Assembly (NCBI GenBank): GCA_017651165.1
Contig: JAGCDH010000015.1
Location: 13,748 to 77,747, forward strand
Direction of reading: 5' to 3'
From: Bacilli bacterium
Lineage (GTDB): Bacteria; Bacillota_I; Bacilli_A; RFN20; CAG-826
Length of the DNA stretch: 64,000 nt
The notes under the pieces are model-generated. The model did no database searches. It was not told the origin of the DNA and worked only from the letters and a program-made list of their open reading frames with translations. A program made the position numbers and the translations under genes. Shown piece by piece: positions 1-64,000 of this stretch (within the stretch, counting starts at the first letter, position 1; every line of letters starts with the position of its first letter).

Positions 1-83
1 ACGGATTCATCTAAAGAAGAAAACATTTCTCTTAATGCTGTTTGGAATTCAGGTTCGTTACTAAATTTATCTAAATCAATCAT
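1..83 (-). CDS. hypothetical protein, first 27 codons only (gene runs off the window start)
   Basis: ATG at 83 with GGAGGA 7 nt upstream (tcctcc at 91-96 on + strand). Open frame MIDLDKFSNEPEFQTALREMFSSLDES continues to position 1. Absent from the ORF track because it is truncated. Confidence 0.3.
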   Translation of the reverse strand, partial: MIDLDKFSNEPEFQTALREMFSSLDES

Positions 84-96
84 GACTATATCCTCC

Positions 97-1875
97 TTAT
101 TCAACAGTCACGCTTTTGGCAAGGTTTCTTGGTTTATCAACATTTAAGCCTTTAGCAAGGGCGACGTAATAGGCTAAATAGAACGCTATTGAAGATACTG
201 CAACACTTGATAAGTAATAAGCATAATCTTCCACCATGATGGTGTCTTCTGGTCTAGATAAACTCTTAGTAGCGATTGTATAGACTTTCGCACCTCTAGA
301 TTTAACTTCTTCAATGTTGCCTCTCATACTAGCGGCGGTTTCTGGATCGGTAATAAAGACGATGACTGGAATACCTTTTTCAATTAAGGCAATTGGCCCA
401 TGCTTAAGTTCACCACCAGGAATAGCTTCGCTATGGATATAACTTATTTCTTTAAGTTTTAAAGAAGCTTCTAATGAAAGGAAGTAGTCAAAACTTCTTC
501 CTAAATAGAAAAGATTCTTTTTATCTTTAATCTCATCCGCCACTTTCATGATTAATGGTTTGTAGTGATCTTGGATGTCATAAATCACATCTAAAGAATC
601 AGTGAGGTCATCAATAAGCTTGTAATCTTTACTAAGGGACGCCGCTAACATCGCTAATAAAGTGACTTGGGCAACATAGGCTTTCGTGGAAGCCACGGAT
701 ACTTCAACACCACTATGCAATAACAACGAATACATGCAGTTTCTATCTAAAGTTGAGCCACCCGTGTTAGTGATAATGAGGTTTTTAAGATTATGCTCTT
801 TAATGATTTTTAAGCAGTGAATCAAGTCTGCGGTTTCACCAGATTGAGAAATCATAATAATGAATGGTTTCTTGCCTGGATATGTTGGATGGAAAGCCCA
901 TTCAGAAGCAATAAACCTTGAAGCGGACTTATCATATTTTTCAAAATAACGACCACCCACCAATCCAGCGTGATATGAAGTACCACAGGCGATAAAGATA
1001 ATATGATCTGATTCATCTAAATCTTTGATTAGTTGAGGATCAAATTGATATTTACCTTTTTGGTAATAGGTAGATATCAATCTTTTAATTGTTTGAGGAA
1101 TCTCTTCGATTTCCTTAATCATATAATGTGGATAGCCTTTTAAGTCGTGTGAAATTAATTCCACGTCTTTAGAAATGGTATCTTTTTTAATCTCTTCGCC
1201 TTTTTTATTAAAAACAGTGACTTTATCTTTGGCCACAATACCAAATTCTAAGTCATCTAATTCAATAAATGCATTAGTGTGTTCAATCATTGGGGAAGCA
1301 TCAGAGGCCACTAAGTTAAAGCCTTTGCCTAAACCAATGACTAATGGAGATGCTTTCTTAATGACGTATAAAGTATTTGCATCATCACTAGTGAAGAAAG
1401 TAAAAGCATAGCTACCTTTCACTAATGTCATAATTGTTTTAATGGCCTCAATAATGCCACCTTTTTGGATGTAGTAATATTCTAATAAATTAGCGATAAT
1501 TTCTGTATCGGTTTCACCATAGAATGAGTAGCCTTTTTCTAGAAGAAAACTTCTTAATTCTTTAAAGTTTTCAATCACACCATTATGGACGAGACAAATC
1601 TTTTGATGGAACGATAAATGCGGGTGAGTATTTAGTTTAGTAGGAGCACCATGAGTGGCCCATCTGGTATGGCCAATCATAATGTTCGTTTCAATCTTTT
1701 CTGGAACAATGGTTAAAAGATGTTCGACACTGCCGACATCCTTAAAGATTTGAATGCCATCATTAAAGTAAGCTACACCAGCGGAATCATATCCACGGTA
1801 ATCAAGCATCTTTAGCCCTTTGAAGACGTATTCTTTTGGGCTAATAAATCCAATTGCACCAACGATACCACACAT
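97..1875 (-). CDS. glmS: glutamine--fructose-6-phosphate aminotransferase
   Basis: N-terminal MCGIVG catalytic Cys of class II amidotransferases, two SIS domains, C-terminal KSVTVE. ATG start with AAGGAGAA RBS. Confidence 0.95.
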   Translation of the reverse strand: MCGIVGAIGFISPKEYVFKGLKMLDYRGYDSAGVAYFNDGIQIFKDVGSVEHLLTIVPEKIETNIMIGHTRWATHGAPTKLNTHPHLSFHQKICLVHNGVIENFKELRSFLLEKGYSFYGETDTEIIANLLEYYYIQKGGIIEAIKTIMTLVKGSYAFTFFTSDDANTLYVIKKASPLVIGLGKGFNLVASDASPMIEHTNAFIELDDLEFGIVAKDKVTVFNKKGEEIKKDTISKDVELISHDLKGYPHYMIKEIEEIPQTIKRLISTYYQKGKYQFDPQLIKDLDESDHIIFIACGTSYHAGLVGGRYFEKYDKSASRFIASEWAFHPTYPGKKPFIIMISQSGETADLIHCLKIIKEHNLKNLIITNTGGSTLDRNCMYSLLLHSGVEVSVASTKAYVAQVTLLAMLAASLSKDYKLIDDLTDSLDVIYDIQDHYKPLIMKVADEIKDKKNLFYLGRSFDYFLSLEASLKLKEISYIHSEAIPGGELKHGPIALIEKGIPVIVFITDPETAASMRGNIEEVKSRGAKVYTIATKSLSRPEDTIMVEDYAYYLSSVAVSSIAFYLAYYVALAKGLNVDKPRNLAKSVTVE

Positions 1876-1908
1876 TTTTATTCTCCTTGGTTAATTATTA
1901 TACATAGA

Positions 1909-4476
1909 TTAGAAAATCTCTTCCCTAATAATTGTTTGGTTTTTATCTGGACCAGTAGATACGATGACGATTGGGACGCCAACTTCTTTTTCAATAAACT
2001 CAATATACTTTTTAGCGTTCTCAGGTAATTCATCATATGTTTTATAGCCACTGATATCTTCTTTCCAGCCAGGTAAAGTCGCATAGACTGGTTTACATTC
2101 TCTTAAAACTCTATCTGACGCTGGTAAGGTATCAATTAAAGTACCTTTATAGTCATAGTGAGTACAAATATGTACTTCATCAAAGACGTCCAAAACATCA
2201 AGTAACGTTAAACATAAGTATGAAATTGAGTTAATTTGAATGGAATATTTAAGAGCGGGTAAATCTAAGAAGCCAGTTCTTCTTGGTCTATGAGTGACTG
2301 TGCCATATTCATGGCCTCTTTCTCTAATGAGATTACCAACTTCATTTAATTGTTCAGTTGGGAAAGCTCCTTCACCCACTCTAGTTTCGTAAGCTTTAAC
2401 AATACCTAAGATATCATCAACACCATGACAGCCAATACCTGTACCATCAACCGTACCACCAGAAGTGACGTTTGAAGAGGTGACATAAGGATAAGAACCA
2501 AAGTCGACATCAAGTAACGCACCTTGAGCGCCTTCAAACAAAATATTCTTCTTGGACTTTCTCGCTTCGCCAATCATGGAAATGGTATCCACCACCATTG
2601 GTCTAACAAAATCCGCGAGGACCGTGTATTCTTTGACGGTCTTTTCATAGTCGATTGGATTACCACCCATATCGATGATTTGTTTATTTTTGATTGTTAA
2701 TAAATCTTTGTATAAAGTTGGGAATTCTGGAGAGATAAAATCACACATTCTCATACCGACACGAGAGATCTTATCAGCATAGGCTGGACCAATACCTCTT
2801 TTAGTGGTACCAATCTTTTTGCTGCCTAAAGATTCTTCATTTAATCTATCTAGTTCAATATGGTGATCAAATAAGACGTGCGCTCTATCGGAGATATAGA
2901 GGTTTTGACATGGGAAACCAGCATTTCTTAATTCATCAACTTCTTCTTTGAAAGCGCGTGGATTAATGACCATACCATTAGCCAAAATGCATTTAACACT
3001 TTCGTTAAAGACACCAGATGGGATGAGTCTTAAAGCGTATTTATGACCATCAAAAACGATTGTGTGACCAGCGTTATTACCACCTTGATATCTGATGACA
3101 ATGTCAGCTTTTTCTGAAAGAAAGTTCGTAATTTTGCCTTTGCCTTCATCACCCCATTGGCTACCAAGCACAAGCAATGATTTACCTGGTCTCATGCGTT
3201 TATAAATGTTTTCAGTATTTTTTAAATAATACTTTTCATCAAAGCATTCAGTGATTTCTGATTTAGAAAGGTATTTAGTAACCTGTTCATTTTCAAGCAA
3301 TAAATGTCTAAAGAGTTTCTTATCGCTTAATGCTTTGAATGCGATTGGTTGAATCAAATCATAGGCTTCTTCTCTAGACATATCTTTGTTGATTAATTTA
3401 TTAAGTACACCACCAGAGAATGTGACTCCATAGTTAAGGAAGATGTTTTCATTCATCTTTTCAGTATTAACTACAAGATCTCTACAAATACCTGTAAATC
3501 TCTTGAGCATATAATCTAAAAGAGTACAGGCATCAGGAAGCATAATTCTTTCAGCAGAACTATGAGAAATATCTCTTTCGTGCCACAAGTTATTATCTTC
3601 AAAAGCCACTCCAACGTAGGAGCGCATCATACGAGCGCAGCCACAGATGTTTTCACAACCAATTGGGTTCTTTTTGTGTGGCATGGCACTGCTACCTTTT
3701 TGGCCTTTAGAGAATGGTTCTTGCACTTCACCAATTTCACTTTGGGCTAAAAGTCTAATTTCAGTGGCCATCTTTTCTAAACAAGATGCGATTTGCGCTA
3801 AAGCGAAGATATAACCAGTATGTCTATCTCTACTTAATACTTGAGTGGAGATTCTCGCATATTCCATATTGAACTTTTTAGCGACATATTCTTCCACTTC
3901 CAATGGAATGTTAGCGTAGTTACCAACTGCGCCTGATAGTTTAATAACTTCGATTCTTTTTCTTTCTTCTAAGAATCTCTCTTTACATCTTTTGAGTTCG
4001 TCATACCATAAAGCCCATTTAAGACCAAATGATGTGATTTCCGCATGCATACCATGAGTTCGACCCATGATTGGTTGATCTTTGTACTCATAGGCTTTTT
4101 CTTTGACCACGATCATTAAGGTACTAAGGTCTTCTAAGATTTGTTCATTCGCAGTCTTCAAGGTAAGGGACTGAGCACTATCGACAACATCCGTGGAAGT
4201 TAAAGAATAATGGAACCATTTCTTTTCTTCGCCAAGTTGTAAAGATATCGACCTCGTGAATGCAATAACGTCGTGTTTTGTTATCGCTTCAAGCTCCTCG
4301 ATTGACTTTAAATCAACATGAGCTTTTTTAACAACATTTAAATAGTCTTTTTCTGGAACAAGGCCTAACTTAAAGTATGCTTCGATAACCGCCTCTTCGA
4401 TGAGTAAGTAGTTATTGAATCTATTTTGATCAGAGAAGATGTCTTCGAATTGTTTAGAGGAATATCTTTTAATCAT
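1909..4476 (-). CDS. purB/purA: fusion protein: adenylosuccinate lyase (N-terminal about 427 aa) joined to adenylosuccinate synthetase (C-terminal, from Met428 at 3195)
   Basis: One uninterrupted 855-codon frame. The N-terminal half carries the fumarate-lyase signature GSSAMPHKKNP. The C-terminal half begins MRPGKSLLVLGSQWGDEGKGK...GGNNAGHT (PurA P-loop). Confidence 0.9.
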   Translation of the reverse strand: MIKRYSSKQFEDIFSDQNRFNNYLLIEEAVIEAYFKLGLVPEKDYLNVVKKAHVDLKSIEELEAITKHDVIAFTRSISLQLGEEKKWFHYSLTSTDVVDSAQSLTLKTANEQILEDLSTLMIVVKEKAYEYKDQPIMGRTHGMHAEITSFGLKWALWYDELKRCKERFLEERKRIEVIKLSGAVGNYANIPLEVEEYVAKKFNMEYARISTQVLSRDRHTGYIFALAQIASCLEKMATEIRLLAQSEIGEVQEPFSKGQKGSSAMPHKKNPIGCENICGCARMMRSYVGVAFEDNNLWHERDISHSSAERIMLPDACTLLDYMLKRFTGICRDLVVNTEKMNENIFLNYGVTFSGGVLNKLINKDMSREEAYDLIQPIAFKALSDKKLFRHLLLENEQVTKYLSKSEITECFDEKYYLKNTENIYKRMRPGKSLLVLGSQWGDEGKGKITNFLSEKADIVIRYQGGNNAGHTIVFDGHKYALRLIPSGVFNESVKCILANGMVINPRAFKEEVDELRNAGFPCQNLYISDRAHVLFDHHIELDRLNEESLGSKKIGTTKRGIGPAYADKISRVGMRMCDFISPEFPTLYKDLLTIKNKQIIDMGGNPIDYEKTVKEYTVLADFVRPMVVDTISMIGEARKSKKNILFEGAQGALLDVDFGSYPYVTSSNVTSGGTVDGTGIGCHGVDDILGIVKAYETRVGEGAFPTEQLNEVGNLIRERGHEYGTVTHRPRRTGFLDLPALKYSIQINSISYLCLTLLDVLDVFDEVHICTHYDYKGTLIDTLPASDRVLRECKPVYATLPGWKEDISGYKTYDELPENAKKYIEFIEKEVGVPIVIVSTGPDKNQTIIREEIF

Positions 4477-4497
4477 AAGTTAGGCCTTCTTTCCTTT

Positions 4498-6591
4498 TTA
4501 TTGTTCTGAGAATAAGAGTTCTTCGTATGTTGGCATTGGCCAATAGTTCTTTGGCATCATTGTTTCAGATTCATCAATGACTTTTCTGAGAGACGCCATT
4601 AATGGGAGTAAAGTATCTTTAATGAAGAAAGCTTGTTTTTCAATATCACTAATCTTGTTAGCTTCAAAATACTTAGCTTCTAATTCACTCGTGAATTCAT
4701 CAATCTTAGCGAGGTTCTCACTAAGTTTCTTTAATGTCTTCTTTTGATAAGAAGAGCTGATGGAACTATCAATAGCGGAAACAGTTTCAATGTTCTTGGC
4801 TAATTTACCAATGTATTTGTTAATAGCAGGCATGATGTCTCTATTAGCGATATGAATCATTGTCTTAACTTCAATTTCTAAAGTCTTAACGTAGTTTTCA
4901 TAATCGATTTCTTGTCTAGCTTTGAGCTCTTCGCTTGTTAAGACATGATGTTCTTCAAAAAGTTTGATGTTCTTTTCATCAGTCATATGCACGAGAGCAT
5001 CTGGTGTAGTTGGGAAGTTACAAAGACCACGCTTTGCGGCTTCTTCCACCCAAGCATCGTTATAACCATTACCAGAGAACAAAATCTTTTGATGTTCTTT
5101 GATTGTGTATTTAACGATGGAATGAATGGTTTTATCAATGTCATCACTCTTTTCTAAGAGTTCTGCGAATGTTCTTAAAGATTCTGCAACTGCGGTGTTA
5201 AGAATGGTGTTTGCATCACTAACACCTTTATTACTACCTGGCATTCTGAATTCGAATTTATTTCCAGTATAGGCAAATGGGGATGTTCTATTTCTATCAG
5301 TGTTGTCTTTGACAAGACTTGGTAAAACTTCACTACCTAAGAGAATCATTTCCTTGTGTGATTCATAGTCAGTATCATCATTAGCAATAGCTTTTAAGAC
5401 ACCGGTTAAATCATCGCCTAAGAAGATAGAGATAATGGCTGGTGGCGCTTCGTTTTTACCTAAACGGTGATCGTTAGAAGCGGAGGCGACACTGATTCTT
5501 AATAAGTCTTGATAATCATCAACGGCTTTAATGACCGCCGCTAAGAAGAGCAAGAAGATTTGGTTCTTGAATGGAGTATCTCCTGGGGATAAGAGGTTGA
5601 TACCTGTATCTGTGGAGATAGACCAGTTATTGTGTTTGCCACTACCATTAACACCTTCAAATGGTTTTTCATGGAATAAGATAACAAAGTGATGCTTATC
5701 AGCAATTTTAGTCATCATTTCCATCACCAATTGGTTTTGGTCACACGCTAAGTTACATGTTGTATAGATCGTGGCGAGCTCGTGTTGAGAAGGTGCCACT
5801 TCATTATGTTCGGTCTTTGCAGAGATGCCTAATTTCCAAAGTTCTCTATCAACTTCTTCCATAAAAGAGGCGACACGTGGCTTAATTACACCGAAATAAT
5901 GGTCATCTAATTCTTGACCTCTTGGGGATGGCGCACCAAATAAGGTACGACCAGTAAGAATTAAGTCTAATCTCTTTTCAAAAACACCTTTATCCACTAA
6001 GAAGTATTCTTGTTCTGGACCAACGTTTGTAACGATATGTTTAACATCGTTCATCTTTAAGGCTTTGAATAATCTAAGAGCTTCTTTATTTAAGGCATCG
6101 ATGCTTCTAAGTAATGGTGTTTTCTTATCTAAAGCGTGACCGCCATAGGAACAGAACGCTGTTGGGATGCAGAGTGTATTGCCTTTAATAAAAGCGAAGC
6201 TTGTTGGATCCCAAGCGGTATAACCTCTGGCTTCAAATGTGCTTCTTAAGCCACCTGATGGGAAACTTGAAGCATCTGGTTCACCTTTAATAAGTTCTTT
6301 ACCGGATAACTCTAAGATTGGACTACCACTAGAAACGGTTGTTAAGAAACTTTCATGTTTTTCAGCGGTAATACCCGTTAATGGTTGGAACCAGTGTGAG
6401 TAATGGGTTGCACCATTAGCGATGGCCCAGTCTTTCATAGCTTCCGCTACGGAATTGGCTAATGATGAATCTAAAGATTCACCGTTTTTAATTGTTTGTT
6501 CAAGTTTTTCAAAAACGTCTTTGGCTAACGCTTTTCGCATCGCGTTTTCATTAAAGACTAGTTTTCCGAATTCTTCTGGAACTATTTTCAT
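4498..6591 (-). CDS. glnN: glutamine synthetase, type III (about 700 aa class)
   Basis: 697 aa. N-terminal region ...WAIANGATHYSHWFQPLTGITAEKHESF is typical of type III GS. ATG with AAGGAGAAAA RBS. Confidence 0.9.
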   Translation of the reverse strand: MKIVPEEFGKLVFNENAMRKALAKDVFEKLEQTIKNGESLDSSLANSVAEAMKDWAIANGATHYSHWFQPLTGITAEKHESFLTTVSSGSPILELSGKELIKGEPDASSFPSGGLRSTFEARGYTAWDPTSFAFIKGNTLCIPTAFCSYGGHALDKKTPLLRSIDALNKEALRLFKALKMNDVKHIVTNVGPEQEYFLVDKGVFEKRLDLILTGRTLFGAPSPRGQELDDHYFGVIKPRVASFMEEVDRELWKLGISAKTEHNEVAPSQHELATIYTTCNLACDQNQLVMEMMTKIADKHHFVILFHEKPFEGVNGSGKHNNWSISTDTGINLLSPGDTPFKNQIFLLFLAAVIKAVDDYQDLLRISVASASNDHRLGKNEAPPAIISIFLGDDLTGVLKAIANDDTDYESHKEMILLGSEVLPSLVKDNTDRNRTSPFAYTGNKFEFRMPGSNKGVSDANTILNTAVAESLRTFAELLEKSDDIDKTIHSIVKYTIKEHQKILFSGNGYNDAWVEEAAKRGLCNFPTTPDALVHMTDEKNIKLFEEHHVLTSEELKARQEIDYENYVKTLEIEVKTMIHIANRDIMPAINKYIGKLAKNIETVSAIDSSISSSYQKKTLKKLSENLAKIDEFTSELEAKYFEANKISDIEKQAFFIKDTLLPLMASLRKVIDESETMMPKNYWPMPTYEELLFSEQ

Positions 6592-6605
6592 AATTATTTT
6601 CTCCT

Positions 6606-8144
6606 TTATTCATATTCGATAGTGGCTGGCGGCTTACTAGTGACATCGTAGACAACACGATTCACTCCTTGCACTTCATTCACTATTCTTCTACTTGCCT
6701 CATCTAAGATGCGGTAAGGTAATTTGGCATAATTAGCAGTCATAAAGTCATCTGTGGAAACTGCACGGAGTGCAATAGCGTACTGATATGTTCTCATATC
6801 CCCCATGACCCCTACGCTTCTTACATTAGTTAAGACAGCGAAGTACTGACTGATTTTGTTTTGATATTTGTTTTTAGCGATTACTTCTCTAAAGATGTAA
6901 TCTGCATCTTTTAAGATGTTTAGTTTTTCTTCAGTAATCTCTCCGATAATTCTGACCGCTAACCCAGGTCCTGGGAAAGGTTGTCGGAATACTAAGGCTT
7001 CATCAACACCCATTTCTAAGCCAAGCTCTCTGACTTCGTCTTTGAATAACTTAGAAAGAGGTTCGATGATTTTCTTGAATGGTAAGTGCTCTGGAAGACC
7101 ACCAACGTTATGGTGACTCTTGATGGTATTTCCATTTATGGAACCAGATTCAATGACATCTGGATAAATTGTGCCTTGGGCTAAATAATCAACGTCTTTA
7201 AGTTCACTAGCGACTCTAGAAAAGACATCAATAAATGTTTTACCAATGATATGTCTTTTCTTTTCTGGTTCGCTTACTCCCTTAAGGGCATTCATAAACT
7301 CTTTTCTAGCGTCCACTTTAATAAAATTAAGATCGTATTTTGAAAACGTTGAAACAATTTCTTCGGTTTCGTTTTTTCTCATAAAGCCATGATCAACATA
7401 AACACATGTGAGATTTTTACCAATCGCGTTGCTTAATAAAACCGCAGCAACAGAAGAATCAACACCCCCTGAGAGGGCTAAAAGAACTTTCTTATTGCCC
7501 ACTTCGTTTTTAATATCTTCAATGGCTTTTTTATAGTAGTCTTTCATGGACCAGTCACCTTTAGCGTGACAGACATTAAGAAGGAATCTTTGAATCATTT
7601 CTTTGCCGCATTGGGTATGTTCCACTTCTGGATGAAACTGCACACCATAGAAGTTTTTGTTTTCATTAACAATCGCCGCGTTTTCACAGTTTTTAGTGTG
7701 GGCCACTACTTTGAAGCCTTCTGGGATTCTTGTGGTGTGATCGCCATGGCTCATCCAGGCCACACTCTTATTTGGTAAACCTTTAAAGATTTTGCATCTA
7801 GTATCAAAAGAAGCAATGGCTTTGCCATATTCTCTGCCTTTTTCACTTTCCGCTGGGACGACTTCTCCACCTAGTAAGGTGACCATAAGTTGCATGCCAT
7901 AGCAGATGCCTAAAACAGGTACTCCTAAATCAAAAATGGATTTATCCACTCGTGGTGAGCTTTTTTCATAAACACTATTTGGGCCACCAGAGAGAATAAT
8001 GCCTATTGGAGATTTGCTTTGGATGAAAGTTGTCGAGGTAGTCCAAGGCAGAACCTCACAATAGACATTACACTCCCTAATCCGACGGGCTATAACCTCG
8101 GAATATTGGGCACCAAAATCGATAACAAGCACTGTCTCATTCAT
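6606..8144 (-). CDS. guaA: GMP synthase (glutamine-hydrolysing)
   Basis: GATase domain (GICYGMQ) plus PP-loop SGGVDSSV, C-terminal PPATIEYE. Confidence 0.95.
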   Translation of the reverse strand: MNETVLVIDFGAQYSEVIARRIRECNVYCEVLPWTTSTTFIQSKSPIGIILSGGPNSVYEKSSPRVDKSIFDLGVPVLGICYGMQLMVTLLGGEVVPAESEKGREYGKAIASFDTRCKIFKGLPNKSVAWMSHGDHTTRIPEGFKVVAHTKNCENAAIVNENKNFYGVQFHPEVEHTQCGKEMIQRFLLNVCHAKGDWSMKDYYKKAIEDIKNEVGNKKVLLALSGGVDSSVAAVLLSNAIGKNLTCVYVDHGFMRKNETEEIVSTFSKYDLNFIKVDARKEFMNALKGVSEPEKKRHIIGKTFIDVFSRVASELKDVDYLAQGTIYPDVIESGSINGNTIKSHHNVGGLPEHLPFKKIIEPLSKLFKDEVRELGLEMGVDEALVFRQPFPGPGLAVRIIGEITEEKLNILKDADYIFREVIAKNKYQNKISQYFAVLTNVRSVGVMGDMRTYQYAIALRAVSTDDFMTANYAKLPYRILDEASRRIVNEVQGVNRVVYDVTSKPPATIEYE

Positions 8145-8145
8145 A

Positions 8146-9738
8146 CTATTTGCCTTCTAATGCGTTAGCGATTAAGCCGGTAAATAATGGATGAGGCTTA
8201 GTGGGTCTTGATTTAAATTCTGGATGGAACTGAGAACCGATGTGATATCTATTCGCTGGAACTTCAACGATTTCCACTAAGCTCTTATTTGGGGATAAGC
8301 CACTTAGTTTCATACCATTATCGATATAATCTTGACGATAGATATTGTTGAATTCATATCTATGTCTATGACGTTCATTAATCATGTCTTTGCCATATAA
8401 AGATTTAGCGAGACTATCTTTTTGTAAGGCACATGGATAGCTACCTAATCTCATAGTGGCGCCTTTGGCGACGATATTAACTTGTTCAGGTAATAAATCG
8501 ATGACAGGATGAGTTGTGTTTTCATTAAATTCTCTTGAATTAGCGTCTTTAAATCCAAGCACGTGTCTAGCATATTCAATAACCATGACTTGCATACCTA
8601 AACAAATGCCTAAGCATGGGATATTGTTTTCTCTAGCGTATTTAGCGGCATCGATCATACCTTCAATACCACGGACACCGAAACCACCAGGGATGACCAT
8701 GCCATCAGCGTCTTTAAGTGTTTCTTTGACGTTCTTTGTGGTGATCTTTTCCGAATCAATCCAAAGGATTTCCGCTTTCGCGTCTAATGCTGATGCAGCG
8801 TGGAAGATAGATTCTTCAACACTTAAGTAAGCATCATGGAGCTGAGTATATTTACCAACGAGGGCAATCTTAACTTTCTTATGAGCGTTTTTGATCTTTT
8901 CCACCATTGCGGTCCATTTTTCTAAATCTGGTTTAGTAATTGGAAGATGGAGTTTTTCACAAACGATATCGGTTAAACCTTCGTTTTCTAAAAGAAGTGG
9001 CACTTCATAAATACTAGAGGCGGTTAAGTTTTCAATAATCGCTCTTTTATCGATATCGCATAATAATGCAATTTTATCTTTAATTTCTTGCGTTAATGGT
9101 TGTGTACTTCTACAAACGAGAACATCTGGTTGTATGCCTAAAGAGTTAAGTTCTCTAACGGAGTGTTGGACTGGTTTACTCTTAAGTTCGCCACTACCTG
9201 GGATTTCCACAACAAGGGGGACGTGTATATAAATAACGTTCTCTCTGCCTTTATCTTGACCAACTTGTCTAATCGCTTCTAAGAATGGTAATGATTCAAT
9301 ATCACCGACTGTACCACCAATTTCGCAAATAGCGATATCAATGTTTTGTTTTTCAGAGATATAGATCCAGTTTTTGATTTCATCAATCACATCAGGAATG
9401 ATTTGAACGGTTCTACCTAAATAGCCACCTGTTCTTTCTCTATTAATGACGTTCCAATAAACCTTACCAGAAGATACTGAGCAAGATGCATCCAATGGGA
9501 CATTAGTGAATCTTTCATAGTGACCTAAGTCTAAGTCTGTTTCCGCACCATCATCGGTGACAAACACTTCCCCGTGTTGATAAGGAGACATTGTGCCTGG
9601 GTCAACATTCAAATAAGGATCAAATTTTTGATTCTTAACAGAGTACCCTCTTTGTTTTAATAAACGGGCTAATGAAGCGGCGCAGATGCCCTTACCTAAT
9701 CCTGATACAACACCGCCTGTAACAAATATGTATTTCAT
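8146..9738 (-). CDS. pyrG: CTP synthase
   Basis: [18 protein letters not shown]-terminus; C-terminal GATase with GICLGMQ and HRHRYE. Confidence 0.95.
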
Positions 9739-9863
9739 AACTCGACAACCAACTATGGCGATATACTATCACGCACATTACACAATATAAAAATACCTAT
9801 AACATTATGGTTATCATATTTTTTTCGTATGTTATATTTTGTTTACTTAATGTAGTTTAAAGC

Positions 9864-11051
9864 TTATCTATTTTTATAATAGTTATGGAGTTTTTTGAAA
9901 GCAGGAATGGAATTTACAATCTGTTTATAAGAGACACAATAGGCAATTCGTACATAACCTTTATAGTCGAATGGATCGCTAGGAACAAGAAGCAACTCAA
10001 ACTGTTTAGCAACCTCACTAAACTTTTCAGCATCAGCCTCTAAAGCTTTCATAAATAAATAGAAAGCACCTGTCGGGTTAACAACTTCAAAACCAATCTC
10101 TTTAAGAGCGGTCACTAAAGTCTCTTTATTCTTTTTATATTCTTCTAAATTGGATGTATGACCCAAAACATAAGGCACCATATGTTGGAATAGCGCAGGA
10201 GCGCATATGTAGCCAAGCATCGATGCGGCGCCACATATCACTGCGTAGACATCATTAACATCATTTGCGTTAGGATTAACTAGGATATAACCAATTCTTT
10301 CTCCTGGAAGAGATAAACTCTTAGAGAATGAATAACAAACTATAGAATTATCGTAATAATTAGTGACAAATGGATATTCTTCACCTTTATAAAGAAGCTC
10401 TCGATATGGTTCATCAGACACTAAATAGATTGGATGATCATATTCTTTTTCTTTCTTTGAAAGAACACTTGCCATTCTCTTAATAACTTCTTCGGTATAG
10501 AAAGCACCAGTAGGATTGTTAGGAGAATCATAAATCACCAATCTTGTCTTGCTTGTGATTTTCTTTTCTAGATCCACGAAATCTGGAAAGAAATCTTTAT
10601 CTGGATTAACGTTAACTAAGACACCACCCACTGCTTCTGTATATGTTCTATATTCTGGAAAATGAGGGGCAAATGTAATCACTTCTTCACCTGGTTTAAC
10701 AAAAGCTTTAGTAACTATCGCTAATGAGGCGGCAGCGCCACAAGTTAAGAAGATGAAATCACCTTTTGTAGTAGCGTGAAAAGTTTTATTTAAATAACTA
10801 GCAATCACATCACGTACCTCTTTATTTCCTGGTGAAACAGTGTATCCGTGTATCTTTACTGAGTCTTCTTCAGTTAATAGTTTAACTAATGTGTCATTAA
10901 CAATCTTTGGAGCGGGAATAGAGGGATTACCAATGCTAAAATCAAAGACTTTATCTTCTCCGATTTCTTTCTTTCTTGCTAATCCATATGTATATAAATC
11001 TCTAATCGTGGATTGACTATAGCCAATCTCTAACATCTTTTGATCAAACAT
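9864..11051 (-). CDS. class I/II PLP-dependent aminotransferase (aspartate/alanine aminotransferase-like)
   Basis: 395 aa; NPTG motif and PLP-lysine context YSFSKSLSLPGERIGY. Confidence 0.8.
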   Translation of the reverse strand: MFDQKMLEIGYSQSTIRDLYTYGLARKKEIGEDKVFDFSIGNPSIPAPKIVNDTLVKLLTEEDSVKIHGYTVSPGNKEVRDVIASYLNKTFHATTKGDFIFLTCGAAASLAIVTKAFVKPGEEVITFAPHFPEYRTYTEAVGGVLVNVNPDKDFFPDFVDLEKKITSKTRLVIYDSPNNPTGAFYTEEVIKRMASVLSKKEKEYDHPIYLVSDEPYRELLYKGEEYPFVTNYYDNSIVCYSFSKSLSLPGERIGYILVNPNANDVNDVYAVICGAASMLGYICAPALFQHMVPYVLGHTSNLEEYKKNKETLVTALKEIGFEVVNPTGAFYLFMKALEADAEKFSEVAKQFELLLVPSDPFDYKGYVRIAYCVSYKQIVNSIPAFKKLHNYYKNR

Positions 11052-11083
11052 AACGACACCTTTTCTTTACTTATGCATACTAG

Positions 11084-11097
11084 CACATTGAAATGTG
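11084..11097. promoter_or_regulatory. palindrome CACATT-GA-AATGTG in the divergent aminotransferase/LysR intergenic region; candidate LysR-type operator
   Basis: Perfect 6-2-6 inverted repeat read directly from the sequence, located between divergent starts at 11051 and 11159. Confidence 0.3.
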
Positions 11098-11158
11098 TAT
11101 ACATAAATACATATAATTGAATGGTAATCATACATTTTTCGTATAGTAGGAGATTATT

Positions 11159-12040
11159 ATGGATCTAAAGACTTTGAGATATTTCGTAGTTGTCGCGGAA
11201 GAATTAAATATTACGAGGGCCGCTAAAATCTTAATGATGAGTCAACCACCGCTTTCTAATCAAATTAAGAATTTGGAAGAGGAATTAAATACTACTTTAT
11301 TCATTAGAGGTAAAAGACATTTAGAACTTACTGAAGAAGGAAAATACTTATATCAAAAAGCCAAAGATATATTAATGCTCTCTGATAAAACCACGAATGA
11401 GATCCTTTTAATGAACAAAGGCTTAAGCGGCACAATTGGTATTGGCCTAGTCGAAGGCACCGCTCCTGATATCGCTGCGGAATGGATTAGTGAATTTTTA
11501 AAAATTCATCCCAATGTTAGATTTAGAATCTTAGATGGTAACAGTGACGATCTCATTGAAAAGATGAGGGCGGGTATTATTTCATTAGCGGTTATTACTT
11601 CTCCATATGATCAAATCTTATTAAATAGTTTTAAAGTTGGTGAAGAAAAGATGGTTGCCTTAATGAATAAAAACCACCCATTAGCGAAATCCCCTAACGA
11701 AAAGATAAGAATCGAAGACTTAAAAGACGAAAAGATCATCGTTCCTTCTCGAAAGATTCATGTCGATGGCATTATCAAATGGTTTAAGAAAGAACACATT
11801 GATCCAAACATTGTTTGTGAAATGGATAACTATTTGGACGCTGCCGCTATGGCGGGTAGAGGTGTTGGTATCTCTATCTTCCCTAAGACTGCTTATATTA
11901 TGAATAGTTCCTTAGTTTCTAGAGAAATTGAAGGAGAAGAGAAAAAAGTCGACTACTTATTCGTCTGGAGAAAGGGACATCAATTATCCACTCTCGAAGA
12001 GAATTTCATCGACTTTATTAAAAATAAATACAGTAAGTAG
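11159..12040 (+). CDS. LysR-family transcriptional regulator
   Basis: N-terminal wHTH LNITRAAKILMMSQPPLSNQIKNLEEEL followed by a substrate-binding domain. Divergent from the aminotransferase gene. Confidence 0.85.
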   Translation: MDLKTLRYFVVVAEELNITRAAKILMMSQPPLSNQIKNLEEELNTTLFIRGKRHLELTEEGKYLYQKAKDILMLSDKTTNEILLMNKGLSGTIGIGLVEGTAPDIAAEWISEFLKIHPNVRFRILDGNSDDLIEKMRAGIISLAVITSPYDQILLNSFKVGEEKMVALMNKNHPLAKSPNEKIRIEDLKDEKIIVPSRKIHVDGIIKWFKKEHIDPNIVCEMDNYLDAAAMAGRGVGISIFPKTAYIMNSSLVSREIEGEEKKVDYLFVWRKGHQLSTLEENFIDFIKNKYSK

Positions 12041-12042
12041 AA

Positions 12043-13773
12043 CTACTCTACATCTTGAAGAGCGTCATAGCCTTCTTCACCAGTTCTTACTTTAACAACG
12101 TTTTCCACGTCATAGACGAAGATTTTGCCATCTCCAATATGTCCGGTATAAAGGACGCTTTTCGCGGTTTCTATGACTTCTCTAGCCGGAATCTTACTAA
12201 CCACAATATCCACTTGGACTTTTGGCATTAAGTTAGTCTCTACGGCAACACCACGATACATCTCTGTTTGTCCTTGTTGGACACCATACCCCATGACATG
12301 GGAAACCGTCATACCAGTAATACCTAATTTACTCATCGCATCTTTCAAAGCGTATAAACGCTCTTCTTTAAAGATGATTTCCACTTTAGTGAACTTAGGA
12401 CCACTCTTTTTAACTTTGCTAACCGTAGGCATAACGTTAACTTCAATCGCTTCCGCTGGTGGAACATCACCGCTCACAACCTTGGTGCCTTCTTCAATAT
12501 AATCGGCATAGGCCACCGTGGAAGGTGCAAAGTCTGCATAAGCAGATGGAAGACCATGCTCAGTACTATCAAGACCTTTAAGTTCTTCATTTCTTCCGAC
12601 ACGTAAACCAACAGTCTTTTTGATTAAGAAGAAACATCCTGTCATTAATATAGCGGTATAGACCGCGACAGAAATAAAGCCTAAACATTGGACTCCAAAT
12701 TGATACCATTTGCCAGTATAGAATAAGCCATTTAATCCCGCTGGAGCATTTGGATTGGCTAATAAGCCAACTGCAAGTGTACCCCAAATACCATTAGCCA
12801 TATGAACACCAACAGCACCAACTGGATCATCGATATGAAGCTTGAGATCAAGCACTTCAACAACAACGACCACTAAGACGCCAGAAACGATGCCAACTAC
12901 TGATGCACCGACAGCATCTAAGGCATCACATCCTGCGGTAATACCAACTAAACCTGCTAAGCAAGCATTGATACACATTGAAACATCTGGCTTACCATTT
13001 TTAATCCAGGTATAAATCATTGTGGTGACTGTCGCTACTGCTGGCGCAATTGTGGTGTTTAAGAAGATGGTGGCTAACTCTGATGTACTTGTTGCAGCAG
13101 CACCATTAAAGCCATACCAGCCAAACCATAAGATAAATGCACCTAAGGCACCAAGAGGAATAGAATGACCTGGAATAGCATTTACTTTTGTAACTTTACC
13201 ATCTTTATTGCGGACATATTTACCAATTCTTGGTCCTAAGAATATGGCGCCGATTAAAGCGGATATACCACCAACCATGTGAATTGCGGTAGAACCAGCA
13301 TAATCATGGAAACCAAGATTGGCCAACCAACCACCACCCCAGATCCAGTGGGCTTCAATTGGGTAAACCACTAAAGAAATAATCGCGGAATATAAGCAAT
13401 ACGAAGAGAACTTGGTTCTTTCCGCCATTGAGCCAGAAACAATTGTGGCCGCAGTAGCACAGAACACTAAGTTAAAGACAAATGTCGAAGCACCAGTAAA
13501 TCCTGACGCTGGTTCTTTAATGAAATCCGCGAACTTAGCGAACAAATCCATATTAGGAACGCCAATCAAACCAAAGAATGTATCTTCGCCCATCATTAAT
13601 CCAAAGCCCAATAACATAAACACTACTGTACCAATACAGAAGTCCATTAAGTTTTTCATAATGATATTGCCAGCGTTTTTTGCTCTGGTAAAACCAGTTT
13701 CCACCATGGCAAATCCGGCTTGCATAAAGAAGACTAATGCCGCACCAATTAAATACCAAAATTCTATAGTCAT
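12043..13773 (-). CDS. amt: ammonium transporter (Amt) fused to a C-terminal P-II (GlnK/GlnB-like) signal domain
   Basis: Amt TM core (AGFAMVETGF...WFGWYGFNG). The C-terminal ~115 aa (12043-12393) read KVEIIFKEERL...GYGVQQGQTEMYRGV...GDGKIFV, i.e. P-II with a T-loop Tyr. The track start at 13788 is TTG inside GGAGGA, so ATG at 13773 (SD + 7 nt) was chosen. Confidence 0.9.
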   Translation of the reverse strand: MTIEFWYLIGAALVFFMQAGFAMVETGFTRAKNAGNIIMKNLMDFCIGTVVFMLLGFGLMMGEDTFFGLIGVPNMDLFAKFADFIKEPASGFTGASTFVFNLVFCATAATIVSGSMAERTKFSSYCLYSAIISLVVYPIEAHWIWGGGWLANLGFHDYAGSTAIHMVGGISALIGAIFLGPRIGKYVRNKDGKVTKVNAIPGHSIPLGALGAFILWFGWYGFNGAAATSTSELATIFLNTTIAPAVATVTTMIYTWIKNGKPDVSMCINACLAGLVGITAGCDALDAVGASVVGIVSGVLVVVVVEVLDLKLHIDDPVGAVGVHMANGIWGTLAVGLLANPNAPAGLNGLFYTGKWYQFGVQCLGFISVAVYTAILMTGCFFLIKKTVGLRVGRNEELKGLDSTEHGLPSAYADFAPSTVAYADYIEEGTKVVSGDVPPAEAIEVNVMPTVSKVKKSGPKFTKVEIIFKEERLYALKDAMSKLGITGMTVSHVMGYGVQQGQTEMYRGVAVETNLMPKVQVDIVVSKIPAREVIETAKSVLYTGHIGDGKIFVYDVENVVKVRTGEEGYDALQDVE

Positions 13774-13860
13774 AACCAATTCCTCCAAGAAGAAACAACT
13801 AATTGAAAGATGACTTTAAAAATCATCATAGCCAGTATCTTAGGCTTCTGTTATTTAATA

Positions 13861-13877
13861 TGTCAACATTATTTTAC
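13861..13877. promoter_or_regulatory. GlnR/TnrA-type nitrogen regulator box (TGTNA-N7-TNACA) upstream of amt
   Basis: TGTCA-ACATTAT-TTACA matches the Bacillus GlnR/TnrA consensus exactly. It lies about 90 nt upstream of the amt start. Confidence 0.5.
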
Positions 13878-14051
13878 ATATCACTATTTTAAGTAGTTTA
13901 TGTATATTTGTTCATGTAGCGAAATGTTTACAATAAAAGCAATACTTTTTAATTTTAATTAAAAGAAAAGTGCATTCCATTGAATAGATGCACTTATTAG
14001 TGTTTTGAATAAAAATATAATTGTTTTTGTAAACTACAATTTACATAGCAA

Positions 14052-14080
14052 CAAAAAAGCCGATATTTTCCAATCGGCTC
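14052..14080 (-). terminator. rho-independent terminator after hepT
   Basis: Minus strand AGCCGAT-TGGAAAAT-ATCGGCT followed by TTTTTTG. Confidence 0.65.
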
Positions 14081-14089
14081 AAATGACGT

Positions 14090-14434
14090 TTATTTGTTTT
14101 CTCGAAGAATCCTTTCGCAATATTCTCTCAATGGTTTGATATCTTTGTTGGCAGTTGCCCAAACTCTTTCGACTTTGATGGTTCCGTATCCATGAACTAT
14201 TCTGTTTCTCATACCACGCATTTTCCCCCAAGGGACACCGGAATAATCCTTTAGAAACTCCTTTCCATATTTGCCTGCCAATTCTCCTATTTGGAGTAGA
14301 TGGAAACAGACAATTTCTTTAATGTCTTGGTTCTCTGAGAACTCTTCTTTGGTCACTCCTTTGATTTTTTCTTCAATTCGATCGCAGTGTGCAATCATAG
14401 AAAGGAGCAATCCTTTGTCTGGTACAGTCAGCAT
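14090..14434 (-). CDS. hepT: HepT-like HEPN ribonuclease toxin (DUF86)
   Basis: 114 aa with RNRIVHGY (Rx4HxY HEPN motif). Overlaps the upstream NTase gene by 7 nt. Confidence 0.8.
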   Translation of the reverse strand: MLTVPDKGLLLSMIAHCDRIEEKIKGVTKEEFSENQDIKEIVCFHLLQIGELAGKYGKEFLKDYSGVPWGKMRGMRNRIVHGYGTIKVERVWATANKDIKPLREYCERILRENK

Positions 14435-14883
14435 ATTCTTATTTTATCCTCCTCAAGTTGCTGTCTAAAGAAATCCTGCATTTCAGATCCGATGGTAACA
14501 ACATCAACATTCTTACCCAAAGCTTCTTCCAATTCTTCGACAAGGCCGACTTCGTCTAAAAGTGTTTCGACATCCCCTGAGGAGCAATAGATGTCGACAT
14601 CACTATTTTCATTAGCTTCACCTCTGGCGTAACTTCCAAAGAGATACACCTCTTCAATGTGATGTTTTTCCACCACTGGTCTTATTCTGTTTTTGATTTC
14701 TTTGATGGTTAAGATTCCTGGCTTGATATCATTTAGAACCAAGCTAGTTAAATAAGCATTCCTATTTTCAACATTATCCAATTTGTCGATTAAATCGGTA
14801 TCACTTTTCTTCACGCGAAATTGATACATCTTATAGTTTTGCTTATTGTAATTAGAAATGTATTCTATTTGATTTGACGCCAT
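14428..14883 (-). CDS. mntA: MntA-like nucleotidyltransferase antitoxin with an N-terminal RHH-like extension
   Basis: LFGSYARGEANENSDVDIY (GSx10DxD minimal NTase). The first ~60 aa (YQFRVKKSDTDLIDKLDNVENRNAYLTSLVLNDI) resemble a strand-helix-helix DNA-binding module. Confidence 0.8.
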   Translation of the reverse strand: MASNQIEYISNYNKQNYKMYQFRVKKSDTDLIDKLDNVENRNAYLTSLVLNDIKPGILTIKEIKNRIRPVVEKHHIEEVYLFGSYARGEANENSDVDIYCSSGDVETLLDEVGLVEELEEALGKNVDVVTIGSEMQDFFRQQLEEDKIRIC

Positions 14884-14904
14884 AATCTTATTACCTTTTG
14901 TACT

Positions 14905-14920
14905 TATATGATATCATATA
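14905..14920. promoter_or_regulatory. perfect 16-bp palindrome TATATGATATCATATA upstream of mntA; candidate TA operator overlapping the promoter
   Basis: Read directly; it ends 22 nt upstream of the mntA ATG. Confidence 0.4.
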
Positions 14921-14973
14921 TAAGAAAAGATGTAAAACAAAAAGAAGATTATTTTAATAATCTCCTCTGCTAA

Positions 14974-16176
14974 TTATTTCACAAGTTTAACCGCTAAACA
15001 AATAACTCTAGTCGCGGTTTCTAATTCATCATCCGCTAAATAAGTAGGCGCAATTCTAATATGTGAATTATCTGGATCTTTTCTATATGGATAGGCACTT
15101 CCCGCTTTAGTGAGGGTAACACCCATTTCTTTACATTTCTCTACCACTTCTTTAGCTTTGTCTTTGACATATAAAGAAATGAAATATCCACCCGTTGGTT
15201 TGCTCCATATAGCGATATCTTTTAATTCTTCGTCAAAGATTTTTAATACCAAATCAAATTTTGGTTTTAAGATCTTCGCGTGCTTCTTCATATGTTCGAT
15301 AATGGTTTTCTTATCTTTTAAGAACAAAGCGTGTCTTAATTGATTGAGTTTATCAAAGCAGATTAATTGATATTGGAGATAATTCAAATAATCTTTTTTA
15401 TTGTTATCACTTAAAGCAACCGCGGAAACACCACTACCTGGGAATGTCATCTTTGAAGTGGACGCAAATTCATACACGAGGTCTTCGCTTCCATATTTTT
15501 TACATTCATCAAAGATATTGAGGATTGGTTCTTCTTCACCGTTAAAAGATAACTGTGAAATATAGGTGTTATCCCAATAGATTCTGAAGTCTTTAGCGGC
15601 AGGTTTTAATCTCGCAAATCTTCTAACAACTTCATCACTATAAATAATGCCTGTTGGATTAGAATACTTAGGAACACACCAAATACCTTTTACTTGGGGA
15701 TCTTTAACATATTCCTCAATTAAATCCATATCTGGACCATTATCATCCATTGGTATGTTAATCATTTCAAAACCGAAATATTCGGTCATAGCGAAATGTC
15801 TATCGTATCCAGGAACAGGACATAACCATTTAATCTTTCCTTGTTTAGAGAAAGGCTTTTCACCACATATACCAGAAATAATAGATTTACTAAGTAAGTT
15901 ATGCATGATATTCATGCTAGAAGCGCCTTCTACAAGGATGTTTTCCGAAGGAATGTCTAAAATATCAGCAAATAACTTTTTGCAGTCAGGAATGCCTTCT
16001 AAGGCACTATAGTTACGGCAATCAATGTCTTCATCAAAACAATTTGATTTGGAATTAACGATATCAAGCATTGGTAAAGATAGATTCAATTGTTCAGGGC
16101 AGGGTTTGCCTCTTGCCATATTGATATCTAGTTTCTGAACTTTATAGTTTTCAAATTGTTTTAATAAGTCACTCAT
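14974..16176 (-). CDS. class I/II PLP-dependent aminotransferase
   Basis: ARGKP...NPTG...STSKMTFPGSGVS motifs. The track start at 16194 is GTG; the first ATG is at 16176. The start is uncertain. Confidence 0.75.
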   Translation of the reverse strand: MSDLLKQFENYKVQKLDINMARGKPCPEQLNLSLPMLDIVNSKSNCFDEDIDCRNYSALEGIPDCKKLFADILDIPSENILVEGASSMNIMHNLLSKSIISGICGEKPFSKQGKIKWLCPVPGYDRHFAMTEYFGFEMINIPMDDNGPDMDLIEEYVKDPQVKGIWCVPKYSNPTGIIYSDEVVRRFARLKPAAKDFRIYWDNTYISQLSFNGEEEPILNIFDECKKYGSEDLVYEFASTSKMTFPGSGVSAVALSDNNKKDYLNYLQYQLICFDKLNQLRHALFLKDKKTIIEHMKKHAKILKPKFDLVLKIFDEELKDIAIWSKPTGGYFISLYVKDKAKEVVEKCKEMGVTLTKAGSAYPYRKDPDNSHIRIAPTYLADDELETATRVICLAVKLVK

Positions 16177-16213
16177 AATGTAGTAGTTTATCACTATTAC
16201 TATTTGAGTTCAC

Positions 16214-17800
16214 TTATAAAAGAGGAGAAATTAATCTTAATAAGGAACAGACCTTTCTTTTGAACCAATTGAGTTTGAAGTCTTTTGGTACAGGTGTGGA
16301 GACGCTAAGCATCTCTAAAAAGTCTTCTTTAATATCCTTTAAGCAAGGATTCTTATACAAAAGCGCTGCGCATTCAAAATGATGTACTAAGCTTCTAAAG
16401 TCATAGTTAATTGTACCAACGAGTGAAAGAGTATCATCTGAAAGAATGCTCTTCATATGGTTAAAGCCAGGGGTGTATAAATAGATATTAACTCCTGCAT
16501 CTAATAGATATCTAAAGTTACTCTTAGCGATCATATACACTAGTTTCTTATCTGGAATACCAGGAAGGATGAGATGAACTTTTACTCCTCTAAGCGCAGC
16601 GTTCCTTAAAGCGTCTAACAAACTGTATGTTGGAATTAGATATGGAGTAGAAATAAATACTTCGTCTTTAGCGTAGTTAAGAATATTGATATATGTTTGT
16701 TCACCCACTAAGGCGTCATCAATACCACCAGGACCATCACCAAATGGAAGGACAAAGCCTTCTTCTTCACACCATGGATATTCATAATCAAGATATTTTT
16801 GATATTCAGCGACTTTGAGGGACGCTAAAGAGTAGTTTTGCAAAAAGACGGTAATTAAGTTATCAATACCAGGTCCTTCAATCTTGACCATGGTGTCTTT
16901 CCAATAACCAAATCTCTTTATTTCATTAGCGTATTCATCGGCTAAATTGATGCCACCCGTGAATGCCATTTGATGGTCGACGAGAACTATTTTACGATGG
17001 TCTCTATTGTTATAGACACCAGAAAGGATTGGCCTAAATGGATGGAACTTTAAGCATTCAATACCAAACTCTTTTAAGATCTTTGGAGTTCTTGAAGAAA
17101 TTGTGCCACCACAACCCATATCATCGTAGATGATTTTAATCTCCACTCCTTCTTTAGCTTTTTCTTTTAAGATTTCTTGCACTGCGGACCATTCTTTACC
17201 ATCACTAATAATAAAGAATTCCATAAAGATGAACTCTTTAGCTTGCTTAAGCCCTTCTAGGAAGGCCGGGAAGAATGTTTCCCCGTTTTTATAGTAAGTT
17301 ACTTTATTGTGTTTGGTCGCAAATAAACCTGCGGTATTGTTAATGTAATTAAACGCACCTACCGCTCTTCCGAGTTCTTGTTTGTAACGTTCTTCTCTTC
17401 TTGTACTGATACGGCAGTATTCATCATAGGCTTCTCTATTCGCAGCGATTAACTTCTTATCTCTTTTTCTTAAGCCGTGATTTCCGAAGATTAAGAATAA
17501 GACAGAGAAGAAAAACGGCATTAATAACATACCAACAATCCAAGGAATCTTAAATTCTGGATCTTCTAGTTTGCTAATGATTCTAAAGAAAATAATAAAT
17601 GCGATGATAAAAACAATAATTCTAAATAAAGCGTAAATGAGTCCAACAGTTAAGAAGACATCATAGTTATATTCACCAATAAAAAGAATAATGATGTCGT
17701 CCAAGAAGAATTGGACCACAATGAAAACGCCTATCTCAATAAGCAAGAGTAGTAAGATGAGAAAATAACCGGAAAATACACCCCTAAAGAATTTTTTCAT
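16214..17800 (-). CDS. cls: cardiolipin synthase (PLD family)
   Basis: N-terminal TM helices plus two HKD motifs (HRKIVLVD, HMKSILSD). Confidence 0.9.
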   Translation of the reverse strand: MKKFFRGVFSGYFLILLLLLIEIGVFIVVQFFLDDIIILFIGEYNYDVFLTVGLIYALFRIIVFIIAFIIFFRIISKLEDPEFKIPWIVGMLLMPFFFSVLFLIFGNHGLRKRDKKLIAANREAYDEYCRISTRREERYKQELGRAVGAFNYINNTAGLFATKHNKVTYYKNGETFFPAFLEGLKQAKEFIFMEFFIISDGKEWSAVQEILKEKAKEGVEIKIIYDDMGCGGTISSRTPKILKEFGIECLKFHPFRPILSGVYNNRDHRKIVLVDHQMAFTGGINLADEYANEIKRFGYWKDTMVKIEGPGIDNLITVFLQNYSLASLKVAEYQKYLDYEYPWCEEEGFVLPFGDGPGGIDDALVGEQTYINILNYAKDEVFISTPYLIPTYSLLDALRNAALRGVKVHLILPGIPDKKLVYMIAKSNFRYLLDAGVNIYLYTPGFNHMKSILSDDTLSLVGTINYDFRSLVHHFECAALLYKNPCLKDIKEDFLEMLSVSTPVPKDFKLNWFKRKVCSLLRLISPLL

Positions 17801-17811
17801 ACTATTATTTT

Positions 17812-17835
17812 ATAATAAAAACGACCTAAAGTCGT
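17812..17835 (-). terminator. weak rho-independent terminator after the TIM-barrel gene
   Basis: Minus strand ACGAC-TTTAG-GTCGT followed by TTTTATTAT. The stem is only 5 bp. Confidence 0.35.
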
Positions 17836-17847
17836 ATTATTAACTAA

Positions 17848-18615
17848 TTAAAGTCTTCTGAATAATGGTACAGAAGTTAATAAGTCACTTTCTTGTTTAA
17901 CTTCTAAAACAACATAAGCGTTATTCTTTTCTGCGAGTCTTTTGTACTTAGCGATATCTAGTTCGCCTTCATTTAACGCTAAATGGCATTTTAAGCGGTT
18001 TTTCGCATCATGGATGTGAAACTCATCAAAAGGTAAACAAACTTCGTTTAAAAGGCCTAAAAGGATATCATTAGTTAAATGATCATGACCAATGTCATAA
18101 CAGAATCTAAAGCCTTCTTTATATAAGTCTTTATAAGTTCTTACTTGATAACTAGAAGCGGTATCAGTATTTTCGATCACTAAGTTCATATCATATTTAT
18201 GACAAATAGCTTCTGCTTTCTTAAGATTATTAATTAAGCGTTTGATATAAGAATCATATTCCTTTTCATAGACATAGTGCTTAACTCCAGAGATAGTCAC
18301 TACTGGACCAGGAATGAGATGGATATTAATTTGTTTAACAAAGCCCCTACCTAAAGAAGCATATTTATCTAATAAGTCTAAATAAGCCTTCACTACTTCA
18401 TCATAGGTACCTAAGTCCGCTTCATCATAGAAGTGTAATGTCACTTCTTTTTGATATTTATTAACTAAATCTAAAACAAGATGTTTTTCTAAAGCCTCTC
18501 TACAATTAGAAAAGTTTAAGTTTAATTCAATAAAGTCTAAATCTAATTTCTGGGCAAGTTTAAAATTATCTTCAATACTGTTATATTCGAATAATTCTGG
18601 CATGCCTAGTTTCAT
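17848..18615 (-). CDS. xylose-isomerase-like TIM-barrel protein (sugar phosphate isomerase/epimerase, AP_endonuc_2 family)
   Basis: VIENT, YDIGHDH, FHIHDA and VLEVK metal-ligand pattern of the family. The start lies 2 nt after the serA stop. Confidence 0.6.
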   Translation of the reverse strand: MKLGMPELFEYNSIEDNFKLAQKLDLDFIELNLNFSNCREALEKHLVLDLVNKYQKEVTLHFYDEADLGTYDEVVKAYLDLLDKYASLGRGFVKQINIHLIPGPVVTISGVKHYVYEKEYDSYIKRLINNLKKAEAICHKYDMNLVIENTDTASSYQVRTYKDLYKEGFRFCYDIGHDHLTNDILLGLLNEVCLPFDEFHIHDAKNRLKCHLALNEGELDIAKYKRLAEKNNAYVVLEVKQESDLLTSVPLFRRL

Positions 18616-18617
18616 AT

Positions 18618-19763
18618 TTAGATCACTCTCACTCTAATAATACTCTCAACACTAGCGATGCTATCAATGTCAACTGTTCCATCAACATCAAAAACGCTAT
18701 AGGCATATTCACCTCTGGATTTGTTGATGAAGTTAACAATATTAGTATTACTGCTAGAAATAATCGCAGTAATTTTATTAATAATACCAGGGATGTTCTT
18801 GTGAAGAACACAGACTCTCTTCTCAGTTTCTTTTGGACCACAGTTCACATCTGGATAATTAACGGAGTGGTTAATACTACCAGTTTCTAAATAATGCTTA
18901 AGTTCATCAATCGCCATAAAAGCACAGTTATCTTCCGCTTCTTCTGTAGATGCCCCTAAATGAGGAATAACGATGGTATTAGGCATATTAACGACTTTTG
19001 GATTAGCAAAGTCAGTGACATACTTTTTGACTTTGCCACTATTTAAAGCGTCTAATAAATCATCATCATTCACTAAGGTATCTCTTGAGAAATTCAATAG
19101 GACCGTGTCATCAAATAACGAGAATAGTTTCTTATTAAGCATACCTTTCGTGGAATCCACAAGTGGGACATGGATAGTAACGAAGTCCGCACCACTAATG
19201 GCGTCTTCTAACTTTTCAAAGTAGTTAACACTCTTAGATAATTTAACTGCGTTATTAACTGTAAGATATGGATCATAGCCTCTGACTTTCATACCAAGAT
19301 GGACACAGGCATTAGCGACCATTAAGCCGATTGCACCTAAGCCAATGACAGTAATGGTTTTACCTAAGATTTCATGGCCAGCAAATTGTCCTTTAGCTTT
19401 TTCTGCTGTTTTAGCGATATCACTATCGTTTTTGTTTTCTTTGATCCATTCCGAACCACCAACGATATCTCTACTAGCTAAGAATAGGCCACAAAGAACG
19501 AGTTCTTTAACTGCGTTAGCGTTAGCGCCAGGCGTATTGAAAACAACGATACCTTCACTAGCGAATCTATCAACTGGGATATTATTAACACCTGCACCCG
19601 CTCTTGCGACTGCTAAGATGTTTTTGCCAAGTTCCATATCATGCATGGCTTGACTTCTTACTAAAATACTATCAGCAGCGTTAATATCATCTACTGTGGT
19701 ATCTGGTGCCTTTAATGCTTTTAAAGCAATCGGCGATATTTTATTCAAACAATAAGCTTTCAT
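18618..19763 (-). CDS. serA: D-3-phosphoglycerate dehydrogenase with C-terminal ACT-like domain
   Basis: 2-hydroxyacid dehydrogenase NAD site GLGAIGLMVA, catalytic region PHLGASTEEA. Confidence 0.85.
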   Translation of the reverse strand: MKAYCLNKISPIALKALKAPDTTVDDINAADSILVRSQAMHDMELGKNILAVARAGAGVNNIPVDRFASEGIVVFNTPGANANAVKELVLCGLFLASRDIVGGSEWIKENKNDSDIAKTAEKAKGQFAGHEILGKTITVIGLGAIGLMVANACVHLGMKVRGYDPYLTVNNAVKLSKSVNYFEKLEDAISGADFVTIHVPLVDSTKGMLNKKLFSLFDDTVLLNFSRDTLVNDDDLLDALNSGKVKKYVTDFANPKVVNMPNTIVIPHLGASTEEAEDNCAFMAIDELKHYLETGSINHSVNYPDVNCGPKETEKRVCVLHKNIPGIINKITAIISSSNTNIVNFINKSRGEYAYSVFDVDGTVDIDSIASVESIIRVRVI

Positions 19764-19765
19764 AT

Positions 19766-20875
19766 TTATAAGTTCTCACTTTCGAACTTCTTCATAAAGT
19801 TAACTAAGGCAATCACACCTTCTTTAGGCATAGCATTATAGATTGACGCTCTCATACCACCAACAGAACGGTGTCCTTTTAAGTTTTCTAAGCCTGCTTC
19901 TTTGGCTTCTTTAACAAACTTAGCTTCTAGTTCTTCTTTTCTAGCTGGATCAGTTATGACATTAGGATTAACAATAAATGGGGCATTCATTAATGAACGG
20001 GATTCTTTTTCTACTGTTCCTAAGAATAGTTTTGAACTATCTAGATAATCATAGAGAATCTTAGCCTTTTCTTCGTTTCTCTTTTTCATTTCAGAAAGAC
20101 CACCATTATTAAGTAAGTATTTAAAGACTAAACCACAGACATAGATACACCAGCAGTTAGGAGTGTTATATAAAGATTCGGCATCTGCATGTGTCTTATA
20201 TTTAAGCATTGTAGGTGTACCAGGTAAGGTATCTTCACTAATTAAGTCTTCTCTAATAATGACGATGACCATACCAGCAGGACCAACATTCTTTTGAACA
20301 CCCGCAAAGATGAGTCCATATTTACTAACATCCACTGGTTCAGATAAGAAACATGATGATTGATCTGCCACTAAGATCTTACCTTTAGTGTTTGGTAGTT
20401 CTTTGAACTTAGTGCCATAGATTGTATTGTTTTCACAAATGTAGACATAGTCTGCATCTTCTCTAATTGGTAAATCTTTGCAATCAGGGATATATGAAAA
20501 TGTTTTATCCGCAGAACTTGCTACTGCAATACAATCACCATAGCGTTTACCTTCTTCAAAGGCCTTCTTAGCCCATTGTCCTGTAACAATATAATCGGCT
20601 TTCTTATTCTTCATTAAATTCATAGGTACTGCCGCAAATTGCTGAGAAGCACCACCTTGAAGGAATAAGACTTTATAGTTATCTGGGATATTTAATAATT
20701 TTCTTAAATCAGACTCTGCAGTTTTAATGATGTTATCAAAGACTTTAGATCGATGAGACATCTCCATAACGGACATACCAGAGCCTTGATAATCTAACAT
20801 ATCATTAGCGCATTCTTTTAAGACTTCTTCTGGTAAAACCGCTGGACCAGCGGAGAAATTATAAACACGTTTCAT
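19766..20875 (-). CDS. serC: phosphoserine aminotransferase
   Basis: NFSAGPAVLP N-terminus, class V aminotransferase, 369 aa. Confidence 0.9.
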   Translation of the reverse strand: MKRVYNFSAGPAVLPEEVLKECANDMLDYQGSGMSVMEMSHRSKVFDNIIKTAESDLRKLLNIPDNYKVLFLQGGASQQFAAVPMNLMKNKKADYIVTGQWAKKAFEEGKRYGDCIAVASSADKTFSYIPDCKDLPIREDADYVYICENNTIYGTKFKELPNTKGKILVADQSSCFLSEPVDVSKYGLIFAGVQKNVGPAGMVIVIIREDLISEDTLPGTPTMLKYKTHADAESLYNTPNCWCIYVCGLVFKYLLNNGGLSEMKKRNEEKAKILYDYLDSSKLFLGTVEKESRSLMNAPFIVNPNVITDPARKEELEAKFVKEAKEAGLENLKGHRSVGGMRASIYNAMPKEGVIALVNFMKKFESENL

Positions 20876-20931
20876 ATTTGATAAATACCTTTAATGTGAT
20901 TACGTATATTATGTTTGAAATCAAACATCAA

Positions 20932-21474
20932 TTACAAATACTTTTTAAAAGCGTTGTTCCAATCTTCTTGTTTGTAGAAGCGGAAACCATAGACATATTC
21001 TATTTTATTTTTAAGATGATTCTTCTCTGCGATTTTTAATAAAGCATTATATGCATTCTTACTATTGGCGAGCATCACGATATTTTCATCAATGCCTTTG
21101 AATGCTTCATAATCTAATTTGATATCTTCTAAATCATCATCTAGAGATGAGTTCTTAGGATTAGAACAGGATTCTACAACATCAAGGAACGCTATTTTCT
21201 TTTCTTTGAGCTCTTCAATAATTGCGGGCACGTCCCCTATCTTTTTATTTTTAACAAAGCTAGTATCTTTAAAAAAGGCATCAATGATGCGATACATCGG
21301 ATTATATGGGCTCATATAGTAAAAGTCTTTGTTGGCACCCCTTCCTTGAGGGGAAGTAATTGTGCCCACGATAATGACTTTTGTGTCTTCTCTAACAAGA
21401 TGATAATCACTATTGAAACTTTTGAATGGGCCACCTTGGCCATCTTCAACAATTGCTTTTGAAAACTTGCTCAT
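20932..21474 (-). CDS. uracil-DNA glycosylase superfamily protein (family 6 / DNA-deoxyinosine glycosylase-like)
   Basis: VIIVGTITSPQGRG...FYYMSPYNPMYRII and LDVVESCSNPKNSSLDDDL resemble the two conserved blocks of hypoxanthine-DNA glycosylase family proteins. Recognised by eye only. Confidence 0.45.
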   Translation of the reverse strand: MSKFSKAIVEDGQGGPFKSFNSDYHLVREDTKVIIVGTITSPQGRGANKDFYYMSPYNPMYRIIDAFFKDTSFVKNKKIGDVPAIIEELKEKKIAFLDVVESCSNPKNSSLDDDLEDIKLDYEAFKGIDENIVMLANSKNAYNALLKIAEKNHLKNKIEYVYGFRFYKQEDWNNAFKKYL

Positions 21475-21482
21475 TGAAGTTA

Positions 21483-22022
21483 TTAATTATCTTTAATGAT
21501 GATGTGCTTCCCACCATTTTCAAATTTATCAAATGGTTGGCTAGCAGATCTAATCCACATCGTTTTTATCTCAAAACCAGCTTGTTTCAATTTGTCTTCC
21601 AGATTTTTGCAATGTGAAAAATCAGTTTTGAAAGCGCTTAGTCCTTGCGAATTAAAGAGTTTAATCAACCCTTTAACATCTTTGATGTTGCTACAGGAGA
21701 AAACTATCTCTTCTTCAAATCTTTTGACGGACATCAAAAAGATAATATCTTTGCCTTCGATAAAAGCGATTCTTTTTAGTGTTTTGATGTTTTCTTCCAA
21801 GATCGAAGTGTTTTCGACATCTGTGTCAAAAACAAAGACAATCCGAGTGTCTCTTTTAATAGTTCTTGCTTTTGTTTCACTTATTTTGGAAGTAACGGGG
21901 TTGAGTTTTTCAATCTTGCCAGGATGAATGATATACTCGCTGCTTTTTGCGTGCATAAAAGAACTTAAAAAGTTCTTCTCACATTCTCCTTCGACGTAGT
22001 ATTGATAAACCCTTCTATCCAT
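21483..22022 (-). CDS. RloB-like / TOPRIM-type protein (AbiLii-like)
   Basis: YYVEGECEKNF (CEGExxExxY-type TOPRIM Glu) and VFVFDTDVE (DxD). The start lies 2 nt after the ATPase stop. Confidence 0.55.
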   Translation of the reverse strand: MDRRVYQYYVEGECEKNFLSSFMHAKSSEYIIHPGKIEKLNPVTSKISETKARTIKRDTRIVFVFDTDVENTSILEENIKTLKRIAFIEGKDIIFLMSVKRFEEEIVFSCSNIKDVKGLIKLFNSQGLSAFKTDFSHCKNLEDKLKQAGFEIKTMWIRSASQPFDKFENGGKHIIIKDN

Positions 22023-22024
22023 TA

Positions 22025-23131
22025 TTAGCTCTCCGCGATATTTAAAATATCGTTAACATCAGGACTAGCATTAAAGAAGTCGTTGTCATAAAGGTTCTTA
22101 ATGTTAACGTTATTACGTTTTTCAATAGAGGCGTTTGTCCAAAGAATTCTTGTGCCTTCTTCGTCTTTAAACTTGCTAATGAAATTAAATGTATGATTTG
22201 GTAATGGGAGCGCTAAAAGCTCTTCGTTATGAGTGGTAAAGAATAATTGTTCACCATCATCCAATAAAGAAATCATCTTCATCAAGCAGGCAATTTCTAT
22301 ATCCGAATTAACATAAGAGAATTGCTCATCTACAAAGTAAAAGCCATTTTTATGTTTCTTAATAGAATGGATAACACCAGCGATATTAACAGCGTATTTA
22401 GTGCCAGAAGATAATCTCTTAATAGAACTGAGTTTAGAACCATTAGTGACCGCTACTGCATCATCGTCTTCAAAAACAACAATGAATGAGTCTGGAATTT
22501 CTGAAGAAGGATAAACATTTTTGATTGTTGGATCCATAGTCTGCAAAACCTTTTTATATACTTCACAGAATTCTTCTTTTTCAGAATCGTCATATTTACA
22601 TTCAATTTTATCAAAGCCATTTTCAATAGATGGGAAGGCGAAATTCCAACCACCAAACACGAACTTATCTAAAGCGGTAAGATAGTTTTCAAATGGTTTA
22701 CTATCATCTAACTTATTAACAAGTGACTCATATGTATCATCATGTTGTGCTTGTAGTTGTCTTAATCTCACTAATAATTCATCCGTTTCTAAGTCTTTTT
22801 TAATCTCAACACGGAAAAAGACACCATTATTAAACATGCAGTCCATTAAGACAAAAAAGTTTCTGCTATCATCTTTAACAAGACTAGTAATATTATTAGA
22901 TTCTTTTTCTTTTAAAAACAAAAATACATGCCAAATAGCTCTACCTAAGGATGTTTTTCCAGAAGCATTAGAACCCACAACAATATTGACTTTGCGGTAT
23001 CTAACGCTTGGATAATTAGCAAAGTACTCTCCATTTAGGTTGCTACTTACCAATTTTTTAGGGTAAGAAAAATCAGTAGAGAAGTTATCAAAACAAAGGA
23101 AATTATCAAACTCCACTTTTAAGACTGCCAT
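22025..23131 (-). CDS. AAA_21/ABC-like ATPase (AbiLi / RloA-like)
   Basis: Walker A VGSNASGKTS, Walker B FYFVDEQ, H-loop FFTTHNEELL. Strong GAGGAG RBS. Confidence 0.65.
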   Translation of the reverse strand: MAVLKVEFDNFLCFDNFSTDFSYPKKLVSSNLNGEYFANYPSVRYRKVNIVVGSNASGKTSLGRAIWHVFLFLKEKESNNITSLVKDDSRNFFVLMDCMFNNGVFFRVEIKKDLETDELLVRLRQLQAQHDDTYESLVNKLDDSKPFENYLTALDKFVFGGWNFAFPSIENGFDKIECKYDDSEKEEFCEVYKKVLQTMDPTIKNVYPSSEIPDSFIVVFEDDDAVAVTNGSKLSSIKRLSSGTKYAVNIAGVIHSIKKHKNGFYFVDEQFSYVNSDIEIACLMKMISLLDDGEQLFFTTHNEELLALPLPNHTFNFISKFKDEEGTRILWTNASIEKRNNVNIKNLYDNDFFNASPDVNDILNIAES

Positions 23132-23265
23132 AATGTTCTCCTCATTAGTTCAAAGTTTTTGAACAAATACATTATAATAGAGCAATCACCATGGTGTCAA
23201 CGAACCATTAAAAAAGTTAAGTATGTAAAAACATTCAACTATAAAATAGTCTGATTTGATGACCG

Positions 23266-24471
23266 CTAATTCCAAAAATAAGAAGGAACACCATCTAAAA
23301 GAGGCAACTCACAAGAAACAATTCTTCCCTGGGTCGTTAAAGAATCAAGCAATCTTTCTGGATTGGTTTGATAACCTTTGAAAATAGCATATGCTGAAAA
23401 AAGTTCTTGGATTGCTTTTCTATGTGCCTGTTTTATTTGGTAAGACTGATCTTGTTTATAGATAGTGAACGCAAACACTATTGTCATATTAGAAGTAAAA
23501 TCAGTCATCTCTAATTTATCTAATAGCGGAAAGAAGTAGCTGTAGTCGCTTTTGTTTAAAGAATGACCATACACTACTACATTATTAAAACTTGGTTCAA
23601 TAGAGGCATTATGGACAATCATATCCATTTCCATCCTTCTGTTTGTCTTGGAGAATATAAATCTAACATCATCACTCTTGAAAACAGTAGAATCTATGCC
23701 AAATATAGGCATATCTAGTGTTCCATTAATACGTCTTAGAATCGCATCATACTTTTCGTTGTTGAAAGTTCCAAAGTTAAAGCTATCAATTGAAACCAAA
23801 GATGAATCCTCTCCTAAAGAAGAAATGGTTTCTGCGGCCTTCATATCATAATCAGCATTATGATGGTTGATAAAATGGTCGAAATAATCGTGCTGACGTT
23901 TTAAATATTTGCCAAAGTTAATCTCAAATTTGCGTAATTCATTAAGTAAAAACTCATAAAAAGAGTTTTCGTCTTCAAATAACAAACCACCGTGTTTTTT
24001 AAAAACAAATGCAGAAAGCGCTATAAAGTTAAAAGTCTTATTCTCGAACTTTTTCTCACCATTAATAATGCTGTAAACATCTTTCCAACAGATGGGTTGT
24101 TTTTTAACATTGATTCCATCTATAGAAGGTATAACAAGAGAAAAAAGTATTTCTTCTTCTATATCGCACCATCTGGCTTTCTCTTTTAATTGAGAATCAT
24201 CTGTAATAATTTCAAAAAATAAATCCCAGACATTTACTTCGTCAAATTTGTCAAAAGGTTCCCAACAATCAAGCAAGGTTGGTCCAAAAAAGCGTTTAGC
24301 AACAAGATTGCCTGAATACTTTTGAATCCATGATTTTATATAATTGTACTTTGCTTCATAATACTCGAAATAGTTGCCGTAAGAAGACATTAATCCGCAA
24401 TGAAGATCAAAGCCATTGCCTATTACTATTTTTACTTTTTTATTATTTTCGATAAACTCTGTTTTTTCCAT
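23266..24471 (-). CDS. AbiH-like abortive infection protein
   Basis: N-terminal VKIVIGNGFDLHCGLMSSY matches the AbiH family hallmark (GNGFDL...Y); 401 aa. Confidence 0.65.
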   Translation of the reverse strand: MEKTEFIENNKKVKIVIGNGFDLHCGLMSSYGNYFEYYEAKYNYIKSWIQKYSGNLVAKRFFGPTLLDCWEPFDKFDEVNVWDLFFEIITDDSQLKEKARWCDIEEEILFSLVIPSIDGINVKKQPICWKDVYSIINGEKKFENKTFNFIALSAFVFKKHGGLLFEDENSFYEFLLNELRKFEINFGKYLKRQHDYFDHFINHHNADYDMKAAETISSLGEDSSLVSIDSFNFGTFNNEKYDAILRRINGTLDMPIFGIDSTVFKSDDVRFIFSKTNRRMEMDMIVHNASIEPSFNNVVVYGHSLNKSDYSYFFPLLDKLEMTDFTSNMTIVFAFTIYKQDQSYQIKQAHRKAIQELFSAYAIFKGYQTNPERLLDSLTTQGRIVSCELPLLDGVPSYFWN

Positions 24472-24478
24472 AATTATA

Positions 24479-25264
24479 TTATGACACTATTAAACCATAA
24501 ATATACATATGCTTCATAAAAAATGGCACCCGTGTGTAAATGGGTGCCAATATCTTATATAGAGGCGAACTATTGCGTTTTTTGTTTAAAGTGAAATGAT
24601 AATAATCAAATAGGAGTGAATCGCTACTAATGGCTACACCACCAGAAGTGAATGGATCTGAACTATCTACGAGTTCTTTTCTAGGGAAAGCATAGTAGAT
24701 ATCATCTTCAACATAATAACCACATATATACTTTTCATTTGTGGGTGCTTGTACCACTACATAGTTATTATCTGTCTTAGATGTATTAACTCTTTCATCT
24801 AGAGATGAATATTGTCTTACATTAACCGTGCCATCTAGATAATAACTAGTTAATCCTAATAGATAAGGCACTAGTTCTTTATTATCTTCTTCATACCTGG
24901 CATTAGGTACTGAATAGTAATAGAAGTTAGTACCACTTCCAGAAGCAGAGATATATAACTCAAAGGTATTATCGTTTGTTTTATTATCTACCCAGTTCAC
25001 TGCATAGATCTTATTAACACTATCATCAATACCTAGATCTTCTAATCCCGCTTTGACTATTAGTTTAAAGACATTGTCTAAATCACTAGTGATATATCTT
25101 TCTGTATACGAAGTAGAAGAACCACTACTAGTTCTAGAAGAACATTTCTTTAAACCAAATAACACAAACAACAAGAGGATGATAATAAAAAGAAGTGTAC
25201 AAATAACACTAATAAAGGCTACCTTAAAAGTATATTTCTTCTTCCCCTTACCTTCTTCACTCAT
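24479..25264 (-). CDS. membrane-anchored protein of unknown function (paralog B of 32856..33581)
   Basis: Charged N-terminus, a single TM (ISVICTLLFIIILLLFVLFGLKKC), Tyr-rich ectodomain. Collinear similarity to the 241-aa ORF (DNVFKLIVK / DEVFKGIVK; LVPYLLGL / FVPYLLSL). Confidence 0.55.
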   Translation of the reverse strand: MSEEGKGKKKYTFKVAFISVICTLLFIIILLLFVLFGLKKCSSRTSSGSSTSYTERYITSDLDNVFKLIVKAGLEDLGIDDSVNKIYAVNWVDNKTNDNTFELYISASGSGTNFYYYSVPNARYEEDNKELVPYLLGLTSYYLDGTVNVRQYSSLDERVNTSKTDNNYVVVQAPTNEKYICGYYVEDDIYYAFPRKELVDSSDPFTSGGVAISSDSLLFDYYHFTLNKKRNSSPLYKILAPIYTRVPFFMKHMYIYGLIVS

Positions 25265-25346
25265 AGTGTAATTCTAATAAATTAGACCCCACAAATAAAG
25301 CCCTAATATCGGCGAGCATCGCACACATAGTAGCAATGCGAGCCAT
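25257..25346 (-). repeat. hairpin/mini-ORF element, full copy A (38-nt core 25309-25346; mini-ORF MARIATMCAMLADIRALFVGSNLLELHYE)
   Basis: Minus strand ATGGCTCGCATTGC-TACTATGTGT-GCGATGCTCGCCGA. The arms pair as GGC/GCC plus GCAUUGC/GCGAUGC. The mini-ORF stop TGA overlaps the paralog B start (ATGAGTGA). Confidence 0.5.
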
Positions 25347-25433
25347 GTGCCATTTCATCTGCTTTATTATAAAGCACAACAAGCAATTTGTCATTTTCGT
25401 TCATAAATGCAAAGTGTCTTTTAAGCATTAGTT

Positions 25434-26009
25434 TTATTGTATTCCTTCTAAAAAGTCTCTAACAGCTAAATCAAAAACACTTTTTAGCTCTTCACCATAC
25501 AATTCCGGTAAATATAACAGCGAATCATATTTCCCGCTATATTTATGATGCATAACAGCATATGAAAAAGCATACGCATCTAATTCGCAATCTTGTTTAA
25601 AATATTTGATGTTTTCATTTCCGTCCTTATCTAAAGACTTGATATAGTTCTCCCCTTCTACAATCCATCTTTTTATATATTCTTCACCAATTTCCGATTT
25701 GCCATCTTTATACAAAACTATCTGAATGTGCTGATAGATGTGCCTTATTTCATGAAGTATAAAATATTCAATTTCATATACTTTATTGCATTTAAAAGCG
25801 GCATCGACAAAAGCTAAATTAATAGACAAAACATTGGTTATTCTGTTGACTGTTGCAGTAATTGAAACATTATCATCCCAAGCAAAACACCACTTGATTG
25901 GTTCATCGATGTCTGTATAAATTTGGTTAGATTCAATAAGTAACTTGATTAGTGGACTATATACTTCTATCAAACGCTTAAAATGATCTTTATTCGTGCT
26001 GATACTCAT
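25434..26009 (-). CDS. HExxH zinc metallopeptidase-like protein (ImmA/IrrE-like)
   Basis: FILHEIRHIYQH plus downstream ELDAYAFSYAV (E..A..FA third-ligand block of COG2856-type peptidases). ATG at 26009 lies 4 nt after the NACHT gene stop; the track start at 26168 overlaps that gene. Confidence 0.5.
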   Translation of the reverse strand: MSISTNKDHFKRLIEVYSPLIKLLIESNQIYTDIDEPIKWCFAWDDNVSITATVNRITNVLSINLAFVDAAFKCNKVYEIEYFILHEIRHIYQHIQIVLYKDGKSEIGEEYIKRWIVEGENYIKSLDKDGNENIKYFKQDCELDAYAFSYAVMHHKYSGKYDSLLYLPELYGEELKSVFDLAVRDFLEGIQ

Positions 26010-26013
26010 AAAA

Positions 26014-29000
26014 TTAAAGCAATTGAAAGTATATTGAAACAATTGATGCTTTAGAAAAATGAATGCTAGACAAATTATCAAGCAATTCTTGGTATTTTTG
26101 CTTAAGAGCGTTGTTAGATTTAATCGTCTCTCGATATTCAAAGTACAATTCACAAACAAAAGTTTCAAGAATAGTTTTTGATTCTCTTAGTTTGTTAAGC
26201 TCATCGTCATTAATTAAACTTTTAACAAAACTATTAATAACTTCTAAAACTTCCGGCATCAAAGAATCGGATGGGTATGTTAAAATCTTACGGAGAATGG
26301 CATTTAAGCAAATAGGATTATTAAGTTTGTATAAAGCAATCAATTTATGCTTTTGGAAAACATTCAAAGATAGATTGCTTCTTTTCTTAGAAGAACCATA
26401 ATTATTTTTTATAAATGCCATTCCTAATTTAATTTCATTATTAATATCAAGTTCTTTAATGCTTTCGAATGAAGCCAATTCAAAATCTATTACCTTAAAT
26501 AAGTATTCTTTGGCATCATCAGAAGCAAATAATAATGATTCCAATTCACACAGAGCGCGATTAATTGTTTCAAACACCGCTCTGCAATATTTGTGTGTGC
26601 TAATATACGAAAAAAGGAATTCAATAGTTTTTGTGGCAGAAGGATAATCTGCGAATAACGGTTTGCTTATATGCACCGCAAGATTGCTTTTAGAAAAGCT
26701 GAGTGGTCTTCTTTGATCCTCAATCATCATTTTATCAAATAAGGCTCCCACCATTTTAAGCCCTTCACCAAGCCTGCAGTTTTGGACTGTCAAAAACAAC
26801 TCACAAGCCTTTTCTAAATAATACGGATCACACTTTTTAAAATCCAATGAATCAATATGAAACTTTTTATTATTAAATAAACAAGCTTCTATAATTATTT
26901 GTTTTTTCTCTTCCTCTTTACTTTTTAAAGACTCAAACTGTTCTTGAGAAAACAACTTATTTGGATTGTTACCAAAAATCTCATAATGAACAGTCGAACA
27001 ACCTATCAAAGCATTGAGGCAACTGTTTCTAAGTTCTTCATCTACTGCTAGAAATCCTACTATGTAAGGAGCTTGTTGCGCTGTGTCTATATCGTTAATT
27101 GAACTAGTCAGCACCTTGAAAGCATATCTCTTAATCCAATCTCTTTGTTGCTCGGAAATATCGAACTTGATTTGCCCTACCAAAGCCAAAATAAGGGAAT
27201 TATCAAAAACAAATACCCTATCAGCGTCAATGCCGTTCATCCATATTTCGCAATGCTTATTTCTTTCATCATAAGTGATCGTTTTATCAATAATGATGAC
27301 AGATATAGAATATACAAGCCACCTTGAGAAAACGGTCATTTCGTTTGTAGGCAACGACAAGATATAGTCAACAAGAGCTTTTGCTCGTTCAATGTCTCTG
27401 CGGTGCAAGATTTCAGCCACTTCATTTTCGATATATTTACTTCTGTCAATATAGTTTTCTTTCTTTTGAATTTGTTCTTTTCTTTCGGCCAACATTTGCT
27501 TTGGACTTTTGATACTGCCGTCGTATCCTTCGTAGTAAGTTGTAATTCGCTTGTCTTTTTTATATTTGGAATAAATGATAGAAAACTTTTCTTTATAAAC
27601 ATTTTGATCATAGTTATCAACAAAGAAAAGATTGTATAAGGATGAGCCCAAATCTAATTTGCGTCTCAAGTCATACTTTTTCTTATAAGGAACTCCCAGG
27701 GAAGCAAAAATATGGTTCTCAAAAAATTGCTTGTTTGAATCTACCTCGTTTTCTTCGTGAAAAAGTATTATATCGTTAATTACTATTTCATACGAATTAG
27801 CTAATGCAAAAATGCCATCAGGATAATAACAAAACAAATAATAATCGATAAAAGATAATAGCGAAAGAGAAGCAACAGTAGCCGAATTCTTAACACATAT
27901 TTCATATATTCGTTTAACAACCGCCTTACATAGTTCTTTGTTCGAAGCGCTATTTTTTAAAAGTTTTTCTGTTTCAAGTTTTGCAACATAAAACATATCC
28001 GAGATGAAAGTTGAACTAGACAATTCTGACTCGCCCAAAGAAAACAAATCACTATGAAAAACAAATGATTTGTTTATTCCGTTAGCTAAAGTAACTTCTA
28101 TCTTACTGGCGTTTTCTTTTGTAAGAAGATTGCCCCCAGCAAAATCCGCAAGTTTAAACAGATAACACAAAGCAAGAGAAAAATTGGATCTTATTAAAGT
28201 GATGAAAAAATTAGAAACAAGAGGATAATAACGATAATCAAGTTCGTCAGATAAACTATGAGCTCCTTCAGAAAAACCAAAGCGATCTTTAAATCTGGTA
28301 TCAAAACCATCATAATGCGGAAAAATAGTCGCTCCGGTTTTTTTATTTGGATTAAGCGTGAAAAACTTATATGAAATATCTGTCATAAAAGAAGCAAAAT
28401 CTTCCGAATAAACTATTTGTTCGTTGAGAGAATCTTCGATATGGTATTTTAATAGACTTATCAAAATCCTCTTTCCGTCTTCGTAAAAATTATAGAGGTA
28501 TTTTTCAAGGATGCCGTTCATGAGAGGGATAAACCATTTAACAGAATGTTGCTGAATATAAAAAGGGACAGTCATTAAAACATCTATCAAATCAAAATCA
28601 ATCCATTCCTCATTGATTAACAGATTAAATACTTCTTCTGTGATATCACTGATATGTTTGGAAGCTACTGAGATATATGTCTTTTGCTGAATTAAGCCAT
28701 TTAAAAGACCAATAACATCTGCCAAATTAATCTTTCCGTGGCGAATCAAATCTAAAGGAAGATTTTCTAATAGTGCCAATCTACCAGCACCTATCGGTTT
28801 AAAAACAAAGTCCGAATTGCGCTTTGCTGCTTCGAACGCATATTCGTTACATATTTCGATAAAAGTTGAATAATCAATGTCGTTATACTTTGCGAGGAAA
28901 CTAATAAATGCTTGGCAATTATCCGAAATCAATATGCCAGCAACTGTGCTCTTGAAATATCTCTCGCGATGACACCCAATGAGTATTTCAGCGACAGCAT

Positions 29001-30585
29001 CATAATTCATTTCGTAGATTAAATCGCCAATCCAAATCTGATATCTCCTAAAGCCGCTTTCGCCATATTTGATGATGCCATCTAAAAACGAGTCAACGCT
29101 TTCTTTGTTTTTAAAGTCATCGGATAAATATTGGCAAAAACATATATCTTCAAAAAGATCGTATTTCATCCTTATTCCATACTTTTCATTTTTTAAAACG
29201 ACGCCGTTGTTAATAAGGATGCTTAAAACCTTTTCATCAACAAGAGATTCGTCAATTCCTAGTTTTCTTTCTTTAGACCTCTCAATAACAATGTCTTTGA
29301 CTGTTTTTATCAATAGGTGTCTATTATCTATTTTCTTCTCTGAAAGACAAATACATTTGTCATAAATCACCCTTTTAAGTTCGGCAACGCTGGTAATATT
29401 ACTATCAATAGAATTCTTAACAATAATATCAACGTATAAAGGTGTCGTAACAACCTCGGAAAAGCTTTTTCCAAGTTTCTTCAAAACAGGAAACTCTTTG
29501 AGCAAGATATTCTTTTCTTCTGTTGAAAGGTTGTCTATGGCAACAGAACATAGGTCTTTTTCGTATTTTAAAAAGAGGTTTTGAAAATGAAGATAATCAC
29601 GTGTCCTACAGGTGACAAAGATTTTTAAATTATCGTACTCTCTGGTTAATAGTAGTAATTCGTCGATAGTTTTATCTTTGCCGAGATAATCTGACACAAA
29701 TTCCAGAGAATCAATACAAAATGTCACTATTTTATTTTTTGTATAATTCAACAATTTTCTTAAATCTATTGACCAAAGATCGTTAATGTTTTTTGCATTA
29801 ATCACTTCTTCTGCTCTGGCAAACAAAAGAATCTCACTATCTTTTATTACTTCCTTGCAAATGGCAGACTTACCAGAACCGGCATCACCTTTGATAACAA
29901 TTATCTTTGATTTACTGCCGCGAATTGTTTTAATTGTTGCTGATCTATCCAAATGAAACCCGTTATTGCCGATTGTTGTGAATATGTCATCCAAAAAGCA
30001 TCCTTTTGATTTTTTTACGGCATTAATTAATTTCGCGCTTATATCACCGACACTAACCGCTTCTTCATAAAGATATTCATATACTCTATTCCTAAACGTT
30101 TTATCATATCTTGATTTTTTTATGACGTCACTCAAAAACACAATATCGCTTTCAGGATTAAATTCGATTCCGTCTATATTTTCTTTAGAAAGCGATTTGA
30201 TATCAGCCATATTAAGAAGAAAGAAAGTAATCCTTTTTATGTCTTTGACATCTTTGTCTTCCTTTTTCCTCAATTCTTTAAATGATTTCAAAGTACTCGT
30301 TATTTTAGCCTTTGAATATTTGGTAACACTCACTTGTATAAACACGTCACCATCTCTGGACTTTAAATCAACGCATTTCCATCCGGGTTTGATAGCATTT
30401 AAATTGCAAAAATCTTGATTGTAATATGCCTCACATATTTCTTTTGCAAAATCCTCAAAAAGAATAGCTTCATCAATTAAACCCGCCGATATGCTTGCAT
30501 TAACTACATTTGTATAGTTTTCAATTCTGTCCTTGATGAAATCTATTTGTTTTTTGATAGGTGTTTTATCCATAATTGCTTTCAT
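26014..30585 (-). CDS. NACHT/STAND-class NTPase, 1523 aa, with N-terminal effector-like domain and long helical C-terminal region
   Basis: Walker A IKGDAGSGKSA, Walker B IVTFCIDSLEF (hhhhDxhDE-like), sensor-1-like IFVTCRTRDY. N-terminal CVDLKSRDGDVFIQVSVTK is a possible Mrr/PD-(D/E)xK-like core. About 1100 aa of helical repeats follow. Confidence 0.6.
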   Translation of the reverse strand: MKAIMDKTPIKKQIDFIKDRIENYTNVVNASISAGLIDEAILFEDFAKEICEAYYNQDFCNLNAIKPGWKCVDLKSRDGDVFIQVSVTKYSKAKITSTLKSFKELRKKEDKDVKDIKRITFFLLNMADIKSLSKENIDGIEFNPESDIVFLSDVIKKSRYDKTFRNRVYEYLYEEAVSVGDISAKLINAVKKSKGCFLDDIFTTIGNNGFHLDRSATIKTIRGSKSKIIVIKGDAGSGKSAICKEVIKDSEILLFARAEEVINAKNINDLWSIDLRKLLNYTKNKIVTFCIDSLEFVSDYLGKDKTIDELLLLTREYDNLKIFVTCRTRDYLHFQNLFLKYEKDLCSVAIDNLSTEEKNILLKEFPVLKKLGKSFSEVVTTPLYVDIIVKNSIDSNITSVAELKRVIYDKCICLSEKKIDNRHLLIKTVKDIVIERSKERKLGIDESLVDEKVLSILINNGVVLKNEKYGIRMKYDLFEDICFCQYLSDDFKNKESVDSFLDGIIKYGESGFRRYQIWIGDLIYEMNYDAVAEILIGCHRERYFKSTVAGILISDNCQAFISFLAKYNDIDYSTFIEICNEYAFEAAKRNSDFVFKPIGAGRLALLENLPLDLIRHGKINLADVIGLLNGLIQQKTYISVASKHISDITEEVFNLLINEEWIDFDLIDVLMTVPFYIQQHSVKWFIPLMNGILEKYLYNFYEDGKRILISLLKYHIEDSLNEQIVYSEDFASFMTDISYKFFTLNPNKKTGATIFPHYDGFDTRFKDRFGFSEGAHSLSDELDYRYYPLVSNFFITLIRSNFSLALCYLFKLADFAGGNLLTKENASKIEVTLANGINKSFVFHSDLFSLGESELSSSTFISDMFYVAKLETEKLLKNSASNKELCKAVVKRIYEICVKNSATVASLSLLSFIDYYLFCYYPDGIFALANSYEIVINDIILFHEENEVDSNKQFFENHIFASLGVPYKKKYDLRRKLDLGSSLYNLFFVDNYDQNVYKEKFSIIYSKYKKDKRITTYYEGYDGSIKSPKQMLAERKEQIQKKENYIDRSKYIENEVAEILHRRDIERAKALVDYILSLPTNEMTVFSRWLVYSISVIIIDKTITYDERNKHCEIWMNGIDADRVFVFDNSLILALVGQIKFDISEQQRDWIKRYAFKVLTSSINDIDTAQQAPYIVGFLAVDEELRNSCLNALIGCSTVHYEIFGNNPNKLFSQEQFESLKSKEEEKKQIIIEACLFNNKKFHIDSLDFKKCDPYYLEKACELFLTVQNCRLGEGLKMVGALFDKMMIEDQRRPLSFSKSNLAVHISKPLFADYPSATKTIEFLFSYISTHKYCRAVFETINRALCELESLLFASDDAKEYLFKVIDFELASFESIKELDINNEIKLGMAFIKNNYGSSKKRSNLSLNVFQKHKLIALYKLNNPICLNAILRKILTYPSDSLMPEVLEVINSFVKSLINDDELNKLRESKTILETFVCELYFEYRETIKSNNALKQKYQELLDNLSSIHFSKASIVSIYFQLL

Positions 30586-30639
30586 ACTTATATTATGCGA
30601 TATCTAAAGGAACGATGGAATTAGTTTGAAAATCTAGGC

Positions 30640-30670
30640 AAAAAAAGATGATGCCAATAAAAGCATCATC
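30640..30670 (-). terminator. rho-independent terminator between rfbB and the NACHT gene
   Basis: Minus strand GATGATGC-TTTTATTG-GCATCATC followed by TTTTTTTG. Confidence 0.7.
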
Positions 30671-30702
30671 GGTATTGTTTCATCTTCTGTTAAATTCTAG
30701 AC

Positions 30703-30719
30703 AGTAATGCGAGCCATGT
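30703..30719 (-). repeat. hairpin/mini-ORF element, truncated copy B (left arm only)
   Basis: Minus strand ACATGGCTCGCATTACT. It shares the first ~16 nt with copies A and C and then diverges (MARITV-stop). Confidence 0.45.
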
Positions 30720-30728
30720 ACTATTTTG

Positions 30729-31757
30729 CTATTTCCTGTTATCGTAGTTCTTCTTTAGCCATTCGGCGTTTTGTGCCATACATTCATTGAGCCAAGTAGA
30801 ACCTTTATCCGATAAATACCATTCAATGGTTTTCTTAATGCCAACTTCAAAAGTGGTAATTGGATCCCAACCTAATTCTTTATTAGCTTTCGCAGGATCA
30901 ATCGCATATCTTTGGTCGTGTCCATGTCTATCCGCGACAAATTCAATTAATGATACTGGTTTATTCAGTTCAGAAAGAATGCGTTTAACAATATACAAGT
31001 TATTTCTTTCGTTATGACCACCTAAGTTATATACTTCCCCTACTTTGCCTCTTTCTAATACCGCAAGGATACCTCTACAGTGGTCTTCAACATATAACCA
31101 GTCTCTAACATTAATGCCTTGACCGTAAACAGGTAGTTTTTGATCATGGTTAGCTTTATATATCATTAAAGGTATTAGTTTTTCTGGGAATTGATATGGG
31201 CCATAGTTATTAGAACATCTAGAGATAGTAACTGGTAGACCATAGGTACGGTAGTACGCTAATACTAATAGGTCCGCACTAGCTTTAGATGTGCTATATG
31301 GGCTAGATGTATGTAATGGAGTATCTTCGTGGAAGAATAAGTCTGGTCTATCTAATGGTAAATCACCATATACTTCATCAGTAGATACTTGATGATATCT
31401 TTCAATGCCGTATTTCCTACACGCATCCATTAAAACTTCTGTACCAATAATATTAGTGGTTAAGAAACTTTCTGGATCTAAGATAGATCTATCAACATGA
31501 GATTCTGCTGCAAAGTTAACAACAATATTTGGTTTTTCTTCTTCAAATATCTTATTAATTGCTTCTCTATCTCTAATATCAGTCTTATAGAACTTATAGT
31601 TAGGATTATTTAATTCTTCTTTGATAGTATTAGGATTAGCGGCATATGTTAAAGAATCAACATTCACCACTTTCCAGTCTTTTCTTTCATTTAATAATAA
31701 TTTGCAGAAGCAGTTACCAATAAAACCCGCTCCACCTGTCACTAATATTGTTTTCAT
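30729..31757 (-). CDS. rfbB: dTDP-glucose 4,6-dehydratase
   Basis: ILVTGGAGFIGNCF Rossmann motif, STDEVYG, YSTSKASAD (YxxxK); 342 aa. Confidence 0.9.
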   Translation of the reverse strand: MKTILVTGGAGFIGNCFCKLLLNERKDWKVVNVDSLTYAANPNTIKEELNNPNYKFYKTDIRDREAINKIFEEEKPNIVVNFAAESHVDRSILDPESFLTTNIIGTEVLMDACRKYGIERYHQVSTDEVYGDLPLDRPDLFFHEDTPLHTSSPYSTSKASADLLVLAYYRTYGLPVTISRCSNNYGPYQFPEKLIPLMIYKANHDQKLPVYGQGINVRDWLYVEDHCRGILAVLERGKVGEVYNLGGHNERNNLYIVKRILSELNKPVSLIEFVADRHGHDQRYAIDPAKANKELGWDPITTFEVGIKKTIEWYLSDKGSTWLNECMAQNAEWLKKNYDNRK

Positions 31758-31807
31758 ATCATTCTCCTTTCGGCGAGCAATGCATGAATCGATGCAATGC
31801 GAGCCAT
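31754..31807 (-). repeat. hairpin/mini-ORF element, full copy C (38-nt core 31770-31807; mini-ORF MARIASIHALLAERRMI)
   Basis: Minus strand ATGGCTCGCATTGC-ATCGATTCAT-GCATTGCTCGCCGA, directly followed by AAGGAGA. The mini-ORF stop overlaps the rfbB ATG as ATGA. Confidence 0.5.
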
Positions 31808-31814
31808 ATATTGC

Positions 31815-32846
31815 TTAGGTAACCTTCTTTGGTTTAAGTTTCAAAGTGTTGCCAATTATTACCGTCTTCATTATATAAACGTCTAGTTCCTTTTTGCGCG
31901 CAATTTCAATAATTGCGCCCTTGTCATATTCGCTTATCTTTTCGCCTAAATAAACTGCTTTGGGTTTTGCGACCCCTAGTTTAACATAATTATCATTTGC
32001 TCGACCAATGATGGGGTTGTAATTATAGCCAATGAGCCTCCATTCGTTTTCATAATACCACGGAAGTTTCTTTCTATAATATGCGTTTTGAATAAAATGA
32101 ATTGTCTCTTTTTCGTTATAGTTTTTAAGAGATTGCTCAAGAGGAAAAACAATTGGATTGTATCCTCCATCGGCATCAATCTTCTCCAAAACCGCATCTA
32201 TGTAATTATTGCACAAATCCGTAACATTGTATTTATCGTTTTGATAAATAACAGGTAGTAATGGATCATGAATGATGTCTTTATTGAAAGAATAGCCTTT
32301 AATGACATCTAGTTCCGAAACAATATCAAAGATAGATTCTTGATGCTCGATGCCTATTCTTCTTAAGGTACTGTAGTCATATTCAAGAACAAATCCAGTT
32401 GCCAATCCTGCATAATGTGCCCACATTATTTCTTGGTTAACATCAGTGGAAAAGCAAGCAAATGCATACACATTATTGCCAAATTGAATGTCTGGGGCCA
32501 AATCTCTCTCATAAATACAATTAACAAGTTCGTTTATTTGGCTACAATGTAAATTGTTTTGCTTTAATAATCTCTTTAAGAATTTATTATTCTTAACAAG
32601 ACTGCTTTTGATATGTTTTTTAATCTGTCTTTCAGAAAATCTAACAGCAGCATCGTATGGATCGTTAAACGCTACTGGGCAAGTTGCATATATCTCATCT
32701 TTTATGAATTGATTGATTGTGTGCTTATTAATTGGTCTATATCGGTATAGGGAAAACTTGTCATTATTGATAGCAATATTGACCTCTGTTTCTTTTTCCG
32801 TCCTAATTACTTTGACAGTGTAGTTTTTATTTTTCGCTATTTTCAT
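31815..32846 (-). CDS. DUF2971-family protein
   Basis: LYRYRPINKHTINQFIKDEIYATCPVAFNDPYD matches the DUF2971 N-terminal hallmark (Y.Y....l..l....l.f..p..fNDP.D). The start lies 9 nt after the paralog A stop. Confidence 0.55.
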   Translation of the reverse strand: MKIAKNKNYTVKVIRTEKETEVNIAINNDKFSLYRYRPINKHTINQFIKDEIYATCPVAFNDPYDAAVRFSERQIKKHIKSSLVKNNKFLKRLLKQNNLHCSQINELVNCIYERDLAPDIQFGNNVYAFACFSTDVNQEIMWAHYAGLATGFVLEYDYSTLRRIGIEHQESIFDIVSELDVIKGYSFNKDIIHDPLLPVIYQNDKYNVTDLCNNYIDAVLEKIDADGGYNPIVFPLEQSLKNYNEKETIHFIQNAYYRKKLPWYYENEWRLIGYNYNPIIGRANDNYVKLGVAKPKAVYLGEKISEYDKGAIIEIARKKELDVYIMKTVIIGNTLKLKPKKVT

Positions 32847-32855
32847 AGTCTACTT

Positions 32856-33581
32856 CTAATCCATCAGTTTTTGAAAATATCCATAAAGCGGACTATCTAA
32901 TCCAATAACTTGATTAGATGTCTCACTAAATGGATTACTAATCAATATTTTATTTTGATAAATATAATATTCGTTATTTTGATAATAAAAGCCAGAGAAA
33001 TATTTATCAGTGCCACTCATATTGCTGCTTATTAGATATCTACATTCTTTATCAGTAGTTATTGTTTCTGACGTTGGTAAATATGTATCAAGGGATATAG
33101 TTCCTTCATCTAAAGATAATTTAGTATCTAAATCTAAAGATAATAAATATGGAACAAAATTATCAAAGCCACTATAAGGATAATTGCTTAATCTATAATA
33201 ATAGACTTTAGATTCACTTCTAACTTCAATATTAAGATCAAATGATGTAGAAATATCACTATATGTTACTGATACCACATCCGTTAATATATCTTCATCA
33301 AATCCATCCACAACCAATTGATTCTTAACAATACCTTTAAATACCTCATCTATCTTATTAACACCATAATCATACTTTATAGAGGAACTATTACTAGATT
33401 GAGGGTCACTACTATTGTTATTACATTTCTTTAAACCAAGAAGAACAAGTAATAAAAGGATAACAATAAAAAGAAGAGTACCAATAACAGAAGCAATAAC
33501 TATTTTTAAGTCACGTTTCGCTTGTTTTTTCTTCTGCTCCTTATTATCTTGTTCCAACTCTTTTTTCTCTTTGTTTAACAT
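32856..33581 (-). CDS. membrane-anchored protein of unknown function (paralog A of 24479..25264)
   Basis: Lys/Glu-rich N-terminus, a single TM (IASVIGTLLFIVILLLLVLLGLKKC), Ser-rich linker, Tyr-rich ectodomain. Confidence 0.55.
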   Translation of the reverse strand: MLNKEKKELEQDNKEQKKKQAKRDLKIVIASVIGTLLFIVILLLLVLLGLKKCNNNSSDPQSSNSSSIKYDYGVNKIDEVFKGIVKNQLVVDGFDEDILTDVVSVTYSDISTSFDLNIEVRSESKVYYYRLSNYPYSGFDNFVPYLLSLDLDTKLSLDEGTISLDTYLPTSETITTDKECRYLISSNMSGTDKYFSGFYYQNNEYYIYQNKILISNPFSETSNQVIGLDSPLYGYFQKLMD

Positions 33582-33645
33582 AATATATTCCTTTTAATAG
33601 GCTATTCTAATAATAGTAAGATAAGGTTTATATTCTAACGAAATA

Positions 33646-34416
33646 TTATTTTAAACCGCAAATAATTCTATGATTTATTTCGTTACAAATATTATCTAAG
33701 TCTGGCATTAAATGGAATTCATCATAACCAAGTTTCTCTAAATATAAGAGCGCTTCCGCTCTGATGGCATCATCAATAATGATAATTTGAGATTTCTCGG
33801 CGATTCTATTCTCTACAGATTCTTTTGTTAATTTGGTCGGAACAACAAAAAGCCCTTGTTGGACAAGCATCCTTTGATTGCGATAGTTAGGCTTCGCTGT
33901 GTATATTCCAGTTTTCTTTGATAGTTTCTTAAATTCCTTATTTAGTATATCGCAATAAGGCACATCTATTTGAAATGCCATATCATCTAACGTCAGGGTT
34001 GCTGTTTTTGAATTAAAATATGGCTCTGACTTAATTGAGTCATATATAACGTTGGTATTTGTTTTATCGAGCGCATATATGATATATTCTCCGTCTTTTC
34101 CCTTGGCGTTTCTTAGGCAAAAGAATAATGCAACATAAGGATTGCTCGTGAAATCAATTAATCTAGTCATTAACCCACAATGTTGCGCCAGTGCAAGAAA
34201 TTCCCAACAGTTATTAGCGGTTGAATATAAACCATAGTATTTTTCGAATGTTTTTAATATTTGATATTCCTTTTTCGAATAGTCATTATCTCTGATTATT
34301 TTTGGATACAATTGATTCTTATTATTGACGCCACGAAATATAGCATTTCTTTCCATCAACTCGTCAAATAGTTGTTTTAATTCTACTAAAGTTTTTATTC
34401 TAATAACGCTTCCCAT
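33646..34416 (-). CDS. FRG-domain protein
   Basis: IFRGVNN (FRG motif) and LALAQHCGLMTRLIDFTSNPYVALFF (AQHyG.pT.llD.T block). AGGAG RBS. Confidence 0.65.
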   Translation of the reverse strand: MGSVIRIKTLVELKQLFDELMERNAIFRGVNNKNQLYPKIIRDNDYSKKEYQILKTFEKYYGLYSTANNCWEFLALAQHCGLMTRLIDFTSNPYVALFFCLRNAKGKDGEYIIYALDKTNTNVIYDSIKSEPYFNSKTATLTLDDMAFQIDVPYCDILNKEFKKLSKKTGIYTAKPNYRNQRMLVQQGLFVVPTKLTKESVENRIAEKSQIIIIDDAIRAEALLYLEKLGYDEFHLMPDLDNICNEINHRIICGLK

Positions 34417-34494
34417 AAAATCTCCTAATAATACATTTTTGAATCCAACGGCTTATAATCCTGACTCATTTTAGTGAACCCGACGTTTTATAAA

Positions 34495-36774
34495 CTATTC
34501 CTTGTTATCAATAGTCCACTTCAAAACATCTTCGAAATCTAAAAGGCAACAGTCAAATCCATACGATAATTCTTGATAAAAGCGATTGAGGTATTTATAT
34601 ATTTCATCCATGTTTGTTAGATTTCCACAATACAGGAACCTAAAACCAGTTTTATGAGTTCTAAGGCCTGTATTGATCAAATCGTTGAACGTTTTTAATT
34701 CTTGGTTTAATTGATTTAGGGTGCCATCAGCATTTCTTTGAAGAAGCATTCCGCTACTATCCACTGGAGCAAAATTATTAACGACCATTACAAGTGATCT
34801 GGATTTTTGTATTATTCTCGTTGTGTTGTTAAAACCAAGATCTCTATCTTCTTCATTGCAACAATAATTATTCAAAAACACTCTTATTCCATTTACACTT
34901 AATAAATCGCATAGTTTCTTGGCGGCGGCATAAGTGCCGTTTTCGCTACATGTCCCATGATACGCAATAAAAACATCGTAATCATAGTCTTCGTTAAGAT
35001 TTATCGTCGTCTCTGAAGCCATTATTTCGTTGATTCTATTTTGTATAATATCTCTTACCAAATCGCTTTTGGCATAAATGTTTAATGATGCAGTAGCACG
35101 AGTCATCAAAGTATATAGTTGCATATAAATATGTTGAAGGTTCTTCGTGTCTTTGTATGAAAACTCTTGCATTACATCTGGAATATATAAATAAATCGAT
35201 TCTGCTTCCCTAGAGATAATTTCGTATGGAGTTAAATAATACTTGGGAGCTATTTCATCGCTGAATAAGTAGTTAAAATAATCACTATAATTAGGTGGGA
35301 TTTTTGTTATGGTTTTATCACCACTTTCAAAATAATAACTAGTGACATTAGAAAGCGCTATCGAAACATAATGTTTTCTCTTACTTAAATCTTCTTCAAA
35401 AGCTTCTATAAAATCATCAGCATTATCAAAATTGATAATTTGATATTCACCAGGATTGATCGGTTTTATGCCGTCAAATCCTAACAGATATAAAATATTG
35501 GCCATTATTTCTTTTGGTATGCCTATAGTTTCATAAAACTTATGTTGTCTAAATGGCTTATCTGAGTAATACTCTTTGATTACATCAAATCCTTCGTCTT
35601 TATTAACGTTAATTCTTTGAAGATTATCACCAAAAAAGATTGTGCATTTATGGTTTTTAATATTCTTTATTGCCTCGAATGGATTAAACGCTGAATAATG
35701 CTTACCTGTATAGAAGCTGTTATAACTACCCATTCTTCCTAATCTTTGTGCTTCATCAACTATCAAAAAAGAAAAATCATCCACAAAAGATTTATCCATT
35801 TTGCTCTTTAGCCAACAACCGGTCTGCCTTGAAAAGTCATGATGATAAATCCTATTGCCAGGAAACTCTAAATTCATTGTTTTAAAAGCGCTCTTTAAAT
35901 CTTTATAAAACTTGTAATTCATCAAGAGAAGTTTGCAGTCTGGATACTTATTCAACAAAAGCATAGATAAAATGGTTTTGCCGCTTCTAGCCGGGCCTTC
36001 TATCGTAATATATTCAACGTTATTATCTATTTCAAAACAAATGTCATCATAGTTTTCCTTCGTTTGCTGAAATAATTCGAATTCACGTTCTCCCTTTGTA
36101 TAGGCATTAACACAATCAATTAATTCTTTATCTTTTGCTTCTGCTAAAACAAGTTCATCACTAACATTTTGAACAAATCTTACATAACGGGTAGCACCAA
36201 ATATTTCTGTTTTATTTGGATACTTTTTAAAAACAGAACTCGTATTCCAATAAAATATAGAAAAGTCATTCTTAGTTATTTGGCTCTTAGAATCGCAAAA
36301 GACCAAAACAATATAGACATACGAATGGACAAACCAAGCAAGGTGTCGCTTTTTAAGATTTCTAAAAATCATGTTGGCCAACCATTCGTCAAGAACCCCA
36401 CGATTTGTGGTTTCAGAGGCTAATAAACTGCTATTGATTGACCAATGAACATCAACATCTGGTTTATAAACAATAACATCTCTTTTAAGATTTGGAACAC
36501 GCGTACCAAAGGTAGTATTCCATAGGTTTTTATCAATAAAGCAGAAAAAACATGTTCTGGAATTGCGTTGCATTAAACGTCTGGTTTTGGTCAATCTTTC
36601 TGTCGTATCTTTAACAATGCTTGCATAAAAACAGTCAAAAGAAGGCATTGATAGTTTTTCAGAGATTGGTTTATCGAATTTAATATCCGCAATATGTTTG
36701 AAAAAATAGGAAATGTAGTCCTCCTCACGAGAAGGTGTGCTATTTAGTAGGAAATCTCTATAATTCACTTTCAT
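34495..36774 (-). CDS. multidomain protein: N-terminal putative PD-DxK nuclease-like region, DUF2075-type P-loop NTPase, C-terminal TIR domain
   Basis: Walker A EGPARSGKT, Walker B FLIVDEAQRL. C-terminal YDVFIAYHG...IRVFLNN...SLVMVVNN follows the TIR_2 pattern. N-terminal YKPDVDV...IVLVFCDSK is a tentative nuclease core. The track start at 36870 is TTG, so ATG at 36774 (GAAGAGGA upstream) was chosen. Confidence 0.6.
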   Translation of the reverse strand: MKVNYRDFLLNSTPSREEDYISYFFKHIADIKFDKPISEKLSMPSFDCFYASIVKDTTERLTKTRRLMQRNSRTCFFCFIDKNLWNTTFGTRVPNLKRDVIVYKPDVDVHWSINSSLLASETTNRGVLDEWLANMIFRNLKKRHLAWFVHSYVYIVLVFCDSKSQITKNDFSIFYWNTSSVFKKYPNKTEIFGATRYVRFVQNVSDELVLAEAKDKELIDCVNAYTKGEREFELFQQTKENYDDICFEIDNNVEYITIEGPARSGKTILSMLLLNKYPDCKLLLMNYKFYKDLKSAFKTMNLEFPGNRIYHHDFSRQTGCWLKSKMDKSFVDDFSFLIVDEAQRLGRMGSYNSFYTGKHYSAFNPFEAIKNIKNHKCTIFFGDNLQRINVNKDEGFDVIKEYYSDKPFRQHKFYETIGIPKEIMANILYLLGFDGIKPINPGEYQIINFDNADDFIEAFEEDLSKRKHYVSIALSNVTSYYFESGDKTITKIPPNYSDYFNYLFSDEIAPKYYLTPYEIISREAESIYLYIPDVMQEFSYKDTKNLQHIYMQLYTLMTRATASLNIYAKSDLVRDIIQNRINEIMASETTINLNEDYDYDVFIAYHGTCSENGTYAAAKKLCDLLSVNGIRVFLNNYCCNEEDRDLGFNNTTRIIQKSRSLVMVVNNFAPVDSSGMLLQRNADGTLNQLNQELKTFNDLINTGLRTHKTGFRFLYCGNLTNMDEIYKYLNRFYQELSYGFDCCLLDFEDVLKWTIDNKE

Positions 36775-36873
36775 CTTAGATCTACTATCCTCTTCACAAA
36801 AATAATAAGAAAAGATGATTGATAAATCAATCCAAACTAAGGAGCCAAACGCAATTAATATAATTAACAATCA

Positions 36874-36902
36874 ATAATAAAAATGGCGTTGTTTCCAACG
36901 CC
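36874..36902 (-). terminator. rho-independent terminator after the Abi_2/HEPN gene
   Basis: Minus strand GGCGTTG-GAAA-CAACGCC followed by ATTTTTATTATT. Confidence 0.7.
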
Positions 36903-36931
36903 ACTTATTTAAAATAGCAATAATATATTGC

Positions 36932-37603
36932 TTAAATAGTTTTCACAAACTTTCTTAAATCGGCAGTAATACCGCCATGACCATTTTTACCATGTCTATA
37001 TCTTTCAGGTAATAACTGTCTTAGATTCTTAATGTTGTTCTCCAGAGAATTTGATTGATATCCATCGACAGTGCAGCTCTTAAAATTATATGTTTTTAAA
37101 AACTTATGATGACCTATGCAATTCCTTAATTCTTTAACTGCTTGTAAGTTCTCGTTGGTGCCCACTCCACCAAATAGTTCGTCTTTATCCGACCGCGGTA
37201 ATGCTTGCACTTGTTGAATCAATGTTCCTAAATCTGTATCTTGAAGAATTTCAAATAATGGCTTTCCTTTAGTAATATTATCTTTAATGCTATTGTGGTT
37301 GCCTTTCCCGTTAATCCAGAACGATTGATTCAGATCATTTTCATATTTATTGGATATATAGGCTCTTATATATTCTTCTAATGTCGCTAGATAAATATAT
37401 AAAGTATCCCTTAATCCTTTATCTAAGCGTAGTTCGTCTGATATTTGTTTCCAGATTATTGCTTGGTTATTGTTCTCTTTTAAAAGATAATCATAAATCT
37501 CTTTATGAAGAGATAAACCCTTTACTTTAATGTAAAAAAGCGCGTCATCGCGCTCCTCATTACTATTGAATATTATTTTAGATAAGAATTGTTCTTTGGT
37601 CAT
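36932..37603 (-). CDS. Abi_2 (AbiD/AbiF-like) HEPN-domain protein
   Basis: LRLDKGLRDTLYIYLATLEEYIRAYISN and ELRNCIGHHKFL (Rx4H) fit the Abi_2 family pattern. The start overlaps the upstream stop as ATGA. Confidence 0.55.
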   Translation of the reverse strand: MTKEQFLSKIIFNSNEERDDALFYIKVKGLSLHKEIYDYLLKENNNQAIIWKQISDELRLDKGLRDTLYIYLATLEEYIRAYISNKYENDLNQSFWINGKGNHNSIKDNITKGKPLFEILQDTDLGTLIQQVQALPRSDKDELFGGVGTNENLQAVKELRNCIGHHKFLKTYNFKSCTVDGYQSNSLENNIKNLRQLLPERYRHGKNGHGGITADLRKFVKTI

Positions 37604-38241
37604 TTTGGTTGGTATTTATTATAGAAGTTATTCACTCCTTCATAGAATATATCAATTGTTGGAATTCTATTATTTTCGTGTTTTTTCTTTTCTTCTATGA
37701 TACGTGGTATCACAAACTCTTCAAGTAGTTCTCTTTGAGCGTTGCCACATAGATTATTAAATCTTTGATAAATATATGTATTCTTACTAGGTAGTTCAAC
37801 CCAAGTATATTGGTCTTTTCCGTTTCTTCTGATTCTTAGTGATTCAGTATGATCGATAATGACAAAATCAAAAGAGAACTTTTCTAAATCTGCATCAAAC
37901 TTATTATTGCTTTTAGAACATCTAACGGTCACCACTGTTGTGGAATCTTCCACCTTCTCATTCTTATTAGCGCATTCAGTGAAAGCACACAAAAATGCTT
38001 TCTTAATATCAGTGGGTTTAAGACTACCTTTGCAGTTATGTGTTAACACTATTTGGTAATCTAAATCATATTTACCATTACTATCTTGGATAACACATCT
38101 ACGTTTTTGAGAACCAATTAGTTTGATATTGAACTTATATAGCTTATGAATCTTCTTATGCTTTCTTACATCATGTATCAATTTATTCGCTCTAGCACGA
38201 GCTTCACGATATGAGTTGTAAGGAAGAAGTATGGGGATCAT
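37600..38241 (-). CDS. minimal nucleotidyltransferase-fold protein (MNT/SMODS-like)
   Basis: LIGSQKRRCVIQDSNGKYDLDYQIVL (GS...DxD) with a later acidic strand FSFDFVIID; 213 aa. Confidence 0.5.
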   Translation of the reverse strand: MIPILLPYNSYREARARANKLIHDVRKHKKIHKLYKFNIKLIGSQKRRCVIQDSNGKYDLDYQIVLTHNCKGSLKPTDIKKAFLCAFTECANKNEKVEDSTTVVTVRCSKSNNKFDADLEKFSFDFVIIDHTESLRIRRNGKDQYTWVELPSKNTYIYQRFNNLCGNAQRELLEEFVIPRIIEEKKKHENNRIPTIDIFYEGVNNFYNKYQPK

Positions 38242-38247
38242 TATATG

Positions 38248-40191
38248 CTATTCGTTGTTTTTAATAATATCTATAAACAATTTGTTTCTTGCGTTTGCAT
38301 CTGCACAAATGGTTTTAGCCGAAATGATATATGTATGGCATGGTATAGGTTTATTATCAGCATTCAAAATGTTCTCGTTATAATAGTAAAACATATGCTC
38401 ATCATTGTTATCAAACATTCTTTTAATTCCGTGTATCTTTTTAATTCTGTTTAAAAACACATCATCAAAAGAAGTGATTATGAATCCATAAAGAGCATTG
38501 ATGTCTTCTAAGTTTGCAGCGATTATTCCATTATTTCTATCTATTTCTGAAATCGCATCTATTTTCTTGTTGTAGTCCGCACCAAGCGCTTTAAATTCTA
38601 CGACCACTGCAGATTTATTAGAGTAAAACAGCGCCAAATCAGGCTCAACAGCATCATCAACTCCATCAGCAATATCTGCATTTTTAATTTCTTCTAGAAT
38701 TTTCTTAACCTTTTTGTCACTAAATGCATTATTGCAAGACATAAACTTGTCATCTAACAACCAAATATTATTTTTCAGCCTATCCTTCAAAGATTCACCA
38801 AGTACAAGTCCTTGTGGAATAAAGAGATCGTGTAGTAATTTTTCAACTGGTTCATTTCTCTCGATGTATTTTGCAAGGCAATCTATAACTTGTTGTCTGT
38901 ATAAGAAATATTTCGATAGTTCTCGATTGGAAAAATCGCTTAAATTAACAATTCCTTCCACGAGTTCTTCTCTATTGATGTCGTCAACCATAAAGATTTT
39001 TGATACTTCGTCTAACGCCTTTTCCTTATCTTTGCCATACTTGGTTTCAGATGCAGAAATTAGTTTCTTTTCGTCAACGATGATTGAATCATCTTCTTCT
39101 ATATATTTCTTAAGATATGGGTATTTGTTAATACATTCTAGTTTTTTCTTTGCGTTATCTTCTACAACAGCTGGATATTCACTGACGATTATTTTTTCAA
39201 TTTGTTTGGTGATTTCTTCTTGAATCTCTTTTGAGGAAAAACTAAATAAGGCATTTTCGCTATTGCCAAAAACAAAACCGGTTCTAGAATCGTTAACACT
39301 GTTGTTCAAATAATTTGATTTGACGAGACAAATCATCGAATCATCATTCGGCAACGAAGAAATAATATCTCCTTTTTCATTTATGTCGGTTATGCCCCTA
39401 TCATCTGCGCACAAAACAATTTGTCTTTTTTTGGCACCATCTTTAATAAAGCGATAATACAATTTAAACGATTCGCTATATGAATCTTTTGACATTGTAA
39501 ATAGCACTTTTTTAAGGATAAGCAAATCTTTATTGGTTATCGTTTGTTTGTTTTCTTCGGAATCATCAGATATTTCGATGAAAAAATTTCTTCCCTTTTC
39601 ATTCAACAGGAATAGCTTAATAGCAAAAGTATTTAAGATTGTCTTGCGAATTTCTTCGAGTGGTAAGAACACGTAGTTGTTTTGATTTAATATGCACTCA
39701 GTAAAATCAATTCTTGTCTCATTAACCGCAACTTTTTTAGAAGAGACATTATCTATAATTGACAAGCATTCTTCGTTTGCTTCATCAAATTCTTTACTAA
39801 AATTGATTATTACTCTTTTTGTTTTGATTTGACTATTAATTTTCACCATCGAAAATGCCTTAAGCCAAGTAAATCTGCCAACTCCCTTACACCCCAATCC
39901 TAGCTTATAAGTTGATAGGTATTCTAAGAACGAATCAATGTTGTCCTGATTAAAGCCATCACCATCATCAAATATACTAAAACTATCGTAAACTTTAGAA
40001 TCAACTATTGATGGTACTGTATGAAAAACTATTTTAATGTTTTGTGCATTTGCTTCGAGCGAGTTCGAAAGAGCTTCATAAAGAACTTGTAAAATTGAAA
40101 TCTTTACTTTGAAACTATCAACGATATTTTTAACTTTTGCTTTCATACTATTTATTATTGTGACCGCTTTTCTTATTTGAATAAAATGCAA
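38248..40191 (-). CDS. GHKL (Bergerat-fold) ATPase with C-terminal PD-ExK nuclease-like domain
   Basis: N-box EALSNSLEANA, G1 DDGDGF, G2 GCKGVGRFTW. C-terminal EPDLALFYSNKSAVVVEFK (PD...ExK). The track start at 40191 is TTG; the first ATG is at 40146 (MKAKVKN). The start is uncertain. Confidence 0.55.
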   Translation of the reverse strand: MHFIQIRKAVTIINSMKAKVKNIVDSFKVKISILQVLYEALSNSLEANAQNIKIVFHTVPSIVDSKVYDSFSIFDDGDGFNQDNIDSFLEYLSTYKLGLGCKGVGRFTWLKAFSMVKINSQIKTKRVIINFSKEFDEANEECLSIIDNVSSKKVAVNETRIDFTECILNQNNYVFLPLEEIRKTILNTFAIKLFLLNEKGRNFFIEISDDSEENKQTITNKDLLILKKVLFTMSKDSYSESFKLYYRFIKDGAKKRQIVLCADDRGITDINEKGDIISSLPNDDSMICLVKSNYLNNSVNDSRTGFVFGNSENALFSFSSKEIQEEITKQIEKIIVSEYPAVVEDNAKKKLECINKYPYLKKYIEEDDSIIVDEKKLISASETKYGKDKEKALDEVSKIFMVDDINREELVEGIVNLSDFSNRELSKYFLYRQQVIDCLAKYIERNEPVEKLLHDLFIPQGLVLGESLKDRLKNNIWLLDDKFMSCNNAFSDKKVKKILEEIKNADIADGVDDAVEPDLALFYSNKSAVVVEFKALGADYNKKIDAISEIDRNNGIIAANLEDINALYGFIITSFDDVFLNRIKKIHGIKRMFDNNDEHMFYYYNENILNADNKPIPCHTYIISAKTICADANARNKLFIDIIKNNE

Positions 40192-40322
40192 CGATAAATT
40201 ACGCTTACTCCATTTTCATCGTTTTCAAATCTAATTAATTGTAACAGAAAAACTCTTCATTAATCATATTAATACCGTTATTGATAATTATTAAATAGTC
40301 TAAATAGAAAAAGAGGGAACCT

Positions 40323-41327
40323 TTATTGTGGTTTTGTTTCTTCTTCCTTTGGTTCGTCCTCTGCTTCGTTGTTTGAAGATTCTTCGACTCTTTTTGGGTC
40401 GTTGTTTTTGTTTTCCAGTTTTTCTTTCTTTAATTGAAGATATTCTCTTAAATATTTTTCTCTTTTTTGCTTCTTTTCAGAATCTGACAAAGTATCATCG
40501 AGATCAATATCATTTAATGCCTTTACAAATAATTCCTCCTCAAAAGCACAAACTATTGTTTCGATAATAATGTCATAATCTTTTTTCATATATGGCTTTT
40601 CTAAGAGGGCCTTCTTTTTTCGGGAAAAAACTGTCACAACATCCATAAACACCTGAACAAAAGTGTTTGTTGTAAAGAATAAAGATAAAGTAAACAAAAG
40701 CGAGAGCACTTCTTTGTTTATAGCTCTATCCAAAAAGAACAAGCCACCAGAAAAAAGGGTTAAGAAAAAAGCGTTAATTATCAAGAAAACTAAAACAAAA
40801 TTCATATCAGAAAACTCTTCTTTAAGATTGTTGATAAACGATACTTGTTCGAGTCTTTGTTTTCCAATCATCTCATCAGGGTTTAATGTTGACGCTTGCT
40901 CAATTTTTGCTTCTTGATTTTGTATCCTGAAAAGAAAGATAGCTGCAGACACACCAAAAATAGCCCATTCAATACCTAGCAAAGAATCACAAAGCGTTAA
41001 ATCAACATGAGAAGAGTTATAAATCGCAACCGAAAAAATAGATAAGAGAATAAGGAAAGTTAATAATGATCTCAAATGAGTCATTACAAATTTTGACAAC
41101 TTGTTATATCTGTTAATTGAATACATTATAATCGCCGTGATAACAAGAGACAGCATTAAAGAAACGACAATAAAAACAATTAAAATAACATCTCTGTTCT
41201 TTATTGTATAAATGCTATCTAAATAAAATAATATTGGAGTTCCGATTGAGAAAAACAAAAACCAAAAAACAATGGTAAGCAGAATAATAACAACTACCAA
41301 TTTGATAACCGATATAATTTTTTTCAT
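40323..41327 (-). CDS. polytopic membrane protein of unknown function with acidic/Lys-rich C-terminal tail
   Basis: Several hydrophobic helices in two clusters separated by a polar loop. The C-terminal ~90 aa are highly charged. No motif recognised. Confidence 0.4.
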   Translation of the reverse strand: MKKIISVIKLVVVIILLTIVFWFLFFSIGTPILFYLDSIYTIKNRDVILIVFIVVSLMLSLVITAIIMYSINRYNKLSKFVMTHLRSLLTFLILLSIFSVAIYNSSHVDLTLCDSLLGIEWAIFGVSAAIFLFRIQNQEAKIEQASTLNPDEMIGKQRLEQVSFINNLKEEFSDMNFVLVFLIINAFFLTLFSGGLFFLDRAINKEVLSLLFTLSLFFTTNTFVQVFMDVVTVFSRKKKALLEKPYMKKDYDIIIETIVCAFEEELFVKALNDIDLDDTLSDSEKKQKREKYLREYLQLKKEKLENKNNDPKRVEESSNNEAEDEPKEEETKPQ

Positions 41328-41383
41328 AAATTTTTCTATAGCTATTTTAAAATGTTTAAAGTATCATTACTCGCTATTGTTAA

Positions 41384-42697
41384 TTAATAGCCATTCCAAT
41401 CCCATTCAAATCTTTCAATGTCTTCTTCTATAAGTTCATCTCCGATTTGAACTTCTATAATATGTAATTCTTCTATTGCTTTAATTGAGTAGCGGTCTTC
41501 TTTATTAATAATAACGCTTTCACCAGCATTAACTTCTCTAACAGAATCGTTTATTAATAATAGGCCTTTACCTTTAACGATAGTCCATGTTTCGCTTCTA
41601 TGTTTATGCTTTTGATAGCTGATGCTCTTGCCTGGTATAATCACTAGTTCTTTAGTGAGCGATTTAATACCATTATCAAATTGTTGGAAATATAGCACTC
41701 TATATTCGCCCCATATTCTCTTTTCAAACATCGGACGATTATCAGGAACATATTTCTTTAAGTATGAGCTGGCGTGTTTGTCAGATACTAAGATGCCGTC
41801 TGGTGACGCTGCAACAATAATATTCTTTAATCCTAAACCCACGATTGGTATCGCAAGTTCATTAACGATATGTGTGTTTTCACAGTTTTCACCTAACACG
41901 CAGTTATTACCTGTTGGGTCTTGCATGGCCTCAGTAAATGTATTCCATGTACCTAAGTCCTTCCATTCACCATCATATTCAATAACTTTAATATCTTTTT
42001 CATGCTCCGCCACTGCGTAGTCAAAGCTAATCTTTGTTAAATTAGCATAGTTATCAAATAGCTCTTTATAGTTAGATGTTCCACATAACTCTTTTGCTTT
42101 ATCTAAAAGATATTTAATCTTAAATGCGAAAACACCACCATTCCATAAAGCACCTTGTTTGATATATTCTTCAGCAGTTGCTAAATCTGGTTTTTCTTTA
42201 AACTGAACCTCGTCTTTTTTAGGAATGATGTAACCATACTTCTCAGATGGATATGTTGGTTTAATACCCATTAATGTAAGATTACTTTTGCCTGCAACCT
42301 CATACATCTTTTGTAGTGTTTTAAAATAGCCTTCTTCCACAAGTGGGTCAACAGGGCATATCACAACCCCTTCGTTTTCACTAATTCCTAAAACATAATG
42401 AAAATACGCTACAGAAAGCGCTACTGCGGGGAAGGTATCTCTACGACAAGGCTCAATTGATATTTCAACATTTTCACGCAGCTGTCTTTTAATTGACGCT
42501 ACTTGTGTTTCTGAAGTAGCGACTACAATTCTGGCATCAGGAGATACCTTTTTTATCATTCTATACATTCTTTGAACCATGGACTCATGTCGTCTATCTT
42601 CCGTTCTAAGAATTTTTAGAAACTGTTTGGATCTAACCTCATTAGAAAGAGGCCAAAGACGTGTGCCTGATCCGCCAGACAGTAGAATAATATTCAT
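41384..42697 (-). CDS. manC: mannose-1-phosphate guanylyltransferase with C-terminal cupin (type II PMI-like) domain
   Basis: MNIILLSGGSGTRLWPLS nucleotidyltransferase motif; C-terminal cupin (YQKHKHRSETWTIVKG). The track start at 42727 is TTG, so ATG at 42697 was chosen. Confidence 0.8.
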   Translation of the reverse strand: MNIILLSGGSGTRLWPLSNEVRSKQFLKILRTEDRRHESMVQRMYRMIKKVSPDARIVVATSETQVASIKRQLRENVEISIEPCRRDTFPAVALSVAYFHYVLGISENEGVVICPVDPLVEEGYFKTLQKMYEVAGKSNLTLMGIKPTYPSEKYGYIIPKKDEVQFKEKPDLATAEEYIKQGALWNGGVFAFKIKYLLDKAKELCGTSNYKELFDNYANLTKISFDYAVAEHEKDIKVIEYDGEWKDLGTWNTFTEAMQDPTGNNCVLGENCENTHIVNELAIPIVGLGLKNIIVAASPDGILVSDKHASSYLKKYVPDNRPMFEKRIWGEYRVLYFQQFDNGIKSLTKELVIIPGKSISYQKHKHRSETWTIVKGKGLLLINDSVREVNAGESVIINKEDRYSIKAIEELHIIEVQIGDELIEEDIERFEWDWNGY

Positions 42698-42874
42698 AAA
42701 ATTGACTTTTTTTCCTTTTTTAAACAAATTCTCTATATAAAGATATTAATTCGTGGATTATTAGTAAACGCCGTTATGCTTTCATTTGATGACATAAATG
42801 GCTCTTCCACTCTTTAGGCTACAAATAGCAAAAAGACGCTTTACCACAAATAGGTGATTTTTTATTTTTAATGC

Positions 42875-44119
42875 TTACTCCTTGCTAATAATGAAAACAA
42901 AATTCGTTGTAGCACTACCGCCAATGTTAAGCATCATAGCGTTTTTTGCGTTCTTAATTTGATATTCGCCGGCCTTACCGGACACTTGCTTGTAACAATC
43001 TAAGAACATTCTTGCTCCGCTTGCGCCAACAGGATGGCCGCATCCAATTAAGCCACCGCTTGGATTAATTGGTTTTTTGCCACTAAAAGCAATTGTTCCG
43101 TTTTCAACTGCTTCACATTCTTTTCCTGGTTCAGTTATACCAAATGCAGAAATCGCGGCATATTCACTAGAAGTAAAACAATCGTGTGTTTCAAAAACAT
43201 CAATGTCATCAACGGTTAAGCCACTTCTTCTATATGCATCCAATACAGCTTGTCTTGTCCAAGGAAGGACATATTCTGAATTAGCATTATCCTTAATTTT
43301 CTTGTCAAACAACAACGGAGCATTTCTATGGCCGTATCCTTTGACCACTACTTTGCTATCAATTCCTTTTTCTTTGACATATTTTTCAGAACAAAGAATA
43401 ACACAGCAAGCACCATCTGTTACTTGAGAGCAATCAGAAACCGCTAATCTTCCACCAACAAGAGGGTTTGTGTCATTTCCTCTTTGTGAGGCTTGTTCAA
43501 AACTCATAAACCATTTTCTAGTTTGGGCTTTTGGATTTCTTTTGGCGTTTTCATAGTTAATAACAGATATCTTAGCGAGAGCATCCATAAATCTCTTTTC
43601 ATCAAGATCTGGATATTTTTCTAAAATAGCATCCGCTAATCTACCAAAGAGTTTAGGGAACGGAAATTCAATGCCCTTTCCCTCTTTTTCGTAGTAAGCT
43701 GCTCTACCTAAAATATCTCCACCGACTTTTGAATCAACATATTTCATAATTTCAAAGCCAACAACAATAGCAACATCTATTTCACCGGCATTTATCTTTG
43801 TGATAGCAGCATCTAGCGCAACAGAACTCGATGCACATGCCGCTTCAAATCTAGCAGAAGGAACACCATAAAAGGCTTCATCTACTTCTGTTAAAAACGA
43901 TCCTAAATGACCTTGGTCGATATACAACTCACCAATGAAGTTGCCAACAAATGATTCGACCCTATTTTCTTTGTTGAGTCTTCTTAATTCTTCAAAAGAA
44001 AAACCAGTTTCTTCAAAGCCATCATGGATAACTTCTTTTAACAAGGCAACAAGATTTTTACCTTCTTTTTTCCAATTTCTTTCAAAATCGGTTTGAGCAC
44101 CACCTAATACATGTACCAT
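42875..44119 (-). CDS. thiolase-fold protein (acetyl-CoA acetyltransferase-like)
   Basis: Active-site Cys context [13 protein letters not shown]-terminal [11 protein letters not shown] and [11 protein letters not shown] at 44119 lies 1 nt after the upstream stop; the ATG at 44188 would overlap by 68 nt. Confidence 0.7.
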
Positions 44120-44120
44120 A

Positions 44121-45344
44121 TTACTTACCTGCCTTAAAGAAACTTCGATAGTCATACTTTGTCGGATAGTTTGTGCCAAATAAAGCATTAGATAATGCTA
44201 GAGGTGGGCACCAGCCAAAACCAGTAGCCAATGCATCATCAACACCACTCATATCATCACAAACTTCTTTCCCCACAAATAATGCATAATTAACATATCG
44301 TTTTAATAAGTTTTTGCAAATTATTGCTTCTTGAGAATTATCTTCTCTTAAAACATTGAACGCTAATTGATAATCACCGTTTTGTAAATACGCTTTCATT
44401 TTTTCTGCGAATGGGAATTTATATCTATTCTTTACACGGTATTGTTTTGTTTGAATGTCGTACACCAATGGAATCTTGGTGCCATCTTCGTTGATTTGGA
44501 GTTTAAACAAACCTTCACCAGATTTCCTGCCGAGTTTTTTATTGCCAACCAACTCTTTCAAATAATCAGTCAAAACATATGACTGTTTTTCGTAATCATC
44601 TGTGTTTGCAGATAAGTTATCAATAATAGCCTTATGAACATCTAACCCCACGAAGTCAGCGGTATTACATGGCGCCATTAATCTACCGGTAAATGTGCCA
44701 AAAATAGCATCAATATAATCTAAGCCACCCTCGTTAGCATATTTATCTGCCAATTGAAGAGCAGCGTTAATAAATTGGAACCCAACTCTATTTCCAACAA
44801 ACGCCGGTCTGTCTTTGCAGACCACTACTGTTCTAAGCAATTGTTTAGATAAGTAGTCTTTTAAATAATCAACATCAGATTGCTCTGATGTATCAGTCTT
44901 GATTAGTTCACACAAAGTCATATTGTAAGGAGGATTGAAGAAATGTACTCCAAAGTATTTTTTCCTAAAATCTTCTGGTAATGCTTTTGAAATTTCATTG
45001 ATTGATAATCCAGATGTGCCAGTGCAAAAATAAGCACCTTGCTTTAAAAATTGAGATGCTTTTTTGGTGACATCTTTTTTAATATCAATGTTTTCAATAA
45101 CACTTTCAAAAACCAAATCAGATTCGGAAACGCATTCTTCAAGCATTGAATAATCTGCAGGTATTAATCTGTTTCTTATAGATTCTGCTCTAACAGACTT
45201 GACAGCTTTATCAATTGCTTTGTCAGGTTTTCCGATATCAAGCATATAAACCTTAGCCGCGCCAAATGACGCAAAAATAGCAGAAATGTTGGAGCCCATC
45301 GCACCGGCAGCTCCTAAAACTGTAACCGTTTTCATGCTTTTCAT
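44121..45344 (-). CDS. 3-hydroxyacyl-CoA dehydrogenase family protein
   Basis: Rossmann [14 protein letters not shown] and [17 protein letters not shown] (HFFNP signature). The start is ambiguous (GTG 45362, ATG 45344 or 45335). Confidence 0.7.
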
Positions 45345-45361
45345 AATTGATAAACCAACCA

Positions 45362-45934
45362 CTAAACCTTACTTAGGTTCTTGTAGATTTCTTTTTCCAT
45401 TTCAAGGCAGTCTTTTAATCGTTCCTTAATTCTTTTGCAAGGAATGCCTACATAAATCCCCCAAGGTTCTGTAGGTTTAGCGAGCAAAGACATGGCTCCC
45501 AGAGCAACACCTTCTGCTAGATAAGCATTTGGAAGAATAACGCTGTGAAGCCCAACAATGGCATGTTTTTCAATAACGATATCACTTGCTATTATTCTTT
45601 CATATTTTTCTCCAACAGTAGGATTGGTGATAGAATTTCCGCTGTAATCATCACTAGAAGCGTAGACAGTTGTATAGCTGCTTAATGCTGAAAAATCTTT
45701 CATTGTCACGCTGCCATCGCCAGTACCATGAATGCTTACGTATGGAGCAAGGTGAATAAAATTACCTAGCGTAATATTTCCAACAAGTAAACAAAAATCA
45801 TCAATCCTAACATCGTTGCCAATAGAAATATTCGAAGGATTATAGATGCTTGCTTTTTTGCTAATCAGCACTCTTTCACCAATTGATTTGAAACCCATTC
45901 TCTTAAGCTCTTCGTTGCTATAATAACCGTCCAT
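45362..45934 (-). CDS. left-handed beta-helix (hexapeptide) sugar N-acyltransferase
   Basis: Hexapeptide repeats IGNDVRIDDFCLLVGNITLGNFIHLAPYVSIHG; 190 aa. Located next to the DegT-type aminotransferase. Confidence 0.7.
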   Translation of the reverse strand: MDGYYSNEELKRMGFKSIGERVLISKKASIYNPSNISIGNDVRIDDFCLLVGNITLGNFIHLAPYVSIHGTGDGSVTMKDFSALSSYTTVYASSDDYSGNSITNPTVGEKYERIIASDIVIEKHAIVGLHSVILPNAYLAEGVALGAMSLLAKPTEPWGIYVGIPCKRIKERLKDCLEMEKEIYKNLSKV

Positions 45935-45969
45935 ATTTGTTCTCCTAAATTCGTAAACTATTATCTAAC

Positions 45970-47061
45970 TTAATTTTTGGTATAAAAAAACCTTATTTTT
46001 TCACAAATATACTTAATTTGTTCATCTGTGACAAAAACACTTGATGGCAACCATAAGCCTTTGCAAGCAATTTCCTCTGTAACAGGAAAACTTAAATTGT
46101 TGTAGCCATAGGCTGGTTCTGAATGAAGAGGTGGATAAAAAATGCGGCTGCCAATATTATTATCTTTCAAGAATTGTTGTAGCTCTTCTCTTTTTTCGCA
46201 CAAGATATCGAAAAACCAAGGGGCAACGTCGTTATAATCGTTCTTAACTAATTTAACCCCCGGGATATCTTTGAGATATTTATCATACAGTTTGCCCATT
46301 TCTTTTTTTCTTTCAACGCGTTCAGGTAGTTTTTTCATTTGTTCAATGCCGATGACCGCTTGAAAATCAGAAAACTTAAAATTCCATCCTTTTGTTAAAT
46401 AGTGGTCGCTACCACCTTTGTCGCGTCCAAAATCTCTAATCTTTTTAATCTTTTCAGACAACTCATCGTCGTCTGTGATTAAAGCGCCACCTTGGCCTGT
46501 GGTAATGATTTTAGGCATACTGAAGGAGAAACTACCAATTTCGCCGAATCTTCCCAAATGCTTGCCGTTTTTAAAACTACCCAAAGATTGAGCAGCATCT
46601 TCAATAAGATGGATGCCTTTTCCTTTGCAGAAGGACACAAATTCTTCAATATTATCAGGACATCTGCCATTAATGGACACCAATAAAACTGCCTTTGTTT
46701 TTGGAGTAACAGCGGCTTTCATCTTTTCGAAATCCATACACAAATCTTTTCTGTTAATATCAACAAAAACAGCTTTTGCGCCAATCAACTCAGCAGAATT
46801 TGGCGTGGCCACCATTGTATAATCTGGACAAATGACTTCATCACCAACTCCAACACCCACCGCCATCAGAGCAGCGGAAAGAGAAACTGTACCATTGGCC
46901 ATAATCCAACAATGCTTAGCGCCTGTATAGGCCTTAATCATGTCTTCAAATTCTCTGGTTTTTTTAAATTCAGTTCCCCAGCCACCACTTAATAAATACT
47001 CATCTAAAGCTTTTCTTTCTTTTTCATCAAAGCTTGGTTCCATTTGATTAATAAAATCCAT
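45970..47061 (-). CDS. DegT/DnrJ/EryC1/StrS-family sugar aminotransferase
   Basis: 363 aa; PLP-lysine context SFSFSMPKIITTGQGG; N-terminal ANGTVSL block. Confidence 0.85.
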   Translation of the reverse strand: MDFINQMEPSFDEKERKALDEYLLSGGWGTEFKKTREFEDMIKAYTGAKHCWIMANGTVSLSAALMAVGVGVGDEVICPDYTMVATPNSAELIGAKAVFVDINRKDLCMDFEKMKAAVTPKTKAVLLVSINGRCPDNIEEFVSFCKGKGIHLIEDAAQSLGSFKNGKHLGRFGEIGSFSFSMPKIITTGQGGALITDDDELSEKIKKIRDFGRDKGGSDHYLTKGWNFKFSDFQAVIGIEQMKKLPERVERKKEMGKLYDKYLKDIPGVKLVKNDYNDVAPWFFDILCEKREELQQFLKDNNIGSRIFYPPLHSEPAYGYNNLSFPVTEEIACKGLWLPSSVFVTDEQIKYICEKIRFFYTKN

Positions 47062-47081
47062 ACTAATTTTCTCCTTATCTA

Positions 47082-47492
47082 TTATTTAGGTTGAAATTTT
47101 GTTTTATCTTTTTCTACGCCCATAAATGGACCATTTTTAATTTCTAAAACAGTTGTGTCATCTTCTAAAATTGTATAGCCATGAGCGGATTCCAAAAGAA
47201 TAAGGATTTCTCCTTGTTTTACTGGAAATGTTTCCACTGGCACCAAATCTAAATCAAATATTCTTGCTTCAATAGCGCCTTTAACAACATATACAGCTTC
47301 ATATGTTCTAGTTGCTGATCTTTCAAATTCATTGTGCCAATGATCTTGTAAGTATTTTCCTTTTTCATAATGGCCCCATGCCACCACTTGCAAAAACTCA
47401 TTATCGTTTGAAAATGAGATTAGACCTGGCTTTATATCTTCTTGTAAAATATGTCTCGCAAGTATTTTTCCGTCTTTAATAATTTCACGCAT
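47082..47492 (-). CDS. small cupin protein (possible sugar-nucleotide ketoisomerase, FdtA/WxcM-like)
   Basis: 136 aa with His-containing beta-barrel motifs (DHWHNEFERS...YVVKG). Its start overlaps the upstream stop (TAATG). Confidence 0.45.
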   Translation of the reverse strand: MREIIKDGKILARHILQEDIKPGLISFSNDNEFLQVVAWGHYEKGKYLQDHWHNEFERSATRTYEAVYVVKGAIEARIFDLDLVPVETFPVKQGEILILLESAHGYTILEDDTTVLEIKNGPFMGVEKDKTKFQPK

Positions 47493-47863
47493 TAAAATTC
47501 TACCTCCGTATAAATATCCTTCGTTCCATCTTCTTTTTCGACTGGCCTATCATACATTTGTACCATCAAGCAATCTGATAAAAACAACATATTATGCAAA
47601 ACAAAAGGATGTATTTCAAAGAAATCTCCTTTGTTGAATACCACTTCTTCTTTTTCGTTTTTACTCCAAAGAATTACTTTAACACTACCACTAATGACAT
47701 AGAACGCCTCTATGGACTCTTTGTGGAAGTGAGAGCCTCTTTCAACACCTTTTTTGGATTCTAAAACATTGATTTGTTTGAAACCATCATGAATCAATTG
47801 AGAAAGACTTCCTCTTTCGTCAATATGTTGGAAGTCTATTTTTCTTGCAGTATATAAGCTCAT
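47492..47863 (-). CDS. small cupin protein (WxcM/FdtA-like)
   Basis: IDERGSLSQL and ERGSHFHK motifs typical of WxcM-like cupins; 123 aa. TAATG overlap with the upstream gene. Confidence 0.5.
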   Translation of the reverse strand: MSLYTARKIDFQHIDERGSLSQLIHDGFKQINVLESKKGVERGSHFHKESIEAFYVISGSVKVILWSKNEKEEVVFNKGDFFEIHPFVLHNMLFLSDCLMVQMYDRPVEKEDGTKDIYTEVEF

Positions 47864-48363
47864 TATTTATCTCTTTCTGAAATAACGCTGGCTTCGCTAG
47901 GCCATTTAATCCCAAATCTTGGATCGTTATATTTATAAGTGAATTGTTTAAATTCACCATAATATGTCGATTGTTTATACGAATAAACCGCTTCATCACT
48001 CAAAACAAAATAACCATTTCCGTACATTGGTGGAATATATAATTGATGTTTGTTTTCAGACGACAAAATAAATGATTCCCATTTACCAAAATCAGGAGAA
48101 TTCTCATCACAATTTAAGATGACAGCATAAACTTTTCCATACACGCATTGCACCAATTTATAAGTACCAGCATCACCGTGCATGCCTTTAAGAACTCCTT
48201 GAATGGATTTAGAAATATCATCTTGAACAAAGTCGGCCGTTAGTCCAGCTTCTTTATATTCTTTTTCATTATATGTTTCATAAAAATTTCCACGTGCATC
48301 TTCGTGGACAGATGGTTTAACTAAGTATACCCCTTTTAATGTTGTCTCTTCAAAAACAAGCAT
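47863..48363 (-). CDS. RmlC-like sugar-nucleotide 3,5-epimerase (cupin)
   Basis: HEDARGNFYETY...FVQDDISKSIQGVLKGMHG matches the dTDP-4-dehydrorhamnose 3,5-epimerase family pattern; 166 aa. Confidence 0.7.
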   Translation of the reverse strand: MLVFEETTLKGVYLVKPSVHEDARGNFYETYNEKEYKEAGLTADFVQDDISKSIQGVLKGMHGDAGTYKLVQCVYGKVYAVILNCDENSPDFGKWESFILSSENKHQLYIPPMYGNGYFVLSDEAVYSYKQSTYYGEFKQFTYKYNDPRFGIKWPSEASVISERDK

Positions 48364-48375
48364 AGTATTTCTCCT

Positions 48376-49278
48376 TTATATTTGTATCCAATATGGCGGA
48401 ATAATGTCAATCTGATCGCCGTTTTTAAACCATTCTTTTGGAGCAATCACAACCTTTTCTTTATTTTCTATCAGCCACGCGCCCCAAAAATTAAATGTTG
48501 AATTAGAAATAATGGCGTGTTTGCACGAAGCCATAACAAACAATTCTTCAAAATTATTAAAGATGAGGCTCTTGTCTCTATATTCAATCTGCCTCTTACT
48601 AATCCCGAGGATTTCAAAATTAAGGTTATCTTTTACCCATTCGATATCATCTGAAAAGATAACAAAAAATGGGTTCTCGACTTTTTCATTAATAATTCGT
48701 ACTGCTTCTTCATAGTAATGAATTGATGGTGCTCCCCACATTTTTAATGACTTGGATGATTTTGCATAATCGCCTCTTCTAACTCCAACAAATACACTAT
48801 TAAGCCGTTTGTAACGCTCAGTTGATTCTTTTGTCAGTGAGGATAAACCATTTTTAGGTTGAAAATCCTTGAGAATAATTCCATTAACAGGCTCCAAATA
48901 TTTCCAAGACTGCCAATATCCATCAAAATAAGAATACTTCAAGATTGAGTCGACATCTACAAACTGTCTGTTTTTTTCGAAATAGTATTTTTTATTGAAA
49001 AGCGCCTGCATACCAGCAACAAATCTGTGCAAAAAATGATGCGGTTGAAAACTGTTGTACGGGACCCCTATTCTTTTTAAATCCTTTTTCGATGCAATTG
49101 TAAAATCTACCGATAACATTTGTAGACCGTTTTCTAGATATTTTTTAACATTTTTGCGTGAAAAATATGATGTGTCAATCAACACATTATCCAATCCATA
49201 TTTTGTTTCAAGCAACTTGCAAAAAGCATATTGAAACATTTGGTTTCCTAATCCCGCTTTCAATTTGACTATTTTCAT
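48376..49278 (-). CDS. glycosyltransferase family 11 (alpha-1,2-fucosyltransferase-like)
   Basis: AGLGNQMFQYAF and VGVRRGDY (GT11 motifs). Confidence 0.8.
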   Translation of the reverse strand: MKIVKLKAGLGNQMFQYAFCKLLETKYGLDNVLIDTSYFSRKNVKKYLENGLQMLSVDFTIASKKDLKRIGVPYNSFQPHHFLHRFVAGMQALFNKKYYFEKNRQFVDVDSILKYSYFDGYWQSWKYLEPVNGIILKDFQPKNGLSSLTKESTERYKRLNSVFVGVRRGDYAKSSKSLKMWGAPSIHYYEEAVRIINEKVENPFFVIFSDDIEWVKDNLNFEILGISKRQIEYRDKSLIFNNFEELFVMASCKHAIISNSTFNFWGAWLIENKEKVVIAPKEWFKNGDQIDIIPPYWIQI

Positions 49279-49295
49279 ATTATTGCATTTAAAAA

Positions 49296-50312
49296 CTAAT
49301 GTAGATCAGATTCAACCATCATTTTAACTAATTCTTCAAAAGATGTCTTGTTTGGATTCCAACCCAGGACGCTTTTAGCTTTTGTGGGATTTCCCCATAA
49401 GTTAACAACATCGGTTGGCCGATAATATTTAGGCGATACACAAACTAGCATTCTTCCAGTTGCCTTGTCATAGCCTTTTTCATCAACACCATTCCCTCGC
49501 CACTCAATTTCGATTCCAGCATAATGAAAAGCCAATGTGCAAAACTCTCTTACGGTATGTTGAACCCCTGTGGCAATAACAAAATCATCAGGGTCGTTTT
49601 GTTGAAGCATTAACCACATACACTCAACATAATCTTTCGCGTATCCCCAGTCTCGCAAAGAATCCAAATTTCCCAATTCTAAGTGTTCTTGCTCCCCCTT
49701 TTTGATTTTGTTAATTGCCAAAGTAATTTTTCGAGTGACAAAATGTTCTCCGCGTCTAGGAGATTCATGATTAAAAAGGATACCATTAACAGCAAAGATG
49801 TCATACGCCTCTCTATATTCCTTACAAATCCAATAGCCATATTGTTTGGCAACAGCATAAGGGCTGTAAGGATGAAATGGGGTGGTTTCGCTTTGCGGTA
49901 CCTCTTCAACTTTACCAAATAGTTCAGAGGTTGATGCTTGATATAATTTTGTCTTTTTCTCAAGCCGCAATATTCTAATTGCTTCCAATAGCCTTAAAAC
50001 CCCAATAGCGTCGACATCTCCTGTATATTCTGGCACATCAAACGAAGTGCCCACATGAGATTGAGCAGCAAGATTATATATTTCGTCTGGTTGGATTTCG
50101 CCGATAAGTCTAATCAAACAGGAAGAGTCGGTTAAATCTCCGTCATGAATTGTAATTGATCCATTTGCCAATAAGTGATCTATTTTGGAAGTATTTGAAA
50201 CAGAAGACCTCCTAACAATCCCATGAACCTCATAATCCTTTTCTAGTAAAAATTCTGCTAAATAAGAACCATCTTGGCCATTAATGCCAGTAATTAACGC
50301 TTTCTTTTTCAT
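49296..50312 (-). CDS. gmd: GDP-mannose 4,6-dehydratase
   Basis: [26 protein letters not shown] (YxxxK), NHESPRRG. The track start at 50342 is TTG, so ATG at 50312 with an AAGGAG upstream was chosen. Confidence 0.9.
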
Positions 50313-50355
50313 GTGACAAAAATGTCTCCTTTCACAGCGCAATGCATATAATAAA

Positions 50356-51918
50356 TTAAATATTGTTTCTCGAAAACTTCGATTTTATTATTCTAAAAAC
50401 ACCGATAAACTCCTTCTGTTTCAAAAGAATTAAAAACAGTGAATTCAAGACCAAAAAGATCAATGAGTAAGCTAGGAGAGAAATCAGCCGATTAGAAATT
50501 GGATTAAAGTGTTTTAAAAGCAAAATGTATAGGCAAGATAAAATAGCCGAACATATTACTTTGAAAATATTTAAAAAAGTTGAACGATTTAGTAATTTTG
50601 AATGGGTATGCTTTTTTAAAGTAAAAAGGAGAAAAACCGAAACAAGCATCAAAGATATAGAAGTAGCAATCGCAATTCCTAAAACGCCAACAAACCTGGA
50701 AAAAACCAAACTCAAAAACGTATTTACGACCACCGCACCAATACTACCTATCATTGGCCAAAAAGTGTCCGAGAACGCATAATGTATTTTAGAAATGACT
50801 TCATATAATGCCAAAAAAACAAAACCAATCGCATATCCCATGGCAACTTGATAAACTTTTGCCGAATCAGAAGAAACAAATTTTCCTCTTTCAAAAAACG
50901 CAGAAACCAATTCTCTACCAACAGCTACATATAGTCCAACAATAGTAAAAATAATTATACAAACGAATGACAAGATAGTACGGATGGTTTCAATAATTTC
51001 GTCGTTTGTTGTTCTTGAAACTATTTTCTTAGTTAAATTAGGAAGAAGGATAGTGCTTATTACCAATATGACCGCCGCGTTAACAATGTCGTTACTGATA
51101 ACTTGACCATAATACAAAACAGATACACTACCAGTCTCCATACTAGAAGCAATGATTCGATCAATCAAATGTCCGAAATCAATTATTGACACGCTTATTA
51201 GCAAAGGAACAAATTTTTTTAATAAAAATAAGAAGTCTTTATTTTTGAACGGATTAACAAACCTAAATCTAAATCTCCTGTTCACAAAAAACAGCATTAC
51301 AACGCAATGAACAAGATAACTTGCGAGCAAACCAATCAAGATAGACACTATTCCAAGCGAATTACGAAAGGCTACAACAAAGCCAATCATTAAAGCGCTG
51401 ATGATAAAACTAAATATTTTGCCCGGCAAAAAAATGTGTTTTGATTCCAAGAAGCCTTGAGAAACACCTGTAATAGAAGACAAAAAGATTACTGGGCATA
51501 GAGAAATTAAATATATCCTGAGCGTGTTTTTTTGATCCAAAGAATAAGAAAAGCCAATCAAGTTAGAAATAAGCGGCGATAACAAAACACTAATTCCACA
51601 TATTACAAAGGCAACAAGCGGAAAAAAAATGAAAGCAGATCTCACAAGATTAACCGCCTCTTCTTTTTTGTTTTCTTCATCCAAGGAGATGGTGTTAGTA
51701 AGAACTGCTGGACTTATAGATTGATTAGTAATCTGTCCAAACATTGACGTGTATCCATCTGCGGCAAACAGAACATCTGTGCTGCCGTCTGCCCCAAAAG
51801 CCCAAGCAATAACGGCTTGTTTGACAAAGCCTAAAGCTTTTCCAATTAGAACAAAAAAGCTAATCAAAAAACCTTTTTTAATATCATTGTTTATTTCGCT
51901 ATTCTTTTTTTCTTCCAT
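50356..51918 (-). CDS. MOP-superfamily flippase (MurJ/Wzx-like)
   Basis: About 14 TM helices; N-terminal [28 protein letters not shown] resembles MurJ. Confidence 0.7.
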
Positions 51919-51933
51919 AATCACATAATGAGC

Positions 51934-53265
51934 CTATCGCCGAATAAGTATCTTGTTGTTCTTTGCAATGCCGATGATAATCCAAAAAACTGGATTAAAA
52001 TAGTTAGACTGCAAAAACCAAAAGAAAAGTGAGACAACAAATAAAATTGAATATCTAAGCCAACGATTGCGTTGAGAATTGCCTGAATACAAGAATAACA
52101 AAAAGAAAACCACAAAGACACCTATGGTGCCAATGAGGTTTGGTATATAGGCTTGCGCATCAAGAGCGGCATCTAAACCGGTGGTATAAAGAAAATGGCC
52201 GTTTTGAGTAACGTCGATGTGAAAAGAATTGGCAATAGACAACCATCTTTCAGTTAATCCGCCATAGCCGGCTCCAAACGGCCACATAAAAATTGAGAGA
52301 ATGTAGATTACATTTATAAGTAGTCTAAAACCGCCAGATGCATCAGCAAAAAACAAAGTATCAATCAATCCATTTGTTTTAACAGATTGAACAATACTAC
52401 TTAGTGCTTGCAAGAACCTATTGTTTGTCTGAGGTATTGAAACGTTCATCATCAAGTAAAACATTAACGGCAAAACTATAAGCGCTAGGCAAATCAAAAC
52501 TGATATTATCTTCTTTTTTGAAAAAAAGCGAATTAACCTTTGCCCTATATAAATAATTATGAACAAATACACGAAGGCTGATTTCGTCATCAGACCCATC
52601 AAGACAACCATTAATCTATACAACACGCTCTGCCTATTCGAAAACTTATTCAAACCATTCAAATAATCAATTGAAAACATTAAAAGAATAGCAAAGTATA
52701 CAAAATAACTTGGTTCAGTAGTCAAAATACAAAGACCTCTAGAACCTTCTCCGAAGATATACCTATCAAAAAAACTATTGTAAATAATGTCTAACAGATT
52801 ATTGAGAACTGGAACCCTCAAAAACTCAATAATAGCAACAGCAAATAAAACAAATAGTACAAATTTTACACTTTTAGGGCTTAGATAATGGGAGTTCTTT
52901 AAAAACAAGAGATATGCTAAAGGCAAAACCAACAATCTCAGGGAATACAAGAATACCTTTGATATATCCTGCTTAAAAACCAAAAAAGACAATAGCCCAT
53001 AGATTAAAAGAACAAACCAAAATAGGATTAAAAACTTTTCGCTTTGAGAAAGCCTGTTCTTGCTCCTCAAACTAGCAAAAAGCATAATAGGCGTAAGCGC
53101 CAAAATAGCTAAAGGCTGGGTTTCAGCATTTAAAGGAGTTAACCTAAAATACATAAACAACACGCTTATGTAGGCCAAATTGAAGACATAATAATTTAAA
53201 TTAAAACCCTTCGCTAAAGTAAAGCTTAAATCATTTTTGGTCCTTGTTAAACATATCTGGATCAT
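51934..53265 (-). CDS. polytopic membrane protein, probable O-antigen/EPS polymerase (Wzy-like)
   Basis: 443 aa, at least 10 TM helices with a large loop. The call rests on its position between the flippase and the GT2 gene; there is no diagnostic motif. Confidence 0.5.
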   Translation of the reverse strand: MIQICLTRTKNDLSFTLAKGFNLNYYVFNLAYISVLFMYFRLTPLNAETQPLAILALTPIMLFASLRSKNRLSQSEKFLILFWFVLLIYGLLSFLVFKQDISKVFLYSLRLLVLPLAYLLFLKNSHYLSPKSVKFVLFVLFAVAIIEFLRVPVLNNLLDIIYNSFFDRYIFGEGSRGLCILTTEPSYFVYFAILLMFSIDYLNGLNKFSNRQSVLYRLMVVLMGLMTKSAFVYLFIIIYIGQRLIRFFSKKKIISVLICLALIVLPLMFYLMMNVSIPQTNNRFLQALSSIVQSVKTNGLIDTLFFADASGGFRLLINVIYILSIFMWPFGAGYGGLTERWLSIANSFHIDVTQNGHFLYTTGLDAALDAQAYIPNLIGTIGVFVVFFLLFLYSGNSQRNRWLRYSILFVVSLFFWFLQSNYFNPVFWIIIGIAKNNKILIRR

Positions 53266-53289
53266 TTTTAATTGAATCCTTCGATACCA

Positions 53290-54051
53290 TTAATGGTGTT
53301 TGATAATTCCTTTGATGGCGTATAAACAAAAATAGAAGAGACTTTTAATGTAAGAAAAACCAAGAAACTTGCGATAAATGTTCCATTGTTTTTTTGCGGT
53401 CTTTTTTTTGTTAGAACTCAGCGATTTATTACTAATTCGATATGAAGCTAAAGGTTCAGAAACACAGACGGCAACAAAACCTCTTTTCATTAATTCATAC
53501 CAAGTTAGCATATCTTCGCCGTGGTCAAGGTCAGGCATTAAAAAATCTCCAGTAACTGATTTATTTACGACCACAGTAAGGCATCCCATAAAGTTGGATT
53601 TTAGAATTGATTTGTAAGTTGCTTTCTTTGGACATTTGATAAGCTTTGTTGGCTTGCTAGCATCAGAAGAAAAAGTCTCATAATATGAATAAGTGATGGC
53701 TATATTGTTCTCTTCCATAAAACCAATATGCTTGGTTAGTTTGTTTTCCTTCCACAAATCATCACTATCTAAAAAAGCGATGTATTTCCCTTTGGCCGCT
53801 TTAATGCCGTTGTTTCTAGACCGAGCAACACCTTGATTAGATGGGTTATTAATCACAACAATTCTCTTATCTTTTTTGGAATACTCATCGATGATCTTTC
53901 CCGTGGTATCGCTCGAAAAATCGTTGATAATTATCATTTCCCAATTGGAATAGTCTTGTTTAATGACGGAATCTATTGTTGCTTCAATAAACGAGGAAGC
54001 GTTATACGCCGGGGTAATAATAGATACTAAAGGGCAAAAGGAATCTGACAT
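53290..54051 (-). CDS. glycosyltransferase family 2
   Basis: VSIITPAYNASSFIEATIDSVIKQDY...IINDFSSD...FLDSDD. Confidence 0.85.
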   Translation of the reverse strand: MSDSFCPLVSIITPAYNASSFIEATIDSVIKQDYSNWEMIIINDFSSDTTGKIIDEYSKKDKRIVVINNPSNQGVARSRNNGIKAAKGKYIAFLDSDDLWKENKLTKHIGFMEENNIAITYSYYETFSSDASKPTKLIKCPKKATYKSILKSNFMGCLTVVVNKSVTGDFLMPDLDHGEDMLTWYELMKRGFVAVCVSEPLASYRISNKSLSSNKKKTAKKQWNIYRKFLGFSYIKSLFYFCLYAIKGIIKHH

Positions 54052-54052
54052 A

Positions 54053-55456
54053 TCATTTATTTCCGTCCTGAGAGGCTCCTTGCTCGGTTACGCTTGCTGT
54101 AGTTGCGTTATCATCAATACCGCTTGTACTTTCCTTAGAAAATAAAATCTTAACCGTAAATAACATCAACTTGAAATCTTCAATAGGTGACATTCTATTT
54201 ATATACATCAAATCCATCTGCATTTTGTCGTATGGGTCTGTGTTGTAGCGGCCATATACTTGCGCATAGCCAGTTAGGCCCGCTTTAACTTGAAGTCTCA
54301 ACGCAAATGCAGGGATTTCTTTTTCGTATTTTTCGGCGATTTCTGGCCTTTCTGGTCTTGGGCCCACTATTGTCATATCGCCTTTGAGAATATTAAATAA
54401 CTGTGGCAACTCATCTAGCCTTAATTTCCTAATGAATTTGCCAACAGGAGTTATACGATCGTCGTGTTCTGTGGATAACCTAGGTACACCATCTTTTTCA
54501 GCATCTACTCTCATACTTCTAAATTTAAGAATCTTGAATGGCTTTCTATCTTTTGTTAAACGGATGTGGGAATAGAAAACAGGTCCCCTATCGTATAGTT
54601 TGATGATTAAAGCAGTTATCAACATGAATGGAGACAAGGCGATAATCCCAATTAGCGATAACACGATATCAAAGAAACGCTTTAGAAATAGGTAAGCAGG
54701 ATTAGGCGCTACTCTTCTCACGGCAAAAATAGGAGTTGAAAACTGTTGAATGTTTAAACTGCCCATGAGAATAATGTCACCCACATGTGGAGCGAAAAAT
54801 CCTTGAATGCCTTTATCAACGCAGTATTTAGCAATACCGTTTCTCGTTGAAGCTTGTACACCTGCCACAAAGACATTTTCATAGCCATCAATTATTTTGA
54901 CAATTTCTTCAAAATGCATATCGGCAACATTTACTTTTTCTGCAACATTAAATCTCTTGTTGTGTTTATACGCTTCTTTAATCCTCACTAGATCAGCATC
55001 TTTGGTGTAGAGCAAAATAGTTTTCTTTGGTCTGTGTATCTTAAAGTAAATGAAATGAGTCAAATACGTCCAAAGAAAAGAGAATACTAGTGAGGCACCA
55101 AAGAAAGCTAATAGCCATAACGGATTATGGAAATGCGCTCTTCTAATTGTGTGAATGAAATAAGCTAAGCCATATGTACAGAATAACGTTAAAAATTGAG
55201 CGAAGATTAAATCTGTTCTTCTTTGATAGGCAATCTTATAGATACCGTAAACGCCAGCAAAAAAGAAAAAGGCCACAAAGATGACAACGGATAACAAAAT
55301 ATCATATGTCGACATTTGAATACCGTCTTCAATAATGCGAGCATAAAAGAAATACCAACAAGTAATAAATGCTCCATAAACCGCAAAGAAATGAAACCAT
55401 TTGAGCAAAAGCATTAATGTGGATTTCCATAAAGAACGTTTTTTAGGTTGATTCAT
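54053..55456 (-). CDS. polyprenyl-phosphate glycosyl-1-phosphate transferase (WbaP/CpsE-like initiating transferase)
   Basis: N-terminal TM block plus C-terminal bacterial sugar transferase domain (KFRSM...DELPQLFNILKGDMTIVGPRPERP). Confidence 0.85.
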   Translation of the reverse strand: MNQPKKRSLWKSTLMLLLKWFHFFAVYGAFITCWYFFYARIIEDGIQMSTYDILLSVVIFVAFFFFAGVYGIYKIAYQRRTDLIFAQFLTLFCTYGLAYFIHTIRRAHFHNPLWLLAFFGASLVFSFLWTYLTHFIYFKIHRPKKTILLYTKDADLVRIKEAYKHNKRFNVAEKVNVADMHFEEIVKIIDGYENVFVAGVQASTRNGIAKYCVDKGIQGFFAPHVGDIILMGSLNIQQFSTPIFAVRRVAPNPAYLFLKRFFDIVLSLIGIIALSPFMLITALIIKLYDRGPVFYSHIRLTKDRKPFKILKFRSMRVDAEKDGVPRLSTEHDDRITPVGKFIRKLRLDELPQLFNILKGDMTIVGPRPERPEIAEKYEKEIPAFALRLQVKAGLTGYAQVYGRYNTDPYDKMQMDLMYINRMSPIEDFKLMLFTVKILFSKESTSGIDDNATTASVTEQGASQDGNK

Positions 55457-55510
55457 AAAACAAAACTCCTAAACAGTAGTTTGAAAAAATAAACAGGATG
55501 CAATCTTAAA

Positions 55511-56842
55511 TCAAGCAATTCTCTTCTGCTTTCTTATAGCACGAGTCAAATAATAGATAGAAATACCTAACATGGTGATGAGCATAATTGGAAGGGCTAC
55601 TTTGATGGCGTGAACAATAAAGCTCACGGATAACAAGGAACTAGATTGATATCTGACTTGACCTTTAGCGATAACACCTTCGCCCATATATTTAGCGTTA
55701 TAAGCGTTGAGTAAATTTTCAAAATCAGCTTCTAATTGTTCATATTTGGTCTTAATGTTACCAATACGAATAGTAACATTGCTAATCTCTTGAGCGGTGA
55801 CATTATCAATCTTATTTCTTAAGAGAGTGATATCGTTGATTTCTGCAAGGAGAGAAGCAACGGTATTTTCTAAAGAGAGTTTTCTATTAACTAAAGCATC
55901 ATATGTTTCCGCGGAGTTATTGCCCACCGGAACGATGGTTTCACCATTCGCAACATAGACTGTCTTATCAATGGTATAAGTATTGAGTTCAGTGGAAACC
56001 GCTTGTAAGTCTTTTTCATACTTATCGTAGTCTTTTTGTAAGAGCTCTAATTGATAGTTATAGTAATCTTTCAATCTTTGAGGATTCTTAGTGACAGACT
56101 TTAAGTTGATATAGTCCGCAATAGTATTTAAGTTTTCGATGTATTGATTACCAATCGCATTGAGATCTCTAAATGACACATCATTCACTGAGAAATCATT
56201 GTGTCTAGCGTGTAATTCGTTACCGAAATTCATAATGACACTGATCTTTCTTGAAAGAAGTTGTGTTTGATATGAATAATCATAAGCATCAAACTCTAAT
56301 AATTCATCAAAGGCAGTTTTATCAAGAGTATTAGTATAGACATCATTGAATTTAGCGACATACTCATCAACGAGGTTCTTCACTAATTCATTGAGTTTAC
56401 CTTGTGAGACGCCCAAGTCTTGATAGACCACGATACGATATCTGACTGGGTGATAATCCTTAGTGGTAATCTTATCTGTTGATGGATTTTGGACATCTAA
56501 GATAGATTCATATGAATTAATTTCTTTGACAATGTTCTTTGGGACAACGTTTTCAATAGCGATGTATTGTTTGACCGCTTCCACGTCAAAGTTAGCGTCA
56601 ACGAGTTCGCTCTTTTGGAATGCGGATGTAATAACATCATCAGTCATGAAGTTACGCGCATCAAAGGAACGACCATTTGGATCTAAGCCATCAGAAGCAC
56701 CATCGTGGTTGAATTGGACAGTCGCCGCGGCATAGCTTAATTGTTTATTTGGACCTTTAAAGTCGACCGCAGAGGCGATTAAGGAAACAAGTCCTGCGCC
56801 TAAAAAGATGAATAATGGAATATAAATGTGTTTGTTTTTCAT
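55511..56842 (-). CDS. polysaccharide co-polymerase (Wzz/chain-length determinant-like) membrane protein
   Basis: TM helices at both ends flank a long coiled-coil-rich ectodomain. ATG at 56842 lies 1 nt after the upstream stop (TAATATG). Confidence 0.5.
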   Translation of the reverse strand: MKNKHIYIPLFIFLGAGLVSLIASAVDFKGPNKQLSYAAATVQFNHDGASDGLDPNGRSFDARNFMTDDVITSAFQKSELVDANFDVEAVKQYIAIENVVPKNIVKEINSYESILDVQNPSTDKITTKDYHPVRYRIVVYQDLGVSQGKLNELVKNLVDEYVAKFNDVYTNTLDKTAFDELLEFDAYDYSYQTQLLSRKISVIMNFGNELHARHNDFSVNDVSFRDLNAIGNQYIENLNTIADYINLKSVTKNPQRLKDYYNYQLELLQKDYDKYEKDLQAVSTELNTYTIDKTVYVANGETIVPVGNNSAETYDALVNRKLSLENTVASLLAEINDITLLRNKIDNVTAQEISNVTIRIGNIKTKYEQLEADFENLLNAYNAKYMGEGVIAKGQVRYQSSSLLSVSFIVHAIKVALPIMLITMLGISIYYLTRAIRKQKRIA

Positions 56843-56843
56843 A

Positions 56844-58373
56844 TTAGGCATCCTCCTCCATTTCTTCGTTGGCTTTCTTGACCGCTTTGAATTCGAGGAC
56901 GAAAGCATCCACGACCCAAATAGCGACGCCTAAGAATAAGCCTAAGGCTGCCCCTAAAACGAATTTCTTTAAGTTATCCTTGAGTGATTCGCTTTCATAA
57001 GTAGTGACAGCGTGCATATATCTATTTTGATAAGCATTGCTATTAAAGAGTTCTTTACTGTTTTCAGTAGCGATATTGAAGAGGTTTTTAGTTCTCGCTA
57101 AGATTTCAGTAATTTCCTCTTCCACTGCCGCGATTTCCGCAGGAGTTGGTTCAGCACCATTTGTTAATAAATCAATACGGAAGTCGATGACGGCTAATTG
57201 TTCTTCTAAGGCTGATTTTTGATTGAGGAGATCAAGACGTTCAAGAAGGAGTTGGTTATAGCCTTCACTCTTCATCGTATATGTCTTGGTTTCACCACCT
57301 GCTTGAGTGGTTGTGACTTCGACATATTTATTTGGATATCTATCAATTTCATCATCTTTCTTATCAATGTTGGTTTGGCACACTGTTAAGGCAGAGGCCA
57401 CGCCCATTCTTTGATTTTGATAAGAAGAGACTAAAACATCTCTATCTTTACAAACATTGTTTAAGTAGATGTATGAATATAAATCTTCAATACTTGCTGA
57501 TCTAAGAGTGCCAATCATACCCGCTAAGTCAGAGAATGACAAACCGTTATCGCTGCCTCTGAAACCAGCCATTAAGCCCGCTCTATTGTTGCAGTAGGCT
57601 TGTAAGTTAGTTAAGGAACTAGAAGCTTTGTCTAAGAGTTCAAGATAGTCTAAGAATTCAACGTTAATCGCATCGACTTCGTTAACTGGTAATTCAATAT
57701 CTTGATATGTTTCAACAAAGTAATCGTTATACGCAATGGTGACCGCATTAAGTAAGTGTGAAAGGTCACTACTACTTAATTTGATTTTGCTTCTTCCTTC
57801 ACCAAAGGAGTTATTTAAAGAAACAATGTATTGGGCTCTGTATTTCTTAGTGAATTCCGCGAGCATTTTAGAGAAATCATTATTCTTGACCTCTTCTAAC
57901 TTATTGATGATTTCCATTTGTTGTCTGGTTTCATCAGTTAAGATACCAGTAATCACTAAGTTAGATTGGACTTGAGCAGTACTCACTTCTTTAGAAAGAG
58001 TGACACTGTTTAAAGCGTTTTGGACGATGTATGACGATTTGAGATAAGTGATATCAAGACCGGAGCCATCTGGCGCTAATCCGGCATCAGCACCGCCATA
58101 ATCGAGTCCTAAGACCGCGACAGCGGATTCTTGCTTATCTTTAAATGTGTACATGAGTGTTGGGGCTAATAAACCAGCGAATAAGCCGATTAACATGACC
58201 CACACATAAATGTGGAACCTTTGCTTCAAGCGTGAAAAAACATTCATGATAGAGATGCCTTTTGGTTCATCTTTATCAGAATTGTTGATGTAAAGATCAA
58301 TCTTCTTGCTGTCCGCTAAAGATTCGTTTTGCTGTTCTTTGGCCTTTAATTCTTCATCATTACTTTTAGGCAT
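56844..58373 (-). CDS. polysaccharide co-polymerase (Wzz/chain-length determinant-like) membrane protein
   Basis: N-terminal Wzz-type segment (ISIMNVFSRLKQRFHIYVWVMLIGLFAGLL), C-terminal TM, helical ectodomain. Strong GAGGAGG RBS. Confidence 0.55.
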   Translation of the reverse strand: MPKSNDEELKAKEQQNESLADSKKIDLYINNSDKDEPKGISIMNVFSRLKQRFHIYVWVMLIGLFAGLLAPTLMYTFKDKQESAVAVLGLDYGGADAGLAPDGSGLDITYLKSSYIVQNALNSVTLSKEVSTAQVQSNLVITGILTDETRQQMEIINKLEEVKNNDFSKMLAEFTKKYRAQYIVSLNNSFGEGRSKIKLSSSDLSHLLNAVTIAYNDYFVETYQDIELPVNEVDAINVEFLDYLELLDKASSSLTNLQAYCNNRAGLMAGFRGSDNGLSFSDLAGMIGTLRSASIEDLYSYIYLNNVCKDRDVLVSSYQNQRMGVASALTVCQTNIDKKDDEIDRYPNKYVEVTTTQAGGETKTYTMKSEGYNQLLLERLDLLNQKSALEEQLAVIDFRIDLLTNGAEPTPAEIAAVEEEITEILARTKNLFNIATENSKELFNSNAYQNRYMHAVTTYESESLKDNLKKFVLGAALGLFLGVAIWVVDAFVLEFKAVKKANEEMEEDA

Positions 58374-58450
58374 ATAGTACTTACCTCCTCTTCTTCAGCA
58401 AATCTTTTTAGCTTTATTTTATATTAATTTTATTAATATGTTTAACTACG

Positions 58451-58474
58451 TCAAAAGGCGAGTATTATCTCGCC
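58451..58474 (-). terminator. intrinsic terminator-like hairpin between the loaP-like gene and the first polysaccharide gene
   Basis: Minus strand GGCGAG-ATAATA-CTCGCC followed by TTTTGA. Confidence 0.55.
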
Positions 58475-58497
58475 GTCTATGAGTTTAAATGTATGTT

Positions 58498-59031
58498 TTA
58501 TTTGTTGATGATGTTTGTAATGATATTGATTCCGATACCGGATGTGACTAGTCGACCGCAGAAAACATGGGCCACTGTCACTTTTCTTTTGTGTAAGTTG
58601 ACTTTGATGATTTGCGTTTCAAGTCCTGCTAAAGGACCATCTAACACTCTAATCATTTCTCCTTCTCTCACTTCGATGTTTGATATTTCAGTGATACGGT
58701 CGTTGTTTCTAGAGTAAAGGATATCGATCATTCTTGATTCGTCTTTATTAAGTGGGACAAAGTTATTCGTGTCTGCTTCTCGTCCGAGGAGTTTGGTGAA
58801 TCCTGGTGTCCAATAAAGCTGTTCAAATAGACCTTTAACATTATCGGTCTCGACAAAGACATAACCAGGGAAGCATCTTTCAATGACTTCTTTTTCGATA
58901 CCTTTGTATTTACGGATACTTTTTCTATGAGGAGCGAACACATCAAAATTAGGATCATCGGGTTTATTTTTTAGGATATCCTCGATGGCCTGTTGTTCTT
59001 TACCAGTTTTGACTTGAATGACGTAATACAT
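58498..59031 (-). CDS. loaP: specialised NusG paralog (LoaP-like processive antiterminator)
   Basis: NGN domain MYYVIQVKTGKEQ...CFPGYVFVETD; KOW GEMIRVLDGPLAGLETQIIKV. 177 aa, first gene of the polysaccharide locus. Confidence 0.8.
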   Translation of the reverse strand: MYYVIQVKTGKEQQAIEDILKNKPDDPNFDVFAPHRKSIRKYKGIEKEVIERCFPGYVFVETDNVKGLFEQLYWTPGFTKLLGREADTNNFVPLNKDESRMIDILYSRNNDRITEISNIEVREGEMIRVLDGPLAGLETQIIKVNLHKRKVTVAHVFCGRLVTSGIGINIITNIINK

Positions 59032-59498
59032 AGCGGTTTTTTAAAGCATGAAAGTTCATAGATATACGCGCGTTATACCTAGAAAAAGTATGACCTCTAC
59101 CCCCTATTGAGGTGCCACAGGCTTCGACTTAGTGAGATAGATTAAGAAGGAGTTAGTTAGATAGCTATTTTACATATACCAATAAGGTATAGACGGCTTC
59201 CTAACTTTAAGCGGTATTATAAACTCATTAGATTAAATAAATCAATGAGGGCCACAAAAAAACTAGAACAATACCTTTAATCTGTATACATTCTAGTATT
59301 TGATAACAGTGACCGATTGACCATCAAAAGAAGATGTCATCAAAACATTTTCGTTTTTTATACTCATTTTTCTAATGATGGTATTCATATTCATTAATCA
59401 GTTAGTTTATAACTATCCGCTTATTCATTATAGCGAATAATAAATATTATACAAATATTTTTTATGCTCTTATAGGTTAATGAATATCGAATTAATGT

Positions 59499-60416
59499 TT
59501 ATAGACTATGCAGTTTTAAGAAAGATAAGAGCTCTTCTAATGATGAACGACAAGCCTCATACGAGCATTGCTCATATAAGAGAGGTTTTGTCAATTTGTT
59601 ATAGTCTTGTTTGAACACTTCTTCATTAACGATGCTGGTTAGAATGGTAGAGAGCACCACTCCTTCTTTAGCGGATAAGCAAATAGGACTGCTCTTGCGG
59701 TATTCTTTCACCTGTTTAAACAAATCACACACTGATTCATCGAGATTTATGACTGTCAAAATCTTTGTGATGTCATAAAGGTGACGAGAATGTTTTTGGC
59801 ATTTGTTTGAAAGATAGTAATCGCAAATCGCAAATGTCTTGTCCACTAGTGTCCTTGCTAAAGACTGGGTTTTGACAATAAATGGCTCTAGTTCATATTT
59901 CATAGTGAGATCATGCCTTCCAGTCTTATCAAAGTATTCGCCAATGAATGATTGAACTTGTTTTTCTTCACAAGGAAATGATGGTGTTTGCGCCGCTAGT
60001 TCCACGATCACTTTCTTTTCAATTTTATTGTCTTCAAAGATTGAGGGATAAGGACACTCAAATCGATTAAAATAACCCGTTCTTTTAAGTCTTTCTGAAT
60101 TCACTAATGCAAAATTAAGGGCCTTGATAGAGCGGGAAATACCTTTGAACTTCTTGCCCTTTAAATTAGAATCAATTTCTACAAAAGGTTCTTCATAGGA
60201 AATATCAATGTCTTCTGAAAAGCGTTTTATAAGGCGATGACATTTGGAAAGTGATGTCCCACCTTTAAACACATATTCTTGGTCTTGATGAAAAATTTCT
60301 TTCAGTAGCAAAACAATCCAATAGTCTTTTTCGACATATTCTCTTAAAATCTTGTTCTCTTTTTCTACTGCTTCGATGGCTGTTTTGAATAACTCTTGGT
60401 CGCTATCTAAACGCAT
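59499..60416 (-). CDS. abiEii: AbiEii/AbiGii-family nucleotidyltransferase toxin (type IV TA)
   Basis: FKGGTSLSKCHRLIKRFSEDIDISY hallmark; overlaps the upstream gene by 14 nt. Confidence 0.8.
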   Translation of the reverse strand: MRLDSDQELFKTAIEAVEKENKILREYVEKDYWIVLLLKEIFHQDQEYVFKGGTSLSKCHRLIKRFSEDIDISYEEPFVEIDSNLKGKKFKGISRSIKALNFALVNSERLKRTGYFNRFECPYPSIFEDNKIEKKVIVELAAQTPSFPCEEKQVQSFIGEYFDKTGRHDLTMKYELEPFIVKTQSLARTLVDKTFAICDYYLSNKCQKHSRHLYDITKILTVINLDESVCDLFKQVKEYRKSSPICLSAKEGVVLSTILTSIVNEEVFKQDYNKLTKPLLYEQCSYEACRSSLEELLSFLKLHSL

Positions 60417-61035
60417 TAATTAATCCTCCTTCGACAATGAGCTTCAGCGTACGTGTGCTGTACAAGCCAATGTAGTTTTCGAAGTCGGACTTTACTAAAT
60501 TCTGTTGAATGTACTTAAAAAGAAGGTCGTGGTGTTTTTTGACGTCATCAGCATCAAGCAAATAAAAGGCATCAAAAAATTGTAATGCTTTGTAATTAAA
60601 CCTATCGATTTTAATTTTCCCTTTTCTTAGCAAAGCTTTAAAACCACTACAGGCGAAATATCTTTTGCAGCTTGTGTTATTAGTAGTAATCTCTAACACC
60701 GCTGGAACCTGTTGTGATAATCCGATTTTGTTCAAAAATGTTTGGCCAGTATAGTAGCCGTAGGTATTCAAATCAAGGCCAGGGAAACCATAATCATCTC
60801 TGATAAATTTCTTTTCCACTATTTTTTCAAACGAAAGCACACTTGGAGTTCCAAGAAGTGTCTCTTCAGAAAGATAGTAGATGCCTTTGGACTCTCTAAC
60901 TAGTTGCCCTTTTTCGACAGCACGAGAAAGTTCTTTTCTAACAGCAGCTTTGCTCTTTCCTCCTATGCGAATGTCTTTTAGGAAGATGGGTACTGAATAA
61001 CCATAGATTTCTTTTAAGTAATCAACAACTTTCAT
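60403..61035 (-). CDS. abiEi: AbiEi-like antitoxin / transcriptional regulator (wHTH)
   Basis: N-terminal wHTH-like AAVRKELSRAVEKGQLVRESKGIYYL, plus its position and overlap with abiEii. Confidence 0.65.
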   Translation of the reverse strand: MKVVDYLKEIYGYSVPIFLKDIRIGGKSKAAVRKELSRAVEKGQLVRESKGIYYLSEETLLGTPSVLSFEKIVEKKFIRDDYGFPGLDLNTYGYYTGQTFLNKIGLSQQVPAVLEITTNNTSCKRYFACSGFKALLRKGKIKIDRFNYKALQFFDAFYLLDADDVKKHHDLLFKYIQQNLVKSDFENYIGLYSTRTLKLIVEGGLINAFR

Positions 61036-61072
61036 GTCTATATTTTAAATCATCTAAACAAAAATGTAAATA

Positions 61073-61128
61073 TTGTGACATTTTAGTTTTATAGAATAAT
61101 ATTAATATTATCTATAATTTTGTGACAT
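61073..61128. promoter_or_regulatory. two copies of TTGTGACAT (61073-61081, 61120-61128) upstream of abiEi; candidate autoregulatory operators
   Basis: A 9-nt direct repeat spaced 47 bp apart, read directly. It lies 38-93 nt upstream of the abiEi start. Confidence 0.3.
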
Positions 61129-61240
61129 ATATCGTTAATAAAAAACCGCTGGTTATTTTCCCAATGGTTCCTATTTGTTTTGAGTTATTTCCCAAAGACC
61201 ACTAAATTAATACATTAATGGATCAACTGATGCTGGTCTT

Positions 61241-61432
61241 TTAAGTTCTTTCTTCCTTGTGTTTGTTTTTGTAATAGGCATCTATAATTTCTTCTAGTTC
61301 CGTAAGAGTAATTTCACCTTCAATATATCTTTGTGCTTGGCTCACAAAAAAGGGAGAGCATTTAAGCCCATCGACTGCTTGTAAGCCCATTCCTGTTTCT
61401 ATGATGTGTTTTCTATATAACTTTTCTTCCAT
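61241..61432 (-). CDS. VbhA-like (Fic-antitoxin-type) small protein, no adjacent Fic gene
   Basis: 63 aa. GLQAVDGLKCSPFFVSQAQRYIEGEITLTELEEII resembles the VbhA-domain pattern (..EGl..s......yi.GEit..E). Confidence 0.4.
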   Translation of the reverse strand: MEEKLYRKHIIETGMGLQAVDGLKCSPFFVSQAQRYIEGEITLTELEEIIDAYYKNKHKEERT

Positions 61433-61500
61433 AGGAAGATTATAGCATATTCCACTTTGATATACGACCTTAATAGCGGAATTAATGAATAAAAAAATAG

Positions 61501-61540
61501 CGGTTTCCCACTATTCTTCTATTTTTCCGTATCTGTCTTC
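61501..61540 (-). repeat. duplicated copy of the uppS 3' end (direct repeat partner of 62451-62488)
   Basis: tattcttctattttTccgtatct here versus tattcttctattttCccgtatct at 62460-62482 (22/23 identical), with looser similarity on both sides. It encodes RYGKIEE-stop, like the uppS terminus. Confidence 0.6.
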
Positions 61541-61549
61541 ATGAGAAGT

Positions 61550-62395
61550 TTAGCCAACAACATATTTAGACCAATCAGATGGAAGATCAATATTAAGTTT
61601 TGATGGATAAGTGTAATTAATTGTTATATCGTTAAAAGATTTTTCTTCCAAATCTTCACGACCTGTCCGTCCATAATATTTGGTGAAACGCGAATTCTCG
61701 AAAGTAATCGTGCCATAACCTATATTAACACCTAAACTGTAATCTGGTTTTGAAACCAACTTCATTTCGCTTTTGATTTCTAAACTCTTGCTATTCTTTG
61801 AAGAATAAGTTGTTTCCATGGTGTATTGAAGGCCAGTACCAGAATCCGCAAAAGGTTGAACGGCCATTTGTTCTAAATAATAGAACGGTAAACTGGTATA
61901 TGTGTCTTTAAGTTTTAAATAGGAAAAAGTTTGTCGAAGCTCGTAAGGAGCCCGACCATTAGAATCGTTTTCATAGTCATAAGTGCCGACATAGGCAACC
62001 TTTGTTCGAACCTTTCCATCCCCATCTGTTTCAATATAATACCCCACGTCCTCACCACGAGATTGCGCATAATAGAATTCTTCTTTAGAGACTAGGCCAC
62101 TCTCATCACGGCTTGCCTCTACAGCAAAATAGAAATGACGATCTTCAGTTATTTTTAAAATATATTTTTCTCTCTCCCAACTCTTGGCTTTGTCTTCTTT
62201 CCAATAGTTTTCAGAATAATAATCATATTCCATAATGACATTGGATTTAGACGTATCGACACCAAAGATATTATCTTCGTAAATATGTTTGGCTTTGGCG
62301 CTATCGATTTTGCCACCGCCAAAAGCACCAATTATAGACCCGTTAGTGCATGCAGAAAGCGCAAAAAGAGGTAATAAAAGCAACAGTTTCTTCAT
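61550..62395 (-). CDS. lipoprotein of unknown function
   Basis: Signal peptide with lipobox MKKLLLLLPLFALSAC; GAGGAAAA RBS. Confidence 0.7.
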   Translation of the reverse strand: MKKLLLLLPLFALSACTNGSIIGAFGGGKIDSAKAKHIYEDNIFGVDTSKSNVIMEYDYYSENYWKEDKAKSWEREKYILKITEDRHFYFAVEASRDESGLVSKEEFYYAQSRGEDVGYYIETDGDGKVRTKVAYVGTYDYENDSNGRAPYELRQTFSYLKLKDTYTSLPFYYLEQMAVQPFADSGTGLQYTMETTYSSKNSKSLEIKSEMKLVSKPDYSLGVNIGYGTITFENSRFTKYYGRTGREDLEEKSFNDITINYTYPSKLNIDLPSDWSKYVVG

Positions 62396-62458
62396 AAGTA
62401 TTTTCCTCAGTAATTATCTTCATTGTAAAAGAAAAGGGCTTACCATTCAACGATTGCC

Positions 62459-63166
62459 CTATTCTTCTATTTTCCCGTATCTTCTATCGCGGTTTTGATA
62501 TTGTTTTAAGCATTCTTCAAAGTCTTCTTTATGGAAGTCAGGCCAATAGATCGGAGTGAAGATGAACTCAGAGTAGGCTAGTTGGTAGAGTAGATAGTTT
62601 GATAACCTTTGTTCACCACTAGTTCTGATCATTAAGTCCACTGGTGGGAGATTCTTTGTGTATAAGTGATTGCTGATAGTGTCCATATCAATGCTATCGA
62701 TGTCTAATTTGCCGTCTTTCACTTCTTGAGCTATTTCTTTCGTGGCTTTGACTAGTTCTTGTCTAGAACCATAGTTTAAAGCGATATTGAAAACGTAATT
62801 ATCGTTGTCTTTGGTTTTGTTGATCGCATCCGTGACTGTCTTTTGACTATGCTTTGGGAGTCTTGATATATCACCCATAACTTGCACACGTATCCCGTCT
62901 TTCATGAATGTAACAATGTTATCTTTAAAGAATTTATCGAGATATCTAAATAACAAACTAATCTCTGATTTTGGTCTGTTCCAGTTTTCAGTGGAGAACG
63001 CATAAAGAGTCATCGCGTAGATGTGATTAGCTTTGACCGCATCAAAGATCTCAATGATTCTCTTACAGCCTTCTTCGTGGCCTTTGGTTCTAGAGAGACC
63101 TCTTTGTTTGGCCCAACGACCATTGCCATCCATGATAATCGCGACGTGATTGATTTGATTACTCAT
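62459..63166 (-). CDS. uppS: undecaprenyl-diphosphate synthase (isoprenyl transferase)
   Basis: HVAIIMDGNGRWAK, FSTENWNRP and IRTSGEQRLSN motifs. Confidence 0.95.
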   Translation of the reverse strand: MSNQINHVAIIMDGNGRWAKQRGLSRTKGHEEGCKRIIEIFDAVKANHIYAMTLYAFSTENWNRPKSEISLLFRYLDKFFKDNIVTFMKDGIRVQVMGDISRLPKHSQKTVTDAINKTKDNDNYVFNIALNYGSRQELVKATKEIAQEVKDGKLDIDSIDMDTISNHLYTKNLPPVDLMIRTSGEQRLSNYLLYQLAYSEFIFTPIYWPDFHKEDFEECLKQYQNRDRRYGKIEE

Positions 63167-63231
63167 ATTTCTTAGTCCACTTGTATTGTATGCTTTCTAA
63201 AAGAATATCGCAAATTAAATGTCTTTCTGTA

Positions 63232-63260
63232 TTGACATTGTATTACATTGTCGTTACAAT
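63232..63260 (+). promoter_or_regulatory. sigma-70-type promoter of the relB-PIN operon with embedded repeats
   Basis: TTGACA (63232-63237), a 17-nt spacer, then TACAAT (63255-63260). ACATTGT occurs twice and ATTGT-CGTT-ACAAT forms an inverted repeat in the spacer/-10 region. AGAGGA RBS lies before ATG 63299. Confidence 0.6.
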
Positions 63261-63298
63261 AATAGCGGTAGAAAGAAAACGATTAGAGGAATTAATCT

Positions 63299-63595
63299 AT
63301 GGCAGTCTTACAAGTGAGAGTTGATGACGAATTAAAAAATCAAGCAAGCGCCATTTTCGAACAAATGGGTTTGGATTTATCAACTGCGGTTAGGATGTTT
63401 TTAAAAAGAACAGTCGCAGTTGAAGGTTTCCCTTTCGAAATGATGCTGACTGAATCTGGTTTAAGAATGCACAAGCTTATCACCAGTATTCAAAAGCATT
63501 CAGAAGAAATTGGCAATTCTGAAATGACTCTTGACGAAATCAACGAAGAGATTAGACTAGCCAGAGAGGAACGGAGGAGAAAGGAGGTCAAGTGA
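63299..63595 (+). CDS. relB: RelB/DinJ-family type II antitoxin
   Basis: MAVLQVRVDDELKNQASAIFEQMGLDLSTAVRMFLKRTV is the DinJ/RelB RHH N-terminus. Confidence 0.8.
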   Translation: MAVLQVRVDDELKNQASAIFEQMGLDLSTAVRMFLKRTVAVEGFPFEMMLTESGLRMHKLITSIQKHSEEIGNSEMTLDEINEEIRLAREERRRKEVK

Positions 63596-64000
63596 CCTAT
63601 TATGCAGTGATAGACACAAACGTTATCGTTTCGTCTATGCTTAAAACCGATTCAATTCCTGGATCAATTATTAATTGTGTTAACACAAACACCATCATCC
63701 CTTTGTTAAGTGATGAAATTATTAACGAGTATGTTGATGTTTTAACGCGAAATAAGTTTGACATTGATAACAACAAAGTTTCTCAGTTGATATCACTATT
63801 TTATGAAAAGGGTATCTTTTTAAAGAGAGAACAAACTCTTGAAGATTTTATTGACCAAGACGATATTGTTTTTTATGAAATCGTCATGAGTGCGAGAAAC
63901 ACAATGGATGCTTATCTAGTAACTGGCAATATGAAACACTACCCTATTAGAAACTACATTGTGACTCCTAGGGAAATGATTGAAATTATTGAAAAAGATC
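63592..64000 (+). CDS. PIN-domain toxin (TIGR00305-like), 3' end beyond the window
   Basis: GTG at 63592 overlaps the relB stop (GTGA), with AAGGAGG upstream. My translation VTYYAVIDTNVIVSS...DDIVFYEIV...AYLVTGNMKHYP is open to position 64000. Not in the ORF track. Confidence 0.7.
   Translation, partial: MTYYAVIDTNVIVSSMLKTDSIPGSIINCVNTNTIIPLLSDEIINEYVDVLTRNKFDIDNNKVSQLISLFYEKGIFLKREQTLEDFIDQDDIVFYEIVMSARNTMDAYLVTGNMKHYPIRNYIVTPREMIEIIEKD

Follow-up and report, generated by a model that had tools for sequence, protein, structure and literature searches.

The three closely spaced minus-strand genes that span 3.3 kb at positions 36932-40191 of the window (the whole stretch of 64,000 nucleotides from a Bacilli bacterium that was analysed) very probably constitute two independent anti-phage modules, arranged head to tail in a defence island. 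The upstream module is gene 1, a GHKL ATPase with a PD-(D/E)xK nuclease core, and the downstream module consists of genes 2 and 3, which almost certainly form one functional unit. We tentatively propose that this pair belongs to an undescribed two-gene immune family, in which a minimal CD-NTase of ~210 aa would govern an HEPN RNase of the AbiF/Cas13 lineage via a nucleotide or oligonucleotide ligand.

The ORF list and the sequence confirmed the three ORFs (38248-40191, 37600-38241 and 36932-37603), and the locus comprises the following features.

38248..40146, minus strand: gene 1, predicted GHKL ATPase with PD-(D/E)xK nuclease, 632 aa from the ATG at 40146
38248-40191, minus strand: mechanical ORF of gene 1, 647 aa from the TTG at 40191
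38242..38247, minus strand: 6-nt spacer between gene 1 and gene 2, read in the sequence
37600..38241, minus strand: gene 2, predicted compact cGAS/DncV-like nucleotidyltransferase of the CD-NTase fold, 213 aa
37600..37603, minus strand: ATGA overlap of the gene 2 stop and the gene 3 start (putative translational coupling), read in the sequence
36932..37603, minus strand: gene 3, predicted short AbiF/Abi_2-type HEPN protein, 223 aa
36881..36906, minus strand: intrinsic-terminator-like hairpin closing the unit, 11-bp stem with 5 G-C pairs and a loop of 4

The three ORFs, the 6-nt gap, the ATGA overlap and the terminator of the preliminary description are all present; the hairpin lies at 36906-36881 on the minus strand and is followed by a T-run (TTATTATT). 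The 6-nt spacer is too small to hold a separate promoter, and a common transcript of gene 1 and the pair is therefore probable in this genome. The junction between gene 1 and gene 2 is kept only in the lineage of an 82%-identical homologue (L081-083 and L100). The 4-nt overlap between gene 2 and gene 3 also occurs in several other loci carrying the pair (e.g., L089, L091, L099 and L165), and the two genes overlap by 8-29 nt in others. Since each of the three genes has many conserved homologues, a chance-ORF origin is ruled out for all of them on sequence grounds.

The most likely start of gene 1 is the ATG at 40146 (MKAKVKN..., 632 aa) rather than the TTG at 40191, because an identical database protein (P0001) has 632 aa and nearly all homologues start at the position aligned with this ATG or a few residues away. 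In the protein, a middle region separates the N-terminal GHKL ATPase from the C-terminal PD-(D/E)xK nuclease core. Pfam HATPase_c_3 matched gene 1 with an E-value of 3.6e-10, scoring 40.4 bits where the cut-off is 25; across the family, it matched 29 of 33 members. The ATPase residues N43, D75-x-G77-x-G79, G103 and G105 and the nuclease residues P517-D518...E532-x-K534 were invariant among 33 homologues, down to 21% identity. These results uphold the earlier assignment of gene 1 to a GHKL ATPase with a PD-ExK nuclease; the motifs quoted earlier for all three genes are likewise present and conserved. This architecture has already been published under the names paraMORC3 and Shedu type I-D, so that the composition proposed as undescribed is in fact catalogued for gene 1, whereas PADLOC-DB v2 has no entry for the pair of genes 2 and 3, and no description of it was found in the literature searched. 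VcSduA, encoded on VSP-II of Vibrio cholerae, is a validated single-gene defence of this type, and its anti-phage activity requires the ATPase Glu and the nuclease Lys (E27A and K557A), which correspond in the alignment to E39 and K534 in gene 1 (647-aa numbering). Gene 1 resembles GHKL-Shedu proteins in its Bergerat-motif ATPase, middle region and PD-(D/E)xK core, in its size (about 630-670 aa) and in occurring alone in defence islands with no conserved partner. However, gene 1 shares only ~25% identity with those gammaproteobacterial members to which NCBI gives the name DUF4263, and here it is transcriptionally fused to another module. Pfam SduA_C (PF14082) matched neither gene 1 nor its 32 relatives at E<=0.01, and the PD/ExK region aligned with that of a true SduA_C protein at an hhalign probability of just 2.5%; the distant relatives P0077 and P0078 bear the NCBI name 'DUF4263 domain-containing'. 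Taken with these differences, we still assign gene 1 with considerable confidence to GHKL-Shedu (Shedu type I-D/paraMORC3/VcSduA-like).

The structural model of gene 2 (AF2, pLDDT 96) was compared with the PDB by Foldseek, and the best 39 matches were all CD-NTases, including CdnB, DncV and CdnG, or a cGAS-like receptor (cGLR), with E-values of 9e-7 to 1e-3 and TMq of 0.40-0.62. Among 89 relatives, down to about 20% identity, G43-S44 and D59-x-D61 were invariant and D125 was kept in 87. The position of D125, 64 residues past D61, fits the spacing of DncV/OAS rather than that of MNT enzymes. The model and the conserved residues support a CD-NTase-fold enzyme with an intact GS/DxD/D catalytic set, which is predicted to be active. 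Profile matches were weaker: the PADLOC CBASS 'Cyclase' HMM matched gene 2 at 3.6e-6 and the family member P0332 at 2e-10, and a PDB entry named 'Nucleotidyltransferase' (8ysc) matched at 5e-6. Pfam gave no match for gene 2, with neither Polbeta nor NTP_transf_2 at E<=1, and the gene 2 family remained below threshold for the SMODS and DncV models (P0332 scored 21.1 bits against DncV-like_NTFase, under its cut-off of 24.9). With about 210 aa, gene 2 is ~100 residues shorter than characterised CD-NTases (about 270-450 aa). No infection-sensing element was evident, and no conserved C-terminal tyrosine was found in the gene 2 tail across the 89 relatives.

Gene 3 was matched by the Abi_2 and AbiD models only in Pfam and PADLOC (Pfam Abi_2, E-value 3e-8, 34.6 bits against a cut-off of 25.6). 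Its R160-N161...H165-H166 motif (RNxxxHH) was invariant in 30 homologues, and its AF2 model (pLDDT 94.5) is compact, globular and mostly helical. The sole confident Foldseek match was 8vz6, the PbAbiF dimer bound to ncRNA (TMq 0.67, probability 1.0). The Abi_2/HEPN assignment made earlier thus stands, and gene 3 is predicted to be the HEPN RNase effector of the pair. We recognised no SAVED, CARF, STING or other known cyclic-nucleotide sensor domain in it. AbiF itself is an intrinsically toxic HEPN protein that is neutralised by an upstream ncRNA in a type III toxin-antitoxin arrangement. Gene 3 shares the AbiF fold and the Rx4H motif with this system, but it is ~75 residues shorter than PbAbiF, and the NTase gene stands where an upstream non-coding region would be expected. 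The 4-nt overlap leaves no intergenic space for an ncRNA, and Rfam cmscan of 36000-41000 at E<=1 found no RNA match, only three sub-threshold matches to unrelated families.

The preliminary description had also likened the pair to HepT-MntA (type VII), a true copy of which lies in the same window at 14090-14883. The likeness is limited to gene order and overlap, an NTase gene coming first and a HEPN gene overlapping its end. The MntA of the window (14428-14883) was matched by Polbeta and NTP_transf_2 at about 1e-15 and its HepT (14090-14434) by HepT-like at 1.3e-22; the missing Polbeta and NTP_transf_2 matches and the CD-NTase fold rule out gene 2 as an MNT-family enzyme, and the Abi_2-type match rules out gene 3 as a HepT/DUF86-type toxin. 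In other words, the earlier recognition of an NTase was correct, but gene 2 is not an MntA-type minimal enzyme.

Genes 2 and 3 remain linked across wide divergence and in either order. At L160, a distant pair consists of the NTase P0332 and a 188-aa partner (hhalign probability 96.9%), and further distant pairs were found at L159 and L152. In a gut phage the two genes stand in the opposite order (hhalign probabilities 99.1% and 100%), and no GHKL gene was found among the annotated neighbours of the pair there. In addition to phage, the pair family was seen in gut Bacillota, Alphaproteobacteria and Cloacimonadota, and gut metagenomes of humans and animals contain it in abundance; the islands on which it sits are mobile and patchy in distribution. 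Its direct neighbours include Lamassu LmuB, PDC-S53, PDC-S31, Hachiman, AbiEii, AbiH and an SNF2-plus-methylase set, and a canonical Shedu gene (SduA_C, E-value 3.6e-32) follows 34 nt downstream in another lineage. In the window itself, the neighbours include an SLFN-type helicase, FRG/PDC-S15 and SMEK_N. We consider that the pair probably has a role in defence. NTases of the gene 2 family were also found alone, without a partner.

Gene 1 shows no such linkage to the pair. Relatives of gene 1 numbered 424 among 185,579 species genomes, and when 80 loci encoding them were fetched and searched by tblastn with genes 2 and 3, no match came up. In these loci the neighbours were varied or there were none, and large genes in restriction-modification-like arrangements, as judged by gene size only, often adjoined the gene 1 relatives. 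Homologues with 61% and 52% identity lack the pair and lie next to CBASS or a Z1/AIPR/methylase cluster. Conversely, among 59 metagenome loci with gene 2, gene 3 was adjacent in 48 and gene 1 was present in just one, which belongs to the lineage of the 82%-identical homologue. In islands with an 88%-identical gene 2, Lamassu-type genes replace gene 1 upstream, across a gap of 2-20 nt; an LmuB match confirmed the Lamassu-type set at L089, and genes of the same sizes suggest that it is also present at L165. At L091 and L094 the pair has its own upstream intergenic region. All of this tells against the trio as a single system, the form in which it was originally proposed, and against a three-component system in which the GHKL ATPase-nuclease would sense foreign DNA and work through or control the NTase-HEPN pair, as does the phage-borne pair without an annotated GHKL neighbour and the fact that VcSduA-type proteins act alone. 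Such a system would account for the 6-nt gap and single terminator, which imply co-transcription, for the survival of the trio, at 82/77/67% identity and among other neighbours, in a second lineage, and for the second Shedu-type adjacency, that of the SduA_C gene, but we regard it as highly improbable. Some functional cooperation between gene 1 and the pair is still conceivable, because only 6 nt separate them and the arrangement persists in that second lineage.

The best explanation of the whole, which we hold with slightly less than even confidence, is that of two modules in which the pair acts by an activating signal from NTase to RNase. In the first module, to judge from VcSduA, the GHKL ATPase would form a dimeric clamp gating the C-terminal PD-(D/E)xK DNase, which would attack phage DNA. 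In the second, infection would turn on the gene 2 NTase, and the nucleotide or oligonucleotide ligand that it makes would control the gene 3 HEPN RNase, activating it by the logic of CBASS or OAS-RNase L; gene 3 would then cleave RNA and bring about growth stop or abortive infection. Gene structure, folds, conserved catalytic residues, the linkage of genes 2 and 3 to each other but not to gene 1, and the place of the pair in defence islands were observed here, whereas we infer the enzymatic activities, the nature of the ligand, the direction of control and the trigger. The idea of a nucleotide signal, raised earlier for a three-gene system, becomes the better-supported reading, but for two genes. 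The pair resembles Type I CBASS in having two genes, a CD-NTase-fold GS/DxD/D enzyme with a predicted toxic effector, and in its location in defence islands; it differs in the small size of gene 2, in the failure of the curated CD-NTase/SMODS models on it, and in an AbiF-type HEPN effector. Animal OAS-RNase L likewise joins a cGAS/OAS-fold NTase to an HEPN-superfamily RNase. The homology with the pair is at superfamily level only, RNase L having been assigned to the HEPN superfamily (PMC3710099). The lack of a recognisable sensor domain in gene 3, the small size of gene 2 and the absence of any evident infection-sensing element count against the activation model.

That the signal is activating rather than inhibitory is itself close to an even call, and inhibition of the RNase by the NTase, in the manner of Hailong or MntA, is nearly as likely. 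In its complete form, which seems possible if somewhat doubtful, this alternative retains the two modules and casts gene 2 as an antitoxin or guard that negatively regulates an AbiF-like RNase with intrinsic toxicity. The NTase might act by constitutive synthesis of an oligonucleotide that occupies the RNA-binding groove in place of the AbiF ncRNA, by the HalB/HalA logic of Hailong, or might covalently nucleotidylylate the HEPN protein, by the MntA/HepT logic of type VII. The RNase would be freed once a phage interfered with the NTase or with its product. The structure nearest to gene 3 is indeed AbiF with inhibitory ncRNA bound, and AbiF, AbiD and AbiD1 are reported to be tolerated only with upstream RNA. 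Gene 2, ATGA-coupled, occupies the canonical position of the AbiF RNA gene directly upstream of gene 3, in a region with neither intergenic space nor an Rfam match. NTases that repress their effectors are documented in Hailong, the precedent for an inhibitory nucleotide signal, and in HepT/MntA. However, gene 2 was frameshifted and gene 3 intact in three metagenome assemblies (L147, L148 and L150), at three different sites, one of which falls within a T8 run and may be erroneous. Were the NTase an essential antitoxin, such a loss would kill the cell; the loss therefore favours activation, as do the reversible gene order, seen in the phage, and the NTases that occur alone. The fold of gene 2, CD-NTase rather than MNT, and its lack of the Polbeta and NTP_transf_2 matches that the true MntA of the window gives also weigh against this alternative, and HalB-type priming is unsupported, given the lack of a family-wide C-terminal tyrosine. 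Hailong is also a two-gene system in which, as predicted here, an NTase product regulates the effector, but HalA is a membrane ion channel whereas gene 3 is modelled as a soluble RNase of AbiF fold, and no HalB structure was among the best fold matches of gene 2.

An NTase cannot extend the 2',3'-cyclic phosphate ends that HEPN cleavage produces. This weighs against a reading without signalling, in which the NTase would act on RNA 3' ends, as a Cid1-type terminal transferase or a tRNA modifier of the MenT/AbiEii type, and the HEPN protein on the same RNA pool. We consider this unlikely, together with its variant of a plain toxin-antitoxin addiction module without immunity. Cid1 poly(U) polymerases were the next structural matches of gene 2 after the CD-NTases (E-value about 1e-3), tRNA-modifying NTase toxins such as AbiEii and MenT are known from the literature, and the pair does reside on mobile, patchy islands. 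However, CD-NTases took all 39 best places and surpassed the terminal transferases by 2-3 orders of magnitude in E-value, and the neighbours of the pair are consistently defence genes.

Separating the two modules keeps GHKL-Shedu, a known single-gene system, from being mistaken for a component of a new one on the strength of adjacency alone. If our reading of genes 2 and 3 is true, then the pair links cGAS/DncV-like NTases with AbiF-type HEPN RNases, the lineage thought to have given rise to Cas13, and thereby joins immune lineages that have so far been studied separately. Gene 2 would be among the smallest proteins of the CD-NTase fold and may be useful for defining its minimal catalytic core. 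If the signal is inhibitory, an RNA antitoxin would be replaceable by an enzyme that produces a regulatory nucleotide; if it is activating, as in the model that we favour, the pair would represent a new effector class for CD-NTase signalling and a bacterial counterpart of OAS-RNase L.

The block on the minus strand was first described as one candidate undescribed three-component defence system. An ORF scan returned all three reading frames:

38248-40146, minus strand: gene 1, GHKL ATPase with a PD-(D/E)xK nuclease core
37600-38241, minus strand: gene 2, 213-aa nucleotidyltransferase (NTase)
36932-37603, minus strand: gene 3, 223-aa AbiF/Abi_2 HEPN protein

The sequence itself shows the 6-nt spacer that separates genes 1 and 2 and the ATGA at which gene 2 overlaps gene 3; downstream of gene 3, a hairpin resembling a terminator occupies 36906-36881. 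The three packed genes, their motifs and their terminator were thus confirmed from sequence and conservation. The motifs quoted for each protein in the preliminary description are present and rank among the most conserved positions of its family, and the domain calls were broadly right for all three genes. The length of 647 aa given for gene 1 needed revision: the frame exists, but 647 aa is the mechanical maximum counted from a TTG codon. Given that the identical database protein has 632 aa, and that the starts of nearly all homologues align with the ATG at 40146 or lie no more than a few residues from it, we take gene 1 as 38248-40146 (residues below keep the 647-aa numbering). A weak sigma-70-like match (minus strand, 40154-40181; TTCAAA, 16-nt spacer, AATAAT), which is a consensus match only, falls downstream of the TTG at 40191 and upstream of the favoured ATG; if used, it would leave the gene-1 mRNA nearly leaderless. 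The GC content is ~0.31 inside the island and 0.35-0.38 to its right, and the island is not clearly marked by base composition. NCBIfam and PHROGs gave nothing useful for genes 1, 2 or 3, and single-sequence PDB searches with the three proteins gave no significant match.

Gene 1 holds no surprise. Its GHKL assignment is borne out by Pfam HATPase_c_3 (E 3.6e-10), and the gene-1 alignment, used as a profile against the PDB, brought up only marginal matches to MutL/PMS GHKL proteins (E 0.045 or weaker). Across 33 homologues, down to 21% identity, N43, D75xGxG79, G103/G105 and P517-D518...E532-x-K534 are invariant. Distant Shewanella relatives bear the NCBI name ‘DUF4263 domain-containing protein’. 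DUF4263 is the Shedu nuclease domain. Among Shedu homologues with an enzymatic N-terminal domain (NTD), Gu et al. described proteins that combine a GHKL fold of the HATPase_c_3 type with a middle domain resembling Hsp90/MORC, and their Discussion places these enzymatic-NTD GHKL homologues in type I-D. Adams et al. showed that VcSduA, a GHKL ATPase + DUF4263 PD-(D/E)xK protein of the class earlier named paraMORC3, protects alone, and that its defence is abolished by E27A and also by K557A. This catalytic pair (E27/K557) corresponds to E25/K553 in the Shewanella protein and is aligned with E39 and K534 of gene 1. Pfam SduA_C matched none of the 33 family members (0/33), and in an hhalign comparison between the gene-1 family and a true SduA_C protein the PD/ExK motifs alone were aligned, without significance. 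At the sequence level gene 1 is a tentative member of the DUF4263 family; its architecture and motifs do agree with those of the GHKL-Shedu proteins, an already known kind of single-gene defence. The composition had initially been matched to no named system; the architecture of its first gene had in fact been described by Gu et al. and Adams et al. By homology, gene 1 would act like VcSduA, as an ATP-gated nuclease that attacks phage DNA.

Gene 1 is not linked to genes 2 and 3. When one genome per species was scanned, 424 gene-1 relatives were identified, and tblastn searches for genes 2 and 3 in the best 80 of these 424 loci found neither; the neighbours in these 80 loci were varied, often being large genes arranged in a restriction-modification-like way (judged by gene size only), or were lacking. 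Conversely, just one of 59 metagenome loci with gene 2 carried a gene-1 relative, and its lineage is that of the 82%-identical gene-1 homologue, which retains all three genes, in other surroundings and with AbiH after them. The 61%-identical homologue adjoins a CBASS operon and has unrelated genes downstream, and the 52%-identical one, on a mobile element, comes after a cluster of Z1, DUF4420, AIPR and methylase genes. In islands where gene 2 shares 88% identity with that of the window, a Lamassu-type gene set lies upstream of the pair formed by genes 2 and 3, at a gap of 2-20 nt; an LmuB match (E 1e-30) confirms this in one such locus (L089), and in another (L165) the arrangement is inferred from matching gene sizes. 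Since the Lamassu-type set takes the position of gene 1 there, gene 1 is one of several interchangeable neighbours of the pair. With 0/80 of the best gene-1 loci holding the pair and 1/59 of the pair-type loci holding gene 1, a three-component system is unsupported.

The 227- and 337-aa genes 3' of the 61%-identical homologue proved unrelated to genes 2 and 3. In this locus (L084, 1876-5989), an AAA_14/DUF4143 ATPase gene and the CBASS operon (SMODS/AGS_C + SAVED) directly precede the gene-1 homologue, with a 12-nt gap to the AAA_14 gene; this AAA_14 gene is also found ahead of it on another contig (L085).

Genes 2 and 3, in turn, are a well-supported, widespread cassette of their own. Each has ~190 homologue clusters, and many of the longest contigs match in size between both lists. 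In a metagenome scan with the gene-2 alignment, a gene-3 homologue lay directly 3' of gene 2 in 48 of the 59 loci; the other 11 comprised contigs ending just past gene 2, loci with gene-2 fragments only, and one divergent pair (L152). In one locus (L091), next to a divergent HTH gene, and in another (L094), within an island with Hachiman and AbiEii, the pair has an intergenic region of its own upstream. The linkage runs deep: P0332, an NTase with ~40% identity to gene 2, is followed by a 188-aa gene-3 homologue (hhalign probability 96.9%, RNxxxH motif), further distant pairs occur in L159 and L152, and the human-gut phage PV036423.1 carries both genes overlapping in the opposite order (hhalign probabilities 99.1% and 100%). 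Two distant family NTases stand alone, and a tblastn search of plasmids with gene 2 gave no match. In the phage, a member of Caudoviricetes, the distant AbiF-like and NTase genes (L164, 2298-3567) overlap by 26 nt upstream of anaerobic ribonucleotide reductase genes; this copy may serve in superinfection exclusion or counter-defence.

The direct neighbours of the pair across lineages include Lamassu LmuB, PDC-S53 and PDC-S31, as well as Shedu SduA_C, Hachiman, AbiEii, an SNF2-plus-methylase set, and AbiH. In the window, the block is accompanied by an SLFN-type helicase, an FRG/PDC-S15 protein, a DUF2971 protein and a SMEK_N protein, and a membrane protein lies directly upstream:

40323-41327, minus strand: 334-aa multi-pass membrane protein whose tail is rich in Lys and Glu; immediate upstream neighbour of gene 1
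34495-36870, minus strand: 791-aa protein with a Schlafen group-3 helicase/AAA_22 core (Pfam 2e-8), directly downstream of the terminator
33646-34416, minus strand: 256-aa FRG-domain protein, PADLOC candidate PDC-S15 (E 5e-43), island member
26014-30585, minus strand: 1523-aa protein with an N-terminal SMEK domain (Pfam 2.8e-20)

As judged by the kinds of neighbouring gene, the pair has the surroundings typical of a defence gene. A homologue of the window's helicase lies 3' of the pair in L165. Because a 1578-aa SMEK_N protein lies directly 3' of the pair in L089 and the window also holds both, the pair and SMEK_N proteins recur in the same islands. For the membrane protein, searches of Pfam, PADLOC, NCBIfam and PHROGs gave no family. 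A C-terminal stretch of the 791-aa protein (YDVFIAYHG...) looks TIR-like by eye, and the protein matched no TIR model and no PADLOC model.

We also considered the 565-aa, 911-aa and similar adjoining genes as variable third components, and rejected this, as they are independent catalogued entries (LmuB, PDC-S53, PDC-S31). In several lineages (L129, L136, L142 and L143, also L099, L133, L135 and L146), the end of gene 3 overlaps by 8 nt the start of the gene for a 905-911-aa PDC-S53 protein with an SF1 helicase C-terminus (PADLOC model, E 4e-217), giving an apparent three-gene operon of other composition. In an alphaproteobacterial MAG (L091-L093, 7344-8558), the pair is followed, after 34 nt, by a canonical Shedu gene (SduA_C, E 3.6e-32); this second Shedu-type nuclease beside the pair could reflect chance within defence islands or be a weak hint of cooperation.

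An exhaustive profile search for gene 2 yielded 258 clusters at E<=1e-3 among 1.84 billion, and gene 2 was modelled with an alignment of 89 sequences drawn from it. All relatives keep G43-S44 and D59-x-D61, and 87 of 89 keep D125. The predicted structure (pLDDT 96) matched 39 PDB entries at E<=1e-3, all 39 of them CD-NTases (CdnB, DncV, CdnG, CdnD, CdnE, CdnC) or a cGAS-like receptor; Cid1-type terminal transferases came next, and the one viral structure found by Foldseek, a giant-virus protein, was uninformative. CBASS ‘Cyclase’ HMMs matched gene 2 (3.6e-6) and its relative P0332 (2e-10), which also matched Pfam DncV-like_NTFase below threshold. The best PDB sequence match of the family profile was 8ysc (5e-6; deposited, like related entries, as ‘Nucleotidyltransferase’), with GS, DxD and the third Asp aligned. 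Gene 2 itself has no Pfam family in a Pfam search. The window does contain a real MntA/HepT pair (14090-14883, minus strand), in which a 151-aa protein matches Polbeta and NTP_transf_2 at ~1e-15 and overlaps a 114-aa HepT-like protein (1.3e-22), whereas gene 2 matches neither Polbeta nor NTP_transf_2. Given these fold matches, the cyclase HMMs, the 8ysc profile match and the lack of Polbeta/NTP_transf_2, gene 2 is a very compact CD-NTase-like enzyme. It was rightly called an NTase but is no minimal MNT, and the pair does not mirror MntA-HepT.

Gene 3 matches Pfam Abi_2 (E 3e-8), in line with its original assignment, and R160-N161...H165-H166 is invariant in 30 homologues. The only confident structural match of its model (pLDDT 94.5) is 8vz6, the PbAbiF dimer with its ncRNA (TM 0.67, probability 1.0). 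AbiF-type proteins are HEPN toxins kept in check by an ncRNA encoded upstream, and they are the presumed ancestors of Cas13. Unlike AbiF systems, gene 3 has zero non-coding space upstream, and Rfam gave no match in 36000-41000. An assignment of the pair to PDC-M34 was dismissed: PADLOC PDC-M34B matches gene 3 weakly (1.3e-3) and the distant pair members not at all.

The NTase and HEPN active sites, both predicted to be active, are firmly under selection, and genes 2 and 3 are firmly tied in function. That the NTase makes a nucleotide signal, previously raised as an alternative for three genes, is now the leading idea, but for a two-gene system. A signal from gene 2 would switch the HEPN protein on, following CBASS or OAS-RNase L logic, and we consider this quite possible, if somewhat short of probable. 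The CD-NTase fold of gene 2 speaks for activation, as do the reversible gene order (phage PV036423.1) and the occurrence of family NTases alone. The NTase may instead restrain gene 3, as in Hailong or MntA logic, which we consider possible, if somewhat less likely than activation. AbiF relatives are intrinsically toxic, the NTase gene directly upstream of gene 3 occupies the position of the ncRNA gene in canonical AbiF loci, and gene 3 has no known nucleotide-sensor domain, all of which fit inhibition. HalB-style priming, in contrast, finds no support, since no tyrosine of the gene-2 tail is conserved. Inhibition also sits poorly with three metagenome assemblies in which the HEPN gene is intact but the NTase gene is frameshifted, each time at a different site (L147 ~1848, L148 ~7440, L150 ~2333; one in a T8 run). 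These favour activation, since an essential antitoxin should not allow them, but this evidence is thin. In L100 (~8165), the opposite case occurs, the HEPN gene being frameshifted and the NTase gene intact. The frameshifts in these four loci, which could stem from misassembly, phase variation or genuine decay, are relevant to the question of which partner can be dispensed with.

PADLOC-DB v2 has no model for the pair as a system, and a full-text literature search, of incomplete coverage, found no description of AbiF/Abi2 with CD-NTase, SMODS or nucleotidyltransferase. We suggest that the pair either couples CD-NTase signalling to a new effector or places an AbiF toxin under a new regulator, a mechanism that is testable and potentially notable.
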